From NCBI GenBank assembly GCA_021613535.1, contig CP075494.1:14384001-14448000 (forward strand): a stretch of 64,000 bases of DNA, in the 5' to 3' direction. The position numbers and the translations under genes are program-made. Of the stretch, positions 1 through 64,000 are shown piece after piece. The notes beneath the pieces are model-generated. The model made no database searches. It was not told the DNA's origin and worked only from the letters and a program-made list of their open reading frames with translations. The stretch is from Adineta vaga (taxonomy: Eukaryota; Animalia; Rotifera). Positions within the stretch are counted from its first letter, which is position 1. Every line of letters starts with the position of its first letter.

Positions 1-53
1 GTATAAGATCATTCGTTGTATACAATACAAGTTCATATCATAAAATTTCACGT

Positions 54-590
54 ATGACATTACGAAAATTAAAAATCGAACCATTGACAAAAGAAGCTTT
101 TGCTTCATTTGGTGATGTTATTGAAACTGATCAACGGCCTTTTCGAATGATTAATAATGGTTCAACTCGTCGTTATCATTCTCTAGCTCAAGTAGAAACA
201 GCATATCCTGCTGATGGTGATCGGGCTATAATCAGTATTTTTCGTGCTCAAACAACAAAAATGCCATGTGTGATTCGAATGCTTGAACGACATCCATTGG
301 GTAGTCAAGCTTTTATACCATTACTTGGTCGACCATCTCTTATTGTTGTTGCTCCACCAACGAATCCTTCTATCAATGATGACAAACCACAACTTGATCT
401 TATACGTGCATTTATTACAAATGGTAAACAAGGAATCAATTATAGTCGAGGAACATGGCATCATCCCGTATTAGCGATTGGAAATGAAGAAGATGATTTA
501 CTTGTTGTTGATCGTGAAGGTACAGGTAATAATTGTGATGAACATTTCTTTGAAGAACATGAACACATGATTCTCGATTATCAATCTTGA
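54..590 (+). CDS. allA: Ureidoglycolate lyase (urea-releasing), bacterial AllA type; intronless; candidate horizontal acquisition
   Basis: 178 aa with family motifs IEPLTKEAF.FGDVIET, MINNGSTRRYH, MLERHPLGSQAFIPL, GINY.RG.WHHP, LVVDR.G.GNNCDE. Closely resembles Pseudomonas-type AllA from memory. AATAAA at 646-651 and 653-658. Confidence 0.93.
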   Translation: MTLRKLKIEPLTKEAFASFGDVIETDQRPFRMINNGSTRRYHSLAQVETAYPADGDRAIISIFRAQTTKMPCVIRMLERHPLGSQAFIPLLGRPSLIVVAPPTNPSINDDKPQLDLIRAFITNGKQGINYSRGTWHHPVLAIGNEEDDLLVVDREGTGNNCDEHFFEEHEHMILDYQS

Positions 591-698
591 ATCTAACATT
601 GAAAATTTTTCAAGAAACTAAAACTTTGATTTTTATCCGAAAGAAAATAAAGAATAAAACCAATCTAAACTAGCAAAGTTCAAAGATTTATATGGAAA

Positions 699-2923
699 TT
701 ATTGTTGAGCTTTTAATTGTCGACGTCGACGATGTAGAATAAGTTCAGTATATCCATTTGGTTGTTTATCACCCTCAAGTATTAATTCCAATGCAGCTTG
801 AAAAGCGATATTTTTATCGAAATCATTTGCCATTGATTCATATTCAGAACTATCAGCATTTTGTCGATCGACAATTTCAGCCATTCGTTTCATTGTTTCT
901 TCTACTTGTTGTTTTGTAATTAATCCATGTCGTAACCAATTAGCCATTAATTGACTGGAAATTCTTAATGTTGCTCGATCTTCCATCATTCCAATATCAT
1001 CAATATCGGGTACTTTCGAACAACCTATACCTTGATCAATCCAACGGACAACATAACCAAGTATACTTTGAGCATTATTATCTAATTCATGTTGGATTTC
1101 TTCATCTGTAAGATTTGTTGTTAATACTGGAATTGTTAATAAATCATCAAGATAATCTTTGGATAATTCAGTTGATGATAATAATTCTGTTTGACGAGCA
1201 AATACATCTATTTGATGATAATGTAAAGCATGAAGTGTAGCAGCAGTTGGTGATGGCACCCATGCACATGTTGCTCCTGTTTGAAGATGATTTATTTTTT
1301 GTTGGATCATCAATGCCATCTTATCTGGTATTGCCCACATTCCTTTTCCAATTTGTGCTCGTTTTGAAAGACCACATTTTAATCCAATCGTCACATTATT
1401 CTTTTCGTAAGCATTTAACCATTTCGTTTCTTTCATTTGTACTTTACGTACGAGAGGACCTGCTTCCATTGATGTGTGAATTTCATCACCAGTCCGATCA
1501 AGAAATCCAGTATTGATAAATACTAAACGATCTTTTACTTCTCGAATACATGCATGAAGATTGACGGTTGTACGACGTTCTTCATCCATAACACCGATTT
1601 TAAGTGTAGAACGAGGTAATTTTAATAGATCTTCAACACGATTAAATAAACATGCAGTAAAGGCAACTTCTTCAGGACCATGTTGTTTTGGTTTAACAAT
1701 ATAAATTGAACGTTTACGAGTATTTCTTATTGCTTCTATTGATTTTTCATTAAGATCATGTAAGGCAATTAAAGTTGTAATAAGAGCATCAAGTATACCT
1801 TCAGGTATTTCTTCGTTATCTTGATTTAAAATAGTATCCGTATACAATAAATGACCAACATGACGAATAAATAGAAGCGATCGACCAGGTAAACGTAATT
1901 CCGTACCAGCTTTTGAGATATAAACTCGATCTGAATTTAATTTTCGACGAATTTTTTCTTTTCCTTTAAGAAATTCTGCTTCTAAATTTCCTTTCATTAA
2001 ACCCAACCAATTTCTATATAATTCTACTTTATCATTTGCATCAACAGCGGCAACAGAATCTTCACAATCAACAATTGTCGTTAATGCTGATTCAATAAAA
2101 ATATCTTTAATACCAGTTGAATCAATTTGAAGTTCAATATGAAGACCATGATGTATGAAAAGAATTACAGAAGGTTTATTCAATTCACCTTGATATCCAA
2201 GAAATTGATCAGAACAAAGAAGTTGAGTGATACTTCCATCTTGTAAAGTGATCTAATCGATAGAAATTATTTCATTTGCATATCATCAGATGAAACTTAT
2301 CTTACTTTGAGGTCACCATTTTCAATATGATATCGTACAGCATCTTTATATGATGCACGATTCATCAAAGGAATAGATTGATCAAGAAATTGTTGTGTAT
2401 AAGCAATTACTTTATCACCACGTTTTTTATTATATTTACTAGTTTTTTCACAACCATCACTTTCTGGAATGACATCAGTACCATATAATGCATCATACAA
2501 TGATCCCCAACGAGCATTTGCAGCATTGAGAGCAAATCGAGCATTCATCAGTGGAACGACAAGTTGTGGTGCAGCTTGAAGAGCGATTTCATCATCGACA
2601 TTTGTTGTTGTAATTTGAAATTCTTCATCATGATGACGTACAGATGATAAATAACCAATATCGAATAGAAACTTTTTATATGTTTCAATATCGGTATATT
2701 TTCCTGGATGGGTTCGATGCCATTCATCAATTTGTGTTTGTAACGAATCGCGTATTTGTAAAAGTTTACGATTTTCAGGTGATAAATCAGTTATGATGGA
2801 CTCTGCACCATTCCAAAATGTTTCTCGATCAATATTGATACCTGGTAAAACTTCTTCATTGACAAAATTAAAAAGAATTTTAGCAACTTTTAAATTTCCA
2901 ATGTGTACACGTTCATTCGTCAT
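699..2923 (-). CDS. glcB: Malate synthase G, two exons (2923-2306, 2252-699), ~723 aa; bacterial-type gene with a spliceosomal intron
   Basis: Motifs [108 protein letters not shown]...[12 protein letters not shown]. Removing the GTAAG...TTAG intron at 2305-2253 joins ORFs 2297..3007 and 699..2183 in frame (...GDLK|ITLQDGS...). Confidence 0.95.
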
Positions 2924-3171
2924 GATATATTTTTCTTTTATCCGATCATATTTATTTGCTTGCAAAAGATAGAAGCACAGCAGTATTAGCACTAAATATA
3001 CACACACTATCGAAAAGAAAAATCGTCAATTTGTCGATTACTGTAAGAAACGAATTAATATGGTATCAGATGTCGCTATATTCAATGATGTGAATGCACC
3101 TTAGTGTTTATTGAGAGTATTCAAAAATAAAACTTTTCTTTTCTTTTTTTTTTTTTTTATCAAAAATTAAC

Positions 3172-3591
3172 TCAAAGCAAAATCCATAGAGCAGTAAATA
3201 TAATCACGAGAGAAACCACGGATGGCAATGTATATGTTCCTGTGGAAGTTCGAGCAGCACTTCCTCCACATTGACTGTATCCATTATTTCTCACGTATAA
3301 AGTATTACTATCAGGACTGAGTGAATAAGTAATTTGTGAACCTCGAGTTCCTATTGTAGAAAATGAATAACTGTTTGGATTTGAAAATGTTGTTGTAGAT
3401 CTTGATGAACCACATCCTTGTGTATCCGATGAAAAGATCAAATTTGAACCGGATGCTTTCACAGCTAAACTACCCGTATAACAACAACAATGATTTACTT
3501 TACATTGATTATCCCATTTGTATGTGCCAGCCCATCTTTGCATCGTAACAACTGATATCAGTAAACAGATTATGAATAGTATGGTATTCAT
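3172..3591 (-). CDS. Small secreted, probably GPI-anchored, Cys-containing protein of unknown function
   Basis: 139 aa intronless ORF with hydrophobic N-terminal signal, C..CCC motif, Ser/Thr-rich body and hydrophobic C-terminal tail (VVSLVIIFTALWILL). Confidence 0.7.
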   Translation of the reverse strand: MNTILFIICLLISVVTMQRWAGTYKWDNQCKVNHCCCYTGSLAVKASGSNLIFSSDTQGCGSSRSTTTFSNPNSYSFSTIGTRGSQITYSLSPDSNTLYVRNNGYSQCGGSAARTSTGTYTLPSVVSLVIIFTALWILL

Positions 3592-4190
3592 TTGATCTAT
3601 ATCAATAGGATAAGAAATGAATGTGCATTCGATTGTATTTTGTGATTAAATCTTATATCTCTCGTTGATTTATTTCGTATTAAAAGAAGACAAATGTTGT
3701 TTTAGTCTGTTATATTGACAAAACGAAAATGCACGTATATGACTATGGCAATTCAATCAAATTGAAACGCCCATGTAATTATAAAACAAATCGAAAATAT
3801 CAATAAAAATAATGAAGGAGGTTTTATCGAATCATCCAGCAAACAAAAACGTTTCTTCAATAGGGAATTAAATATCATATGTACAAATTATTTTTTTTAA
3901 CTTTTCATTGATTTGAAGAGAAGTTTAATGTACCATATTGATACTCTTCATATGTTTTTCTTATTGAAAACAAGTCCACCCCCACATATTTCTATTTCAC
4001 TGGCATCAGATGTTTTCATAAATCAAGTCTAAAAAACAATGATCATTCTTCTCGTCAACATGTTGCACATTACGCCCTAGAAATTCAACATCAATGAAGT
4101 GAAATATTATCGTCATTCATACGAACAAACGAATATATAAACTAAACAAAGATTGCTTCTTAAACAATATCATTTCTAAACCAAAATAAA

Positions 4191-5107
4191 ATGGCTTCCG
4201 GACAAGGAAATGGTGGTATGTCGTTAAGTATGAAATTCATTCGATTATTAATTATTCTTTTGAATTTAACATTTGTTATCATTGGTGGCTTATTCCTTGC
4301 TATCGGTATTTTCGTTATGAAAGATCCAAAAATGCAACAATTACGTCCTTTACTTAGTCCAGATATTACAGTAAAATATTCACAAAGTTTATCAACTATT
4401 GAAGTATCTGCCATTATACTGATTGTTATTGGTGGAATTTTATTAGCAATTGGATTTCTTGGTAAGAGAATGAATGAAAGTGAACTTCTCATGTACTGAT
4501 TTCATTTAATTTAGGTTGTTGTGGTGCAGTAAAAGGTTTTCGATTTTTACATCTTCTCTATGCAATTATCATCGGTGGAATTATTCTCGCTGAAATTGCA
4601 TTTGTTGTTGTTTATATTGTTTATCAAAATCGATTTAAAACTGAATTTGCCAATAAACTTCGTGAATCAATTGTAAAATATTATGTTGGCCCATCAATAA
4701 ATAATTCCACATCTGTCAATCCCATTTCACTATCATGGGATATAGTACAATTCAATCTTCAATGTTGTGGAGCAGTAAACAAAAGCGATTATGCAAATAC
4801 AACAAGTTGGAATCGAACAAATCCTTATCAACCAACTACAAATTTGACTGTTCCTTTTACATGTTGTCCATTAAGTGCAACGAAAAATTGGAATGGTATA
4901 CCAGCAAATATGAGTGAAGCAAATACATGTGCAACAACTGGTGTGAATGTTTATTCTCAAGGTTGTTATGATCGTTTGATTGATTTATTATTTTCTTATA
5001 AAAATTATGTTATTATTGGTGGTGCGATTATTGGTGCTGTTGAAATTTTTGCTTTCTTATTTGCAATATTATTATTTTGTCGTAAAGATCATTATGATAG
5101 TTTGTAA
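4191..5107 (+). CDS. Tetraspanin (exons 4191-4461, 4515-5107)
   Basis: Four TM segments, GFLG|CCGA across the intron 4462-4514, LQCCG motif in the large loop, VPFTCC and GCYD motifs. Confidence 0.92.
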
Positions 5108-5256
5108 AATCTATAGTATTAATAAAACTAATTGTATCTATAAGATTTGTGTTTACATAATGATTTCTCTTAGAGGATCGAACAATCAATATGAAATTCT
5201 TAATAAATCTACAACGATGAAAAGAAAAAGGTCAAAAATGTCTTTTTGTTTTTCTT

Positions 5257-5812
5257 CTATAAACAACCAATGGATACAAGAGGACATTGATAATCAACTT
5301 CATTGCTATTCTCTTTAACAATTTCATGAAATGGACGTGCTTGAATACCACATGTTCGTTTGAGTATTTCAACAGTTGCATCTTGATTGAATGATAATTC
5401 ATGATAAGGCATTTGTTTATAATGATTAGAAATATTCGTTTGATTTAGAAAGAAAACATACGTATGACCATGAACAAATGCTCGATAACAAAGTGGATTA
5501 TCTAAGAGCTAAGAATTAGTATTGACAATGTAAATATTCATTTGAATTACCTGGAAATGTATGTTCAATCATAAGATTTTCTACTTTTGGTGGAATACCT
5601 TTTAATGTACACCGAACAACAAATGTTATATTGAATGGTTTTGTATGATTGTTAACTGCAACTGCAGTTGATGTTTCAATAACATCACCATAAATTACAA
5701 GTGGTGATTGAGAAAGTTTTATTGAAAATGGTATTGCATCTTGACATATTGGTGAACCAATACTTATGAAGATTACTGAACAAAGTACAATAAGAATCGT
5801 TGATCTTGACAT
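5257..5812 (-). CDS. Small secreted protein, NtA/TIMP-like (agrin N-terminal) OB-fold candidate (exons 5812-5551, 5501-5257)
   Basis: Signal peptide followed by C....F..KL..SPLVIYGDV ... F.VRCTLKG ... C......GHTYVFFL. A 49-bp GT-AG intron at 5550-5502 restores the frame to a TAG at 5257. Fold assignment is by eye. Confidence 0.6.
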
Positions 5813-6427
5813 GATCAAATTCATAAATAAAAATATGATGAACGAAACAAGTATATATATATATATATATATACATCTATTCTTGTCTTATCTGATTCTT
5901 TTTCTTTCGAAACACTTGAACTATTTGCACCGTAGCTTGATAGTATATTCTCGTCTGTCTGTTATGTTTTAATCAGAAGAGTTACGTGTCTATATTATAT
6001 CATTTATTCACAACAACATACATATGTACTACACTCTTGAAGAATTCACTTCACTAACAGTTGTAGATTTGGTAGGAATCTTTTATAAAGCTTCGTTTCG
6101 AACCAAAACATCCATTCTCATAATAAAATGTAAGATATCGATTTTCCACCATATATATCAACATAGTGAGTATATTTATTTTTCATTTACCTTTTTTTTT
6201 CAATATTATATAAAACTGATGTCTTTTAGAATTCATTATTTTGTTGATGAAAGTATTTCCAAAGTGCAGCAAGTAAATCAGAATTCTATAAATGATTATG
6301 AAAATGAACATCTTATCACATCAGAAGAAGCAGTTACAAAACTTTCAGTACACATTGATAACATTACACATTATGTTCTTTTCTAAAGAAATATGTTGCC
6401 GTGATTTAGATTTTTTCGAAGATAATT

Positions 6428-7182
6428 AACAGGTGGATCGAAAGTTTTGGCACAAAATGTTCGTTTATTTTTCAGTGTCTTGAAAGAGCTTGTAGAAATT
6501 TAAAAACATTGTGTTAAAATCAGAATTTTATGCTCTTTCTGAATATGAGCTCAACAGTTTTTTTAGTACATTTGCTTTGAGAGCTATGAATCAATCTTTT
6601 AGAGGCTCTAAAATCAAGTTTGGACGAAAAAAATTGACGGTTTTTGCAATAGTAGTTTTTTTGATTGTATACGTTGTGTCACTAGTTTTTTTGCATAGAA
6701 TTGTAGGTGAGAGTTGTCTCTACAGAATGAGATAAGAATCAAGAATTTCAGAATAATCATTGAGGAATGGTCGAGCTCACTTTGCAAATCTGTTTTCCAT
6801 AGAAATCGAGAAAATCGCTAAAAATTGGCACGTGTCACCTAGTAAAATAACCACTATTAACAGATAGTTTGTAGTAAACCAATTAGCAGTAGACCGTTTC
6901 GTAGAGAAATACCTGCTCTTTCATTCGCTGTATTTGAAATGATTTTTCTTGCTACCTGGGGTCATTTTTAGTGTGCTGAAGTTTGTCCAAACTTGATTTT
7001 AGAGCCTCTAAAAGATTGATTCATAGCTCTCAAAGCAAATGTACTAAAAAAACTGTTGAGCTCATATTCAGAAAGAGCATAAAATTCTGATTTTAACACA
7101 ATGTTTTTAAATTTCTACAAGCTCTTTCAAGACACTGAAAAATAAACGAACATTTTGTGCCAAAACTTTCGATCCACCCGTT
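6428..7182. mobile_element. Non-autonomous foldback/MITE-like DNA element, 755 bp, with 198-bp terminal inverted repeats
   Basis: 6428-6625 is the reverse complement of 6985-7182 with one visible mismatch (6431 vs 7179). The 359-bp spacer has no transposase ORF. No clean TSD (left flank TTAA, right flank TTGT). Confidence 0.85.
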
Positions 7183-7710
7183 GTATTGAGAAGCGGAAAG
7201 AATACGGAATAGTAGGAAAATCAGAGAAAGACTAAATAGTGGAAGAGATAGCAACTCTGTTTTAAGTTAATTGATGTTAACCGTACCAACCATGCCTAAT
7301 ACTTTTTTTCAATAAGAAACCAGATGTATCGTCTCTTATGTGATATAATTTTGTTTTTTATCAAACCATATACATCTAAAATATGACGTTTACGATTTTA
7401 TTGCATTCCGGAATAAATATGAACTTTTCACGGGCATTTTCTCGACATTAAACAGAAAGACATGTTTTCTACTCTCATTGACAACGGAACTGTTTGGTGG
7501 TATGTAGAAGTTGTTGAATTAGAATCAAATTCATCCCATTCACTTTTCGTCGTGTTTGAACCTCTAAATGTTGAATGAGAATGAAAACAAAATAATGTGA
7601 TTGACTATGCGTTCATTGATGGTCAATTTAGACTAAACATACAAATGTTCATTGTTTTCATTGACGACATCGCGATCAGATAGAACAGATGAGTATAGAT
7701 ACACATTCAT

Positions 7711-7740
7711 ACAAAACAAAACAAAACAAAACAAAACAAA
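7711..7740 (+). repeat. (ACAAA)6 microsatellite
   Basis: Six perfect copies just upstream of the F-box pseudogene ATG. Confidence 0.9.
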
Positions 7741-7754
7741 TGATAAGTATAAAC

Positions 7755-9420
7755 ATGGAATATTCTTGTGTTCGACTTGAGAATTTGCCAGATGAAATTC
7801 TTCTGATTATTTTACAAAAATTAAACAATTATGATGTACTTTATTCTTTCATAGGTCTTGATAAAAGATTTGGTAAAATTCTCTACGACAGAATTTTTAC
7901 AAGAAATTCATCATTAATAAAATCTATTCATAGATCATCATGTCAATTTAATATAATACTTGATCGATTTTGTCTGGAAATTTTACCTAAAATCAATGAT
8001 AAAATCGAACGACTTCGTATTGAATCATTATTTCTTAAACGCATTCTTCTGGCAACAAACTATCCTAATTTACACACACTTGATATATGTGAATTTGAAC
8101 CTGAAACAGCCGGTATACTCTTCCGTGGTAAGACATTTTTCCTTCTATACTCTTTCAATGATTATTTATACAAGAGAAATTTTTCTTTTTTTTTCTTTAG
8201 ATGGAAGTTATTTAGTTAATCAATTTCAAAATCAAATTTCATCAATTTTTATTAAGTTGAACCCGTGTAAACGGCGAATAGATGAATTGGGATATATAAC
8301 ACCTGATAATATATCTATATTTATTAGAATCTGTATTCTATTCAACAATCTACGATACTTGAATTTCAGTTCATTCGAATTACGAACAATTAGCATTTTT
8401 GAGTACAACTCCATCTCAATTCTCTTCAAATCTATTAGAATTACATGTTGTAGTCAAAAGTATTTTCGATTGTCTCTGTCTGCTTGATGGTCAGTTCAAT
8501 CAATTACATACATTTTATGTTACAATTCAATCTTGTAATGGATATGAAGGAGATCCAGTTGGTAACTATGTAAATATTTATTTCTTCGATGAATAAATAA
8601 TATTTAACGTTTGTTTTTTCTTCTTTCGTGTGTTTAGAAACAATTACCCAATTTAAAATCTTTTTCGTTAATCCATGAAGATAGAACATACGTGTATGAT
8701 GCTATATTTATACCACTATTTCAAAGGATGACCAATCTAGAAGAACTTTATTTGTATTTTATTACTATACATGGAATAATTATTTATGGTGATAATCTGA
8801 AAAATAATATTATTAATCATATAACACGATTAAATAAATTCACATTTAATATTTGTTCAGTTATTCGTCTTCATGAATTAATTAGTGTACCATCGAACAA
8901 TGATATTAAATATTCATTTTGAAACTTTCACAATAATGAAATTATTTTAAATATTGATTATTTTGAAGAAAAAAAAGTATTCTATTATCATATGTATTCA
9001 TATCCATATATATGGACATTTTATCATAATATAACAAATCATTTTCGTGGTGGATTATTTAAATCTGTTCGTGAAATATCATTATATGATGAACATTCAT
9101 TCGAACATGATTTTTTTCTTCGTATTGTTCAATCGTTTCCATTTCTTACAAAATTAACTATACATAATTATGAAGCACAACAAAATAATCATCTTGAACA
9201 ATCAATAATTAAATATTCTTATCTTCTCGAAATTGATCTTGTTAAAACTCATCATGATTATATTGAACAATTTCTTAATAACAAAAAGTATGTTTACTAA
9301 ATGATGTTCATCTTCGCGTAGGTGATAATTCATTAGAAAAAGTAACCAACAATTTTACAAGAGATAAAACACATTAATTCTTTAAAAATTATTCGTCTTA
9401 GAATCTGCGGTCACAGTTGA
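7755..9420 (+). pseudogene. F-box / LRR-like gene (LENLPDEILLIILQKL family), disabled
   Basis: N-terminal F-box motif; introns at 8128-8200 and ~8562-8637. Family-like sequence switches frame near 8375 (to YEQLAFL...LLELHVVV), has an in-frame TGA at 8920-8922 with the same frame resuming, and shifts again near 9285 and 9372. Confidence 0.75.
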
Positions 9421-10153
9421 ACGTTCAAAATTACAAGAATATTTTTCTTATGCAAAAATCAATTGTCATTACTGATATATTTTGTTAAAATAAACTGTGA
9501 AATAGAAACAAAATTATGTTGAATATTTCATAAGAAAAGAAGATAAAATGAAAATATTTGTCAAAAATGATTAGAAAGAATAAAATATCACTTATGCAAA
9601 TAAGAAAAAGAAAAAAACTTACGTCAAAAATAGAGTAAAAACGACTAATAGTATTGATTTATCATCGCGAGTAACCCGACATGGTGAAAATCAAAATAAA
9701 ATCGATTCATTGAACGATATGAGCAGCGACCAGTCTCGGATAGGTCTATTGCATAATGTATCTAAACACAAGAATAATAACGTGAATTATCAAAAGAAAA
9801 ATGTGTAAAACTACAAAATTTTACTGTAAATGATTGACATTGTTCATAGATTGGAAACGATTGTGTACGATTAAAACATGAGCAAAGATATGGATCTTTT
9901 AATGTACAATTACAAAGAGTAAATGAGTAATTTTCTATTATTTCATTTGAAATACACATAGTTTGGAGTAACAAATGTTAAAATATTGTATGTTATTTCA
10001 ATACATGTTGTTTTTGTTGAATCACAACATCCATAAGTACCAACAACTCCAGGAAGACAAAACTACTTGTTCTACTGCAAGTAATCATAGAAATGAGAAG
10101 AATCCATGTTAGTAAGTTTTCATAAGAATTCATTGCCACAAATCGGGATAAAT

Positions 10154-10203
10154 GGGTGGGTGTGGGTGATAGAAGATAGGAGTACCCACACCCACACCCA
10201 CCC
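10154..10203. repeat. Perfect 15-bp inverted repeat made of telomere-like TGTGGG/CCCACA units
   Basis: GGGTGGGTGTGGGTG (10154-10168) and CACCCACACCCACCC (10189-10203) with a 20-nt spacer; a GC-rich island in AT-rich DNA. Confidence 0.8.
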
Positions 10204-11279
10204 TCAAGATGATATGTTCTAGATAGTTTTAATAACATTTCAGACATATGTGAGGTATTCGTTTTGTTTTGGTTCATTTAACGTCATATTTTATAAGTAT
10301 TTATTTTGCTGCTGTACAATGCTTTTCTTCTGAAGTTATTTTCAAGGAATTATTAAAGTCGGTTATGTGTAGGATGCTCAGTTTAGTTAGAAATCATACT
10401 GCGGAGGAATGCTTGAGCTTAGTGATATTTTAGTTCGATAAGGATTGATTAATGATGCATTTTATCTACCGTCTAGCAGAAATGCGTTTGTACTTATCGG
10501 AAAAACCTTTGACAGAACTCTATAGACATCTAGGATATTTATATTATGATAAAGAAAATCGTGAGGAATTGAACAGCCAAATCATTTTACTCATGACTGA
10601 AAATGGTCATGATCAATGTTTATTACCTATTTTTATTTGCTTGAATAATATTTTTTGTGTTGAATTAGTTTTAGTACATTTAAAATTATGAGAAAAAGAA
10701 AATAGAAACATCACTCGTTAAAGCGAATCATAGTGCCATCGTTTGAGACACGAGTTGTAGTGTGCAATGATCATTATCGACATCATTAATATAATAGAGA
10801 ATAAAGAAAAACTCAATACAAACGGGTGATATATTTTCATTTTTATAATAAGATCTATATGATTTCACCGATTTCGTGTGAAAATAACGAGAAAACATAT
10901 TTAGACAGACAAGCGTTTTCAAAATCCTCTTTTGAGCATGAGTAAATTTCAATGCTGTAAGTTTTTCCCTCACATATTTATTCGTAAGATATCGAGTTTT
11001 CAAAATATATACGAACTTAGCGAATAGAATAAATCATGGAGGTTTACTTGTGGTTAAAAGATAATCTGAAAAACAGTCGTGCACTTGAACGTCAGCTATT
11101 ATCTCTTCTTTACAAGAATAAGAAATAATATTCTTTAATAAGTTCGATTTTTTCAAACAATATTTTGAAAATTATTCTAGATATTTATTAAAGGAGAGGA
11201 AGAATATAATGAATAAAGTAAGTAAAGAAAATGCCAAGTCAATTAGTAAAATTTTGATTTTGAAATTAGGTCTCAATCT

Positions 11280-12899
11280 CTATTGTTCACTTTTAATTGC
11301 TGGAACAGCAATACTTTGTAAATTTGATCGAATATTATGATTTTGAAAGATTCCATCAGCAATTTGTTGAAATATAGCTATTACTTCTGTTTGATGTGAA
11401 TTAATATAAGTAATTCGTTTATGTTCGGGTATCATCAATAAAATCTTCGTCATAAACCATAGTAAACGCCAATTATGCAGTGAAATCTGTTTATACTTGC
11501 GCATACATTGACCTACATACGCTTGTGCCATCACTATCGAATCACCTTCAGCTAAACAATTTGCATAACAACTCGCATGACTTTCTGCCATACGAGTATG
11601 TGCTAATAATGATTCAGCACCATATAATTCACGACATTTAGCAACAATTGAACGACATGATGGTGGTATATAAGCTTTCACTAAAAGAATTTCATCAATG
11701 TTTTTCTCTAGTATTTCTTCAATATTTGTAGCAGTCGTTGATAAATCGAGTTGAAAACGTTTGATAAGTCGACGAAAATAATAATCCATTTCACAAACTT
11801 GTTGTACCATAGTTTCTATATGATCAGTAATATAAGAGAATTGACATCGTTTACTATTATAAACTTTTGTTATAACAAGTTGAAGCATTGATCTAGCACA
11901 TACAAGTGCAGTTGCTGATAAACATAGTCGACCTACCAATAATCGATTAGATAATTTAAAGAATAATTTTGGATAATTATCTGCAACTTGAAGATTGCCC
12001 GTTGTGTTATCTAATGAACAATATCGATTGAGTAGATTTTCAGGTGCTGTACTGAAATCAGTGAATGTAAGAGTACCAAAGCAATTGGAACGAAAATCAG
12101 AACGTGTAGGACATTGTTCAATTGATACACCAGGTAAAATTAAACCATTGTTTCGAATTTGTACTACTATAGCTACGACATGAGGTGTAAGAAATAATTT
12201 ACCTATACTAGTAGCTATAGCGACTTGTTTTTTACTCTTGATATCAGTAGCTTGAGCCCATTTTGCAAATACAACTGCATATTCAATTTCACTATTGCCC
12301 GCATATGAAATCCAACGTTTTTTAGCATCATCATTTGGTGTATGAATAATAATTTTCTTTGTTTCTTGATTGTAATACGCGATTGTGTCACATAGTAAAC
12401 CAGATAATACTCCAGCACTCTTTTCTGTTAATGCAAAACATCCTAATTTCTTCAATTCTCGAGCATCTTGTACTAAGGCTGCATGAGTTTCCGTACCCAA
12501 TGCTGATATAGAACCCGTAAATAAATTAAATTGAACAGTAAACCAATTAACTACATCATTACTATTTGTATAAGCTAAACGTTCATGCAGTATTATTAAA
12601 TTGTAAGGATCTAATGATATTAATGCTTTTTGAGAGTGTAATATAGCCACCACTCTACGTAACTGTTGAAGTACTATAGTAGGATCACTAGGATATACAT
12701 AACCACCATCATTATTGTCCGATTCTTGTGGTTTAGTATAGTAATCAATAGGTAAAAGAGAAGTATAACTATCAGATTGATCAATTGAGCAGGTATATAG
12801 ACGTTTTGATCGATAACGTCGAAGTAGAGTAGTAATCACGAAATAAAGAATGAATGGTAATATGAAAAAAGTAAAAAATTGTGTGGAATAATTGATCAT
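11280..12899 (-). CDS. Acyl-CoA oxidase/dehydrogenase-family flavoprotein with an N-terminal membrane anchor; intronless
   Basis: VQFNLF.GSI.ALGT, LGCFALTE..AGV.SG, IIHTPND.AKK.WIS, AVVFA, RLLVGRLC, CRELYGA, AEGDSIVM motifs. First in-frame ATG at 12899, followed by a hydrophobic segment. Confidence 0.8.
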   Translation of the reverse strand: MINYSTQFFTFFILPFILYFVITTLLRRYRSKRLYTCSIDQSDSYTSLLPIDYYTKPQESDNNDGGYVYPSDPTIVLQQLRRVVAILHSQKALISLDPYNLIILHERLAYTNSNDVVNWFTVQFNLFTGSISALGTETHAALVQDARELKKLGCFALTEKSAGVLSGLLCDTIAYYNQETKKIIIHTPNDDAKKRWISYAGNSEIEYAVVFAKWAQATDIKSKKQVAIATSIGKLFLTPHVVAIVVQIRNNGLILPGVSIEQCPTRSDFRSNCFGTLTFTDFSTAPENLLNRYCSLDNTTGNLQVADNYPKLFFKLSNRLLVGRLCLSATALVCARSMLQLVITKVYNSKRCQFSYITDHIETMVQQVCEMDYYFRRLIKRFQLDLSTTATNIEEILEKNIDEILLVKAYIPPSCRSIVAKCRELYGAESLLAHTRMAESHASCYANCLAEGDSIVMAQAYVGQCMRKYKQISLHNWRLLWFMTKILLMIPEHKRITYINSHQTEVIAIFQQIADGIFQNHNIRSNLQSIAVPAIKSEQ

Positions 12900-13545
12900 G
12901 ACGAATACAAAAATACCAAACAACGAATAATTGATATCTAAAAAACATAACAAGATATCTATTCAATAGACGAAACAGTGATTTGTTCATATTTATAAAA
13001 CGATTCAGTCATTAATAATCAAATTCTTTTCAAATCGAAACTTTATAACTAATAGTTTATCATTGTACCGCTTCAAGTTTTACTCAAATTGTAGATATTA
13101 TAATTACAAAGAAGGAACACGCTTTGAATTCATAACAAATGCTAGAACAATTAAATGTCATATTGTTTGTAGGTAAGTTGAGGACTGACGATGAAATGAA
13201 ATCAAATTGATACTGTTTATCCAATAGCAATTTTTTCATATTTATGTGTTACTCTCAAAAGATGTCATCTTATTCAACACAGAAACTTGTAAGCGAACGT
13301 TTTTATACAGTGAATAGCAGTTATGCGTGTAACAATGCAACGATATAAACAGATACTATTTATGAACATTCATAATGATCTACATCAAATAAGTTTATTT
13401 TAGATTGAGTATACTTCTATTCATGAATATAACTATTCGTGTGACTAATTTTCGATGTTTTTAAGTGCTTCTATTATGATGTATTCATTTTTCTTTTCTA
13501 CAAAGCAATGAAGATAAAACCTATTTAACAAAAACAAATTGCTTC

Positions 13546-16500
13546 TCAGTCAAGATCTTCTGTTGACGCTTCGCAAGTCACTTTCACATGAGTAATCAGT
13601 TTTTTTAAATGACGCAGTTGTACATCAACTTTTTCTTCGTGACTAATATCTGGTTGATAATCTTTAGTCGCATGTTCAAATATATCACTTGCATAAGCCA
13701 AAGCTTCACGTCGTCTTAAAGTTATTATTTCTTCATGTGATAATTCAACTAAGAAAACAAACATGCATTATTATGTACAGAGAGTGGAATACTTACGATG
13801 AAATGGTTTCACATTATAATCTTTTACGTGAAATATATTTAATGGTGGAGGTAATGAAGACAGCATTGAATATTCTTTGATAACATGATAACTAATATTA
13901 TCTCAATTTATGAGAAGATTTTATTTCGAATAAATTTACATACCGAGAAAATTTCCATAATGTGTCCATTTTGACAAACATTCGATTGAATGTATTTCTA
14001 GAAAAATAGCTCGCTGATTCATTTGTCTAATCTTTTAAACAAATTTTTCTTACGAAAACATGGCGACAAGTAAATTAACGAGTAAAATGTTAACAATCGC
14101 CATATAAAAAGCAAGTAGGGTATATGCAGTCCAACCAGTCAATTCAAAATTATCTAAAAATATATCGTAAAGATAACTTATGCACAGTTGTGTGTTACAC
14201 TACCTTTTACATCATCAAGATCGTTAATCTGACCAAAGACATGCCTATGTAGAATTCAAACAAAACAGTAAGCATGTAAAAATTTATCATCTAGACAAAA
14301 AATAATACCAATAAGCTTGATGAAATATCTTTCGAAATATTGTTAAATCTAAAGATAATTGTCTACTTTTTAATAATGCAAATGAAGCAACACCATATGC
14401 CGATGTAAAAACGAAGAATATCGAGAAAAATGTAAACATATCCGTCAGCTAAAAATACATCGACACAATGTTTTTTCAGTTCTTCAATTCCCTCAAAATA
14501 TCGTTAATTAAAATATATCTAACTAACTGTAAATGAGAGATATCATGTTAACACACACCAATCCTACCATTGCTTGAATCATTAGAAGCATCGGTCCAAC
14601 TGTTCGATCAAACATTAATAAGATTAATAATCGAATAAACCAAAAGACAACATCAAGAGCAAGAAAAGCTCTATTATTGAATAAAATAATGACTTTTATT
14701 ATTTAAAATGAAAAGAAACAAACCTTGCAGCATTTAAACTAAATTTTGTATTAAAACATTCTAAAACAATTGAAATCACATAGAAACAAATACAAAGAAC
14801 ATCAAGTTTATTCCATGATTCTCTAAGGTAAATCATCAATGTTTGTCGAATTCCATTTTCTTCTGTTTTCAATGCTTTCGCCTATATAAAACAAAAGATT
14901 TAAACCAGAATTTCTCCACTATTTGTCTTACTTGTCGAAATTCTTCCATAGCAAACATAAAAATCCAAATATTGATAAGAATTTGAAGATTTGATGATGA
15001 TTGTCTTTGTAAATAAGTTTTATTTTCTGTTACATGTTCTAAATTTTCATTGATTTGAAGTAATGGTATTTTAATAAACAATATTAAATATGAAAGAAGT
15101 AATAGAAAGATCAAATAGGATAAAAAATGCATTTGATATTTAATTCGTGGACGTGATAGATGATTTTTAATTGTTAGGAAATATTTCAACAAATTTTTAT
15201 AATTTTTCGTTCTAAAATAAAATAATTCATCCTTTCAATTCAAACGATATTTTATTCATACTCAATCGAATTTGTAGCTTGTCCAAATGATGATGTAGTA
15301 CCTGGTAATATTCGATCAAAAGATTTTACTTTAGGATTCAATTCACCAGACCAAACAAGATCAAATACTTCTTGTACACATGTATGTCCAACAAAATTGT
15401 CACTATGTGACATAACTAAACATCAATTCTTAGTATTACAAAAAAACAAACAAAGAATCTTGAAACTTACTAGCAATATCAAGTGAAGAGAATCGATTAA
15501 AATCAAAATTTTCTCGTTTAATAGCTAATCTTGCCATATATGGATTCGATGTATACAGAGAATGAACTAAACGTATTGCTAAATTTTCATATTCACTGAA
15601 AATATCTCAACGAATTACAAAAAAAAGATCTAATTAAATATAACTTACTCAGCATGATCTCGAAGTTTTTGTATCGTAACACTTTCAGTTGAACTTCGTT
15701 TAACACATAGATCAGCAGTTTGACGATAGACAAGTGCAGCAACAAGAGCACCACATAATCGATCCTGTGAATAAAAACTTAATACAAAGAAAAAAACACT
15801 ATTCGAATTCATTTATTTACATCGAGACGTTTCCAAAAATGTAAAGATAAATTATAATGATCAAAAAATATTGCCCATAAAAATAATTTAACATTAATCG
15901 ATTGAATTTCATCTTCTGTATGTTCATTTGTTTCATCTGTCTAAAAATTTAAATAAACTATTCGATATTTTCTATTCATCTCATTCTACATACCGATCGA
16001 TGTATTTCATTGAGTTCACAACCAAAATCTTGTCGAATATATTCAAGAAATAACGCATGATTATAATTCTATTTATAAAGAATCAAATAAAACTGATTTA
16101 AGAAAGTTTCTTTTGTCAAACCATTTTCGAACTTAATTCATAATCGAAATTCTCTCCGAGATTATCCGATGTTACGCCACACACATCTTCTAAAACATGT
16201 AAAAATTCGACTTGATCTCGTAGAATTGCCATTTTAGCTAATTGAATGATATCCTTCGAAAAACAAAAGAATACTTTTGTTTTTAGTTGAATAGAGAATG
16301 GATTACTTCTTCTGGTAAATCTTGATTAACACGTAAGATTTTGTTGGCAAATTTCGGTTGATTCAAATCAAAAGCTAATGATAAATATAATTTTGATGAT
16401 GATAAACGTTGAGTTTGATTTTCTTGAAATAGAAAATAAAATGCCAATGCGAAGAATCGATGAGAAAATACTTACCGGAGACTAAAGTTTCGAGGAAATA

Positions 16501-17769
16501 TAAAGAAAGATCATCATCTTCATCACAAACACGAATTTTTTTACATCGTGTTAATGATAAATAACTAATTAATGTAATTAAAGTATCGGGTATATCACTA
16601 GAGAGTAATTGTTCTACAAGTACTTTTAATTCTCGACGAAATCTTGATGTTAATGATCTTTAAAAGTATTTCAATCAATCTATAGTAATCCTATGAAATC
16701 ATTCACTTACTTTCCATTGAAATCATTACTATGAATTTTATCGCATATCCAAGCAAGAACATCTGCTAATCCACCGGATCCCTAAATAAGAATACATGTT
16801 ATTAAAACTAGGATGACATCTTTTACATACTCGGAGAATGACTAAACCGAACTTTTTCTCATCGTTTTCCATATTTATTAATCGATGAATTGGTTCAATA
16901 TGATACACATCACCACCATATAACAATACCACTTTGGGTACATTTACTATCAATGAAAAATATTCATATCGATCTAAATCATCGACAGAACTTACATTTT
17001 TCATCTGTTTTATCAATACATCGCTGTAGTATAGTCCATCGATCGATAGAATCTTCTTTTGTTTTCCCATATAAAATCAAATGTGATAATCGTTTATTTA
17101 GAATTCGATGAGATTGAATACACTCATCTGATATTGCATTAACGATTGATCGATAATCATGTGGTGCATATTTTAACTAAAATCCAAGTGAAAACTTTCT
17201 TTTTCGAATCAAATTACACTTACCGGTAGCGATGCACAAATATCGATACCGATATTAACAAATCTTGATAATGGTATATCATTAGCTAAATATTGTTCTT
17301 TCGTTATTTGAATAATACGATTAGCAATAGAATCCTAAATACATAGATTAATTAATGAAATCCAACTCGAAGAGAACTCTTATACATGTCGAACATAACT
17401 AAACAACCATGGAGTACCGTTCTGATCGCTTAATTTATTTCGTCCTATATCTAAAAGTAATTTTGCTACTGATGTTGAAAATTGTTTTTCATTAAAATCA
17501 TTGAATCGTTCACTAGTTGTACTCAATCCACCTTCTAATGTAATGATTAGTTTTGGTGATGGTAAATGAAATGTTTTATCTTGAAAAATAGTTTCGATTG
17601 CTTGATTAATATCATTTTCATGATTAAAATAGGCTAACTAAAATCGAAAACAACATAATAATCAATATAAATCCTGTCTACAATGAAATCAAACTTGGGC
17701 GGATCTTTTTTCACCAGATAGAAGTGACACACGAGAAAATTTTACATTTGTGCTGAATTCAGTCGACAT
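13546..17769 (-). CDS. TRPM-like cation channel, multi-exon (about 20 short introns)
   Basis: Exons read LPSPKLIITLEGG (SLOG/MHR1), LFLWAIFF, CGALVAALVY, FVGHTCVQEVFDLVWSG, PRIKYQMHFLSYLIFL, WNKLDV, VGPMLLMIQAM, pore region AYWHVFGQ, NILLVNLLVAMF and TRP-box-like LPPPLNI. Exact exon boundaries not all verified. Confidence 0.85.
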
Positions 17770-17997
17770 GATAATGAGGAAAGATGTGCACGTATAGTAA
17801 CTATGTGATTATATTCTTCGTTATACTTCACTGCGTGTCATCATTGGACGGTAATAGATATCAGTCTATTAAAAAACGTGACAAAAAAAGTGTGCAAATG
17901 AATAACGAAACGAATATCTTTCTAGAAGCTTTAGTTTTTTTTATTACTGCTTCGACATAGAGATTATGATATGATGTTTCGGAGCAAGGAGTACCGA

Positions 17998-18069
17998 TCC
18001 GGTGTGGTCTAGTGGTTAGGATTGGACGCTCTCACCGTCTAGGCCCGGGTTCGATCCCCGGCACCGGAA
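17998..18069 (+). tRNA. tRNA-Glu (anticodon CTC)
   Basis: Acceptor stem TCCGGTG/CACCGGA, D-loop TAGTGGTTA, anticodon arm GGACG-CT-CTC-AC-CGTCT, T-loop GGTTCGATCC; no encoded CCA. Confidence 0.96.
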
Positions 18070-18071
18070 CA

Positions 18072-18081
18072 TTTTTTTTTT
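18072..18081 (+). terminator. RNA polymerase III oligo-T terminator of tRNA-Glu
   Basis: Run of T residues directly after the tRNA 3' end. Confidence 0.8.
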
Positions 18082-18359
18082 CGACTTTGTTTTTCGTACA
18101 TTACTCTGAGATTCCTTTGAAATTTTCATGAAATTTTTTTCGTAAAAAGAAGTTATTCATTAGTGATTGAACTAGTAAACTTCAAAAAAAAAATGTCACT
18201 TTCAAAAACAAAAAAGATGTCGCTTTCACTCAAATGCTTATTGATTGGTCTTCGTGTGTACTCAAGAGGAAAGAAGAGAAGAAAAAAAAAACTACTCGTT
18301 CGTTGTCGTTGGTTCATTCAGTTATTTTGTTATTGAAAAAAAAATCATCAAACAAAACA

Positions 18360-19319
18360 ATGAGCTCAAACGATGATCCAACAACTCTTTCTCCTCAAAT
18401 GGGACTTATCTCATCACCTCATATTAATCCACAATATCCAAATTTGACAGATCTTGATGATATAGATGATGATGACGAAGGTATTGACGATGAATGTCTT
18501 GATTCCATGGATGATATTCAACAAATTCTTCAAACATTTGGAACCACTGATTCGTCAACATTAACAATTGATTATTTCGATTCACGTCGTTATGAAATCA
18601 TGTATGAAATCATGAATGTTGAAAAACAATTTGAAAAATTAAAAAATATTCTCTACGATGAAAGTGTTTCGTTAATTGATCAAAAACTTCAATCGATTCA
18701 AAATGAAGAAGCACCGGAATATCAAGATGAATTAAAAAAACTTTACGATGATATGCAATTACGTTTAGAAATTGCTAAACAACGTCGTCAAATTGAATTA
18801 GAATCTTTAGAAAATTCTTATCAAGCAGAACTATTAAGTTTACAACAAACATTAGAGAATGATAAGTTTCTTTTACATCATCAAATGCATGAAGATATTG
18901 AAAAGAAAATTGAAGAATTAGAAACATTGAAAAGCAAAACACAATTGTGTTCGAATATTTTACAAGAAATGTTTCCACATAATCATCAACAATTGATTTC
19001 ACCAAATAAGAAACGTTTTGAATCACCGGAATCTTTAAAAGAAAATAAAAAACAACGAAAAATGAATTTTTTCAATGGAACAAGTAAAACAATTGACAAA
19101 GATAATTTGGCGATTTTTTATCAACTATCCGATATTGATATTATTGAAGATTGGGCAGTCATTCAGTCATCATTAAATGAAAGTGGTGGTGGTGGTGGTG
19201 GTGGTGATGATGATGATGACGATGAAGAAGACGACGATGATGATGATGATGATGTGTCTAGTCAATTACATATTAACTGTCATAAACAAGAATATGATTA
19301 TGATGAAAATCGTGTTTGA
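18360..19319 (+). CDS. Sds3-like / BRMS1-like Sin3-HDAC complex subunit; intronless
   Basis: Coiled coil RR......VEKQF..LK..LYDE....ID.KL..I....APEY...L..L, plus C-terminal IFYQLSD.DIIEDW..I. Likely start MSSNDD at 18360. GGT/GAT repeat tail encodes poly-G/poly-D. Confidence 0.8.
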   Translation: MSSNDDPTTLSPQMGLISSPHINPQYPNLTDLDDIDDDDEGIDDECLDSMDDIQQILQTFGTTDSSTLTIDYFDSRRYEIMYEIMNVEKQFEKLKNILYDESVSLIDQKLQSIQNEEAPEYQDELKKLYDDMQLRLEIAKQRRQIELESLENSYQAELLSLQQTLENDKFLLHHQMHEDIEKKIEELETLKSKTQLCSNILQEMFPHNHQQLISPNKKRFESPESLKENKKQRKMNFFNGTSKTIDKDNLAIFYQLSDIDIIEDWAVIQSSLNESGGGGGGGDDDDDDEEDDDDDDDDVSSQLHINCHKQEYDYDENRV

Positions 19320-19821
19320 CACTGATCGCGTTCTTTTTCTTTCCTTTTCTCATGTGAAGAAATGAAAGCAATATTCATTTGTTTGTTTGTTTGTTTATAG
19401 TGTAAACAAATATATATATATATATATATCTTTGTCAGTCCAATAGGATTTGAAAAAAATAAAATATGTTTATTGCAATTTTCAAATGCTGCTATGCTTT
19501 CTTTTGCTTTAGATTAGAACGCTTTCGGTTCTTTATATGTATGAGATCTCATGCACGCATGTTACACAGGGTTTGTTCTTTCCTTATCAGTTTCGAGTAC
19601 AGTAAATAAAAGAGATGATAGTAGATGTTTTCCTTTGAAAGTGAAAAATATGGGGAGAGGGAAGAAACGTCATGTATGATTCATCATTATGAGAAAGATG
19701 CATGAGATGAGGAAAAGAGTAAAAAGAAACGTTTGATTTATACTCTACTTTTCTTCGATATTGTTTAGAATTCAGTTCTTTTCACTTGCTTCTAGATAGA
19801 TTAATTTCCTTTTACGTTTTC

Positions 19822-22800
19822 ATGGCTTCTAATGATGACGAGAAAATTTCTCCTTCAAAAGCAGTACAAAAACGAAATCAACAAACATCAAAAGTCAAAT
19901 TTGATCTCGGCGCATGTCAACAGACGGATGTTGCTAATGAATCAGTCGATGAAGTCGATGGATTTCTCCAATCTTCCACTCTTTCCGAAAATCCTTCACT
20001 ATCATCTATTGATTCCACAAGCAATGGCAGTGTGTCCTCACTTACACCAAGAATATTGCCAAAAAATGATCCTAAAGCAACTAAACGACGTTATTCTAGG
20101 TGAGATTTAGCTTTCAATTGATACCATCCAATGAAAGTTAATATTATTTAGAAAAATGTCTGGACTGAATGTGGCATCAGTCGGATTACGAATGACAAAT
20201 GTCACCACACCAAAAGAACTTTGTGATTTATTAGGTGGATCACGTGTGATAAATAAAGTAAATTATGTTTATATGGATACAGGACTGTTCATCTGCCTTT
20301 TCCCCTAAAGATTCTCATTGCAAATAATGGAATTGCTGCCGTAAAATGTATGCGTTCGATACGTCGTTGGTCATACGAAATGTTTCGACAAGAAAATGCA
20401 ATTAAATTTGTTGCAATGGTTACACCTGAAGATATGAAAGCGAATGCTGGTTAGATTAAATTATAAATCTAAGAATCAAAAGAAGTTTTTTCTCTCTAGA
20501 ATATATTCGATATGCTGATCATTATGTTAATGTTCAAGGTGGTCCATCACATATGAATTATTCTAATTGTGAGCTTATTCTTGATATTGCCAAACGATTT
20601 CCTGTTGAAGGTTTGATTTGTCTTGCTTTTTTTTTTGTCTAAATTAATTTAAACTTTTTCATAGCTGTTTGGGCTGGATGGGGTCATGCATCAGAAAATC
20701 CAAAATTACCAGAATTACTTCATCGTCATGGAATTATCTTTATTGGTAGAGAATTCAATCGCTTGAAAGAATATGTTTACTATTTGTTTTATGTATATAA
20801 ATAGGTCCACCTGAACAAGCTATGTGGGCATTGGGAGATAAAATAGCTTCAACAATCATTGCTCAAAGTGCTGATGTTCCAACATTACCATGGAGTGGTT
20901 CTCGTAATCATAATAAAAATTTCTTTTTCCTTTCCTTTAGAAAGTTTTCAATCTGAATTCTAGATCTTAGACTCGAATGGAATGAAAATGATCGAGAAAA
21001 TGCCAATGTTCCTATGAATATGTACGATCGAGCATGTGTCACTGATGCGAAAGAAGGTGTTGAAGTAAGATAAGTTTCAATGAGAAAGAGAGATTGAGCT
21101 CTATTTCAAATGATTAGATTGCTACTCGAATTGGTTTTCCTGTGATGATTAAAGCATCCGAAGGTGGCGGTGGAAAAGGAATACGTAAAGCAACAAGTCG
21201 TGATGATTTTGAAAATTATTTTCGTCAAGTTCAAACCGAAGTTCCTGGTTCTCCTATATTTCTTATGAAATATGCTGATAGTTGTCGACATTTGGAAGTT
21301 CAAATTCTTGCTGATCAAAGTGGTCAAGCTATTTCCTTATTCGGTCGTGATTGTTCAATTCAACGACGACATCAAAAAATCATTGAAGAAGCACCGGCAA
21401 TTATTGCGCCACGAGAAATTCTCGAACAAATGGAAAAGGCAGCTGTACGTTTAGCTAAAATGGTTAGCTATGTGAGGTTTGTTTTGCTTTGTAGATTTTT
21501 CTTTTCAAAACTAAACGAAAATGTTATCTAGTGCTGGAACAATTGAATATTTATATAATCCAAGTGATCAAACATTCTTTTTTCTTGAATTAAATCCTCG
21601 GTTACAAGTAGAACATCCTTGTACAGAAATGATAACTGATGTTAATCTACCTGCATGTCAATTACAAGTATGTAGTTGTATTAATACGACGATTTGAATA
21701 ATTTCATTTGCGTTTAGGTGGCAATGGGAATATGTTTACATCGTATCAAAGATATTCGTCTATTGTATGAAGAGGATCCATTCGGAATTGGACCGTTAGA
21801 TTTTGATAGTCCACGTACAAAACCTCAAGCACATGGACATGCAATTGCAGCACGTATAACAAGTGAAAATCCAAATGAAGTAAATTTTTTTATCAAAGAT
21901 TTGAACGTTGTGATATTTGTTTTTGTCCTATAGGGTTTTAAACCGAGTTCAGGAACGGTTGAAGAATTAAATTTTCGTAGTCGACAAAATGTCTGGGGAT
22001 ATTTCAGTATATCATCAGCTGGTGGTCTACATGAATATGCCGATTCACAATTTGGACATATCTTTTCACATGGAGAGACACGAGAAGATGCTCGAGAGTT
22101 TGTTTTTCTAAATTCCGAATTTTCTTCTTTTGATTTAGTTTTTTTTCTAGAAATTTAGTTGTAGCATTAAAAGAATTATCTATTCGTGGAGATTTCCATT
22201 CCACTGGTAAAATGTTGTTGGGTTTTATTTAGAAATACTCATTTATCTGTATATATTTAGTGGAAATTTTAATTCAATTACTTGAAACGGAAGTTTATAT
22301 AGACAATACAATAAAAACAAGTTGGCTCGATGAATTAATTGCTGAACATTTTCAAACTGAAAAACCTAATGTCATGTTATCAATTGTTTGTGCTGCAATA
22401 CATATTGCTGATGACACATTCAAAATTAATTTCCAAAACTTTCAATCATCACTTGAACGGTATGATTTATTTACTTATTCAAACTTGATTTAAACATCTC
22501 ATTGTCTAGTGGTCAAATATTACCGATGAGTGCTCTTTCCGTTTCTCATCATGTTGAACTTATAAATGAATATATCAAATATAAATTACAGGTAATAAAT
22601 CTTCTTATTTGTTTATTAGTCATGATCTATTATTTAGGTGACACAATGTGGTCCGACTCGATTTTTTGTTGTAATGAATAATTCATATGTTGAATTAGAA
22701 GCACATCGGATGAAAGATGGTGGAATATTAATTAATTTAGATGGTTCAAGTTATTTAACATTTATGAAAGAAGAAGTTGATAGTTATAGAATTGTTGTTA

Positions 22801-25800
22801 ATAATAAATCATGTGTATTTCAAAAAGAAAATGATCCATCGATATTACGGTTTGATTATACGATGAATTTCTTTGCAATATTCCTAACGAATATTTCTTT
22901 TAGATCACCATCAGCAGGAAAACTTCTTCATTATACTATTGAAGATGGCGGTCATATCGAAGCTGGACAAGTTTATGCTGAAATTGAAGTGATGAAAATG
23001 GTTACAGAATTACGTTGTCCATCGAAAGGCCAGTAAGTGAAGTAAAAGATTTTCATCCGTTCATTATTTTCTTCCCTTCTGAATTCAAGTCTTCAATGGA
23101 ATAAACGTCCAGGTGCTATTCTTGAAGCTTCATGTATTCTTGCTCGTATAATCTTTGATGATTCTCAACAAATTCAACAATCGAAATTATATGAGGGAGA
23201 ATTTACATTCGACAATTCGAATAGTTTAACAAGTACAAAAATTAATCAAATCTTTCAAATAACTAAAGGTTCATTAGAAAATATTCTTGCCGGATATTCT
23301 TATCCTGAACCATATTTTCGTGAACGATTAAAATCAAATGTTGAACAATTATTTTCTATTCTACGTAATCCTGCATTACCTTTACTTGAAGTTGAAGATA
23401 TTCTTTCGAATATATCCGAACGTATTCCAAAAGAAGTTGATAAAGAAATCAAAAGAATTATGAAAAATTATCATAGTAATCTAACATCTGTCCTAGTACA
23501 ATTTCCTTCTCAAGCAATTGCATCTGTTTTTGATAATTATGCAACAAAATTACAAACACGTTCAGATCGTGATGCTTTTTTTACAGCAATTCAAAGTCTT
23601 GTTCAATTAGTTCAACGTTATCGTACAGGTATCAAAGGTCATATGAAATTCGTTATAACGGATCTGATTCGAAACTATCTCAATATTGAAACATTATTTC
23701 AATATGGACAATATGATAAATGTTTAACATTATTACGTGATAAACACAAAATTGATATGAATAAAGTTGTTCAAACTGTTTTCTCTCATGCAAATTTTAA
23801 TTCAAAAAATGCTCTTGTTATTATGTTAATTGATTTATTATTTGATCGTGATCCAACTTTAACTGATGAATTAACAGCCTTATTAAGTGAATTAACATTA
23901 TTAACACATGTAACAAATTCAAAGGTTGCTTTAAAATCTCGACAAGTTCTTATTGCTTTTCAACAACCACCGTATGAATTACGACATAATCAAATGGAAT
24001 CAATTTTTCTTAGCGCAATTGATATGTATGGACATAAATTATGTCAAGAAAATATTCAAGTAAGAAATTCGATAGAAAGAAAACAAATCCAACTAATATA
24101 TTATTTGTTTTCTTTAGAAATTAATTCAATCAGAAACAAGTATTTTTGATGTTTTACATAGTTTTTATTTCCATTCAAATGTTCAAGTTCGTCAAGCAGC
24201 ATTAGAAGTAGATTTTTAACCAATAAATATCAATTGATCGATGTTAGAATGATTTGTTTGCTTAGGTTTATGTTCGTCGTTCTTATATTTCATATGATTT
24301 AAATAGTATTCAACATCGATTTTTATCCGATGGTACTTGTGCTGTTCAATTTGCTTTGTATCTTCCACATAATCATCCGAATCGGTATGAAAAACGGAAG
24401 CATCGATGAAATTCAATCGATTGAACGTGATGATTTTTAGATTATTTCAACATGAAAACATGGCTCGAGTTGGTAGTATCGGCGGTGATTTAGCATCTTT
24501 AACTAATACTGATTCGGAATTATTTCAACGTAATGGTATTTTTGCTGCATTTGATAGTTGGGAACGTGCTAGAAAGTTTGTTTTATTAGAAATTTTTAAC
24601 TGAAATATTGATCTGGTTTATATTTTTTAGTTCATTTGATGAATTATTAACACCATTTGCAGATCCTCGTTCATCCTCTTCTGGTTCTATACGTACGAAT
24701 GTATATAATCGACAATCATCCTTTGATGGTTCCACACCACGAACACATAAACCTCAAGTAAACTAAATACGAAGAGAAGAAAAGTCATAGTTTGATGTTT
24801 ATTTTAACTTAGATTGATGAAGCAACAAATTTAATCTATGTTTTTATCAAAGATGATGTGAATCTTCAACATGGAATAAAGCTTGAAGATGTTTTTCTGG
24901 AATTTATTCAATCAAAAGTTTGTACCTTTCTTCTTTATAAAAAAATCATTCCCTTCTTCTTTCTAGAGTGATGTTTGTAGAGCAAAAAATATTCGTCGAG
25001 TAACTTTTTCTCTCGCATCGAAAGTAAAAAACAAAGAAAAGTGGCATTTCAAATATCAATGTTAATTACATTTCTATTCTAGCGCCAATTTCCATTGTAT
25101 TTTACCTATCGAAAACGATTAAATGTAAGATTAAAACTTGAAAATGAAATTTTTAAAATTCGATTGTTTTTAGTTTCAAGAAGATAAAATTTACCGAAAT
25201 TTAGAACCAGCTTTGGCTTATCAATTGGAAATTTATCGTCTCCGATCATTTGATTTGGAATTCATTCCAACATCGAATCATAAAATGCATATTTATTTAG
25301 GCAAAGGAAAAATTTATAATAAACAACAGGATGCTATTGATCATCGTTTCTTTGCTCGATCAATTATTCGTCATTCGGATTTTGTTACTAAAGAAGCGAG
25401 TTATGATTATCTTCAAAATGAAGCTGAACGTACATTATTAGAAGCAATGGATGAATTAGAAATTGCCTTTTCACATCCATTAGCGAGTAAAACAGATTGT
25501 AATCATGTTTTTATGTGTTTTGTACCAACAGTTTGTATTGAACCAACAAAACTAGAAGAAAGTGTTCGTAGTATGGTATTACGTTATGGTAAATGATTCT
25601 TCTTTAAAATTGAAGTAGTATTGGATTGAATTTTTGGATTTCGTAGGTATTCGTTTATGGAAACTTCGTATTCTTCAAGCAGAATTAAAAATGACAATAC
25701 GTTTAACACCTGATTCTGAACGTATACCTATTCGTGCATCTTTGACATATGAAAGTGGTTATTATCTTGATATATCTCTTTATCGTGAAGTTAAAAATCA

Positions 25801-28641
25801 AACCACAGGACAAACTATTTTTCAAAGTTATACCATTGGAAAAACAGGTCCATTAGATGGTCGTGCCTTGTATGATCCATATGTAACAAAAGATCATCTT
25901 CAATATAAACGTTTTACTGCACAATCAAATAATACAGCTTATGTCTATGATTTTCCTGAAATGTTTCGACAAGGTTTATTATTAATATGGAAACAATATG
26001 CCGAAATAAATAAATTGAAAGAAAATTCCATTCCAAAAGATATTTTTACTTCTGAAGAACTTATTCTTGATATGACTAATCCGAGTAAAATCTTTTCTCT
26101 TCATTTCATCAATCAATTCTTCTGTTTTCTTTTCGTTCAATAGTCAATCAAATTGATTCAGCATCGTTATTATCACCAGGTATGATCTCATCAAAAGCAT
26201 CAGCAGATATAAAAGATTCAATAGAATATTTGAAACAATGTGGACTTTCAATGCGTCGACGTTCGCCAGCTGAAAATGATTGTGGCATGGTTGCATGGCG
26301 TTTTCATATGAAAACACCTGAATGTCCAGCCGGTCGTTCGATTATTGTTATTGCAAATGATATTACATATAAAATTGGTTCATTTGGTATTGAAGAAGAT
26401 TTATTATTTCAACGTGCTTCGGAATTATCACGTTTAGAACGTATACCACGTATTTATTTATCAGCGAATAGTGGTGCACGTATTGGTTTAGCGGAAGAAT
26501 TAAAATCTCTTTATAATATTGCTTGGAATGATCCAAATGATATTGATAAAGGTATTCAGTATTTATATTTAACAGCAGATGATTATGCTCGTGTATCACA
26601 TTTGAACTCTGTTCGAACTGAAATCGTTCATGAAAAGGAAGAAATTCGATATAAAATTATAGATATTATTGGTAAAGAAAATAGTTTAGGCGTTGAAAAT
26701 TTACGTGGATCCGGTATGATTGCTGGTGAAACTTCATATGCATATAATGTCGTAGTAAGTGGGAATTTCATTTTTCCAAAAAACAAAGAACTAATGCTGT
26801 TTTTTCTCTAGCCAACAATTAGTCTTGTGACTTGTCGAGCAGTTGGTATCGGTGCTTATCTTGTTCGATTAGGTTCTCGTGTTATACAAGTAGAAAATTC
26901 TCATATTATTCTGACAGGAGCGGGTGCATTAAATAAAGTTCTTGGAAGAGAAGTTTATAATAGTAATAATCAATTAGGTGGTACACAAATTATGTTTAAT
27001 AATGGTATTACACATGATGTAGTTAAAGATGATTTTGAAGGATGTGTACTTATACTTCGATGGCTTTCATATATGCCAGAAACAATGTCTCACTCACCAC
27101 CAATTTTAACACAATCTTTTGATCCAATCAATCGTCCAGTTGAATTCACGCCAACATCAACACCATATGATCCACGACATATGATTCAAGGAAGACAATT
27201 GACTTCCTTACCACAAGCAACAACGAATACCAATGAAACAGGTGCAACAGCAACATCGGCATTTCAATCGGGATTTTTTGATCGTGATTCATTTATTGAA
27301 ATCATGAAAGGTTGGGCGAAAACTGTCGTTTGTGGTCGAGCTCGTCTTGGTGGCATTCGTAAGTCATTCAAACAGATATTTTCTTCGAAGAATTATGTTT
27401 GTATTTTGTAGCAATGGGTGTAATTAGTGTTGAGACTCGTACAGTTGAATTAGAACAGCCGGCTGATCCTGCTAATTTTGATTCTGATGCTCGTACAATT
27501 CAACAAGCTGGACAAGTTTGGTTTCCCGATTCGGCATTCAAAACAGCGCAAGCGATCAATGATTTCAAACGTGAAAATCTACCATTAATGATTTTTGCAA
27601 ACTGGCGAGGTTTTAGTGGTGGAATGAAAGATATGTTCGATCAAATAATTAAATTTGGTGCTTATATTGTTGATGCTTTACATGAATATGACCAACCTGT
27701 ATTCATTTATATTCCACCCTTTGGCGAATTACGTGGCGGAGCATGGGTTGTTGTTGATCCAACGATTAATTTACGTTATATGGAAATGTATGCAGATCGT
27801 TTGAGTCGTGGCAGTGTACTTGAACCGGAAGGAACAGTAGAAATTAAATATCGTAGAAAAGATTTGATAAAAACAATTCATCGACTTGATCCAATTTGCC
27901 GTGAATTAATAACAAATATAAATACAACAACAGCTAATTCGAAAGAAGATTTAGAGAGACAATTAGCTGAAAGAGAAAAGGATCTATTACCGGTTTATCA
28001 ACAAGCTGCTGTGATGTTTTGTGATTTACATGATACACCTGGAAGAATGTTAGAAAAAGGAGTTATTCAAGTAGGTCAAATGTTTTTCCAAAGTTTATTG
28101 AAAAAGGTCTTCTTCTTCTTCTTCTTTTTCTCAAGGAAATTCTTGATTGGCGAACAAGTCGTGAATTCTTCTATTGGCGTTTAAGACGACGTTTAGGCGA
28201 AGATAGTACTATTAAAACGATTCTAGTCAATGATTCATCAATTGATTATCAAAAAGCATTAAATTATCTTCAACAATGGTTTAATGAAGATAGAAAAGAT
28301 GAAGTACGACCAAATTTTCTTTCGATTTTCTTGATCTTCAATTTGTTTTTTTTCAGAAATCTCAATGGACAAATGATAAAGAAGTTGTTCAATGGCTTGT
28401 AGATTTTAATAAATCTGCTTTAATCAATGATCGAATGACAAATTTACAAAAACAAAATGCACGAGAAAAGATTCGTCGGTATGTACTAATTTCTTTCTCT
28501 TTCAAACGAATGATTTCATTTGATCTTTTAAGATTATTACAACTTCATCCTGATCTTCTATCGGATATTATGGGACATCCAAATGATGATCAACGTCAGC
28601 AAATTTATCGTCATCGTAATAGTAGAACTCTCGATCAATAA
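19822..28641 (+). CDS. ACC: Acetyl-CoA carboxylase (multidomain eukaryotic ACC), about 31 short introns
   Basis: BC domain ([62 protein letters not shown]), biotinylation motif EVMKM at 22986-23000, CT domain ([48 protein letters not shown]). Confidence 0.97.
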
Positions 28642-29185
28642 TCTTTAATTTTCTTTTTATCGCCGCATGTGATATTTTCAATTCATTTATTCTCATATCA
28701 GACAGTCGATTTTCTTAGTACTCATTCGCTACTCTTAAACAAAAGAACATAAGCACCAATCTATTATTTATATCTTTAATTTCGATTTTCTTTTTTTTTT
28801 CTATCGTTTTGTTCAAATGTTATCGAGAAATATGACGTTTACTCCTTGTTCTCAAACATTTTAATGTTGTTCTCTTGTTTTGTCTACATCATTTAAAATA
28901 TAAAAAAAGAATTTCCGATTAACAATGAGTTGTTATATTCTAATGGATTTGTATTGTAAATCGAAGAAATTTAACTGTCTATCGTTACTCATTTTTCTTA
29001 CGAAGAATATAGACATGAGTCTATTTATATCATCAAATGTGACTCGTTGTTTGCACTTATCGAATAATTTGAGTAATCCATACAAAAACTATTCGCTTTG
29101 TTTTTTCTTAACATGTGTGATTATCGAACCGTATCACTTTTCTTTCTCGGCGCAGTTAGTAAAGCATTGTCTTTAGTTGAATAAT

Positions 29186-30246
29186 ATGGCTAGTGAAAGG
29201 ACTATTCCGAAACAAGTTTCATTTCAAACAGATGATGATGATGATGGTGGTTTGTATAATGAATAGATTTGATTTCTTTCTTGAAATTTTGATTTTCTTC
29301 TATTGAAGATAAACAAAGTTCGAATACTCCACCACCAAACTCGAGATTATCTGTTGAACCAGGTGAAACTCGTTATATTACAATTGTTGAAGCAATTGGT
29401 CTAGATTTTAATTCATTTATTCCTCAAGCTGATATCACGTCACAAGTACATTTTATTAGTAATATTCAACCAGATTCGAAAGCAAGCCAAGCCGGTCTTA
29501 GAGATGGAGATCGTATTTTACAAATAAATGGTATTAATGTAACCAGTCTTGAACATGAAGATGTACGGAAATTAATGCAATTAATGTCACCAATCGTTCT
29601 TACTGTTGCCAATGATACGAAATATTTATTATTACTTCAACAACCAATTGAAGATATCGAAGAAAAACAACCAGGTATGTTCAATGAGCTAAACGAAACG
29701 ATAGATTTATTCAATAAGATTTCTTTAGAACTTCCAATAACATCTCATGAAGGTATGGATGTTGATCCTAGTCAACGTCGTCCTAGTCGTTTTGAATTGC
29801 GAAAACAACCATCCTCTGGATCGATAGCATCATCAATAAATGCATCGAAATCAGCTCGTTGTGAAATCTATACTTTAACAGCAGCCGATGAATCGAGCAA
29901 AGAAGAACCATTGAAAGCAAAATTATGTCGTCTTCGTAAGAGTAAAAATTTCGATGGATATGGATTAGTATTAACATCTCAAAAACATCTTCATGTTATT
30001 GGTGAAGTTGAAGAAGCATCACCTTCATATCGAGCTGGTTTACGTGAAAATGATGTGATCCTATTTGTTGGTAAAACAAATATAGAAAAATTATCCCATG
30101 AAGATGTGAAAATTATGATACGAGCGGCAGCATTAGCATCTAGTCATGTTGAATTGACAGTTATGTCAAAAGCTGATATACCGAGATATAAAACATTGAA
30201 AGAAAAAGGTTTAATTGATTGGTCAGTTATGGGTTTAGACCAATAA
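29186..30246 (+). CDS. Two-PDZ NHERF-like scaffold protein
   Basis: PDZ1 (GLDF...ASQAGLRDGDRILQING) and PDZ2 (LCRLRKSKNFDGYGL...SPSYRAGLRENDVIL). Intron ~29250-29308 and a probable stop-free 54-bp intron at 29675-29728. Confidence 0.85.
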
Positions 30247-30964
30247 TTTCGCATCTGATCATTGTCTTTTATTATTATCTTTGTCGATTTAATTCAACGA
30301 ACATAACTTTCATCTCTTCTTGTATCGAAACGTTGATCGATGTAATTACATGTTACATTTCATAGTTTTGAATAAATGTATTGATTCTTGTGTGAATATC
30401 TACAAGTCATTCAACTTCATAAAAGTCATTGTCATCGAGGTGCGAACGTCAATATAGATATATAAACGTCATTCATTATGTAAAGTAGATCTGATAACTT
30501 TCTAATACTCATTTTCATAAAGAATAATTTGCATTTATGATTATATTATTATTGATCAGTACAGATACTGAAATCTCTCATATGACGAAAAATATTTCAA
30601 TCAGTCACATTGTTTATCTCATTCTGTTCTACATCAAATATATTGACTTAATCTAATGATTTTCGTTTGAATTTTGTGAATGAAATGATTGTGATACTAA
30701 GAATTGATAGAAAGAATGAGGATTAGACTTATCAGTTGAATTCAACAACACCTGAAAATATTTGTTTATCGTATTATTGATAACAGCGCAAAATGATTAA
30801 TCTCATATAAATATAAGAATAATAAGTACTGGATCTTTCAGTACCTCTATAGAAATGGCGTTCAATGCTAAAGTTCATGTTGATTACATGTATTCTAATC
30901 AAATGAAACCTATTCGGTACAAATGAATTTGTATTTTGATAAATCTTCAATAAATATCTTTCAG

Positions 30965-32824
30965 GAAATCTACTTGCTCAACTATTCTTTCAAGCACTGC
31001 CTTCAAAGTACTTGCTGTTTTTCTTATTTTATCAATGGTTGTTGCAACCATTGTTGTACCGATTGTTTTGTTTCAACGGTCAAATAAAAAACCGTCAACT
31101 TCATCAACAAGTAATGGTAAACTCAGATATTTCTACTCTCAATAATATTACAACAGCAATAAAATAATCTTGTTTTTAGTCACCAGTGATACTACTAGTG
31201 TTGTTACGACAACTTCATCTTCGAGTAAATGCACTTTTAAAATGAAATTTGATAAACTATGTTTCATTTATAGCTGCCACTACAAGTACAGTCAAACTAA
31301 GTATGATTAACAAAGAATTCTTTTCTATATCTGAAATAAACATGAAAATATCTTTTTGTAGCTTTAACAACATCTTCAACGAGTACGTTACTTATCTAAC
31401 AAACTAATATCTTTCTCACATTTCGAGTTAATCTCGTTATTTTCTAGCGTCTACATTAACTACAACTACTTCGAAAGGTAATGTTAAAGAAAGTATGATT
31501 GAACTTAAGAAATAGATCGTCTGTTTCATAGTACCCACAACAACAATAATAACAACAACATCGACTATAGTTTCTAGTAACACTTTCAATTTTAAGTATG
31601 ATTCAGATTGATAAAATATATTTTTTAAAATAGGCACAACAACAACAACACCTTTTATTGAAGGTGAGTATTAATAAATTTTAATAGAATCTCAATTATT
31701 TTGCTTCTAGAGAGTAATACTTCTATTACTATCGATTCAGGTATGTTCGTTATCAGTGTATATCAGTCATTATTTCAGTAATATTCTAGTTGATACCTCA
31801 GAAACATTCTCAGTTATGTGTAAGTTTTGATTCTCGGCAATAGATAATTTTTGATAGATTGCTTTAATTTAGTTGAAACGACAGCAACGGGTAAGCGTTT
31901 ATTACATATATGTTTCTTTACAAATGACACTTTTTTTCTGCATATGAAGTATACCCAGAACTAAACGATACGGGTAAGTTCATTACAAATATGATTTGTC
32001 TATAGATGAAAGACTAATCTTATCATCTAGGTACGATTATGGTCAATGCAACTACGGAACTCTATACAAATGATACAGATAATACTTTTACAGGAATGGA
32101 TTTGTCAACAACAACAAAAAGTAAGTCTGACCTATGACAGTTTCAATCTTTACGAACATGAATTTCACTTCTATTATCGTCAATTGTTGTAGCAACGACA
32201 ACCACAGTTACAACAAGTAAGATCAATGAGTTTATTTAATCTAATTCTTCTACATTATTTTTAGCGACAACAACAATGGTTCCACCGAATCTCTTAGTCA
32301 ATCCTGGCGCAGAATCTGGTAATATCGGAGGTTGGACTCAATTAGGTCCTGCAGCTGCTATTGTGGATTCTGGTGGAAGTTTCAACAAAGGTTATTATCC
32401 AAAAAGTGGGACTTATTGTTTTGCTGGTGGACGTGGATCGAACGGTGATATATCAACTTTATCACAAAATGTTCGACTCTTAGGTGGTATTCAAGGTTTT
32501 ACCGAAGCACAACTTGATTCTGGTCGTCTCAAAGCATTTGTTCAGTTTTACTATCAGACTTGGGATCATCCTCTCATGCGTCACGATGAAGTTGAAGTTA
32601 TTATAATATTTCGATCATTAACACATACAGATATACAAACAACATCGTCAGGAGGACGTGCTTGCAAAACAAATCCGGGATGGTGCGAATATCGAAATGA
32701 AATTCCATTACCAAAAGGAACACGAAGTATTGATTATCTAATGAGATTTACGCGAAAAGATATAGGCGGAAGTAGTATCGACTCTTATACTGATGACAAT
32801 TTATTAAAAGTTATACCCGTATAG
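30965..32824 (+). CDS. Type II membrane mucin-like protein: TM segment, micro-exon Thr/Ser stalk, C-terminal galactose-binding-like/FBA-like domain (5' end unresolved)
   Basis: TM exon 30965-31116 (VLAVFLILSMVVATIVVPIVLF), 12 internal phase-1 exons of 18-90 nt, terminal exon 32265-32824 (NLLVNPGAESG..GW...CFAGG...LSQNV...LPKGTRSI...DSYTDD). Confidence 0.75.
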
Positions 32825-33140
32825 TTTGACTTTTTTTTGTCAAAACAATTGTTTCTTTTTTATTATCATTTGACTTGAATAATAAATTAAACTTGTCAAA
32901 TTTACATGATTATGAAATGTATCTTCTAAACATTCGAACTAGATGTCAGTAATCATCACTTAGAGAATTTTCAAAGAAAATTTTCATTCATTAACAAGAC
33001 AAACCAATGAAATCATAGTTGATTGAAATGTGTGTGTATTCGTATAATTCATTTCATTTCTTACTCTAGTTGAAATTCAAATAGGAAATTATTAAAGAAA
33101 AAAGACTCTGAAACTTTGAATTTCTAATTAAACTAAAAGC

Positions 33141-36100
33141 ATGTCTGTTGATCCATTGACTGGTGGTAACAACGCTATTGTTCCACCAATCTTTGATAAA
33201 ATTCGTCTATCTCATTTACTCGAAGCTGCTGTACAAAAAACATATCATGAACTGTATACAATGGCAGATGTGTATGTTTTTTCTTCATTATTGATTGCAT
33301 TTTAAACACAAAATCATCATTTTGTTTTTCTTTCTCCTAGTCTACATAGTAAATCAACTTTAGAAAGGTAAGAAAGCAAAATCTTTCCAACAAATAGAGT
33401 TTATTTCGTTTCTATATTAGAAAAATTGAACTAATCAAATTTGCATGTCGAGCTCGACAATTATTTATACGAATATTAGCAATTGTGAAATGGTCAGCAA
33501 CAACTGGACGTGTCACTGCATGTGAAGTAAAGATTTCCTAAGTAAAATAGAAAGTATAGACATACGAAACATCGTCTTCTATAGGATATACAAAATTTTC
33601 TGGAAATTCGTGCTCAATTAATCCGGCAAACATCAGATACTTTAGCTCAACTTGCACGTGAAAAACTTCTCGGAGCTCGTGTACCAAATTTCCCAGTAAC
33701 AGATGCTATTGATGCATTAACACTTGGCACTGTGAATTTTCTTCCTAAACGTATCGCAGAAATAACTACAAGTTTCACTCCTGCAACAGAGAAAGAACGT
33801 CAACAAATTTTACCACGTCTACAACAAATTCTTATAGCAAAAATATCAACATCAGAATTGCCAATAGAATTTACTGATGTGATAATTAGTACGTAGTGAA
33901 GAGGAGAAGGAGAAAAACAAACAAGATTGATTATTTTTATAATAGAAAATGGATTGGTAATCTTAACAGTTGATGGAGAATTTGAAGTTCGATTAGGAAT
34001 TATTAATGATAATCTTTCATCTCTATGGCAGGTTTATCAAACGAAATTATTCCTACGAGATTCGGAAGAACCAGGTAAAGAATTTTAATTTTGTGTAGGA
34101 AATTTTTTGAGATTTATTTTGTTTCTCTTTAGAACAAGAACTTATTCATCCTTCGCAGGTAAAATTGAAACTATCTACTTGAAAGAACAAATAATTTCAA
34201 TCACGTGTTTTTTTAGATGCAAATAATCACGAATTTTACACAAAGTTGGCTGAATGATTCTGAAAAACCATTAGTTGATCTTTATCAATATTTACGTATG
34301 TATTCATTTTTAATTTTTCCTATTTTATCTTCTTGTTTTTCTTCAAATAGATTACTATTGTCAATCATTACGTTTACAAATCCTCGTAGAACAAGTAAAT
34401 TATCGATAAAGACAAAATTTTAATTCGTAATAAAATTCTTTGTTTTTCAAGGCACATCGAATAGGAAATCAAGCTGGAAAACAAAAGGATTTAGTCATAT
34501 CGAAATATACTGGATGTAAAAGTTTTACTGTTGAATATTGGAAAGAATATAGCACAAATACTGCAAATACTCAATTAAAGAAACAAATTGGAAATGGAAA
34601 ACCTCTTGGTACAAAAGAATCTTTTCGATATTTTCAACATTGAAATGATAAATATTGAAATTCTAGATATTGGAATGACAATACTATGTGATGATAATGG
34701 TAAATTTCAGATACAACATTGGCCGCCATTACCTGTTGATGATAGTGTGGTGATTATGAAAATCTTAGAAGTAAGAATAATATCTATCTATCAATGGTAA
34801 GCAATTTCTTTCCTTTTCTCAGAAATCTGTATTTACAATGGAAGAAATTTTAAATCGTACAATTTATGCACGATGTCAACGTCGATTTGAAGTTCGTAGA
34901 TGACATTTTCTTATTGCCATATGATAACTGTTCGTAAATCTTTATTCAGGAATTAAAAGATACAATTTTACCAAATACAATCGCTAATAGTAAAATAACA
35001 TTCTATACACTTGTTCGTCTAGATCATATCTTCTTGTTGATTTAGTTGAAATTGATTCATCAATTCCAGCATTAAAATGTGAATTTCTACCTGAAAGTAC
35101 ACCGGAAGAATTATTATTCATCTCCATTAGTCCATATTCGGGTTTATATAAAGTCGTTTGTTTCATGGGTAAATTCAATTCATTTTAAATCTTGTTATTA
35201 ATATGTATCCTTTCAGAAACTCTTCATTCACAACGAATTGAAAATGCACTTAATCGTGATCAAACAAATCTCATCGATGCCATTAATTCATTGAAGTATA
35301 CTACTTTCCGAATACCTTTTTTTTTAAACTCAATACAAATATTTAGAATTTGGTTAATACAACAACGTGTTCCATCTCTTCTCGCCCATCTAAACTGTCG
35401 AATATATACACGTATTCCATCATTAAATCCAAAGAATGAACTTATCGCTTCATTTATTAACAGTAGTATCGCCATTGAATTAATTCATCATGAAGGATTT
35501 TACATCGTAAATTCCATAATATTCTTTCAACTAGATTTCTACAGATTAATTTATCCTTTAGCTTATTCATATATCAGATATCAATCAATTATTGATTGAA
35601 TATTATTTATTAATTTTGGAAAAACGTTCATCAACTCATGAATCACTTGTTCTTCAACAACGAACATCGGATCAACAACCATCATCAACAACAACAACAA
35701 CGAATGATGAAGGAGCTAAATGGTTGCTTGAACCTTTAGTTTTGTGTCCATTAGATCCAACAACATTTTTAAGAAAAGAATTATTTGAAGTTTGTATTTA
35801 TAAATTTTCTCTTCTGAAAACAACAAAACTTTCTTTTTTTCAAGTTTAAAAATGCATTTCAATATAATAAAAGAACCGATAATGTCGATGATGACATTGA
35901 TGATAATGACAATGGAAGAATGAAACGAGCACAACCAGTAACTATAAATCTCATCAAATTAACAAATATTTCATTTGATTACGTCTATTTTAGACATCAA
36001 TTTTATCCTTAAAATCATTGGTGAAATTTGTTAATTATTATGATGAAATGCTTTCATTTATATTTCTAAAAGATGATGTAATACATAATCAATACAACAA

Positions 36101-39100
36101 AACTTCGTCATTATTTCTTCTTCTATTTAGTTTCAACGTAAGAAAACATTATGTAAAAATGTTCTCTACTGTCCATGGACTGGTATTCCGTGTCTTAATC
36201 TCGTCCGGTAAGTTACTCTCTAATCTTTTCATAAGAATAACCTTCTCTCTTGTATTCATAAAGAACATCGACGGATGAAGAATCTTATTCATCGAATACG
36301 GAATTGATTAGATATGTTGAAGATTATTTCTGGCCACAGATGCAATCATGTACAGTTCGATTGACTTATACACTACGTGATATAGGACGAGAACATAAAC
36401 CAATTGAACGACAATGGATAACAAGTGTAAGATTTTCTTGTCTTGTATTCTAAAGATTAATTCATTTGAATTGTTTTAGTTAAATCTCTTCAATAATAAT
36501 TATTTTCGCAATGCTTTTATAAAAAGTTTGAATTGAATTCATTTTTTTCTCGAATGAATTTGAAAAAATTGATTCTCTTTTTTTTCCAGCTCCGTACAAT
36601 TCATTGATTACATTTACACATATTTCAACAAAACCTTATTCAAAAATCGTTGATTTTATTCTCAATGAACTTCGCAATGCTTTTGAATTGACGTATTTAT
36701 TTGAAAATTATTCTTTAGCTTTATTAGGTAACTTAACATTCGTTTCTCTTTCTGATTTATATTCATTTTATTTGTTCTTTTAGAATCAGTTGATCTTCAT
36801 ACAATATCAAAAATGGTTTTATTCAATTTTTTTAAATGTATATTTCATTATGGACCTGATTTTGCTTTTTCTGTTCGTAGAAAAATCAAATTGATATTAA
36901 TGATTTGAAAAGAATTTGTTTTATTCTCTAGGTGACATTAACATATAATAGTAATAAAACTCAACAAGAATCAGAGAAAACATTTGATCTACTCTTTTCA
37001 ACAATCAAACCAACATTTTTACCAACATTTCATCATATTTTACATCGAAAATTAATGTTATTTTTAACTCAAACACAATCAGTAAAACAATTCATACGAG
37101 TAAATTTCATTTAAATTGATCATCGTCATTCGTCTTCTTCCTTTTTCTTCAGTTATTACATATGACAGCAATACCGATATCTTCAATTGCTCGATTAAAT
37201 TGTTTCAATCGACCCATAGTTTTTACTAATCAAGTATTTGATTTGAAAAACAAATCGATTGATTTCTATTCGACATTGTTGTAGGGTGGTTGTGCACAAT
37301 CCCTTCTCACACTTGTTCCGTATACTGAATCTCGTTGGCGTTTAAATTTTGGTCAAATTTTTACACTTGATATTCAAATTTGTGGTCCAAATCTCATTCT
37401 TGTTCGCGATGGTTCATTTAGTGTACAAATAAATAATTCTATACCTGATCTTTCTCCAATTCCACGATTAAAAGTAAGATTTTTACCTATGAAAAACAGT
37501 CGAAACTAAGAATCAATTGATGTAACTAGGAATTTTTATCAGCATTTGCTGATGATCATGGTTTAACATTGGAATTTGCTGATATCACTGATGGTTTTCA
37601 TGAAAAAGATTTTGTTTTACCAGATATGCAAATATCTCTTCCACCATCAAGTTCAACAAATAATAATAGTCATGATTCAACATATAATTCACTTATGGAT
37701 ACAACAACACAGCCACCTGTATTTTCACCAATTGATATTTATGGTAAGATTGTATAGAAAGATATTTAATAAAAATGCTTGTTTTTTAGATGTGATATTT
37801 CGAGATTCATTACCTGTTACTTCTTCAACGACGCCATCGAACAATCGAAGGGATAATAATGGTTCGTTTGTTATATTTCATTGAATGTCACGAAAATTTT
37901 ATCGATTTAGGTAATCAACAATCATCCGTTTCATATAATTACAATTATGAATTATTAACTAAACCAAATTATCCAGTATATATGAGTCAACAAACATTTT
38001 TTCGTATGCTTTATACACCTGATGGTCGTCATTGGTCAAGATTAGAATCCTTTCTTGCATCATCGATTCTTATTCGACAATTTGCTAAAGGTGTTACTGA
38101 ACCTTTCGATGCAAATAACATAACTGTAAAAAAAGAATCATGTTTATCTTATGTTCTAATCGATCATCTTTCATTTAGATTCGATCTCTATCAAATGAAC
38201 AAGATACCTATCGAATTGAACATTTATCCCTTCAAATTTCGTTTCTATTCGATAGTTCAACAACTGTTTATCGTATTCATTTCATTTCTCTATTTGATTC
38301 ATCATTATCAACGCAACAACAATCGAATGTATTCTGGTCACCCGATGAACTTAAATCAATCGAAAGATTTTTCAATGAAACTTTCTTTCCAATCTCACCC
38401 TATACAAATTTAACAACACCATCAATTGATATTCTATCTTTACAAGCATCACAGAATTTAAGTACAGCAATGGGTTCATTTCAACGAATGCTTTCATTAA
38501 TTCAACCACGTATATTAAAAGATCTAGTGAAAATAATTGGACTTGAACAAGTATATCTTAATCATTTGACAAAAAAAAAAACAAACGAAAATTTGTATCA
38601 TGAATTTTAGCATCCTGAAAGTCATCATATATGGCGTTCACGTTGGTGTTTAACAATTCCGCAAGGTTGTGGTTTTTCACAAGTTGGTCAACCTGGCATT
38701 TACTATCATTCTAGTCGATCGTCGTTTCTTTTTATTGTAAAAACTTATTAGTACGATAAAATTTCATTACTTTTTTTAAAATTTTTCTAGTTTCAATTTA
38801 CGTATCGTCTCAATCAAAATGATACTTCACTCATTAGTAATCAACAGACATCCACATTTGTTGTTCCCTTATTACATGACACTATCAATAATCAAACAAC
38901 TCTATGGGATGGTTCAAGTAAACATCCAACTGTCGGACATGAGCTTAAATATCAAACAATAACAAAACTTTTGACTGCATTAAAAGAAACACTCGATAAA
39001 AGTAACTTTCTTTCTATCAGCTTTTCATTTTGTAAATTTTCTATTTTAGATGAATGTTCATTATATCCAACAATGCTTGAATTAATAACTCGTTTGCAAG

Positions 39101-39129
39101 TTCCATCAACATCGAATAATTCTTCTTGA
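33141..39129 (+). CDS. MED14: Mediator subunit 14, multi-exon
   Basis: N-terminus IRLSHLLEAAVQKTYHELYTMADVLHSKSTLERKIELIKFACRARQLFIRILAIVKW, then RVPNFPVTDAIDALT.G, LTVDGEFEV.L, later LDIQI.GP..ILVRDG and WCLTIP. Stop at 39127-39129. Confidence 0.9.
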
Positions 39130-39335
39130 TAATCATTCTTCTTCTTCTTTTTTCCTCTAATAATAACTATGATATTTCATGTGAGATGTTTTCATCGATA
39201 TAAATAACACAAAAAAAAACACGATGTTAAATAAAATTTTCCGTCGTTGAATGTTTCATTTGTCTTTTATACAGAGATGATTTCTAATATACATATTCCT
39301 TACTAACAAAAGTTTAGTTTGTTTTTCTTCTATAT

Positions 39336-41505
39336 ATGATTTTTATTTTAACACGATTACGTGTAAATCAAATCTTGATACGAACATCAATTCTTACTCG
39401 TAGATTATCTTCCGTCGAAATCGACGACGATTATTCACTATCAACAATTATGACAGATACGGTTCAAATTAAAGAAGGCAAAGCAAATATTCGTTTACCA
39501 GAAGGTGCAGTTTTTTATAATCCAGCTCAAGTCTTCAATCGAGATTTGAGTATTGCTTGTCTTCGTGTGGTATCGAAAACTCATTATGAAAATGAATGTA
39601 AGAAAATTCGAAAGAATGATCCAAATGCTAGTTGTATTCCATTTGAGCAATTATCTCCGGGTGTAAGACAAGAGAATGGCTTGAAAATTGCTGAAGCTTT
39701 ATCAGCAACGGGTCTTCGATCGATTCGATATGCAAAAGAAATTCCAGGTACGAAGCTGAATTAACTGATTAAATGAATTACATTTCGTACGTTAAGGTAT
39801 TGATACAATTTATGCAAATGATATCGATGCTGGAGCTGTTGAAGCAATAAAACATAATGTTGAAACAAATGATGTAAAAAATCTTGTACAAGCAAGTCAC
39901 GATGATGCTATGAATTTATTATATAGTCATCGAAAGAATGATGATCAATTTCATGTAGTGGATTTAGATCCATACGGTACACCAGGACAATTTCTTGGTA
40001 AATAGGTGTTTTGTATCAGTGAATATAAACTTATCTTGTTTTTATCATACAGATGGAGCCGTACAATGTGTTAAAAAGAATGGTGTTTTGTGTATCACTG
40101 GTAAGTGAATAGATTCGTTCGGAAAATGTTCTATTTTCGTGTATTTATTTAGCAACTGATATGGCATCATTATGTGGAAATAATCCTCATAGGTAAGTCT
40201 TACTTTGCAGAACAAAGGATTGGAATGAATTTGTTTTTTTTATGAAAAGTTGTTATTCAAAGTACGGATCGATCCCATTACATCAACCATTCTGCCATGA
40301 ATTTGCTTTGCGTATGATCCTTTATTCATTACATTTGCAAGCTGCTCGTTATGATCGAATTATTGAACCATTATTATGTATGTCAATTGATTTTTATGTT
40401 CGTCTTTTCGTACGTATTAGTTATGGATCTGCTAAAGCTCAAAGTCAATTAGGTTTGAAATCATTTTCATTATACAACTTCTATTCGAACGCATATAATA
40501 CTTTAGGTGATATTGCAACAGTATATAATTGTACTTATTGTACATCATTTTTCTTTCAACCATATGGACAAGCATCTCTCGATGAACGAGGTAATGCAAA
40601 GTTTAAATATGCACATGGACCATCTGTAGGTACCACTTGTTCACATTGTGGATCGAAGTAAGTTCATTATGATTGTGAAACATCTATTTTGTATATCAAA
40701 ATTTAAGTATGCGAGTTGGTGGACCTATTTGGCTTGGACCATTATTTGATCATTCTTTTGTAACTGAACTCATAACATCTATAGAACAAGCACCCGATGA
40801 TAGGTGATGTAATAAATGGAGAAATGCTTGATCTATTGGAGAACTGATTTTAATCTACTTTCAGTTATGCATATCGTGATCGTATGTTAAGTATGTTATA
40901 TGTTGTTAAAGAAGAATTACCTAATCCATTATATTTTGATAATGCAAAACTTGCTCGAATAATGCTTACACAAATGCCACAAAATAAAGTTCTTCGGTAA
41001 GAATTTTCATTCTTTGAAAGTTATTGTTCAATGTTCTTTTAGATCAGCGATCTTGAATGCTGGCTATCATGTATCATCTACTCATGCGCGTCAAGATGCA
41101 ATCAAAACAGATGCACCACATGAAGTTATTTGGGATATAATGCGAGCATTTGGTCAACAGTCTCCGACGAAACGTGCCTTAGTTGAAAGATTGAATACAG
41201 ATTCACCTTACTATCGTATGTTTACCAAACCATCGACGATTCAAGTCGATTTTACTGAACATCCCGATTGGGAATCCGAAGCGAGGAAAAATAAACTAAT
41301 TCGTTTCATGGGTAATCCACATGCAAGATGGGGTCCATTGGGCAAAGCAGTAACGAAGAAAAAACGATCAAGTGATGAAATAGATTCAGGAAAAGACAAA
41401 AAACAAGTGAGAAATCTTTTAAATACGCAATCTATTGTATTTATTGTGTTCTTTTAGATAAAATCTGATGAAGGTGATGATTCATCACCGGAAGAAACTT
41501 TGTGA
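39336..41505 (+). CDS. TRM1: tRNA (guanine-N2,N2)-dimethyltransferase, multi-exon
   Basis: VFYNPAQVFNRDLSI, EALSATGLRSIRYAKE, VDLDPYG, CHEFALR, SIDFYVRLFVR, C..C...C.HCG, GGPIW.GP, RSAILNAGYHVS.TH, IKTDAP, WGP motifs. Confidence 0.95.
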
Positions 41506-42087
41506 TAATTTCTCTGTTTATGTGTAAAAGCTACTAAGAAAAATAAATCCGTTAAATAAAATCAGATCATATACTATATAACTGTGATGGAATAAATTCT
41601 AAAATATGAAATTTAGTAGAAGATATGCAAAGAATTCTTTCAATGATTAAGCAATCGATCATATCGATATACACAATAAGTTTTCTTCTTATTAAAACAA
41701 GAAAATGATATATTTTTCTCTGAAGAAAAGAAAACAGCTGTTTGAAACTTGATGATGAGTCAATTAATGTCATCCTATTGGTTTTTAAACGTAAAAGAAT
41801 TGACCAGTGAGAATATTATCGATTAAATATAGTTTAATTGATATATTTTAATTAAAAATTTTCATACAAGTCTATATAATTATGTAGAAACATAATTTAC
41901 GATAGAGAAAAGTTTTCACTACAAAAAATCTATTTGAATCCTCCTCATTTGCACCAATCCATCAAATACACTAATGTCCGACCAATCAGATGTTTTGGAT
42001 AAATCGTGTGTCACGACCCTGTTCAAAATTGCGAAATTGGTGCTTTTCGAAAAAAAACAGATATCAGATTCATCGTTTTGAAAAAAA

Positions 42088-43333
42088 ATGAGGTAGAAAA
42101 TTGCATTAAAAAGTTTTATTTAATTAATTTTCTTTCCAAATTATCTTTGAATATTAGTTCGCTCCGAGTACAAAAGCGGCTCGCTTCAACCATCTTACGA
42201 TGTGGTAACAAAAAAATCTGGCTTGATCCCAACGAAGCCAACGAAATTTCTAATGCCAACACTCGTAAGTTTGTGTGTGTTTAGTTTGTATTCAATTTAA
42301 ACTTTTGGCCCTTTCACAATCATCGATTTTTGATGTAATAAATTCTATTACGTAAATAACATCAATCGATACACAGGAAGGGAAGATTGTAAATTATCAA
42401 ATTTATTTGTCTCTTTTTGTTATTGATTTTTGTATTTAATCAGTAATTGGCAAAGATTTGAACAAGAATGATAGTTGAGATTGACTTTTTTAACTTAATT
42501 TCATTTCTATTCAGGTCAAAGTGTACGTAAATTGATTAAAGATGGTTTAATTATCAAAAAACCAGTGGCAGTACACTCACGTTTCCGTACACGTAAAAAT
42601 AATGAAGCTCGTCGTAAAGGTCGACACATGGGTCATGGTAAACGAAAGGGTACGGCCAATGCACGTATGCCAACCAAGGTCTGTTGAAAATCTTTGTTGT
42701 TTGTCTGTTTCCATTGATTATTTTCTTTTAAATTCAGATTCTTTGGATCCGTCGTATGCGTGTTTTACGTCGTTTATTGAAAAAATATCGTGCTGCAAAG
42801 AAAATCGATCGTCATTTGTAAGGAAATTTTTTTCCAATAGAAGAATAACATCGATTGAATCCATTTTGGGTTTTTATCCCTCTAGATACCATGAACTCTA
42901 TTTGAAATGCAAAGGTAACGTTTTCAAAAACAAACGTGTATTGATGGAATTTATCCACAAGAAGAAAGCTGAAGTTCAACGTACGAAAATGCTTTCCGAT
43001 CAAGCTGTTGCTCGTCGTGAACGTACAAAGGAAAAACGTACCCGACGTGAACAACGTATTCTTCAAAAACGTACTGAACTTTTGGGTAAAAATCAAGATG
43101 ATGATGATACAAATGTAGCTGTTCAACAAGCTCTCGAACAACAAGCTCAAACAGCTGCTGTTGCACCAGCATCTCAAGCTCAACCAAAAGCATCAAAAAC
43201 AGGTGCTAAACAAGAAAAGAAAGAACAACAACAACAACCAACTGCTAAAACTCAACAACCGGTTAAACAACAACAACCAACTCAACAACAAACACAACCG
43301 GCCAAACAACAAACCCAACCAAAGAAAAAATAA
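42088..43333 (+). CDS. RPL19: 60S ribosomal protein L19 (eL19) with a Q/A/K/P-rich C-terminal extension; 5 exons
   Basis: ATG AG|..|T gives [28 protein letters not shown]; then [62 protein letters not shown]. Confidence 0.96.
42309..42467 (+). ncRNA. Candidate intronic box H/ACA snoRNA in RPL19 intron 2
   Basis: This intron (42265-42514) is ~250 bp versus ~55 bp typical. Hairpin 1 CCCTTTC/GGAAGGG with upper stem ATCGAT..TGATGT/ACATCA.ATCGAT; hinge with AAATTA (ANANNA, 42391-42396); hairpin 2 TCAAATT/GATTTGA with upper stem TTATTGATT/AATCAGTAA; ACA at 42462-42464, 15 nt from the upper stem. Confidence 0.6.
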
Positions 43334-43683
43334 AGATATCTTTGAATAGAAAAGACGAGTATTGGACATAATTAAAACATTCAATATGTCTTTTAATCTC
43401 GCTTTTTTTTCATCATTAACGATAAAACATTTTTCTTTGCCGTTTTTTTTGTTATCATCAATAAATAAAAACAAGCAGCCGCATATATACAATAAGAATT
43501 AGAAACAAACGACTATTTTATCTTTTGAAATACACAATTAAAATCAATTCTCTTACTATGAAACTTACTTGCATAGAAAAAAAATCCAGGTTTATCTTAT
43601 CAATCAAGCATTCAATTGATAAAATGAATTCGCGAACAATATAAAAATGATGAAACATTTTCGTTTTTTTCTATTATTCAATA

Positions 43684-44345
43684 ATGAAGCCGATCTACAT
43701 AGTCTTAGCACTTGTTTCATTCTGTATGATCTGTACAGAAGGTTTTCTTCTATCCAAAGGAAATGGTACATCAACGAAAACAAAAGCACCAAAGAAGGGT
43801 AAGTCTATCATCAGTTTATTCGTATAATTTTCCTTGTTTATGTAGAAAAATGTATGATTGTTAAGGGTAAAGGAAAAAATTTCATAGGTGATATTATTCA
43901 TATTCATAAAGAATTCGCACCAACATTGAAAAAGATTGATAATATTGCTAAACAATGTCATATTAAATTAGCAATAAAAGGTTCCTATGAACAAGTACCA
44001 GATCTATCAAAATCATTGAAATTAACGACAGCCAATGTTGGTAAACGTTTGAAATTTGTTATTATGGATGAAACTGGAAAGAAACTACTTTGTAATAACA
44101 TTTGTCTTGCTAGTAAGTGTTATGATCGCCTCTAAAAATAAATGATTCAATGTTATTTTCATCTTGTAGAAGAAGGTGAAAAAGTGCCTCAAGTTAAATG
44201 TTTAGCGACGAATTTACGTCGAGAAAATTTACGTTTTGAACCTCATAATGAAGTGGGTACACTTGATGATGCGTCTGATGCAAAACCTGGTTTTGCTGAT
44301 TTCGCTCGACGAACACAAGAAGCATGCAAAGGTGTTAAACTTTAA
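43684..44345 (+). CDS. Secreted Cys-containing protein, peptidase M15 / Hedgehog-N-like fold candidate, probably non-catalytic (exons 43684-43798, 43846-44112, 44170-44345)
   Basis: Signal peptide; HKEF...L..I...A..C..KL.I..S, CNNICL, P.VKC, LRF, LDD pattern. Both introns are GT-AG and keep the frame. Confidence 0.6.
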
Positions 44346-45517
44346 TTTAGATGATTGATTTAATAGAATTTCTGTAATGAATTAAATAAAATCTATCGAA
44401 AGAATCATGATGATGTCTATTTCATTTATACATGAGATACTTTAATCCCAACATCGAACTTCGAATAGTATTATTACGATGAAATCCAGTTCGATTACTG
44501 AACAGCTTCGATCAGTTAGCAATGATTTCTTGATTATATTTATGCAATGATATAATATGACTAGGAGCAATAAGAACAAATGGCGTTATTTTCCTTTCAG
44601 TCATTGAATAAAAAAGCATTGTTATCTCATTCTTTTTATCATTTGATAGTTTTTGCCCATTCTTTTCCCATTCTAACAACCACGAAACATGTACATTACT
44701 TTTTTTCAATAACAAAAATCTACATACTTAGGTAAAGAAGAAATCTATTCGGTTCTTTGTGCACCCTAACAAAAAGACAAGGACTATGCATACCAGCATC
44801 ACTCTTTTTCATTTATCCTATGATAATAAATAAATATGGACGATTATCTTTTAGAATAACAATGTGTATTCTTGCTTGTATAAGAATCATTTTTTTTTTG
44901 TAATGACGTAAGTAGACCGATACAAAGTCTATCTAGACTGTGCCCTCCTGTACATGCGATAATATTTCGTTGAAATATCATCGGAAGAAGGGAAACTATC
45001 ATAAATTGTTATGAATTCAATGCAGAAAGAAAAACAAGAACGAGAGTCATCGAACCGTAACGTATAATATCTGTTTTTCTTCTTTATATCGAACGATTGA
45101 ATACACACATGGTTTAATTGACTATTCAGGTATTGTAAATACATATATGCGCAGTAAAATTACAGATAATGAAAGCGAAAAATAAAAATCATAGATCAAA
45201 TCGGTAAATGCTATTTTGAGTGATTACTTTTTATATCTAATTTGCATATGTTATGTATAATGTCTAAGGTTTTTGATGACGTATATTCATATGTTTTTTT
45301 TTATCAAATATGATAAACCATGTGATGATACTATTTTATTGTTTTTTCAAAAGAATTTTTCCGATTCTAGTAGTCTTTCTATACGATCATTTTTTTAAAA
45401 TATTTATTCTTTCATGAGTCAAAATAGAATGCACAAATATAAAGTCAAAATCTATTCGTTTTTTTCTACATTCAGATTATTTCTCTAGTCGTAGTTTACT
45501 GACAAGTATCCTTCAAT

Positions 45518-47127
45518 ATGAATCACTATGAACAATTAATAAATATTCAACCACGTTTATGTATCTTACATAAATGGGCACACTTTGATGGTACAAATTG
45601 TGAAGATTTTCTCGTTATTAAAGTAAAGTTCTTTTGAATATTTTAGGTTATGGAATTCATTTAAGTTGCAATAAACATTCGCTTGGTTTACGTATTGATG
45701 ATATTGAATTGAATAGTCCAGCTGAAAATGGTGGTCTTCTTCGTGGAGATATTGTTCTTGCTGTAAATGGTCATTTTATTGCAAATGATGATTTTTTTGC
45801 TATACTTCTATGTATTGAATTTGCATTGGAACAAGATTCAATACGATTTTTAGTCTTGGATGCAAATAGTGCAGATTTAGCTCAACGTTATCAAATCAAT
45901 ATCGATGAAAATCATGAGAATTGTATGCGAATAGAAACATCTCAAGTTATTGGTACATTCAAGGAATATCCTACTGATCAATGGTCAAGAAATAATCAAA
46001 TAATACCTGAGAATTCGTCAATTACAGGTAATTGAAACGGTACGAATGAAAATTCAATATTTTCCTTCTGATTAGATTCTTCAAATAATGTCAAATCTGA
46101 ATTACGCATGTGTTCAGTTATTCTTCGTTCAACTATTGATACCATTGGTATTTCGATAGAACCAGATAGAGATTTCGGTCATATTATAACTTATGTTCAA
46201 CCTGATTCTCCAGCAGCTCTTGCCGGTCTTGAATGTGATCATCATATTATCTCTCTTAATCACATATCATTAATTCATTTACCTTTCGAAGATGTTCTAT
46301 ATCATCTAAAGAAAAGTCGTCATGAAACTAAACTTGATTTTCTTGTTGCAAAGAAATCTTACTTATTTCAAGTATTACAAACTCATTCATCATCAGTAAA
46401 TACGGAAGGTGAAACAGTTCCATCAGTGAATAGGCTTGCACGAACGAAATCAGCTGCTCTACCAACAATGCAAACATCTGAACAAATTCTTCGGCAACCG
46501 AATGTTGATAATCAACAACGAGAAACAATATCATCATTAAGTGACGAACAATATGATCGACTTTCATTACAAATCTATAGTAATCGATATTCAGCAAAAC
46601 ATAAGAAAAAACAAGGAAAAGTTTTCGATGGTATCGGACCAGCTACAGATCTTCGTATTTCGTGGAGTTTAAAAAGTGAAAAAACAGTTGATTATTCATC
46701 AGTACATTCGGATTTATATAGACGAAGATCAGGTGTTAATGAAGCAAAGAAAGGTGAGAATGCAATGAAAGTTTCGTTCAATTTGTTACAAGTTGGAATG
46801 ACAAATCCATCACCAAAGCAACAAACACGTCGAATTTTAGCTCGTGAGCCAAGTCAAAACTCTTGCGATAATGAAAAACATTCAACTCAATCACCATCAT
46901 TTCTCAAACGACTTCGAAATTCACCAAAAATTTTACCAAGTCCAAGTTCATCATTAAAAAAGAATAGTTTAGTTCATACACCTTCACCATCAATGAAACT
47001 TAAACAAACAATTTCCAATATTCGAAAAGCTATATCTATAGTACCATTACCCATAGAGCGTAATGAAGAACAAGGTTTGTTGATTACTGATTCTCTTTTT
47101 CAAGATTTTCTCTATATTATAGGATGA
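45518..47127 (+). CDS. NHERF/PDZK1-like protein, two PDZ domains (may be the 5' part of one large multi-PDZ gene)
   Basis: PRLCILHKWAHFDG|YGIHL...SPAENGGLLRGDIVLAVNG and LRMCSV...IGISI...PDSPAALAGL; stop at 47125-47127. Confidence 0.8.
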
Positions 47128-47422
47128 GAAAGTATGACGCTCATTGCTCGCTTAAAATTGAATAGAATATTACTAACTTTAGAGTTACTCACACTACCCT
47201 AACTAACAAAACAGATTTTGTACTTAGAATTGTTCTGGCAGTATCACAAGGAGAATGAGAAAAAAAAGAATAATTTTAATCGTATACATTTAATTATTTC
47301 AGATTATTCTCACTATTCTCAATTTAAACTCTATCTGAGTAAGTTATTATCTCTGTTTAATGATTACAGATATACACTCTTGAACTAAATGACTGCTACG
47401 AGCTTTGAGTAGATAGAAAAAT

Positions 47423-50400
47423 ATGAGTATCATACAGGAATCAATCAGTAATACTGAAGCTGAACTTGTCGAAGATGATGATTATCTATCGATTGCATCA
47501 GAATCATCTTCGGCAACAAATGGAAAAACTTTGAAAAAAGTCTACGATGAATTTGAAACGAACAAAAGCGAAAGATTAGATGATGGTAAAAATAATGAAA
47601 AAGAATTCATTACACCATCGAGCTCGGATGATGATCTACAAACGACCAATGCAGAACAATACAATTTCCAATCACAAGCAAATGACTCATCTGCTTCTAG
47701 AACATTATACATTTCAAATGAACTTGAATTGCAAGAATCTAACTCAAATACAGAAGAAAACCATCCTATATCTTCTGAATATGATCAATCGATTGAGAAT
47801 GTACCTCATTCACGTTCAAGTATTAAACAACGAATTAAAAATCAGTCTACACCAAAATCATCCGTAGACATTTTACACGGTGAGGCGTACAGCTCGAATA
47901 TATTTATATAATCAATCAATGAATCACCTAACAAATAACTGCTTAATTCATCTTGTATTGCTCGACATAATCTCTTCTATGATATCTTTTTAGGTACAAC
48001 ACCGATTTCACAATTACCTGATCATGGTTATGAATTGCATCATATAAAATTAATTCAACCAACTGAAACAGTTCCACTTGGTTTTAAATTAAGTAAACAA
48101 ACCGATTCTTTACAATGTGTTATATCAGGTATTGATCAACAATCGCAAGCTGATCTTGCTGGTGTTCAAGTTGATGATTGGTTAATTGGAATTGAAGATA
48201 AAGATATACGTTCAACAGAATTTTCCGATGTTTCACAATATATTCATCAGAAATTAAATAGTAATGGTTCAATTCATATACTTATCGCACGAAAGAAATC
48301 TCTAGCACCGTCATCAGTGACTACAGACGATCAACGACTATCTAGTATAACAACGTATGATAGACCAAAGGAAACAGATATTCTCTTATCTGTTGGTTTA
48401 TCCAACAAAATCGAAGAGAAACTTGTCAATCAACATGAAAATGAGACATTTAATACATCCGATGAAACAGTTCGTCATATAATTCTAAAAGATGCATTAG
48501 GATTAGATTTTCATTCGTTTGCACCTGATGAAAATAGTCTTTTTAAAATTCATGCTATCAGTAATGTTCGACCATTATCATTAGCTGATCGAGCTGGTTT
48601 ACGTAATGGTGATCGAATATTAACTGTTAATGGTATTGATGTTACAAATACCAATCATAAAACTGTTCGACATCGTCTATTAAAGAAATCGCCTGTACAT
48701 CTAACAGTGGTGAATGATCCAAATTATTTTGAACTGATTGAAACGGTTAAAAATAAGCAAAATCGAATATCATTATCGAGACAAACATCAACATGTGAAG
48801 CAATTGAAGAAAAATCACCTAGTCTTATTTCCGAAGATTTAATTAATGTTCTCTTTATTGATGATCAAGGTCCAGTTTACTTTAAACATTGTGTCGTAGA
48901 AAAAGAAGCAACTCAACAAACATTAGGTTTTGCTTTACATCACGTCGATAATCTTCATATTATAAGTGATGCCGATAAGCACATGTCTGCTTACAAATGT
49001 GGTGTACGTAATGATGATGTTATACTTTATATAAATAAAGAAAATGTTGAACAAATGACTCATGATGATGTTAAAATTCTTATTCGAATGTTTACTATTT
49101 CCAATGAAATATTTCATTTAATATTATTACAGAAAAATGATGTCAAACGATATAGAGATTATCAAGAAAAGAGTTTTATTGATTGGACAAATATTCTTGG
49201 TGATATATATGAAGACAATCTTGAACAACAACGTCCATACGCAAATATTCAAACAAATCCATTATCGACATCGTCTTCTCTTCCATCTGGTACTCGTATT
49301 TGTATCTTAAAACCATCGATCGGTCAACCAGCGGGTTTTTCAATTAGTGGTGAAGATAAACCACCATTTATCATTTCAAGAATGGATAAAGATTCTCCTG
49401 CTGAACGTGCTGGTTTACAAATCAATGATATTTTATTATCGATCAATGGTAAATCACTTATTCAAGTATCTTACGATGATACAATTCAAATAATAAAAGA
49501 AGCACTCCAACAACCTATCATTCAAATTCTTGTTAGTCAATCGGTACGATCAAAAACTCCTGAAAGTAGTCATTCATCAAGTGAAGAAAGTGAAGACGTA
49601 AGTCCGCCTAGTGCGGACAGTAAAGCAGGACAAGTCCATTATCGTAATACCAATCCTTTGCAAATATATCAAAGTATGTTAATCTTCTGAGACATAAAAA
49701 TATCTTTCGTTTAAAATGAACTTTTTCTTTATATTTATCTTTTCTCTTATTATTTTATTCTATTGTATTAAGATGAGTGAATCTCTTCTTTTGTTTAAAT
49801 ATTCTAAATTGTTCTTTCAATCTGTCATTATTTCACTGAATGAGTCGAGGATTAGTCAACAACATATCTATTGTATACATTTCTTTCACAAGTTAGAAGA
49901 AAAAAAAAGTAACAACTTCATTTCAGCTTTTATATCTAGTAAAGAAAGACTATGGTCTATATTCGAGGCGAGTTTTAGTCTATTGATTATTTTCTTTCAA
50001 CTTTTCTTTATTCTTTTAGCACAACGAATTCGGGAATTGGCATATACATTACGTCTTTGTCATTTAAATGCAACAAATTTGGATGGTACACCTGCATCAA
50101 CATTTGGTTTCGATATAACGAAAGAATCTAAATATGAATATCCAGTTATATCACGTATTGAAGCTCGATCATCAGGTGAACGTAGTGGTTTACAATCACG
50201 TGATTTATTATTAAAAGTCAATGGTCGTAAAACAAAAGGTGTAGATATTGATAAAGTTAGACGAATCATAGAGAAAGCTAAAAGTGACAATAGATTAGAA
50301 GTGCTTGTTGTTGACGAAGAAGTTTATCGATATTGTACGTCAACGCATCGAAAATTCAAAGAACCTTATATTAAAGTGAAACATATCTTTCCCAAAAATC

Positions 50401-50705
50401 GATCGTCGATTAATTTTGAAAGTTTGGATTCTATAGCTGCACGAGCGCCAGCAGCATCACAAGATATTGTTGATCAGTTAGCGAATGGAACTGAATTTAA
50501 AATTCATCGATTATCAATTACCAAAGATCAATTGATTGAAAATGATGATGACGAAACAACAAATCGATCAGAACGAAACGATACTTTGACAAAAGATTTA
50601 TCTAAACGAACATCAAAAGATGAATCAATGGTTGATTCAGTTTTAAAAACATTTCATCACTATTTTCGAAATATGGACACTGATAAATTACTAAAACGTT
50701 CGTAA
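47423..50705 (+). CDS. Multi-PDZ scaffold, five PDZ domains (exons 47423-47879, 47994-49673, 50020-50705)
   Basis: Five PDZ signatures (LGFKL..ADLAGVQVDD; LGLDF..ADRAGLRNGDRILTVNG; LGFAL..GVRNDDVIL; AGFSI..SPAERAGLQINDILLSING; FGFDI..ERSGLQSRDLLLKVNG). Phase-1 GT-AG junctions checked. Confidence 0.82.
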
Positions 50706-50933
50706 TTTAGTTTTACATTTACACGTAGCTTTAATGACCCATTTCTCTTTTGCATCAATAGAAATTCTTTCATTTTTTGTTTTCTTACAATATCATATTT
50801 GCATGTCAACAATTCATTTTTCTATCTATTGACTAAATATATCCATTTATTGAAAGCATGAATATCATAGATCTTCTTATTAAAAATGAATAGAATAGTT
50901 GTTGAACTATATGCTTTTGTTTTAAATCTACAG

Positions 50934-52489
50934 TTGATTATGATATACCTTCACAACAACCGATAGATTCACAGACACGAAAGTTATTACCATTGACTGT
51001 TCATTTTGATCGAAATCTTTCGGAAGAAATGTCACATATATCAAGATTATATCAGACAGCTTGTTCGAATCGATCAAGTGGTTTATATGATTATATTCGA
51101 GATCCACGTCGATGTGTATTGCAAATCGATCGTACGAAAGGTCTTGGTTTTATTCTCAGTGCCACTGGAGATTATGATCATATCATAACTGCGATAGAAA
51201 AAGTTTGTTAATAGAAGAAATTGTATGAACTTTCGATTGACTTGTTTTGTAATCAATAGAATTCAATTGCTGATCTTGCTGGATTACAAGTCAACGATGA
51301 ATTAATTGAAATCAATGGTATTGACGTACGAAATGTCAAATATGAAGAGGTAAGTTTGAATTTAATCTGAGTAATAGAGAAGAGTTGAATGTTTTATAAT
51401 TCAGGTTATTCAAATGCTATTTAAAGCTATTCAAACACAAGATACAATTGAAATGTGTGTTAATAATAATCATACAAATGAGTTTGATTCAACAACAAAA
51501 GAAATCATACATAATGATAATACTCTCAATATGATTGAAACAACAATACAGGACACAAGTGTTTTGAGTGATGATCTTTCACATAAAATTAATTCCATAC
51601 ATAGTCTTAGATCGCAAACAATCAATACAAATCAGTCGAATTTATATGATAATACAAAATGTTTCAATAATATGATCGATCGTGGTCGAAGTGGAAGTAT
51701 TCCAACATTGAGTACAGGTGAAATCGATATCATATAAGTTTTTCAACTAAAACAATTCAATGTTCTTGATATATATTTATAGGTATTACAGCTTCTCCAA
51801 AAGATTTTCGTTCAAAAAGTATTTCATCGATTTCATCGAAAAGTATGTTTTCATTTGATAGATAAATCGATTTCAATATTAATATTTAAAAGATACGATG
51901 GATCAAATATCGAAAAAAGATGCACCAATTGCACGACTTTGTCGTATTCGAAAATTTCCTTCATCACCTTTCTATGGATTTTTTCTTTGTGGTAATCCAA
52001 AACGACTTGGGTAAGAAGCACAATCATTTCTTTTCCTATTTCTATTTCATAAAATTCATTTCTTCATTCAGTCGAGTTTATGTTTCAAATATCAAAAAGA
52101 ATTCTTCAGCAGCTGTTTGTGGACTACGTAATGGTGATCGTATTATTGAAGTTAATGGTATTAATATTCAATCGTTAACTTATGAAACAATCCTAAATAA
52201 GATCAAATTACATTTGGAACATCGTGATCTTGAATTACTTGTCTTGGATAAAAAATCCTTGCGATGGTATCGCGCTCGAAACTATCCTGTTTCATCACAA
52301 ACATTACCCACTATCGTTCATATTGAACCAATGATTAACAATGTTAATATCGGAGTACAAGAATTGGGTACAAATAGAAAGATTAATAGTTTTATTGGTA
52401 AGATCTTTTATAGATTGTTCTTTTCTGTACATTCAATAGACTTATTTTTCGATTATTTAGAACCTCATGAAGCAACAACTAGTCTTTGA
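50934..52489 (+). CDS. Two further PDZ domains ending in the class I PDZ-binding motif TTSL*; probably alternative 3' exons of the upstream multi-PDZ gene
   Basis: PRRCVLQ...GLGFIL...ADLAGLQVNDELIEING and ARLCRIRKF...YGFFL...AAVCGLRNGDRIIEVNG. The segment begins at a phase-1 acceptor (50934) with no usable ATG just upstream. Confidence 0.72.
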
Positions 52490-52627
52490 ACTGAACTTTC
52501 TATTTCTAATATCTCGTTTTGTTTTTCTTATATCAAAATATTTCTCTTTACTTTTGCATAACACAAATAAATGCTTTGATTTTCTTATTACTTATAGAGT
52601 TTAGGAAAACATAAAAACAAAGGCAAT

Positions 52628-53089
52628 TTACAATGATTCGCATTCAGGTTCATCATCATCATTTGATGATTCATACGTTCGAAATGGATAAGAAATATCA
52701 TCTATCTCTTTCATTTGAAGTTCTTCGTCTTGTTCTTCTTCGACATCACTTGAAAATTCATTCGTATAAATATGAGTTTGTGTTTGATTTGAATGTTTCG
52801 TGGGTAATACATTTGAAATGAGAGATTCATCAGCATTGTCGTCAATGATCGTGACATCGGAGAATAGATTTTCTCGACTAATTGCATATTTGTAGAAAGC
52901 CGATGCAAGAATTGCGCCAAGAAATGAAACGAAGACAATCAATGCACTTACACCGGAACTAAGACAGAAATCGATGATTGCACAGCTAGAATAAATTAAA
53001 GAAAAGAAATGATGCATTATGTAATCAGATACAAAATCTTACGATGATGTCCAAATAAATTCTCCAATAGCAGTTATAATTATATCCAT
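52628..53089 (-). CDS. Small single-pass membrane protein with acidic tail, unknown function (two exons)
   Basis: MDIIITAIGEFIWTSS|CAIIDFCLSSGVSALIVFVSFLGAILASAFYKY...; GT-AG intron ~53042-52987; acidic C-terminus. Confidence 0.6.
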
Positions 53090-54152
53090 AGAATATAGTT
53101 TAATCTAGAATTCATTCCAGAAGAATTGTACTTACGAAGCATGGATAAGATTTAATAGTTAAACTAACAACAGATTGTTCATAGTTCATGTGAACAAACA
53201 ATACTCGATCTTATTCTACTTGTGTCATTGTCGTTTCTTCGTTTTTTTCCCTCTCTCTCTCTCTATTATCGACCGAATAGAAATTCTTCCTGACACTATT
53301 TCAAACTCAATTATGGATACAGAAGAAAACGTTCGTTTTTTCCTCTTATTTCTTCTCGATCGCTGTCTTTTTTTCTCCCCAGATCTTCTTTATTAAGATT
53401 GACTGAACTGTTAACGAGTTATGTTTTCTCGTTGTCCTTCTCCGACTATTGCCTATGTATTTAATGATTATTTCATATGAATCTAAATGCATATAATCGC
53501 TTGATCGATCCGCCAAAAGAAAAACGAACGATTAGCACTGTAACATGATCTTTATATTTGCAACTGCAGTGAGTCAGACGATAGTTTACAAAATAAATAT
53601 ATCCCAAAACTAGTTTCTTCTGTCCCTCGAATTGTTTATTCTTTTCAAAACAATAGATGCCAATCTTCTTTTAACAAAGACATAAATCTATCGATACTCT
53701 ATGTTGATCAAATGTATTGTTCCGAAAAATAATTGGATATCGAAGAGAAAAGGGAGTTTCTACAAATAACAATCGATTGTGAGTTATCACATGTTGTATA
53801 AAGTAGATTTTAATCAAGAATTTGGTTTATATCAATAAAATGAATAACGAAATTTTCATATGTGATTTAGCCCATAGATAAGCATGTACGAGAGTAGGAA
53901 ATTTCTTTTCTGGAAATAACCAGTTAACAAATTAAAATTCTACCATTGAAACCATAAATACGTAGTTTTCTATGATATGTCCTCTGAAGTGAATAAGTAA
54001 CATTACACATTGACAGACGATGAGAAATTTTTCAATTGAATTTATTCAAATATGAAAATAGTTATCAGTAATATATGTATAAAACAAAGATATATTGTAC
54101 AAGTAAAATTGAATGTAATTGTGCATGCTAATAGTTTGTATTTAATTCGTTA

Positions 54153-56458
54153 TCAAGTCATTTTCTTTTTAAATTTTGAAAGAGCTTTGAGAAAACCCGT
54201 TCTAAAAAAGGTACAAAGAAATTTAGAATGATATATCATGATTATTTGTTCTATAAAATCATACTTTGGACGCTTCGCTGTCGATACAATCATAGGTTCC
54301 TATTGAATAACGACAAGATTATCTAAATAAGTATGAGCATAACAACTTACATGTTGATCAGAAGATTGATTCGATGTTTCAAAGTGCGTTGTAGCTACAA
54401 GTATTCATTGCATGTCGTTCAAAACCATTGATAATATTTGTAACTTACGGATAACTGGTAGATTTTGTGTATATTGATTCGGTATTAATATATTTTCATA
54501 TGTGTTCTCTTCCGGTCGAGCAACAGGCATTGATGTTGGTTTCAAATAAACCGAAGTTACATCTATCAAAAGTAAATTTAATATAATAAAAGTAAAATCA
54601 TAATGAAGTTTGTATCTACAAGCATCTGTTGATGGCAATTGTTGATGAGATTGTCGAAATGCATTATGAAGATGTGTTGATTTTGGATTACAAGTATTCT
54701 ACAGGGATTCATTTAGATAGAATTGTATCTGTTATACGAACTTACTTGGTGAATATTTAACATATTCAATGGTATTATATCTTCACAGTATTGACAAGAT
54801 GTTAATTCCAAAAGTGGTAACTGAGCAACCATTCTGCGTATAGAAATGAGATCAAAAATTCTACAATTGAAGTTTTATATACTTAGCAAACCATTGAACA
54901 AGACGTCGAATAGTGCAAACTTCCTAGATATTGATAATGAAAGAAATGTATATGATCAGTGAAAGAAATTCTATACCTTATGTGTATCAAAATCATCATT
55001 ATTTACAGATTGAAGACAGTATTCACATGGTATATAGTAATCACCGGGTGACACTGTTGTTGTTTGGGACGAGATAGGACGTGTATAGTTACTTGAAATA
55101 TTGCCGATATTTTGATAAATCGGTGAATCAATTTGTTTCGCATTCGGATTATCCTGTACAAAACAAGTGATATACATTGATTCACAGAATAACGTAATAT
55201 ACTTTAGAAAAGCAATCTGTATTGTACCGTTGATAAGAATTCGTTGATGATCTACAAGAGTGAAAAGATCAAGGATTAATTCTTTGTAAATTTCATACAT
55301 TCTATTTTTCATATGTTCAGATGCACATTCCATTTGAGACATTCGATTAGAAGACAGTCGTTTCTTCTCAAAACGTAAGTTAAGTAAAGATTCTTGTACA
55401 TCTTTAAAACTCGGTCGTAGATTCGTTTGATTTTGTGTACAATCTAAGATAATATTCCACAAATCATCGGAGCAATTTCTTGGTTGTTCAAGTAATTTTC
55501 CTTTTAATTTCTCTTGATAAACAACATCTGTTGTTTCAAGATTTCCGTACGGTACAGCACCATGTGAGCATGCTTCCCACATAAGTACACCAAACGAATA
55601 AACATCTGACTTTTCGGAATAACTCGTTGCCGATGCGTCAACAAGTAATTCGGGTGCTGCATAACGAACTGGAATCATGTTTAATGTAGATGATGCGGGT
55701 GAATCAATAATTGAAAAAAGTGATCCTGTTCGTGTTAAACCAAAATCTGTTAATTTGACTAAATTTTCCATAGGTTGAGTAGAATTTGATCGAAAAACGA
55801 GTACATTTCGACACGCTAAATCTCCATGAATAATTTGATTATCTGCTAAACAAATCATTGCATCAACAATTTGTCGAAAGATTTCAATTAATACTTCGAA
55901 ACTCGGTTGAAAAGTATTATTACGTAACAATTCACTTAAATCACCTTCGGGTGCATATTCTTGTACTAACATGATGCCATCAGATGTATTACTATCAACA
56001 AGACCATACGTTCGAACGATATGTGGATGACAACTAAGTTGTACATAGAAACTAGCTTCACGTTTTGCTTTAGCTCCATCGATTCGTATTAGAACAATCG
56101 GCGGACCTTGTTTTGATATCCAATTTGCTTCATAGATTGTTTTACTTGGACTTTGAAAGATTGGTCGTTGTTTTGCCTTACAAATATCAATATCAAGACG
56201 AAATCGATATTGTTTTTGTGATGATAATGAAAGAAAATCTTCGACCATTTTCTTTACAATAAAATTCGGTCGTAAAGATTTCAAATCCATTGATTCACGT
56301 GTTATTGGACTTGTAGCATGTTTTCGTATCCATATTGTGATATTTTCACGTTCGTATGTATGTCCGTCAGCACCAATAACAGGATCTCGAAAAAACTCAT
56401 ATGTAATCGGACATTTCAACGAATTAATAAAATCCGATGGATTATCTTCAGTTTCCAT
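54153..56458 (-). CDS. U-box + tyrosine-kinase-like domain protein with C-terminal CxxC...H zinc-finger repeats
   Basis: U-box CPITYEFFRDPVIGADGHTYERENI..WI....TSPITRE.M....LRPN; kinase HPHIVRTYG, HGDLACRNVL, KLTDFGL, PVRYAAPE, SEKSDVYSFGVLMWE; later exons IPCEYC...H and SCQYCE...H. 3' exon structure and end are approximate. Confidence 0.82.
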
Positions 56459-56920
56459 GTATTTCTCACGAATGTATAAAAATATATGTATCTGTATCTA
56501 TATATTACATGCTTATCTTTCTGTATGTGTTCTTTTTTTTGAAAAGAGGAGGAAGAGAAAAAATACGTGCACAAAAAATAAATAATAATGTGAATCATCC
56601 TGCTGGTTTTGGTAAAAAAACATTCTGTTATGATGAATACAGTGAAATAAAGGTAGATGGCGTCAATATTAACTCAGTTGCGATTGTAGAGTTATTGAAA
56701 CATTTTCTAAATATTTATTCACAATTTATTATCGTGAAACAGGTGATTGATAAATGGTTTTATCTTTGAAAAAAACTGAGAATGATAATGTATAATTTTT
56801 TTTTATTGTTGAAAATATTCAAGTAACAACACTCCGAATAAATTGAATTCTAATGTCATGAAATTTATATCTAATTAGATTTGATTTATAAAAAATGAAC
56901 TATAAACATTTTTAAAAAGA

Positions 56921-59213
56921 TTAGTCGTCGTTATCGTCAACATCATCATCACATTCTTCTTCACCATCTTCTTCTTGTATTGATTGAACTTGTTTTTCAT
57001 TTGAACCTTCTGCATTTTTATTTGCTTTTAGTTCATAGATTTCTATAAAAAAAATTATCTAGGTATTTTTTGATAAAAATATACTTACTGTAGCTCATGA
57101 AATTGGATTTGATTATTGTTGACCAGTCAGCTGTGCGTGGTTCACCAGCGGTACCAAGCACAATTGCAATTTGGAATTCTTCTGACTCAGCGTCAGTAAC
57201 TGTTGTATCATCACTCGCTGAAAAGATGAATAAAATAACTCTGATTGTTGCCTAATACATAAATATATTTACAATCTTGTGGCTTTTCATCCACTGTTCG
57301 TTCATTCAAGTTGAAGTTTTCATTAAATTCAACGGTGCATTGTCGAGCGAGATCACTACAAACCTGAATTAAAGCTAATTTTAATCTAAAATTGATGTAA
57401 TTAGATAAAATGTATCGATAAATATTATAAACTTCTTACGTGTAATGGCCATCTGGAGAGACGTTCTTTTTTGCGCTGCTCAATTCCAATACGAATGGAT
57501 TTTCTAGGGGTACCTTACGATTCTTTTTATCCATAAGAAATCCTTTCAATGCATCAATATAAAGACAATTATTACGACGTTTTACTGCAGCAATATAGAC
57601 CATTACAGTTTTTCCAGCTTTGATTAAATCATGGTAACGTTGTGGTAACTAAATCATAGATTTCATAACACAATTTGATAACGACTGTCTTCATAAAATT
57701 AATTACAACACTACAACGTACCTAGTTATAAGACTATATTCATAGAATCCTAATAAAATGATTTGACCCTCAAAACATAATGATCACTAACTCAGTTAAA
57801 CAACACTGTTATATGATCGATATACTATACTCAACTATAACTTTTTGAATATAAATCGACACTTCGAAGATAGCTCTGAATTTGTAAGAACTTACTTGTA
57901 CTTTAGGATATGAAATACGTTTACATCCAGGTTTGGTATTAACACTTTGTAGATGGAAAGCATATTTCCTGGTTGTTGTATTCACTTTTGGTTTGCATTT
58001 TTTATTAGTTTTTGTCTTTTTCTTTGGTTTGCCTTTTTTTATTGATTTTTGCCTTTTTGTTTTTGATTTGGAATGATAATTCCATACTGCCTTGTTGCTT
58101 AATTTTGTTCTTCTTCGGCCTAAATATGATATAAAAGTGCACAATAGTATATTGTATTTCTCTCTTACTTATTTAGTGGAAAGATATCAGTTCGATATTG
58201 TTTCTTTTGTTTTGATCGAAAATTATCGATAAACTTACGGTCATCATCGTTGCGTGATGCTGAATGAAAAAAGTTTATCGATAAAACACTAAGTGAACTG
58301 AAAAGATATTATTATTGTGATATTACTAGTCGCTGTATTGTCCGATTCAGTAAGGTTTTTAAGAAACTCTTCTACATTAAAATCTGTTGTATGCAATGCA
58401 TCTGAATCTAAAATAGAAGAAAAAATAAAATTATCACTTAAGATTTCAGCATTTTAGGATCAAACTCATTCTCACATGACCTATATGGAGGTGTTTACGG
58501 TGGGAACGTATGTAGAAAATAGGAAGCGTAAATCCTTATATGTACATTCATACTAACATCTTCGTTTTTACAATAGTGGAAAAGTACAAGAAGGTAGTCC
58601 GTTTAAAACGTTACCGTTTGGATCTAATGGATTAAAAGCTTGTGAAGATGAATTCATTGCTCCAAATACCATATTTTCCGAATTGAGTTCTATAATAGAA
58701 TCACAAATCAAAAGATAAGTCAAACAAAAATCATCTCACCATTATTTCTCGATTGAAAATGATCTTCTATACAGACAGCTTCAGTATTGGCCATCATTCG
58801 CTGTTCATTTGTTATGAGAGTACCATCCGTAAGGAATCCATTATTTGTACCTAATAAAATAGGACACAATTCTCTACTAATATCAGATGAACATAACTTG
58901 TTGTATTACGATTACAAAGCCATAAATGCAAAGGTACTGGTTGTATCCCACAATTATCATTGAGGTTGTATGGATCCAAAGTTTGTTGAAGCATTTGATT
59001 AATCTCATAAAGACGTTGGTCACTAATTGGTTGCGATGCATACGGTCCATCACATAAACAGTCGGAAAGATCAGTGCGAAGATCTGGATATCTCTCGAAA
59101 ATTCGTTGCCACACGTAATCAAATAAATCCGATACACTATAAACGCTTAAATATGGAACATTGACTAATTCTATTTCTTCATTATAATGAATGATGATCG
59201 TTCGTTCCGCCAT
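56921..59213 (-). CDS. Multi-exon protein of unknown function with a basic NLS-like region, possible Rel-homology-like domain and acidic tail
   Basis: A chain of short GT-AG-bounded exons from MAERTIIIHY (59213) through KKGKPKKKTK, KRISYPKVQ|LPQRY, ADWSTIIKSNFM to ...DDDVDDNDD* (56921). Internal boundaries approximate. Confidence 0.55.
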
Positions 59214-59271
59214 TACTCTCGATTAAATGAAACGAATAATCAAAATTGCTCGTGCCTTTTATAACAATATC

Positions 59272-59486
59272 TTTTCTCGGTTTCCTCCGTGAATTTATTT
59301 CTTAGAAATAATAATACAGTGCATGATTCATAGTTAACGATCGTATACGAAAGAAAAAGCGAAGCATCATTCTGTTATTTTACTCATAGTAATATATAAA
59401 ATAGTCGTTTTATTGAAAAACAAATAGCTGTATTTTTGTCGTTCTGTTTTTTAAAACCGAGAAAAAAACCGAGAAAAAAACCGAGA
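59272..59486. promoter_or_regulatory. Putative bidirectional promoter with a repeated AAACCGAGA motif
   Basis: Three tandem 12-bp-spaced copies on + (CCGAG at 59457, 59469, 59481) and one inverted copy (TTTTCTCGGTTT, 59272-59283) between divergent ATGs at 59213 and 59595. Confidence 0.5.
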
Positions 59487-59594
59487 TTGTGCATGTAAGC
59501 ACATGGGGATGCATCAGAATATTTTAATGTCCGTTTTGCAAAGTATTACTTCAATCTTTTTCCTTTTGCTATAACCATTCTTGCACAATTTGCA

Positions 59595-60801
59595 ATGTCT
59601 CTTATTCTTAATTTCAATGATCGAACAGAAACAGTTGACTTTCCAGCTGCATTTGATGATTACTGTTGTTTGTTTGATGAAATTTGTAAAATTATTACAG
59701 AAATATTTAATTTAACTGATTTACAATGTGATTATCTTTTGGTATATTATGATCCTTTATATAATTTATGGATTAATTTAAATATTCACGTAACAAAACG
59801 TATTACTAATCTTATACGTCAATCGTCATCTAGAACATTGAAAATACGTATTGAACGTCGTCGAAAAAATCATGCCACCACTGCTATAGAAACCAATACC
59901 ATTGACAATGAATTGAACAAGCGTATATATGAGAACAGTAAAATAAATGTTCTATGAATTTAAAACTTGAATTCATATCAATACTTTTATTTATCTAGGA
60001 TGTGCACATATAACTATCTGGTTAGATGAACATATTGGTAGTAATCATTGGCATAAAAAACTTAAACGAGACTGTCGAGCTATGATAAATACAAATACTA
60101 ATTTTATCATAGACGATGATATTGATACTTTAATTCAGTATAACAGTCGTATAAATCATTCAGAATCCAAATGGCCATCTAATTTTCAATATCCTATTAC
60201 AAATTGTTCATGTCCATTTCAATGTGACCTACTCACCGTAGATAATACCGATACATTTTTTTCGTATCTTCAAGTGACTTCAAAACTAGCACGTTCTATG
60301 TCGATCATTATTTCAATGCATTTTGCTAAAGAAACCTTACCAATTATATTGTCTTGGCAACAAAAACAACTACTTCCAAATGTACTACTTCTATATGTTC
60401 TTTCTTCAAATTTACTAAATGATTACGATTGGGCAGTAGGTTATGTTCGAAGTGATCGTATTTCGAATAAAACAAGTTTACTTTTCTTTCAAGATGAAAA
60501 AGAATTATTCGTTCGTTTAATTAATGATATTAGTCGTCATTTAACTTTAGAAGCAGATACAAAGCGAGAGAAAAAAGATCCATGGTATGCTTTACAATAT
60601 TATCTAGCTGCTCGACAACTTTTCCTCAATTCGACACCATGGAATCGTTGTTATAGTTTTAAAGAATACGATCATCTCAATCAACTTATTAATGAATCTG
60701 AACAAGAAACCACTGCATGTTTAATCAAAACATTTTATTTATCTAACGAATCTGACGATCATATTCCACAACAATGCATTGAAATATTCGAAGGAATATA
60801 A
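59595..60801 (+). CDS. Protein of unknown function (exons 59595-59937, 59999-60801)
   Basis: Intron 59938-59998 joins ORFs 59595..59957 and 60082..60801 in frame (...YEN R|CAHITIWLDEHIG...). Confidence 0.7.
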
Positions 60802-63800
60802 CATAGTTCAATTTTTCGAATGTATGAATATCTCTTGCCAATTTACAGTAACCGATATATGCTTTTCGTATAGAATTATCCTAAATAAAATACAGACATT
60901 GTATTCTACCACTAAATTTCTTTAATATTTGAAGAAAATGGTAGATACTTGACTTGATCTAAATATCAAATTCATTTATAATGATTATGAACACGCTAAG
61001 ATTTATATGCAGAATTAATAAGTAACCTAATAGTAGCTTTTTTTCTCTCTACATAGATTGTGATATTGTTAGAGAAATATTTCAGTCAAATATTAACGAG
61101 AATGATTATTTTAAGAAAAACATATTAGTCCATCTAGCAACAATGGTGGATAGTAGAGAGAAGTTTTGATCATGCTATGATTTGGAAATTATTTATTCAT
61201 GATTAAATTTCTTCGTTTCAAATACATTCAATTGATTTTAGTTCTCAGCTTTGTTTTCTTGCACGTTCGAATATTCTGTTTAATAACAAAATAACTATTT
61301 ACTGACATTCATTTTCTTTCCAGACTTCTTCTTTTTTTTTGTTGTTGCTAATTACACTGTCAACTGAAAGAAAGGGTATATATATATATACATAATCTCT
61401 TATATAAAGATGTATTATCAATAGACTGATGATTTCTCACGTTCTTCTCCTATCATTGTCATTTTGTTGATGAGTTTTTCTTATGGTTGATATCATACGC
61501 GTTTTTCTTTGTTTCTATCATTAAAGAAACATAAAGCATTTCCAACATTTTTTCCTGCTCTTATTTCTTAACTTAGAGAAGATTCGATGATACAATAATG
61601 ATATGTCTATAAGCATAGAGCTGCAGCTGTTTTTTCCTATCTTATTGATATATGACGATAGAAAAGACTACTAGCTGTAGTAAATGATAGTTGGCCCTGA
61701 AGCTCGTTTGTCAATCTTCAAGTCTTTATGTCAACATGATCGTGTCGTAAATATCTACATGTAGGTCCTAACCTAGTTTGCTCGTTTTCTATTTCGATAG
61801 CTATTCATCTTCGTCAATAGAGTCGACGTGATACACTCATCAATGAATAATATCCTTAGTGTTGATTATATATAATCATTTCTCGTTTCATCAATGGATT
61901 TTGTAGAAAAAGAATTCTCTTACATGTACTTCATTCTTTCTCTCATCTCGATCTTTTGAATAAAATCAACAGAATTGAAAGTAAACATGTTCTCTTTTTT
62001 TCTTCATGTAAAATTCATCATTATGTCACTAAAAAATATGCATGGAACATACAAAAGAGGTAAATGTATGACATTTTACGTAAGACTTTGTATTTTTTAA
62101 TGATTTGACTATAGTCATCAAGGAATTGATTTGTAAAAAGTCATATATCGTTTTTGAAGAGTGTTTTATCTGAAATGACATTAGAAAAATAACGTGAAAA
62201 TTTCGATACCTTATGAAATGAATTTTTTCCTGTTCTTTTTCATCGTTATTCTTTCGATGTCTCCCTCCGCCTCTCCTTCTCTCTCTCTCTCGTTCTCTCT
62301 CTTCATTCTTCTTTATTTTTAGTCGTTTTCTTTCCAATAATGATATCATGCCCTCGTCATACGTCTGTCTTTCTATTATTTTCATAGTTTCTTGAGGAGT
62401 ACTCATGACATCGAACTTATTGATTCTTCACAAAATCGCATCGATCGATCAGTTGTTATTCTATAAAACAAATGTTAACAGTCTATCTAGTGATAAATCA
62501 TAAACTATCCTTTTTATTCGACAAATACATAGCCATTCGTATATTTTCGTTCTTTGTAAAGAATATTACTAATATCTTAATCTCTTTCATCATTCTTCTG
62601 TTGTTTTAGTCGGTGCGTGTGTTTTTTAATTTAATCACAAACAGACGAAATACAACGTATGCTAGCGTTAACCTTCATAGTTGATAATAGTAAACGGAGT
62701 AAGCAAAAAACCAGCGGTAGAGTGCTGGATGGTGCAATGACAATGTAATAGAATGCAAGCTGTTTGTACTTGGAAAAAGATGCAGTAACAACAGCAACAT
62801 TGAGGAAGGAGAGAACGTGAAAGAACTTTTTTTCTTTCTTTCTTTCTGTTGCATCGAGTCTCTTTTGTTCTGTTCGTGGAACGAATGGATCTGAATGTAT
62901 TTCTCTTTCTCTCGATCGTATACACGCCATCGTTGTTGTTATGTGATGGCAGTGGCTCATTCATTCTCGTTTACAGGGCAATGCCTGCTGTGTAAGCGCG
63001 CGCTTACGCGCTTCTCCTGTTGAGTAAGTTGTTGTATTTCTTTTCCTTCGTTCTGTCGTTTTTGCGTTTTTTTCTTTTCTTCGTTTTTTTTACTATTTGC
63101 GTTACAAACTACCATGTATGAGAATGTGTGTATACGTAGTTGCAATAGCAGTATTAACCCGTTTTTGTTACAGAGCGCCCACTCAACAGCAACGACGAGA
63201 AGAAAACGTATATAATGCACGTAAGAATACGTACGAAGAAACGACAGTCGATTCGATAACTACTGTGCGATTGGATCTTTATCACAACGTCAGTAGCAGC
63301 AACAGCAAGAACAACAACAACAACAACTATATTTCAACAAGTAATACAAGAAGATTTAAATTCTATACGTATGTATATGTATATATGAATTAAACAATTG
63401 AATCGTAGGGAAAGAAGATTTTTGCAATCACGTTTATTACATTATTGACTTTCTATATGATACCATAGCAGGAAAAAAAAGGTTATCATCATCATCAACT
63501 GAACAAGCAGCATGTCTTAACTCTATACTATTGTAAAGGTTAACTCTGATCTGTTACGGCATACCATTGATTCATTTATTGATCGAAAGTCAATCACAAT
63601 ACATATATACAGAGATATATGGATATACGACGCACTCATCTCAATTACATTGCTCTCTATTATCCTATACTTAACGAAATATAATCACATGATAATATTT
63701 CGTTCTTTTGTAGATCCTTTTTTCTTCGTTTTTTTTCTTCATCTATCGTTAACTTTCATTTACCTGATGGTCGTGATGATGATAGACCGATAAAACGACC

Positions 63801-64000
63801 GGTAGAAAGAGAGAGAGAGAGAGACGAAGTATAGCAAAGCTTAGATAAAATTGCAGCTGACGCATGTGCTTGCAATGGCCTTGTATCGTTTGGATTTTTT
63901 CTTTGCATGATCATCACATCAAATTCGTTTTTCGTCATCATCATTCACTCCCTTTTTTTTCATTCTGTACTCGAATAATCATTGTCGATTCTCATTTCTT

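Follow-up and report, generated by a model that had tools for sequence, protein, structure and literature searches.

What role do two genes of bacterial type, whose predicted products act in succession on glyoxylate, have at the tail-to-tail position that they occupy in an animal chromosome, and how did they come to lie there? The question is raised by a stretch of 64,000 nucleotides from chromosome 5 of the bdelloid rotifer Adineta vaga (positions 14384001-14448000 of an assembly of 6 contigs and 100.8 Mb), the whole of which is referred to here as the window. The original prediction described the pair as a domesticated mini-cluster that completes allantoin catabolism and returns glyoxylate to the TCA cycle. 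The features at the left end of the window are as follows.

54..590, plus strand: allA, intronless, 178 amino acids, predicted ureidoglycolate lyase, stop codon at 588-590
591..698, no strand: spacer between the convergent 3' ends, 108 bp from stop to stop, read from the sequence
699..2252, minus strand: glcB exon 2, 517 amino acids plus the stop codon at 699-701, with the rest of the malate synthase G (MSG) insertion, the TIM barrel and the C-terminal domain
2253..2305, minus strand: glcB spliceosomal intron, 53 nt, GT..AG, phase 0, read from the sequence
2306..2923, minus strand: glcB exon 1, 206 amino acids, with the N-terminal domain and the start of the MSG insertion
3172..3591, minus strand: small expressed ORF, 139 amino acids, hydrophobic at both the N and the C terminus, without a Pfam match
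4191..5107, plus strand: tetraspanin gene, an animal flank marker, with a spliced 53-nt intron at 4461-4513

The convergent arrangement is thus as predicted, with the positions of the two stop codons defining the 108-bp spacer. The two exons of glcB sum to 723 amino acids, the length of the NCBI protein (P0121, I4U23_026559), and the genome contains one copy of allA and two of glcB. The surroundings are also those of an intron-rich eukaryotic chromosome, as had been claimed: introns of the tetraspanin neighbor at 4461-4513 and 5502-5550 are spliced in RNA contigs, the former in three RNA runs. A tetraspanin gene recognized by its Pfam match occupies the same place in A. steineri, in Rotaria magnacalcarata and on a 483-kb contig from a divergent bdelloid (L174), and has an ohnologue on A. 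vaga chromosome 2. The 139-residue ORF is covered by RNA contigs from 3171 to 3652, and ORFs of 123-132 amino acids are found at the syntenic position in A. steineri and R. magnacalcarata.

The allA product matches PF04115 over profile positions 2-158 of 162 (E 4.8e-57, 192.6 bits against a cut-off of 23) and exceeds the cut-off of the NCBIfam equivalog NF002949 (247.3 bits, cut-off 230). Its best match among solved structures is 2BDR (E 8.8e-66), which we take to be the PA1514-type ureidoglycolate lyase of P. putida, and the alignment to 2BDR and 1XSR is nearly gapless. Across ten rotifer and Pseudomonadaceae sequences 77 alignment columns are invariant. For glcB, the two exons were handled separately in searches, trees and family scans. 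Exon 1 contains the MS_N domain (PF20656, E 6.4e-13) and the MSG_insertion domain (PF20658, E 3.3e-12), and exon 2 contains the TIM barrel (PF01274, E 4.5e-61) and MS_C (PF20659, E 5e-24). All four MSG domains are accordingly present, including the alpha-beta insertion specific to the G form, and the database protein carries all four as well. Exon 2 alone scores 877 bits against NF002825 (cut-off 565) and 810 bits against TIGR01345, a score below 989 because that cut-off applies to the whole protein of 723 residues, of which the query comprised 517. Exon 2 aligns to the P. aeruginosa enzyme 5VFB with E 1.3e-222. In this alignment there is conservation of the putative MSG catalytic motifs (46 protein letters, not shown), which presumably contain the catalytic residues (Mg-binding acidic residues, the catalytic Asp and an Arg) seen in the structures from E. 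coli and M. tuberculosis.

AllA converts ureidoglycolate to glyoxylate and urea, and malate synthase condenses glyoxylate with acetyl-CoA to form malate. Based on these family assignments, the allA product is probably a ureidoglycolate lyase by activity, releasing urea and glyoxylate from (S)-ureidoglycolate, and the glcB product is probably an active malate synthase. The two genes would then encode consecutive steps, from ureidoglycolate through glyoxylate to malate, in agreement with the original prediction.

Both genes are of bacterial origin, as had also been predicted. In searches of 5.8 billion proteins the closest non-rotifer relatives are from Pseudomonas, with 67% identity for AllA and 64% for GlcB exon 2, and the best solved structures for both are Pseudomonas proteins. 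Among the best 120 hits in each search no named non-rotifer source is eukaryotic, many of these hits carrying no name. Trees place both genes among bacteria. The AllA tree has a rotifer clade (support 100/100) nested within the Pseudomonadaceae at 100/99; with wider sampling the rotifers are sister to Pseudomonas at 89/88. In the GlcB tree the rotifers form a clade (support 100) that groups with the Pseudomonadaceae at an SH-aLRT of 95, and a tree constrained to hold rotifers and Pseudomonadaceae together is 19 lnL units better than that from the free search. Vertical eukaryotic ancestry of allA and glcB is ruled out by the top hits and the trees. The donors appear to have been Pseudomonadaceae or close Pseudomonadales relatives, a placement that we hold with moderate confidence because AU tests did not uphold the starred branches of the quick trees.

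Several observations indicate that the genes are domesticated, as originally claimed. Third-position GC content is 12-14% in the rotifer genes and 12% in the neighboring tetraspanin gene, compared with 80% in Pseudomonas allA. Estimates of dN/dS (0.04-0.15 for allA and 0.07-0.29 for glcB) indicate purifying selection, and the genes on the flank are animal genes. The glcB intron is spliced, the joint between 2252 and 2306 being present in RNA contigs of two runs (X15 and X16). RNA contigs cover allA, those of glcB extend to 2980-2997, and coverage drops in intergenic DNA. Three RNA contig records, which are unstranded, extend from allA across the 108-bp spacer and reach the 3' region of glcB. 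A further RNA contig joint, between 552 and 1171, was treated as coming from a chimeric or unrelated contig, with only 21 matching letters on one side.

The adjacency is conserved among bdelloids, again as predicted. Flanked by the same animal genes, the convergent pair recurs in A. steineri, in R. magnacalcarata and on the divergent contig, giving four bdelloid genomes that include both Adineta and Rotaria. The glcB intron lies at the same exon boundary in A. steineri, in the divergent contig and in the second A. vaga copy of glcB (glcB_b), which is located in an ohnologous block on chromosome 2 that is collinear with the chromosome-5 block. This second block does not carry allA. A search for a relic of allA beside glcB_b gave a best E of 2, which is noise, and absence is uninformative at this divergence. 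The chromosome-5 block is about 3.5 kb longer than that of chromosome 2 between window positions -11139 and -6367. In R. magnacalcarata allA is intact, and the adjacent glcB is a pseudogene that has four in-frame stops and has lost its N terminus. The linkage of the two genes is therefore dispensable. The term mini-cluster holds in that the adjacency is conserved across genera, but the pair is not a fixed unit given the arrangement on chromosome 2 and the R. magnacalcarata pseudogene. As in eukaryotic metabolic gene clusters, the genes are adjacent, non-homologous and conserved and would catalyze consecutive steps; there are only two of them.

The adjacency does not derive from Pseudomonas gene order, at least in the genomes sampled. 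In Pseudomonas glcB was within 10 kb of allA at none of 80 loci, and a complete genome of this genus has over 1 Mb between them. Linkage is likewise absent from all 19 genomes holding both in a class-level sample of the Gammaproteobacteria, and no allA-glcB linkage was found on the two closest metagenomic bacterial contigs. The closest bacterial relatives thus do not have the same adjacency and orientation, as would be expected had an operon fragment been transferred intact. However, two of 301 sampled Pseudomonadales genomes (Salinispirillum marinum and G314) have the two as co-directional neighbors, allA directly preceding glcB, with xdhC and uraD next to the pair.

The original prediction took the convergent orientation to mean either that a single transfer was later rearranged or that two transfers clustered, and these remain the alternatives: the trees favor Pseudomonas proper as the source, and the AU tests allow the operon lineage. 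The leading explanation of the adjacency, to which we give a little under an even chance, is that unlinked genes from Pseudomonas-like donors were integrated separately and their linkage was then kept by chance or mild selection. The integrations may have occurred at different times, or fragments of one lysed donor may have been joined at a single break; allA may even have landed beside the chromosome-5 copy (glcB_a) after genome duplication. In addition to the unlinked state of the genes in Pseudomonas and in the 19 Gammaproteobacteria, this explanation is favored by the chromosome-2 block, where glcB has the same intron and no allA is present, by the intron in glcB and its absence from allA, and by the other extra DNA (the ~3.5 kb) that the chromosome-5 block gained after duplication. 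Repeated acquisition has also happened elsewhere, as the allantoicase gene discussed below came from a different class of donor. On the other hand, separate integration calls for one gene to land by chance within about 100 bp of a functionally related gene from the same donor family. Given one allA and two glcB genes in 100.8 Mb, an insertion at random would fall within 1 kb of a glcB with a probability of about 4e-5, and adjacency by chance is unlikely.

Alternatively, a fragment of an allA-glcB purine operon of the Salinispirillum marinum type could have been acquired in a single event, followed by inversion of one gene and loss of the chromosome-2 allA. Such a history is possible but rather unlikely. 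Operons of the required kind do exist in the two Pseudomonadales genomes, both genes were present before Adineta and Rotaria separated, and the AllA tree puts the operon lineage as the next branch outside the clade that holds the rotifers. AU tests are compatible with it as well, with p = 0.58 for AllA, where the constrained tree gains 3.4 lnL units over the free search, and p = 0.35 for GlcB when rotifers and the operon lineage are held together. However, the maximum-likelihood trees group both rotifer genes with Pseudomonas proper, where they are unlinked, and the operon-linked glcB belongs to another GlcB paralogue clade (support 100). This history also requires two additional events: the inversion of one gene, since the bacterial genes are co-directional and those of rotifers convergent, and the loss of allA from chromosome 2.

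The remainder of the A. vaga genome provides a context for the two enzymes, encoding uricase, isocitrate lyase and a malate synthase of the A type. Isocitrate lyase is encoded at two loci, one of them directly upstream of the A-type malate synthase, and the suggestion that the pair operates without needing isocitrate lyase is consequently moot. Allantoicase is encoded on chromosome 3 by an intronless gene of bacterial type whose best non-rotifer hits are from Alphaproteobacteria (60-68%), and two PuuE-UraD fusion genes exceed the corresponding NCBIfam cut-offs. Exon-by-exon scoring for canonical allantoinase (TIGR03178) gave no more than 103 bits where the cut-off is 358, and no Pfam match was found for the 273-residue ORF that underlies this best match. 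The single match to urease alpha contains three in-frame stops. A canonical peroxisomal SKL-like tripeptide is absent from the C terminus of all four bacterial-type proteins. Chromosomes 1, 3 and 4 carry the other pathway genes; purine genes had been sought to the left of position 1, and 18 kb of that flank contains none, its genes being tetraspanin and CAP.

Because the genome holds uricase, a bacterial-type allantoicase and PuuE-UraD fusions, the pair seems to lie at the end of a mosaic ureide pathway of bacterial type. In the proposed route, a PuuE allantoinase fused to OHCU decarboxylase (chromosome 4) would be followed by allantoicase (chromosome 3), AllA and GlcB, so that AllA and GlcB would carry out the last two steps of ureide (purine) degradation with enzymes of bacterial type. 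Both genes would have been acquired from Pseudomonadaceae or close Pseudomonadales relatives before the divergence of Adineta and Rotaria, and glcB would have gained its intron before duplication into the chromosome-5 and chromosome-2 ohnologues. Taken together, we consider it likely that both genes are Pseudomonas-like transfers that have been domesticated and most likely form the end of such a route, with activities as predicted from their families. Carbon from purines would then flow to malate in bdelloids, and the linkage of allA and glcB may itself confer a benefit. GlcB could also serve the glyoxylate cycle or glycolate metabolism given the presence of isocitrate lyase, which counts against a purine role. 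The dispensable linkage, the allantoinase score below its cut-off and the absence of SKL-like C termini, which bears on the compartment of the enzymes and hence on their access to substrate, likewise count against the proposed route.

A more far-reaching version of this proposal is that bdelloids rebuilt the lower purine pathway from at least two classes of bacterial donor, with the pair being a remnant of a purine operon linked since before the bdelloid radiation. The rebuilt segment would run from OHCU through allantoin, allantoate, ureidoglycolate and glyoxylate to malate, and AllA would have replaced the animal enzyme, the malate-synthase-like ureidoglycolate lyase. We regard this extended version as unlikely.

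It is less probable still that the genes are neighbors by accident and metabolically uncoupled, with GlcB acting alongside isocitrate lyase in a glyoxylate shunt for the use of lipid or acetate, for example around desiccation, and AllA serving only to free urea nitrogen. The two isocitrate lyase loci, the second glcB distant from allA, and the decay of the adjacent glcB in R. magnacalcarata beside an intact allA are all consistent with such uncoupling. Yet glyoxylate is a metabolite shared by the two enzymes whatever its source, the linkage has been kept in three further bdelloid genomes, and selection has produced the same pairing as a bacterial operon and as a yeast cluster (PMC10120013). 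Finally, bacterial contamination or mis-assembly, in favor of which stands solely the strong similarity of both proteins to bacterial ones, is refuted by the spliced intron and host-like GC3, by the recurrence of the locus and its flanks in independent assemblies of three other bdelloids, by the intron shared with the ohnologue in the collinear block on chromosome 2, and by the presence of all sampled words of positions 1-6000 in DNA runs from several studies.

That bdelloids possess foreign metabolic genes is familiar from catalogues, but few of these genes have been placed in a coherent pathway that can be tested. Taken with the PuuE-UraD fusions and the allantoicase of bacterial type, the pair suggests that an animal has exchanged a whole catabolic segment through gene transfer, including a step whose animal enzyme was identified only in 2023. 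The pairing is older than the split between Adineta and Rotaria, and it matches that of the bacterial operon and the yeast DAL cluster. The locus offers a system for asking whether transferred pathways are built by repeated acquisition or by operon capture, and whether purine carbon reaches the TCA cycle of an animal able to survive starvation and desiccation. Our literature search found no paper on this pair, its linkage, its donors or a reconstruction of the pathway. The catalogue of Boschetti et al. 2012 (PMC3499245) describes the same phenomenon of foreign metabolic genes in bdelloids, with purine metabolism at the top of the KEGG pathways containing alien transcripts and glyoxylate metabolism also listed, but neither the pair with its linkage and donors nor a reconstructed pathway is described there.

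Compared with its closest bacterial counterparts, rotifer AllA belongs to the same family and length class as the Pseudomonas protein (2BDR), with 67-72% identity, and differs from it by rotifer-specific insertions of 2, 6 and 1 residues. The Pseudomonas gene has puuE-uraD-alc upstream, whereas that of the rotifer is AT-rich and has glcB as its neighbor. Rotifer GlcB has the four MSG domains and the active-site motifs in common with P. aeruginosa malate synthase G (5VFB/5OAS), to which exon 2 is 64-66% identical; unlike the P. aeruginosa gene, rotifer glcB has a 53-nt spliceosomal intron, two ohnologues and host codon composition. The alc-allA-glcB-RraA-like purine operon of Salinispirillum marinum and G314 places the producer and the consumer of glyoxylate as immediate neighbors, as in the rotifer, but its genes are co-directional and co-transcribed while those of the rotifer are convergent and have separate transcripts. 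The rotifer genes are closer to Pseudomonas than to operons of this type in the maximum-likelihood trees, a result that is not decisive. A glcB gene is also part of a purine operon in Paraglaciecola arctica (cited in PMC10120013).

The metazoan malate-synthase-like ureidoglycolate lyase (Dembech et al. 2023, PMC10120013) catalyzes the same reaction as AllA at the end of purine degradation, but its fold is unrelated and it is not a member of PF04115. Many animals carry this protein, which qualifies the earlier statement that most animals lack malate synthase. An A-type homologue from Adineta ricciae was placed in the group of true malate synthases (PMC10120013), and therefore bdelloids may cover the ureidoglycolate lyase step with bacterial AllA instead. 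A eukaryotic parallel is the DAL cluster of yeast, in which the malate synthase DAL7 is found with the ureidoglycolate lyase DAL3, so that an AllA-type lyase and a malate synthase are linked for the use of allantoin (PMC10120013). Compared by description, the yeast cluster contains more genes, its malate synthase is of the A type, and it was assembled by relocation of native genes, whereas the pair in this animal comprises two genes, both of them bacterial in origin.

We confirmed the convergent, tail-to-tail pair of allA (ureidoglycolate lyase) and glcB (malate synthase G) that was noted in the original prediction, on chromosome C5 (window C5:14,384,001-14,448,000) of a 6-contig, 100.8-Mb assembly. 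The coordinates also bear out the 108 bp reported between the two stop codons.

54-590, plus strand: allA, intronless ORF, 178 aa
2923-2306, minus strand: glcB exon 1, 206 aa, MS_N plus the first part of the G-specific insertion
2305-2253, minus strand: glcB intron, 53 nt, phase 0, GT..AG
2252-702 (stop 699-701), minus strand: glcB exon 2, 517 aa, TIM barrel and C-terminal domain

Together the exons encode 723 aa, the length of the deposited glcB protein (P0121; Adineta vaga I4U23_026559 in NCBI). The allA product matches PF04115 (ureidoglycolate lyase) over its full length (E 4.8e-57) and passes the NCBIfam equivalog NF002949 with 247 bits (cut-off 230).

In a search space of 5.8 billion proteins, with the glcB exons used separately in every search, the next matches after bdelloid sequences are from Pseudomonas (67% for AllA, 64% for GlcB exon 2). 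The best solved structures are 2BDR for AllA and 5VFB/5OAS for GlcB, which we take to be Pseudomonas proteins. Both rotifer proteins group with Pseudomonadaceae in phylogenies. The rotifer AllA sequences form one clade (100/100) that is nested in Pseudomonadaceae (100/99) or, with wider sampling, sister to Pseudomonas (89/88). The GlcB tree likewise contains one rotifer clade (100), consisting of two paralogue groups with Adineta and Rotaria in each, and this clade joins Pseudomonadaceae with an SH-aLRT of 95. Constraining rotifers and Pseudomonadaceae to group together gave a tree that beat the free quick search by 19 lnL units.

Both genes belong to the animal genome and are used. The glcB splice joint (2252->2306) is exact in RNA-like contigs of two runs, and that of the intron at 4461-4513 in the adjoining tetraspanin gene is present in three RNA runs; intergenic positions 2981-3170 and 3653-4047 have no RNA-contig coverage. 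The GC3 of allA and glcB is 12–14%, compared with 12% for the tetraspanin gene and 80% for one Pseudomonas allA. The dN/dS is 0.04–0.15 for allA (A. vaga, A. steineri and Rotaria magnacalcarata compared) and 0.07–0.29 for glcB exon 2 (A. vaga versus A. steineri only). RNA contigs spanning positions 1-1077 and 258 nt upstream cover allA, cross the 108-bp spacer and take in 380 nt at the 3' end of glcB. These contigs are unstranded, and the convergent transcripts may overlap.

Three other bdelloids carry the same convergent pair, followed each time by a small ORF and then tetraspanin: A. steineri, R. magnacalcarata and a more divergent lineage, there on a 483-kb contig. In A. vaga the left flank of the pair carries tetraspanin and a multi-exon CAP gene. 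The small ORF (3172-3591, minus strand) is expressed; its 139-aa product is hydrophobic at both termini and contains several cysteines. It has no Pfam match, its position is kept in A. steineri and R. magnacalcarata, and no counterpart was detected in the ohnologous block of chromosome 2.

Chromosome 2 carries, at C2:2,950,120-2,974,560 and in inverted orientation, a collinear counterpart of the chromosome-5 block between approximately -17.6 kb and +14.5 kb. Positions -11139 to -6367 (L018/L022) hold approximately 3.5 kb more DNA than the ohnologue (C2:2967123-2968389). The second glcB, on chromosome 2 (protein P0149), is split by an intron at the corresponding exon boundary; glcB was therefore domesticated before the duplication giving the two blocks. 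The chromosome-2 block lacks allA, and a search there for a relic of the gene found none; early loss and later insertion both fit. In R. magnacalcarata allA is intact (84% identical) and the glcB beside it is a pseudogene (L026:8772-11100; also L027 and L028), with four in-frame stops in exon 2, an altered catalytic-motif region, and most of exon 1 gone, the N-terminal 148 residues being unrecognisable. The alignments match closely across all three assemblies of this species. The linkage of the two genes is therefore not obligatory, and the idea that they form a unit was overstated.

How the genes became neighbors can be explained in two ways, both possible. Two unlinked genes may have integrated from Pseudomonas-like donors, which agrees with the absence of glcB within 10 kb of allA at all 80 Pseudomonas loci, the distance of over 1 Mb between them in the complete P. 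mediterranea genome, and their separation in 19 other Gammaproteobacteria with both genes. Alternatively, a single operon fragment may have been captured and then inverted. Two genomes in a sample of 301 Pseudomonadales have allA immediately preceding glcB in the same orientation, in both cases with an RraA-like gene after glcB and xdhC and uraD adjoining; in one, alc (allantoicase) directly precedes allA.

L184:8941-13203: Salinispirillum marinum allA-glcB-RraA-like aldolase operon, next to xdhC and uraD
L183:7960-11224: second allA-glcB-RraA-like aldolase operon, next to xdhC and uraD

The maximum likelihood trees speak against the single capture, placing the operon AllA one step further from rotifers than Pseudomonas and assigning the operon-linked glcB to another paralogue clade. 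A grouping of rotifers with the operon lineage is nevertheless not rejected by AU tests (p = 0.35 for GlcB, p = 0.58 for AllA), so such a capture is possible. The extra glcB copy of a Stutzerimonas-like genome (G203) belongs to this operon-type paralogue clade too, as probably do the second glcB copies of four Pseudomonas genomes, judged by identity only (59–61%).

Elsewhere the A. vaga genome encodes further enzymes of purine breakdown. The genome has allA once and glcB twice; an A-type malate synthase is also present, and uricase lies on C1.

G000:C3:12333796-12334791 (L013:1012-2007), minus strand: allantoicase, intronless, 332 aa
G000:C4:4701086-4701562 and 4704967-4705443 (L178:1486-2904, minus strand; L179): two tandem intronless fusions of PuuE (allantoinase) and OHCU decarboxylase (UraD)

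After bdelloids, the top allantoicase matches are neither animals nor Pseudomonas; outside rotifers, Alphaproteobacteria come closest (Lacibacterium 68%, Dongiaceae 64%, Sneathiella approximately 60%), with Pseudomonas at 56–58%. The allantoicase gene seems to be the third foreign member of the pathway and to have a different donor. The fusion genes are near-identical (470 of 473 residues) and score above cut-off for TIGR03212 (532 bits) and TIGR03164 (204 bits). Their architecture also occurs in bacterial clusters (Pseudomonadota), and the domain order is the puuE-uraD gene order of Pseudomonas. Every step from OHCU, a purine-breakdown intermediate, to malate thus has a bacterial-type gene, and at least two donor classes contributed, the fusion being of putative bacterial origin. 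The sole urease-alpha match in the genome (G000:C2:13457464-13457742, L180) has three in-frame stops and may be a decayed gene or exons read through introns.

The original prediction holds for the most part as regards origin and likely chemistry, but its claim that the pathway does not need isocitrate lyase was overstated. One such gene lies on C5 at 3.84 Mb with the A-type malate synthase directly downstream, and a further one is on C3. At the former (G000:C5:3843799-3846722; L003-L005, L009-L012), the malate synthase exons lie on the same strand approximately 1 kb downstream of the isocitrate lyase exons; together they may constitute a bifunctional ICL-MS gene as in nematodes.

No publication describing the allA-glcB pair of bdelloids turned up in our literature search. 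Boschetti et al. (2012, PMC3499245), who do not describe the pair, rank purine metabolism first among the KEGG pathways represented by foreign transcripts of A. ricciae. The pair is a new, well-supported example of this known phenomenon, accompanied by an attractive, putative pathway-level hypothesis. In animals, ureidoglycolate lyase is a malate-synthase-like protein, the A-type homologue of A. ricciae groups with true malate synthases, and both a bacterial operon and the yeast DAL cluster link malate synthase with purine catabolism (Dembech et al. 2023, PMC10120013).

What the first reader, a model, noticed from the sequence alone, without database searches (positions are those of the whole stretch)
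31180..32216. Micro-exon gene: 12 symmetric phase-1 exons build a length-adjustable mucin stalk
Seen: AG/GT-bounded exons 31180-31224 (45 nt), 31274-31300 (27), 31362-31382 (21), 31448-31477 (30), 31532-31576 (45), 31634-31663 (30), 31711-31740 (30), 31790-31819 (30), 31873-31890 (18), 31950-31973 (24), 32031-32120 (90) and 32193-32216 (24). Each is a multiple of 3 and phase 1-1, and mostly encodes Thr/Ser. The ORF track misses them entirely. Established: schistosome MEG genes use this design to diversify proteins by exon skipping. Inference: combinatorial skipping could tune the height and glycosylation of a surface lectin-like receptor.
Basis: partly seen in the sequence, partly recalled or inferred. 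Interest (0 to 1): 0.8.

Follow-up and report, generated by a model that had tools for sequence, protein, structure and literature searches.

The report
Rotifer lectin receptor on micro-exon stalk
This is a real, already annotated gene of the rotifer Adineta vaga. It encodes a membrane protein whose sugar-binding-type head, probably of bacterial origin, sits on a Thr/Ser-rich stalk built from 12 tiny same-phase exons, but nothing shows that the exons are skipped to adjust the stalk's length.

Summary
All 12 exons have AG/GT bounds, lengths divisible by 3 and phase 1-1. The public 395-aa protein I4U23_026572 of Adineta vaga maps onto the window with those same 12 coordinates, plus exon 1 (30855-30916), a transmembrane exon (30965-31116) and the terminal exon (32265-32824).

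The product reads as a type II membrane protein with three parts:
- a short N-terminal tail and one membrane-spanning helix;
- a 139-residue stalk that is 55% Ser/Thr;
- a 180-residue beta-sandwich head that folds like the Fbs1/FBA sugar-binding domain and CBMs.

Outside bdelloid rotifers, the head's sequence relatives are bacterial surface proteins (PEP-CTERM anchors, Verrucomicrobiota). This suggests an old gene transfer.

The design is family-wide. The ohnologue on chromosome 2 has about 41 micro-exons, including 12 tandem 168-nt two-exon units. A. steineri has 13 micro-exons and Rotaria magnacalcarata has 5.

Stalk length therefore clearly changes at the DNA level. Regulated exon skipping is untested. 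The 47-72-nt introns argue against it, only one A. vaga product is on record, and differences between public models look like predictor noise.

The scan noted the same design before in this genome, in an NHL-EGF receptor and in the chromosome 2 ohnologue.

The parts
30855..30916 (+). Exon 1: start codon and cytoplasmic N-terminal tail (62 nt, ends in phase 2)
   Evidence: Exact mapping of public protein P0190. The same 62-nt first exon is present in the A. steineri orthologue.
30965..31116 (+). Exon 2: single transmembrane helix (AFKVLAVFLILSMVVATIVVPIVLF, signal anchor) and start of the Ser/Thr stretch; ends in phase 1
   Evidence: The orthologous 155-nt exon in A. steineri is. The hydrophobic span was read directly from the translation.
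31180..31224 (+). Micro-exon 1 (45 nt, phase 1-1), TSDTTSVVTTTSSS
31274..31300 (+). Micro-exon 2 (27 nt, phase 1-1), ATTSTVKL
   Evidence: A 27-nt counterpart exists in A. steineri.
31362..31382 (+). Micro-exon 3 (21 nt, phase 1-1), LTTSST
   Evidence: A 21-nt counterpart exists in A. steineri.
31448..31477 (+). Micro-exon 4 (30 nt, phase 1-1), STLTTTTSK
31532..31576 (+). Micro-exon 5 (45 nt, phase 1-1), PTTTIITTTSTIVS
31634..31663 (+). Micro-exon 6 (30 nt, phase 1-1), TTTTTPFIE
31711..31740 (+). Micro-exon 7 (30 nt, phase 1-1), SNTSITIDS, with an N-glycosylation sequon
31790..31819 (+). Micro-exon 8 (30 nt, phase 1-1), DTSETFSVM
31873..31890 (+). Micro-exon 9 (18 nt, phase 1-1), ETTAT. It matches the 18-nt exon ETITT of A. 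steineri.
31950..31973 (+). Micro-exon 10 (24 nt, phase 1-1), YPELNDT. It has the weakest acceptor (..ATGAAG).
   Evidence: The chain search preferred an alternative acceptor at 31959.
32031..32120 (+). Exon 11 of the stalk (90 nt, phase 1-1), with three N-x-S/T sequons. It is homologous to the 84-nt exon of A. steineri.
32193..32216 (+). Micro-exon 12 (24 nt, phase 1-1), TTTTVTT
32265..32824 (+). Terminal exon (starts in phase 1, stop TAG at 32822-32824). It holds the whole ~180-residue beta-sandwich lectin-like head with no intron.
   Evidence: AlphaFold model pLDDT 85.7. Fold matches to Fbs1/FBA sugar-binding domains and CBM61/16/22. 580 sequence relatives.
32881..32886 (+). AATAAA, candidate polyadenylation signal 57 nt after the stop (inferred only)
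   Evidence: Read from the sequence; not tested

Best explanation
The stretch is the middle of the A. vaga gene I4U23_026572. The gene encodes a 395-residue single-pass type II membrane glycoprotein with three parts:
- a short cytoplasmic N-terminus and one signal-anchor helix;
- a 139-residue Ser/Thr-rich (55%) stalk with five N-x-S/T sequons, presumably O- and N-glycosylated;
- a C-terminal beta-sandwich head of the galactose-binding-domain-like type (nearest fold: the Fbs1/FBA sugar-binding domain), which most likely binds a carbohydrate at the cell surface.

The stalk is encoded by 12 phase 1-1 micro-exons separated by 47-72-nt introns. I expect these to be spliced constitutively, one after another, by intron definition.

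The uniform phase and small size are best read as the footprint of how the stalk grew: by repeated duplication, and later divergence, of small exon-plus-intron units inserted between two phase-1 boundaries. Stalk length is therefore adjustable over evolutionary time at the DNA level, not (as far as shown) per transcript.

The head domain was probably acquired by an ancestral bdelloid from bacteria, where relatives are surface-anchored proteins. It was then joined, as one intact phase-1 exon, to an animal-type anchor and stalk.

Shown: the gene structure, its conservation, the fold and the taxonomic distribution of relatives. Inferred: topology, glycosylation, sugar binding, constitutive splicing and the direction of transfer.
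For: Gene model: exact match of the public protein to 15 exons. All introns are disruptive if retained.

Conservation of the design:
- The A. steineri orthologue has 62- and 155-nt first exons, 13 phase 1-1 micro-exons and a 551-nt last exon.
- An R. magnacalcarata relative has 5 micro-exons.
- A sludge-metagenome rotifer keeps the synteny ACC-PDZ-gene-Med14.

DNA-level length change:
- The ohnologue at C2:2.893-2.897 Mb, with a PDZ paralogue 5 kb away, has about 41 micro-exons.
- These include 12 tandem ~168-nt two-exon units and ~505-nt higher-order repeats that are 86-92% identical.
- Exons are more conserved than introns among the units, 0.73 versus 0.52 pairwise identity.

Head domain:
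- The model has pLDDT 85.7.
- Foldseek hits Fbs1/Fbs2/FBG3 sugar-binding domains at E 1e-10 to 1e-8 and TM 0.71-0.78, then CBM61, CBM16 and CBM22.

Bacterial ancestry:
- The profile search gave 580 relatives.
- Named non-rotifer relatives are Verrucomicrobiota.
- 13 of 94 non-rotifer relatives carry PEP-CTERM; others carry Big_3_5, a T9SS tail or RTX repeats.
- The rotifer rows form one clade (support 98) inside that diversity on a midpoint-rooted tree.
- The Atlas search puts a rotifer cluster nearest, then Verrucomicrobiota clusters, then chordate FBA.

Against skipping: all introns are 47-72 nt, whereas exon skipping goes with longer flanking introns (PMC6142364).
Against: - No RNA evidence for this gene was reachable, so constitutive splicing is an expectation, not an observation.
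- Symmetric exons would allow in-frame skipping.
- Public models on identical DNA differ by one micro-exon in R. magnacalcarata and by three in A. steineri. Real alternative splicing could in principle have fed into these models.
- In the window copy the exons have diverged so far that no tandem units are detectable, so origin by duplication is inferred from the ohnologue.
- The stalk is poor in proline (3 of 139 residues), unlike classical PTS mucin domains.
- Basic residues flank the helix on both sides, so the type II topology rests mainly on the nature of the C-terminal domain and on the clearer KQRR-before-helix pattern in the ohnologue.
- The tree is unrooted (midpoint only) and most bacterial-type rows are unnamed metagenome proteins.
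- Pfam finds no family for the head.
Confidence: 0.75

Rival explanations
1. One reading: the 12 symmetric micro-exons are cassette exons. Regulated, combinatorial skipping gives a ladder of receptor isoforms that differ in stalk height and glycan load, as in schistosome micro-exon genes.
For: - All 12 exons are phase 1-1 and multiples of 3, so any subset keeps the frame.
- Some acceptors are weak (31634, 31950).
- Public models on identical DNA include or omit a 27-nt micro-exon in R. magnacalcarata and three micro-exons in A. steineri.
- MEGs show that such a design can serve splicing-based variation (PMC4350168).
Against: - There is no isoform or transcript-derived variant of the A. vaga protein in a 5.8-billion-protein collection. 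P0190's 90% identity cluster has one member.
- Flanking introns of 47-72 nt favour intron definition, which is not the skipping-prone architecture (PMC6142364).
- The A. steineri model that includes the extra exons also removes 45 nt from the most conserved part of the domain, so model differences look like predictor noise.
- Symmetry is expected anyway from growth by duplication between two phase-1 introns.
- Earlier notes of this scan on similar arrays in the same genome report consecutive joining in RNA (s1-482626, s1-505268, s1-484584). I did not check these.
Confidence: 0.12
2. The micro-exon structure arose by insertion of many introns into a once continuous Thr/Ser-coding stretch of an intronless, transferred gene, rather than by exon duplication. 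The uniform phase would reflect a repeated proto-splice site in Ser/Thr codons (A|GT-A).
For: - A sister bdelloid subfamily (P0199, P0115; L024 is a bdelloid contig) carries anchor or N-terminal part, Thr-rich stalk and head in one uninterrupted ORF.
- Many exons end ...A|GTA, which would read as Ser(AGT)-Thr(ACN) if unspliced.
Against: - The ohnologue shows exon-plus-intron units duplicated as blocks, with 168-nt and ~505-nt periodicity. This is direct evidence for the duplication route.
- Introns are T-rich and A/T-biased, unlike the coding stretches.
- The polarity of change between the subfamilies is unknown.
Confidence: 0.1
3. The locus is a decaying or non-functional gene, and the exon chain is an annotation artefact.
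For: No transcript evidence was obtained here. The protein is annotated only as hypothetical.
Against: - The 395-codon frame is intact across 15 exons with canonical sites.
- The head is 41-74% identical to relatives in several bdelloid genera, with 32 invariant positions.
- Synteny and exon layout are conserved in A. steineri and in a metagenome rotifer.
- Simulated sequence gives no such chains.
Confidence: 0.03

Closest known systems
[quoted passage not shown] 2010, as summarised in PMC4350168)
   Same: Runs of very small symmetric exons whose lengths are multiples of 3, flanked by ordinary first and last exons. The products are exposed to the outside of the cell.
   Different: - In MEGs most of the coding region is micro-exons. 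Here the share is 414 of 1188 coding nt (35%).
- MEG products have signal peptides and are small secreted proteins. This one is an anchored type II protein with a large folded head.
- MEG variation by splicing is documented; here it is untested.
- MEGs are reported as restricted to platyhelminths. There is no sequence relationship.
SmPoMuc polymorphic mucins of Schistosoma mansoni (PMC2576457)
   Same: The mucin repeat is encoded one repeat per tiny exon (27 bp), and the exon plus its introns is multiplied in tandem. This is the same logic as the 12 tandem two-exon units of the chromosome 2 ohnologue. Stalk or repeat number varies between gene copies.
   Different: - SmPoMuc units are about 1 kb with microsatellite spacers, and trans-splicing and recombination are invoked. 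Here the units are about 168 nt with ~50-nt introns.
- The window copy has diverged beyond recognisable tandem units.
- The conserved domain is different, and the two are not homologous.
Fbs1/FBXO2 sugar-binding (FBA) domain and bacterial CBMs (CBM61, CBM16, CBM22)
   Same: The head has the same beta-sandwich fold (TM 0.71-0.78 to Fbs1/Fbs2/FBG3). The N-terminal NLLxNPGxE..GW and C-terminal IDxYxDDxxL motifs are typical of this superfold.
   Different: - There is no Pfam FBA or CBM_4_9 match even at E 1, and only 12-18% identity to the solved structures.
- There is no F-box.
- The domain is extracellular and membrane-anchored rather than cytosolic.
- Its closest sequence relatives are an unnamed bacterial family.
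Type II transmembrane lectin receptors with a stalk or neck (e.g. CD23, DC-SIGN) and alternatively spliced mucin-like stalk exons of CD44/CD45 (from general knowledge, not checked here)
   Same: Architecture: N-terminus inside, one helix, an extended spacer and a C-terminal carbohydrate-recognition head. In CD44/CD45, in-frame Ser/Thr-rich exons change the glycosylated stalk.
   Different: The head fold is not C-type lectin. The stalk is not a coiled coil. No splicing variation has been shown.

Membership tests
Schistosome micro-exon genes (MEG) | Most of the coding region is made of very small symmetric exons | tested here: not met
   The exons are symmetric, but they make up 414 of 1188 coding nt (35%). 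In the chromosome 2 ohnologue the share is about 1293 nt, roughly 60%.
Schistosome micro-exon genes (MEG) | N-terminal signal peptide; small secreted product | tested here: not met
   By inspection of P0190, the hydrophobic helix starts near residue 33 after a charged tail, and the product is 395 aa with a folded 180-aa head. No signal-peptide predictor was available.
Schistosome micro-exon genes (MEG) | Pools of variants produced by alternative splicing of the micro-exons | not testable with these tools
   No RNA data were reachable. Only one product is on record.
Schistosome micro-exon genes (MEG) | Sequence membership in one of the platyhelminth MEG families | tested here: not met
   The named relatives found are bdelloid rotifers or bacteria (mostly Verrucomicrobiota); most of the other relatives are unnamed.
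SmPoMuc-type repeat-per-exon mucin arrays | Exon plus flanking intron multiplied as a tandem genomic unit | tested here: inconclusive
   Not detectable in the window copy. Clearly present in the ohnologue: 12 units of ~168 nt and higher-order ~505-nt repeats.
FBA / Fbs1 sugar-binding domain (PF04300) | Match to the family profile | tested here: not met
   No Pfam family at E up to 1. The profile against PDB sequences gave nothing significant.
FBA / Fbs1 sugar-binding domain (PF04300) | Beta-sandwich fold of the sugar-binding domain | tested here: met
   Foldseek hits to 1umh, 2rj2, 2e31 and 8zuh at E 1e-10 to 1e-8, TM 0.71-0.78. Model pLDDT 85.7.
Unnamed bacterial surface-protein domain (NLLxNPGAE..GW ... 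DxFxDDNSL) | Significant sequence homology over the whole domain | tested here: met
   E 1e-28 to 1e-30 and 33-44% identity to bacterial-type proteins. These carry PEP-CTERM, Big_3_5, T9SS and RTX modules.
Mucin-domain (PTS) glycoproteins | Long Ser/Thr-rich, Pro-containing, O-glycosylated region | tested here: inconclusive
   Ser+Thr is 55% over 139 residues, but there are only 3 Pro. O-glycosylation cannot be tested with these tools.
Type II membrane lectin receptors | N-in single helix, spacer, C-terminal carbohydrate-recognition domain | tested here: inconclusive
   The order of parts fits. The rotifer copies have conserved Cys pairs and N-x-S/T sequons, which suggests an extracellular head. 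Topology and sugar binding are not measured, and the fold is not C-type lectin.

The most novel reading that the evidence does not exclude
The micro-exons are true cassettes. A free-living animal would then use in-frame skipping of 18-45-nt exons, despite ~50-nt introns, to set the height and glycan load of a surface lectin whose head was taken from bacteria. That would be a MEG-like variation system outside flatworms, on a horizontally acquired recognition domain.
Probability: 0.1. Interest if true: 0.7.

Novelty: new variant of a known kind. Interest (0 to 1): 0.38.

Why it matters
The finding shows that a mucin-type spacer built one tiny exon at a time is not peculiar to parasitic flatworms. 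It recurs in a bdelloid rotifer family, where copies differ from about 5 to about 41 micro-exons.

It is also a tidy example of how a bacterial surface-binding domain can be turned into an animal membrane receptor. The foreign domain stays as one intact exon and is mounted on a host-made anchor and stalk.

Practically, it shows that public gene models of bdelloids are unreliable at micro-exons. Models on identical DNA differ by one to three exons, which affects any protein-level comparison in these genomes.

It does not, as it stands, reveal a new splicing-based diversity system.

Tried and rejected
- Pfam on the head domain: no family. A profile against PDB sequences gave only noise, apart from a faint CBM61 match.
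- Tandem Repeats Finder and repeat search on the window's stalk: no exon-intron units, only short Thr-codon runs.
- DNA search of the genome with the ohnologue's repeat unit: no array elsewhere shares it.
- Exact look-up of P0190 for transcript contigs: nothing on record. I therefore could not test splicing.
- Exon versus intron divergence between A. steineri assemblies was uninformative. L016 and L023 are 98-99% identical (p = 0.38). L016 and L018 are non-homologous upstream of L016:3100.
- I first took the differences between public models (P0029/P0164, P0160/P0189/P0010) as possible hints of skipping. I rejected them as evidence after finding identical DNA and an obviously wrong 45-nt 'intron' inside the conserved domain in one model.
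- Literature search for micro-exon genes in rotifers found nothing relevant.
- A third word-based protein search was not spent, because the first two already showed that no A. vaga variant is on record.
Searches used the terminal exon by reference and public proteins. Exon bases were pooled once, only to count base composition.
Full report
**What the window is.** The window is AT-rich (about 30% GC) and is G000:C5:14384001-14448000 of a 100.8-Mb genome in six pieces. A public protein named 'hypothetical protein I4U23_026572 [Adineta vaga]' (P0190, 395 aa) maps onto it without a single mismatch.

**The observation.**
Each has an AG acceptor and a GT donor, a length divisible by 3, and only one open frame, the one that begins with two bases completing a split codon (phase 1-1). 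The peptides are rich in Thr and Ser.
- A chain search that knew only the donor of the transmembrane exon and the acceptor of the last exon recovered the same 12 exons, with alternative bounds for three.
- The gene is already in the public annotation. That annotation came from a pipeline that used RNA-seq (PASA, Augustus, EVM; bioRxiv 10.1101/2020.06.16.155473). Whether RNA supports this particular model is not known.
- Under strict criteria this is the only chain of at least 3 Ser/Thr-rich symmetric micro-exons on either strand of the window. Twenty simulated windows gave none.
- All 14 introns are 47-72 nt, and each would introduce a stop or a frameshift if retained.

**The protein.** Exon 1 encodes a 20-residue start. 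Exon 2 encodes a 25-residue hydrophobic helix followed by QRSNKK and the first Ser/Thr run. There is no N-terminal signal peptide by eye.
- The 12 micro-exons, together with the Ser/Thr-rich residues at the end of exon 2 and the start of the last exon, make a 139-residue stretch. It has 57 Thr, 19 Ser and 3 Pro, and there are five N-x-S/T sequons.
- The last exon holds the whole head. Pfam finds nothing there.
- An AlphaFold model built on 11 homologues is confident (pLDDT 85.7, pTM 0.85). Its best structural matches are the sugar-binding domains of Fbs1, Fbs2 and FBG3 (E 1e-10 to 1e-8, TM 0.71-0.78). Bacterial carbohydrate-binding modules CBM61, CBM16 and CBM22, phage tailspike domains and MAM domains follow.
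- The motifs NLLxNPGAE..GW at the start and IDSYxDDNSL at the end are conserved in all homologues. The rotifer copies share three cysteines.
- I read this as a type II surface protein: tail inside, glycosylated stalk, lectin-like head outside. Topology, glycosylation and sugar binding are inferences.

**The family and its stalks.** The genome holds one paralogue of the head, at C2:2896804-2897331 (52% identity). A paralogue of the neighbouring PDZ gene lies 5 kb from it, so this is the ohnologous copy.
- Upstream of that head lie an anchor exon (KQRR-AIWITLTASIVTIVLGVAVGVPVA) and about 41 phase 1-1 micro-exons (one or two bounds near L003:3141-3257 are uncertain).
- Twelve of the exon pairs are tandem copies of a ~168-nt unit (39-nt exon, intron, 30-nt exon, intron). 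Higher-order ~505-nt repeats are 86-92% identical.
- Among the units, exon positions are 73% identical and intron positions 52%. The repeat is found nowhere else in the genome.
- In A. steineri the orthologue has the same 62-nt and a 155-nt first exon and 13 phase 1-1 micro-exons, some clearly matching A. vaga exons (27, 21, 18, 84/90 nt).
- An R. magnacalcarata relative has five micro-exons, and a Rotaria sp. model splices 21- and 30-nt ones.
- A rotifer contig from a bioreactor metagenome keeps the gene order ACC-PDZ-this gene-Med14. There the stalk exons appear fewer and longer, a reading of the DNA without any public model.
- A further bdelloid subfamily has the Thr-rich stalk and the head in one uninterrupted ORF (P0115, P0199). 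Its contig L024 carries an Argonaute that is 71-92% identical to A. vaga's.
- Stalk length and exon number therefore vary widely between gene copies. In the ohnologue the mechanism, block duplication of exon-intron units, is directly visible. In the window copy no such units remain detectable.

**Origin of the head.** A profile search of 1.84 billion representatives gave 580 relatives.
- The best 30 or so are rotifer proteins or look like them. The next, at E 1e-28 to 1e-30 and 33-44% identity, are mostly unnamed metagenome proteins.
- Where these are named they are Verrucomicrobiota.
- Of 94 scanned, 13 end in a PEP-CTERM sorting signal. Others carry bacterial Ig-like domains, a type IX secretion tail, RTX repeats, NHL or FG-GAP propellers.
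- On a FastTree of 176 domain copies, all named rotifer rows but one fall in one clade of 36 (support 98). That clade lies inside the bacterial-type diversity.
- The Atlas look-up ranks a rotifer cluster first, then two Verrucomicrobiota clusters, then chordate FBA.
- I take this as good but not conclusive evidence for an old bacterium-to-bdelloid transfer of the head. The tree is rooted only at the midpoint, and most rows are unnamed.

**Is the stalk adjusted by exon skipping?** I could not reach any RNA data for this gene. The exact-sequence look-up found no record, and two word-based searches covering 100-679 residues returned a single A. vaga product whose 90% cluster has one member.
- Public models of relatives do differ by whole micro-exons. 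P0029 and P0164 differ by a 27-nt exon on DNA that is identical across the gene. P0160 omits three intact micro-exons that P0189 includes on collinear, 98.7% identical DNA. P0010 omits a 30-nt exon that its DNA has.
- However, P0189 also cuts 45 nt out of the most conserved strand of the head, and P0010 starts inside an intron. These differences show that predictors stumble on micro-exons, not that the animal skips them.
- The architecture argues the other way. Exon skipping is associated with short exons flanked by longer introns (PMC6142364). The schistosome SmPoMuc mucin genes, whose 27-bp repeat exon varies in number between transcripts, have introns averaging about 550 bp (PMC2576457). 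Here every intron is 47-72 nt.
- Uniform phase is in any case the expected by-product of duplicating an exon between two phase-1 introns.
- Earlier notes of this scan on other micro-exon arrays of this genome report consecutive joining in RNA. I did not verify them and do not count them as evidence.

**Comparison with what is known.** The gene is not a MEG.
- Micro-exons make up 35% of its coding length, it has an anchor rather than a signal peptide, it has no sequence relationship to MEGs, and splicing variation is not shown (PMC4350168).
- Its nearest analogue in design is SmPoMuc, where a 27-bp mucin-repeat exon and its introns are multiplied in tandem (PMC2576457). The analogy holds strictly for the ohnologue only.
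- In architecture it resembles type II lectin receptors with a spacer, but with an FBA/CBM-type head.
- I found no paper describing micro-exon stalks in rotifers.

**Rule compliance.** Searches used the terminal exon by reference and proteins returned by the tools. The public protein was walked along the DNA to find its exons. Exon bases were pooled once, only to count base composition.

**Verdict.** The functional part, combinatorial skipping, is unsupported and on architecture unlikely. What is worth keeping:
- a bdelloid-specific receptor family in which a probably bacterial binding domain sits on a stalk that grows and shrinks by whole exon-intron units;
- the warning that public bdelloid gene models are inconsistent at micro-exons.

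Noticed in passing
L003 (G000:C2:2892800-2898300), about L003:390-3935: The ohnologue of this gene has about 41 phase 1-1 micro-exons. These include 12 tandem ~168-nt two-exon units with ~505-nt higher-order repeats that are 86-92% identical. Exons are more conserved than introns among the units.
   Followed up: yes
L016/L017 3666-3875 versus L023 1666-1875 (Adineta steineri): Public model CAF0754480.1 (P0160) omits three intact micro-exons (39, 36, 18 nt) that the model on a near-identical contig (P0189) includes. P0189 in turn removes a spurious 45-nt 'intron' (L023:2523-2567) from the conserved head domain.
   Followed up: yes
L019 and L020, 1158-1184 (Rotaria magnacalcarata): Two public models of the same gene, on DNA identical across the gene, differ by one 27-nt phase-1 micro-exon with a weak donor (GTAGGA).
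   Followed up: partly
L018 upstream of about 2190 (equivalent to L016:3100): In one A. steineri assembly the 5' half of the gene is replaced by unrelated sequence. This could be an assembly break or a structural variant. The public model there starts at an ATG inside an intron.
   Followed up: no
L024:6001-6858 and proteins P0199, P0063: A further bdelloid subfamily of the same head domain has its Thr-rich stalk, and in P0199 the membrane helix too, in one uninterrupted ORF with the head, with no micro-exons.
   Followed up: partly
window 27399-28184, 29575-30246, 33141 onward; L010: The neighbours are the C-terminal part of acetyl-CoA carboxylase, a PDZ-domain gene and a Med14-like gene. The order ACC-PDZ-lectin gene-Med14 is kept in a rotifer contig from a bioreactor metagenome.
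   Followed up: partly
window about 48866-49189 (+): A second, more distant PDZ-domain match (33% identity to the PDZ gene at 29575-30243) lies inside the same window.
   Followed up: no
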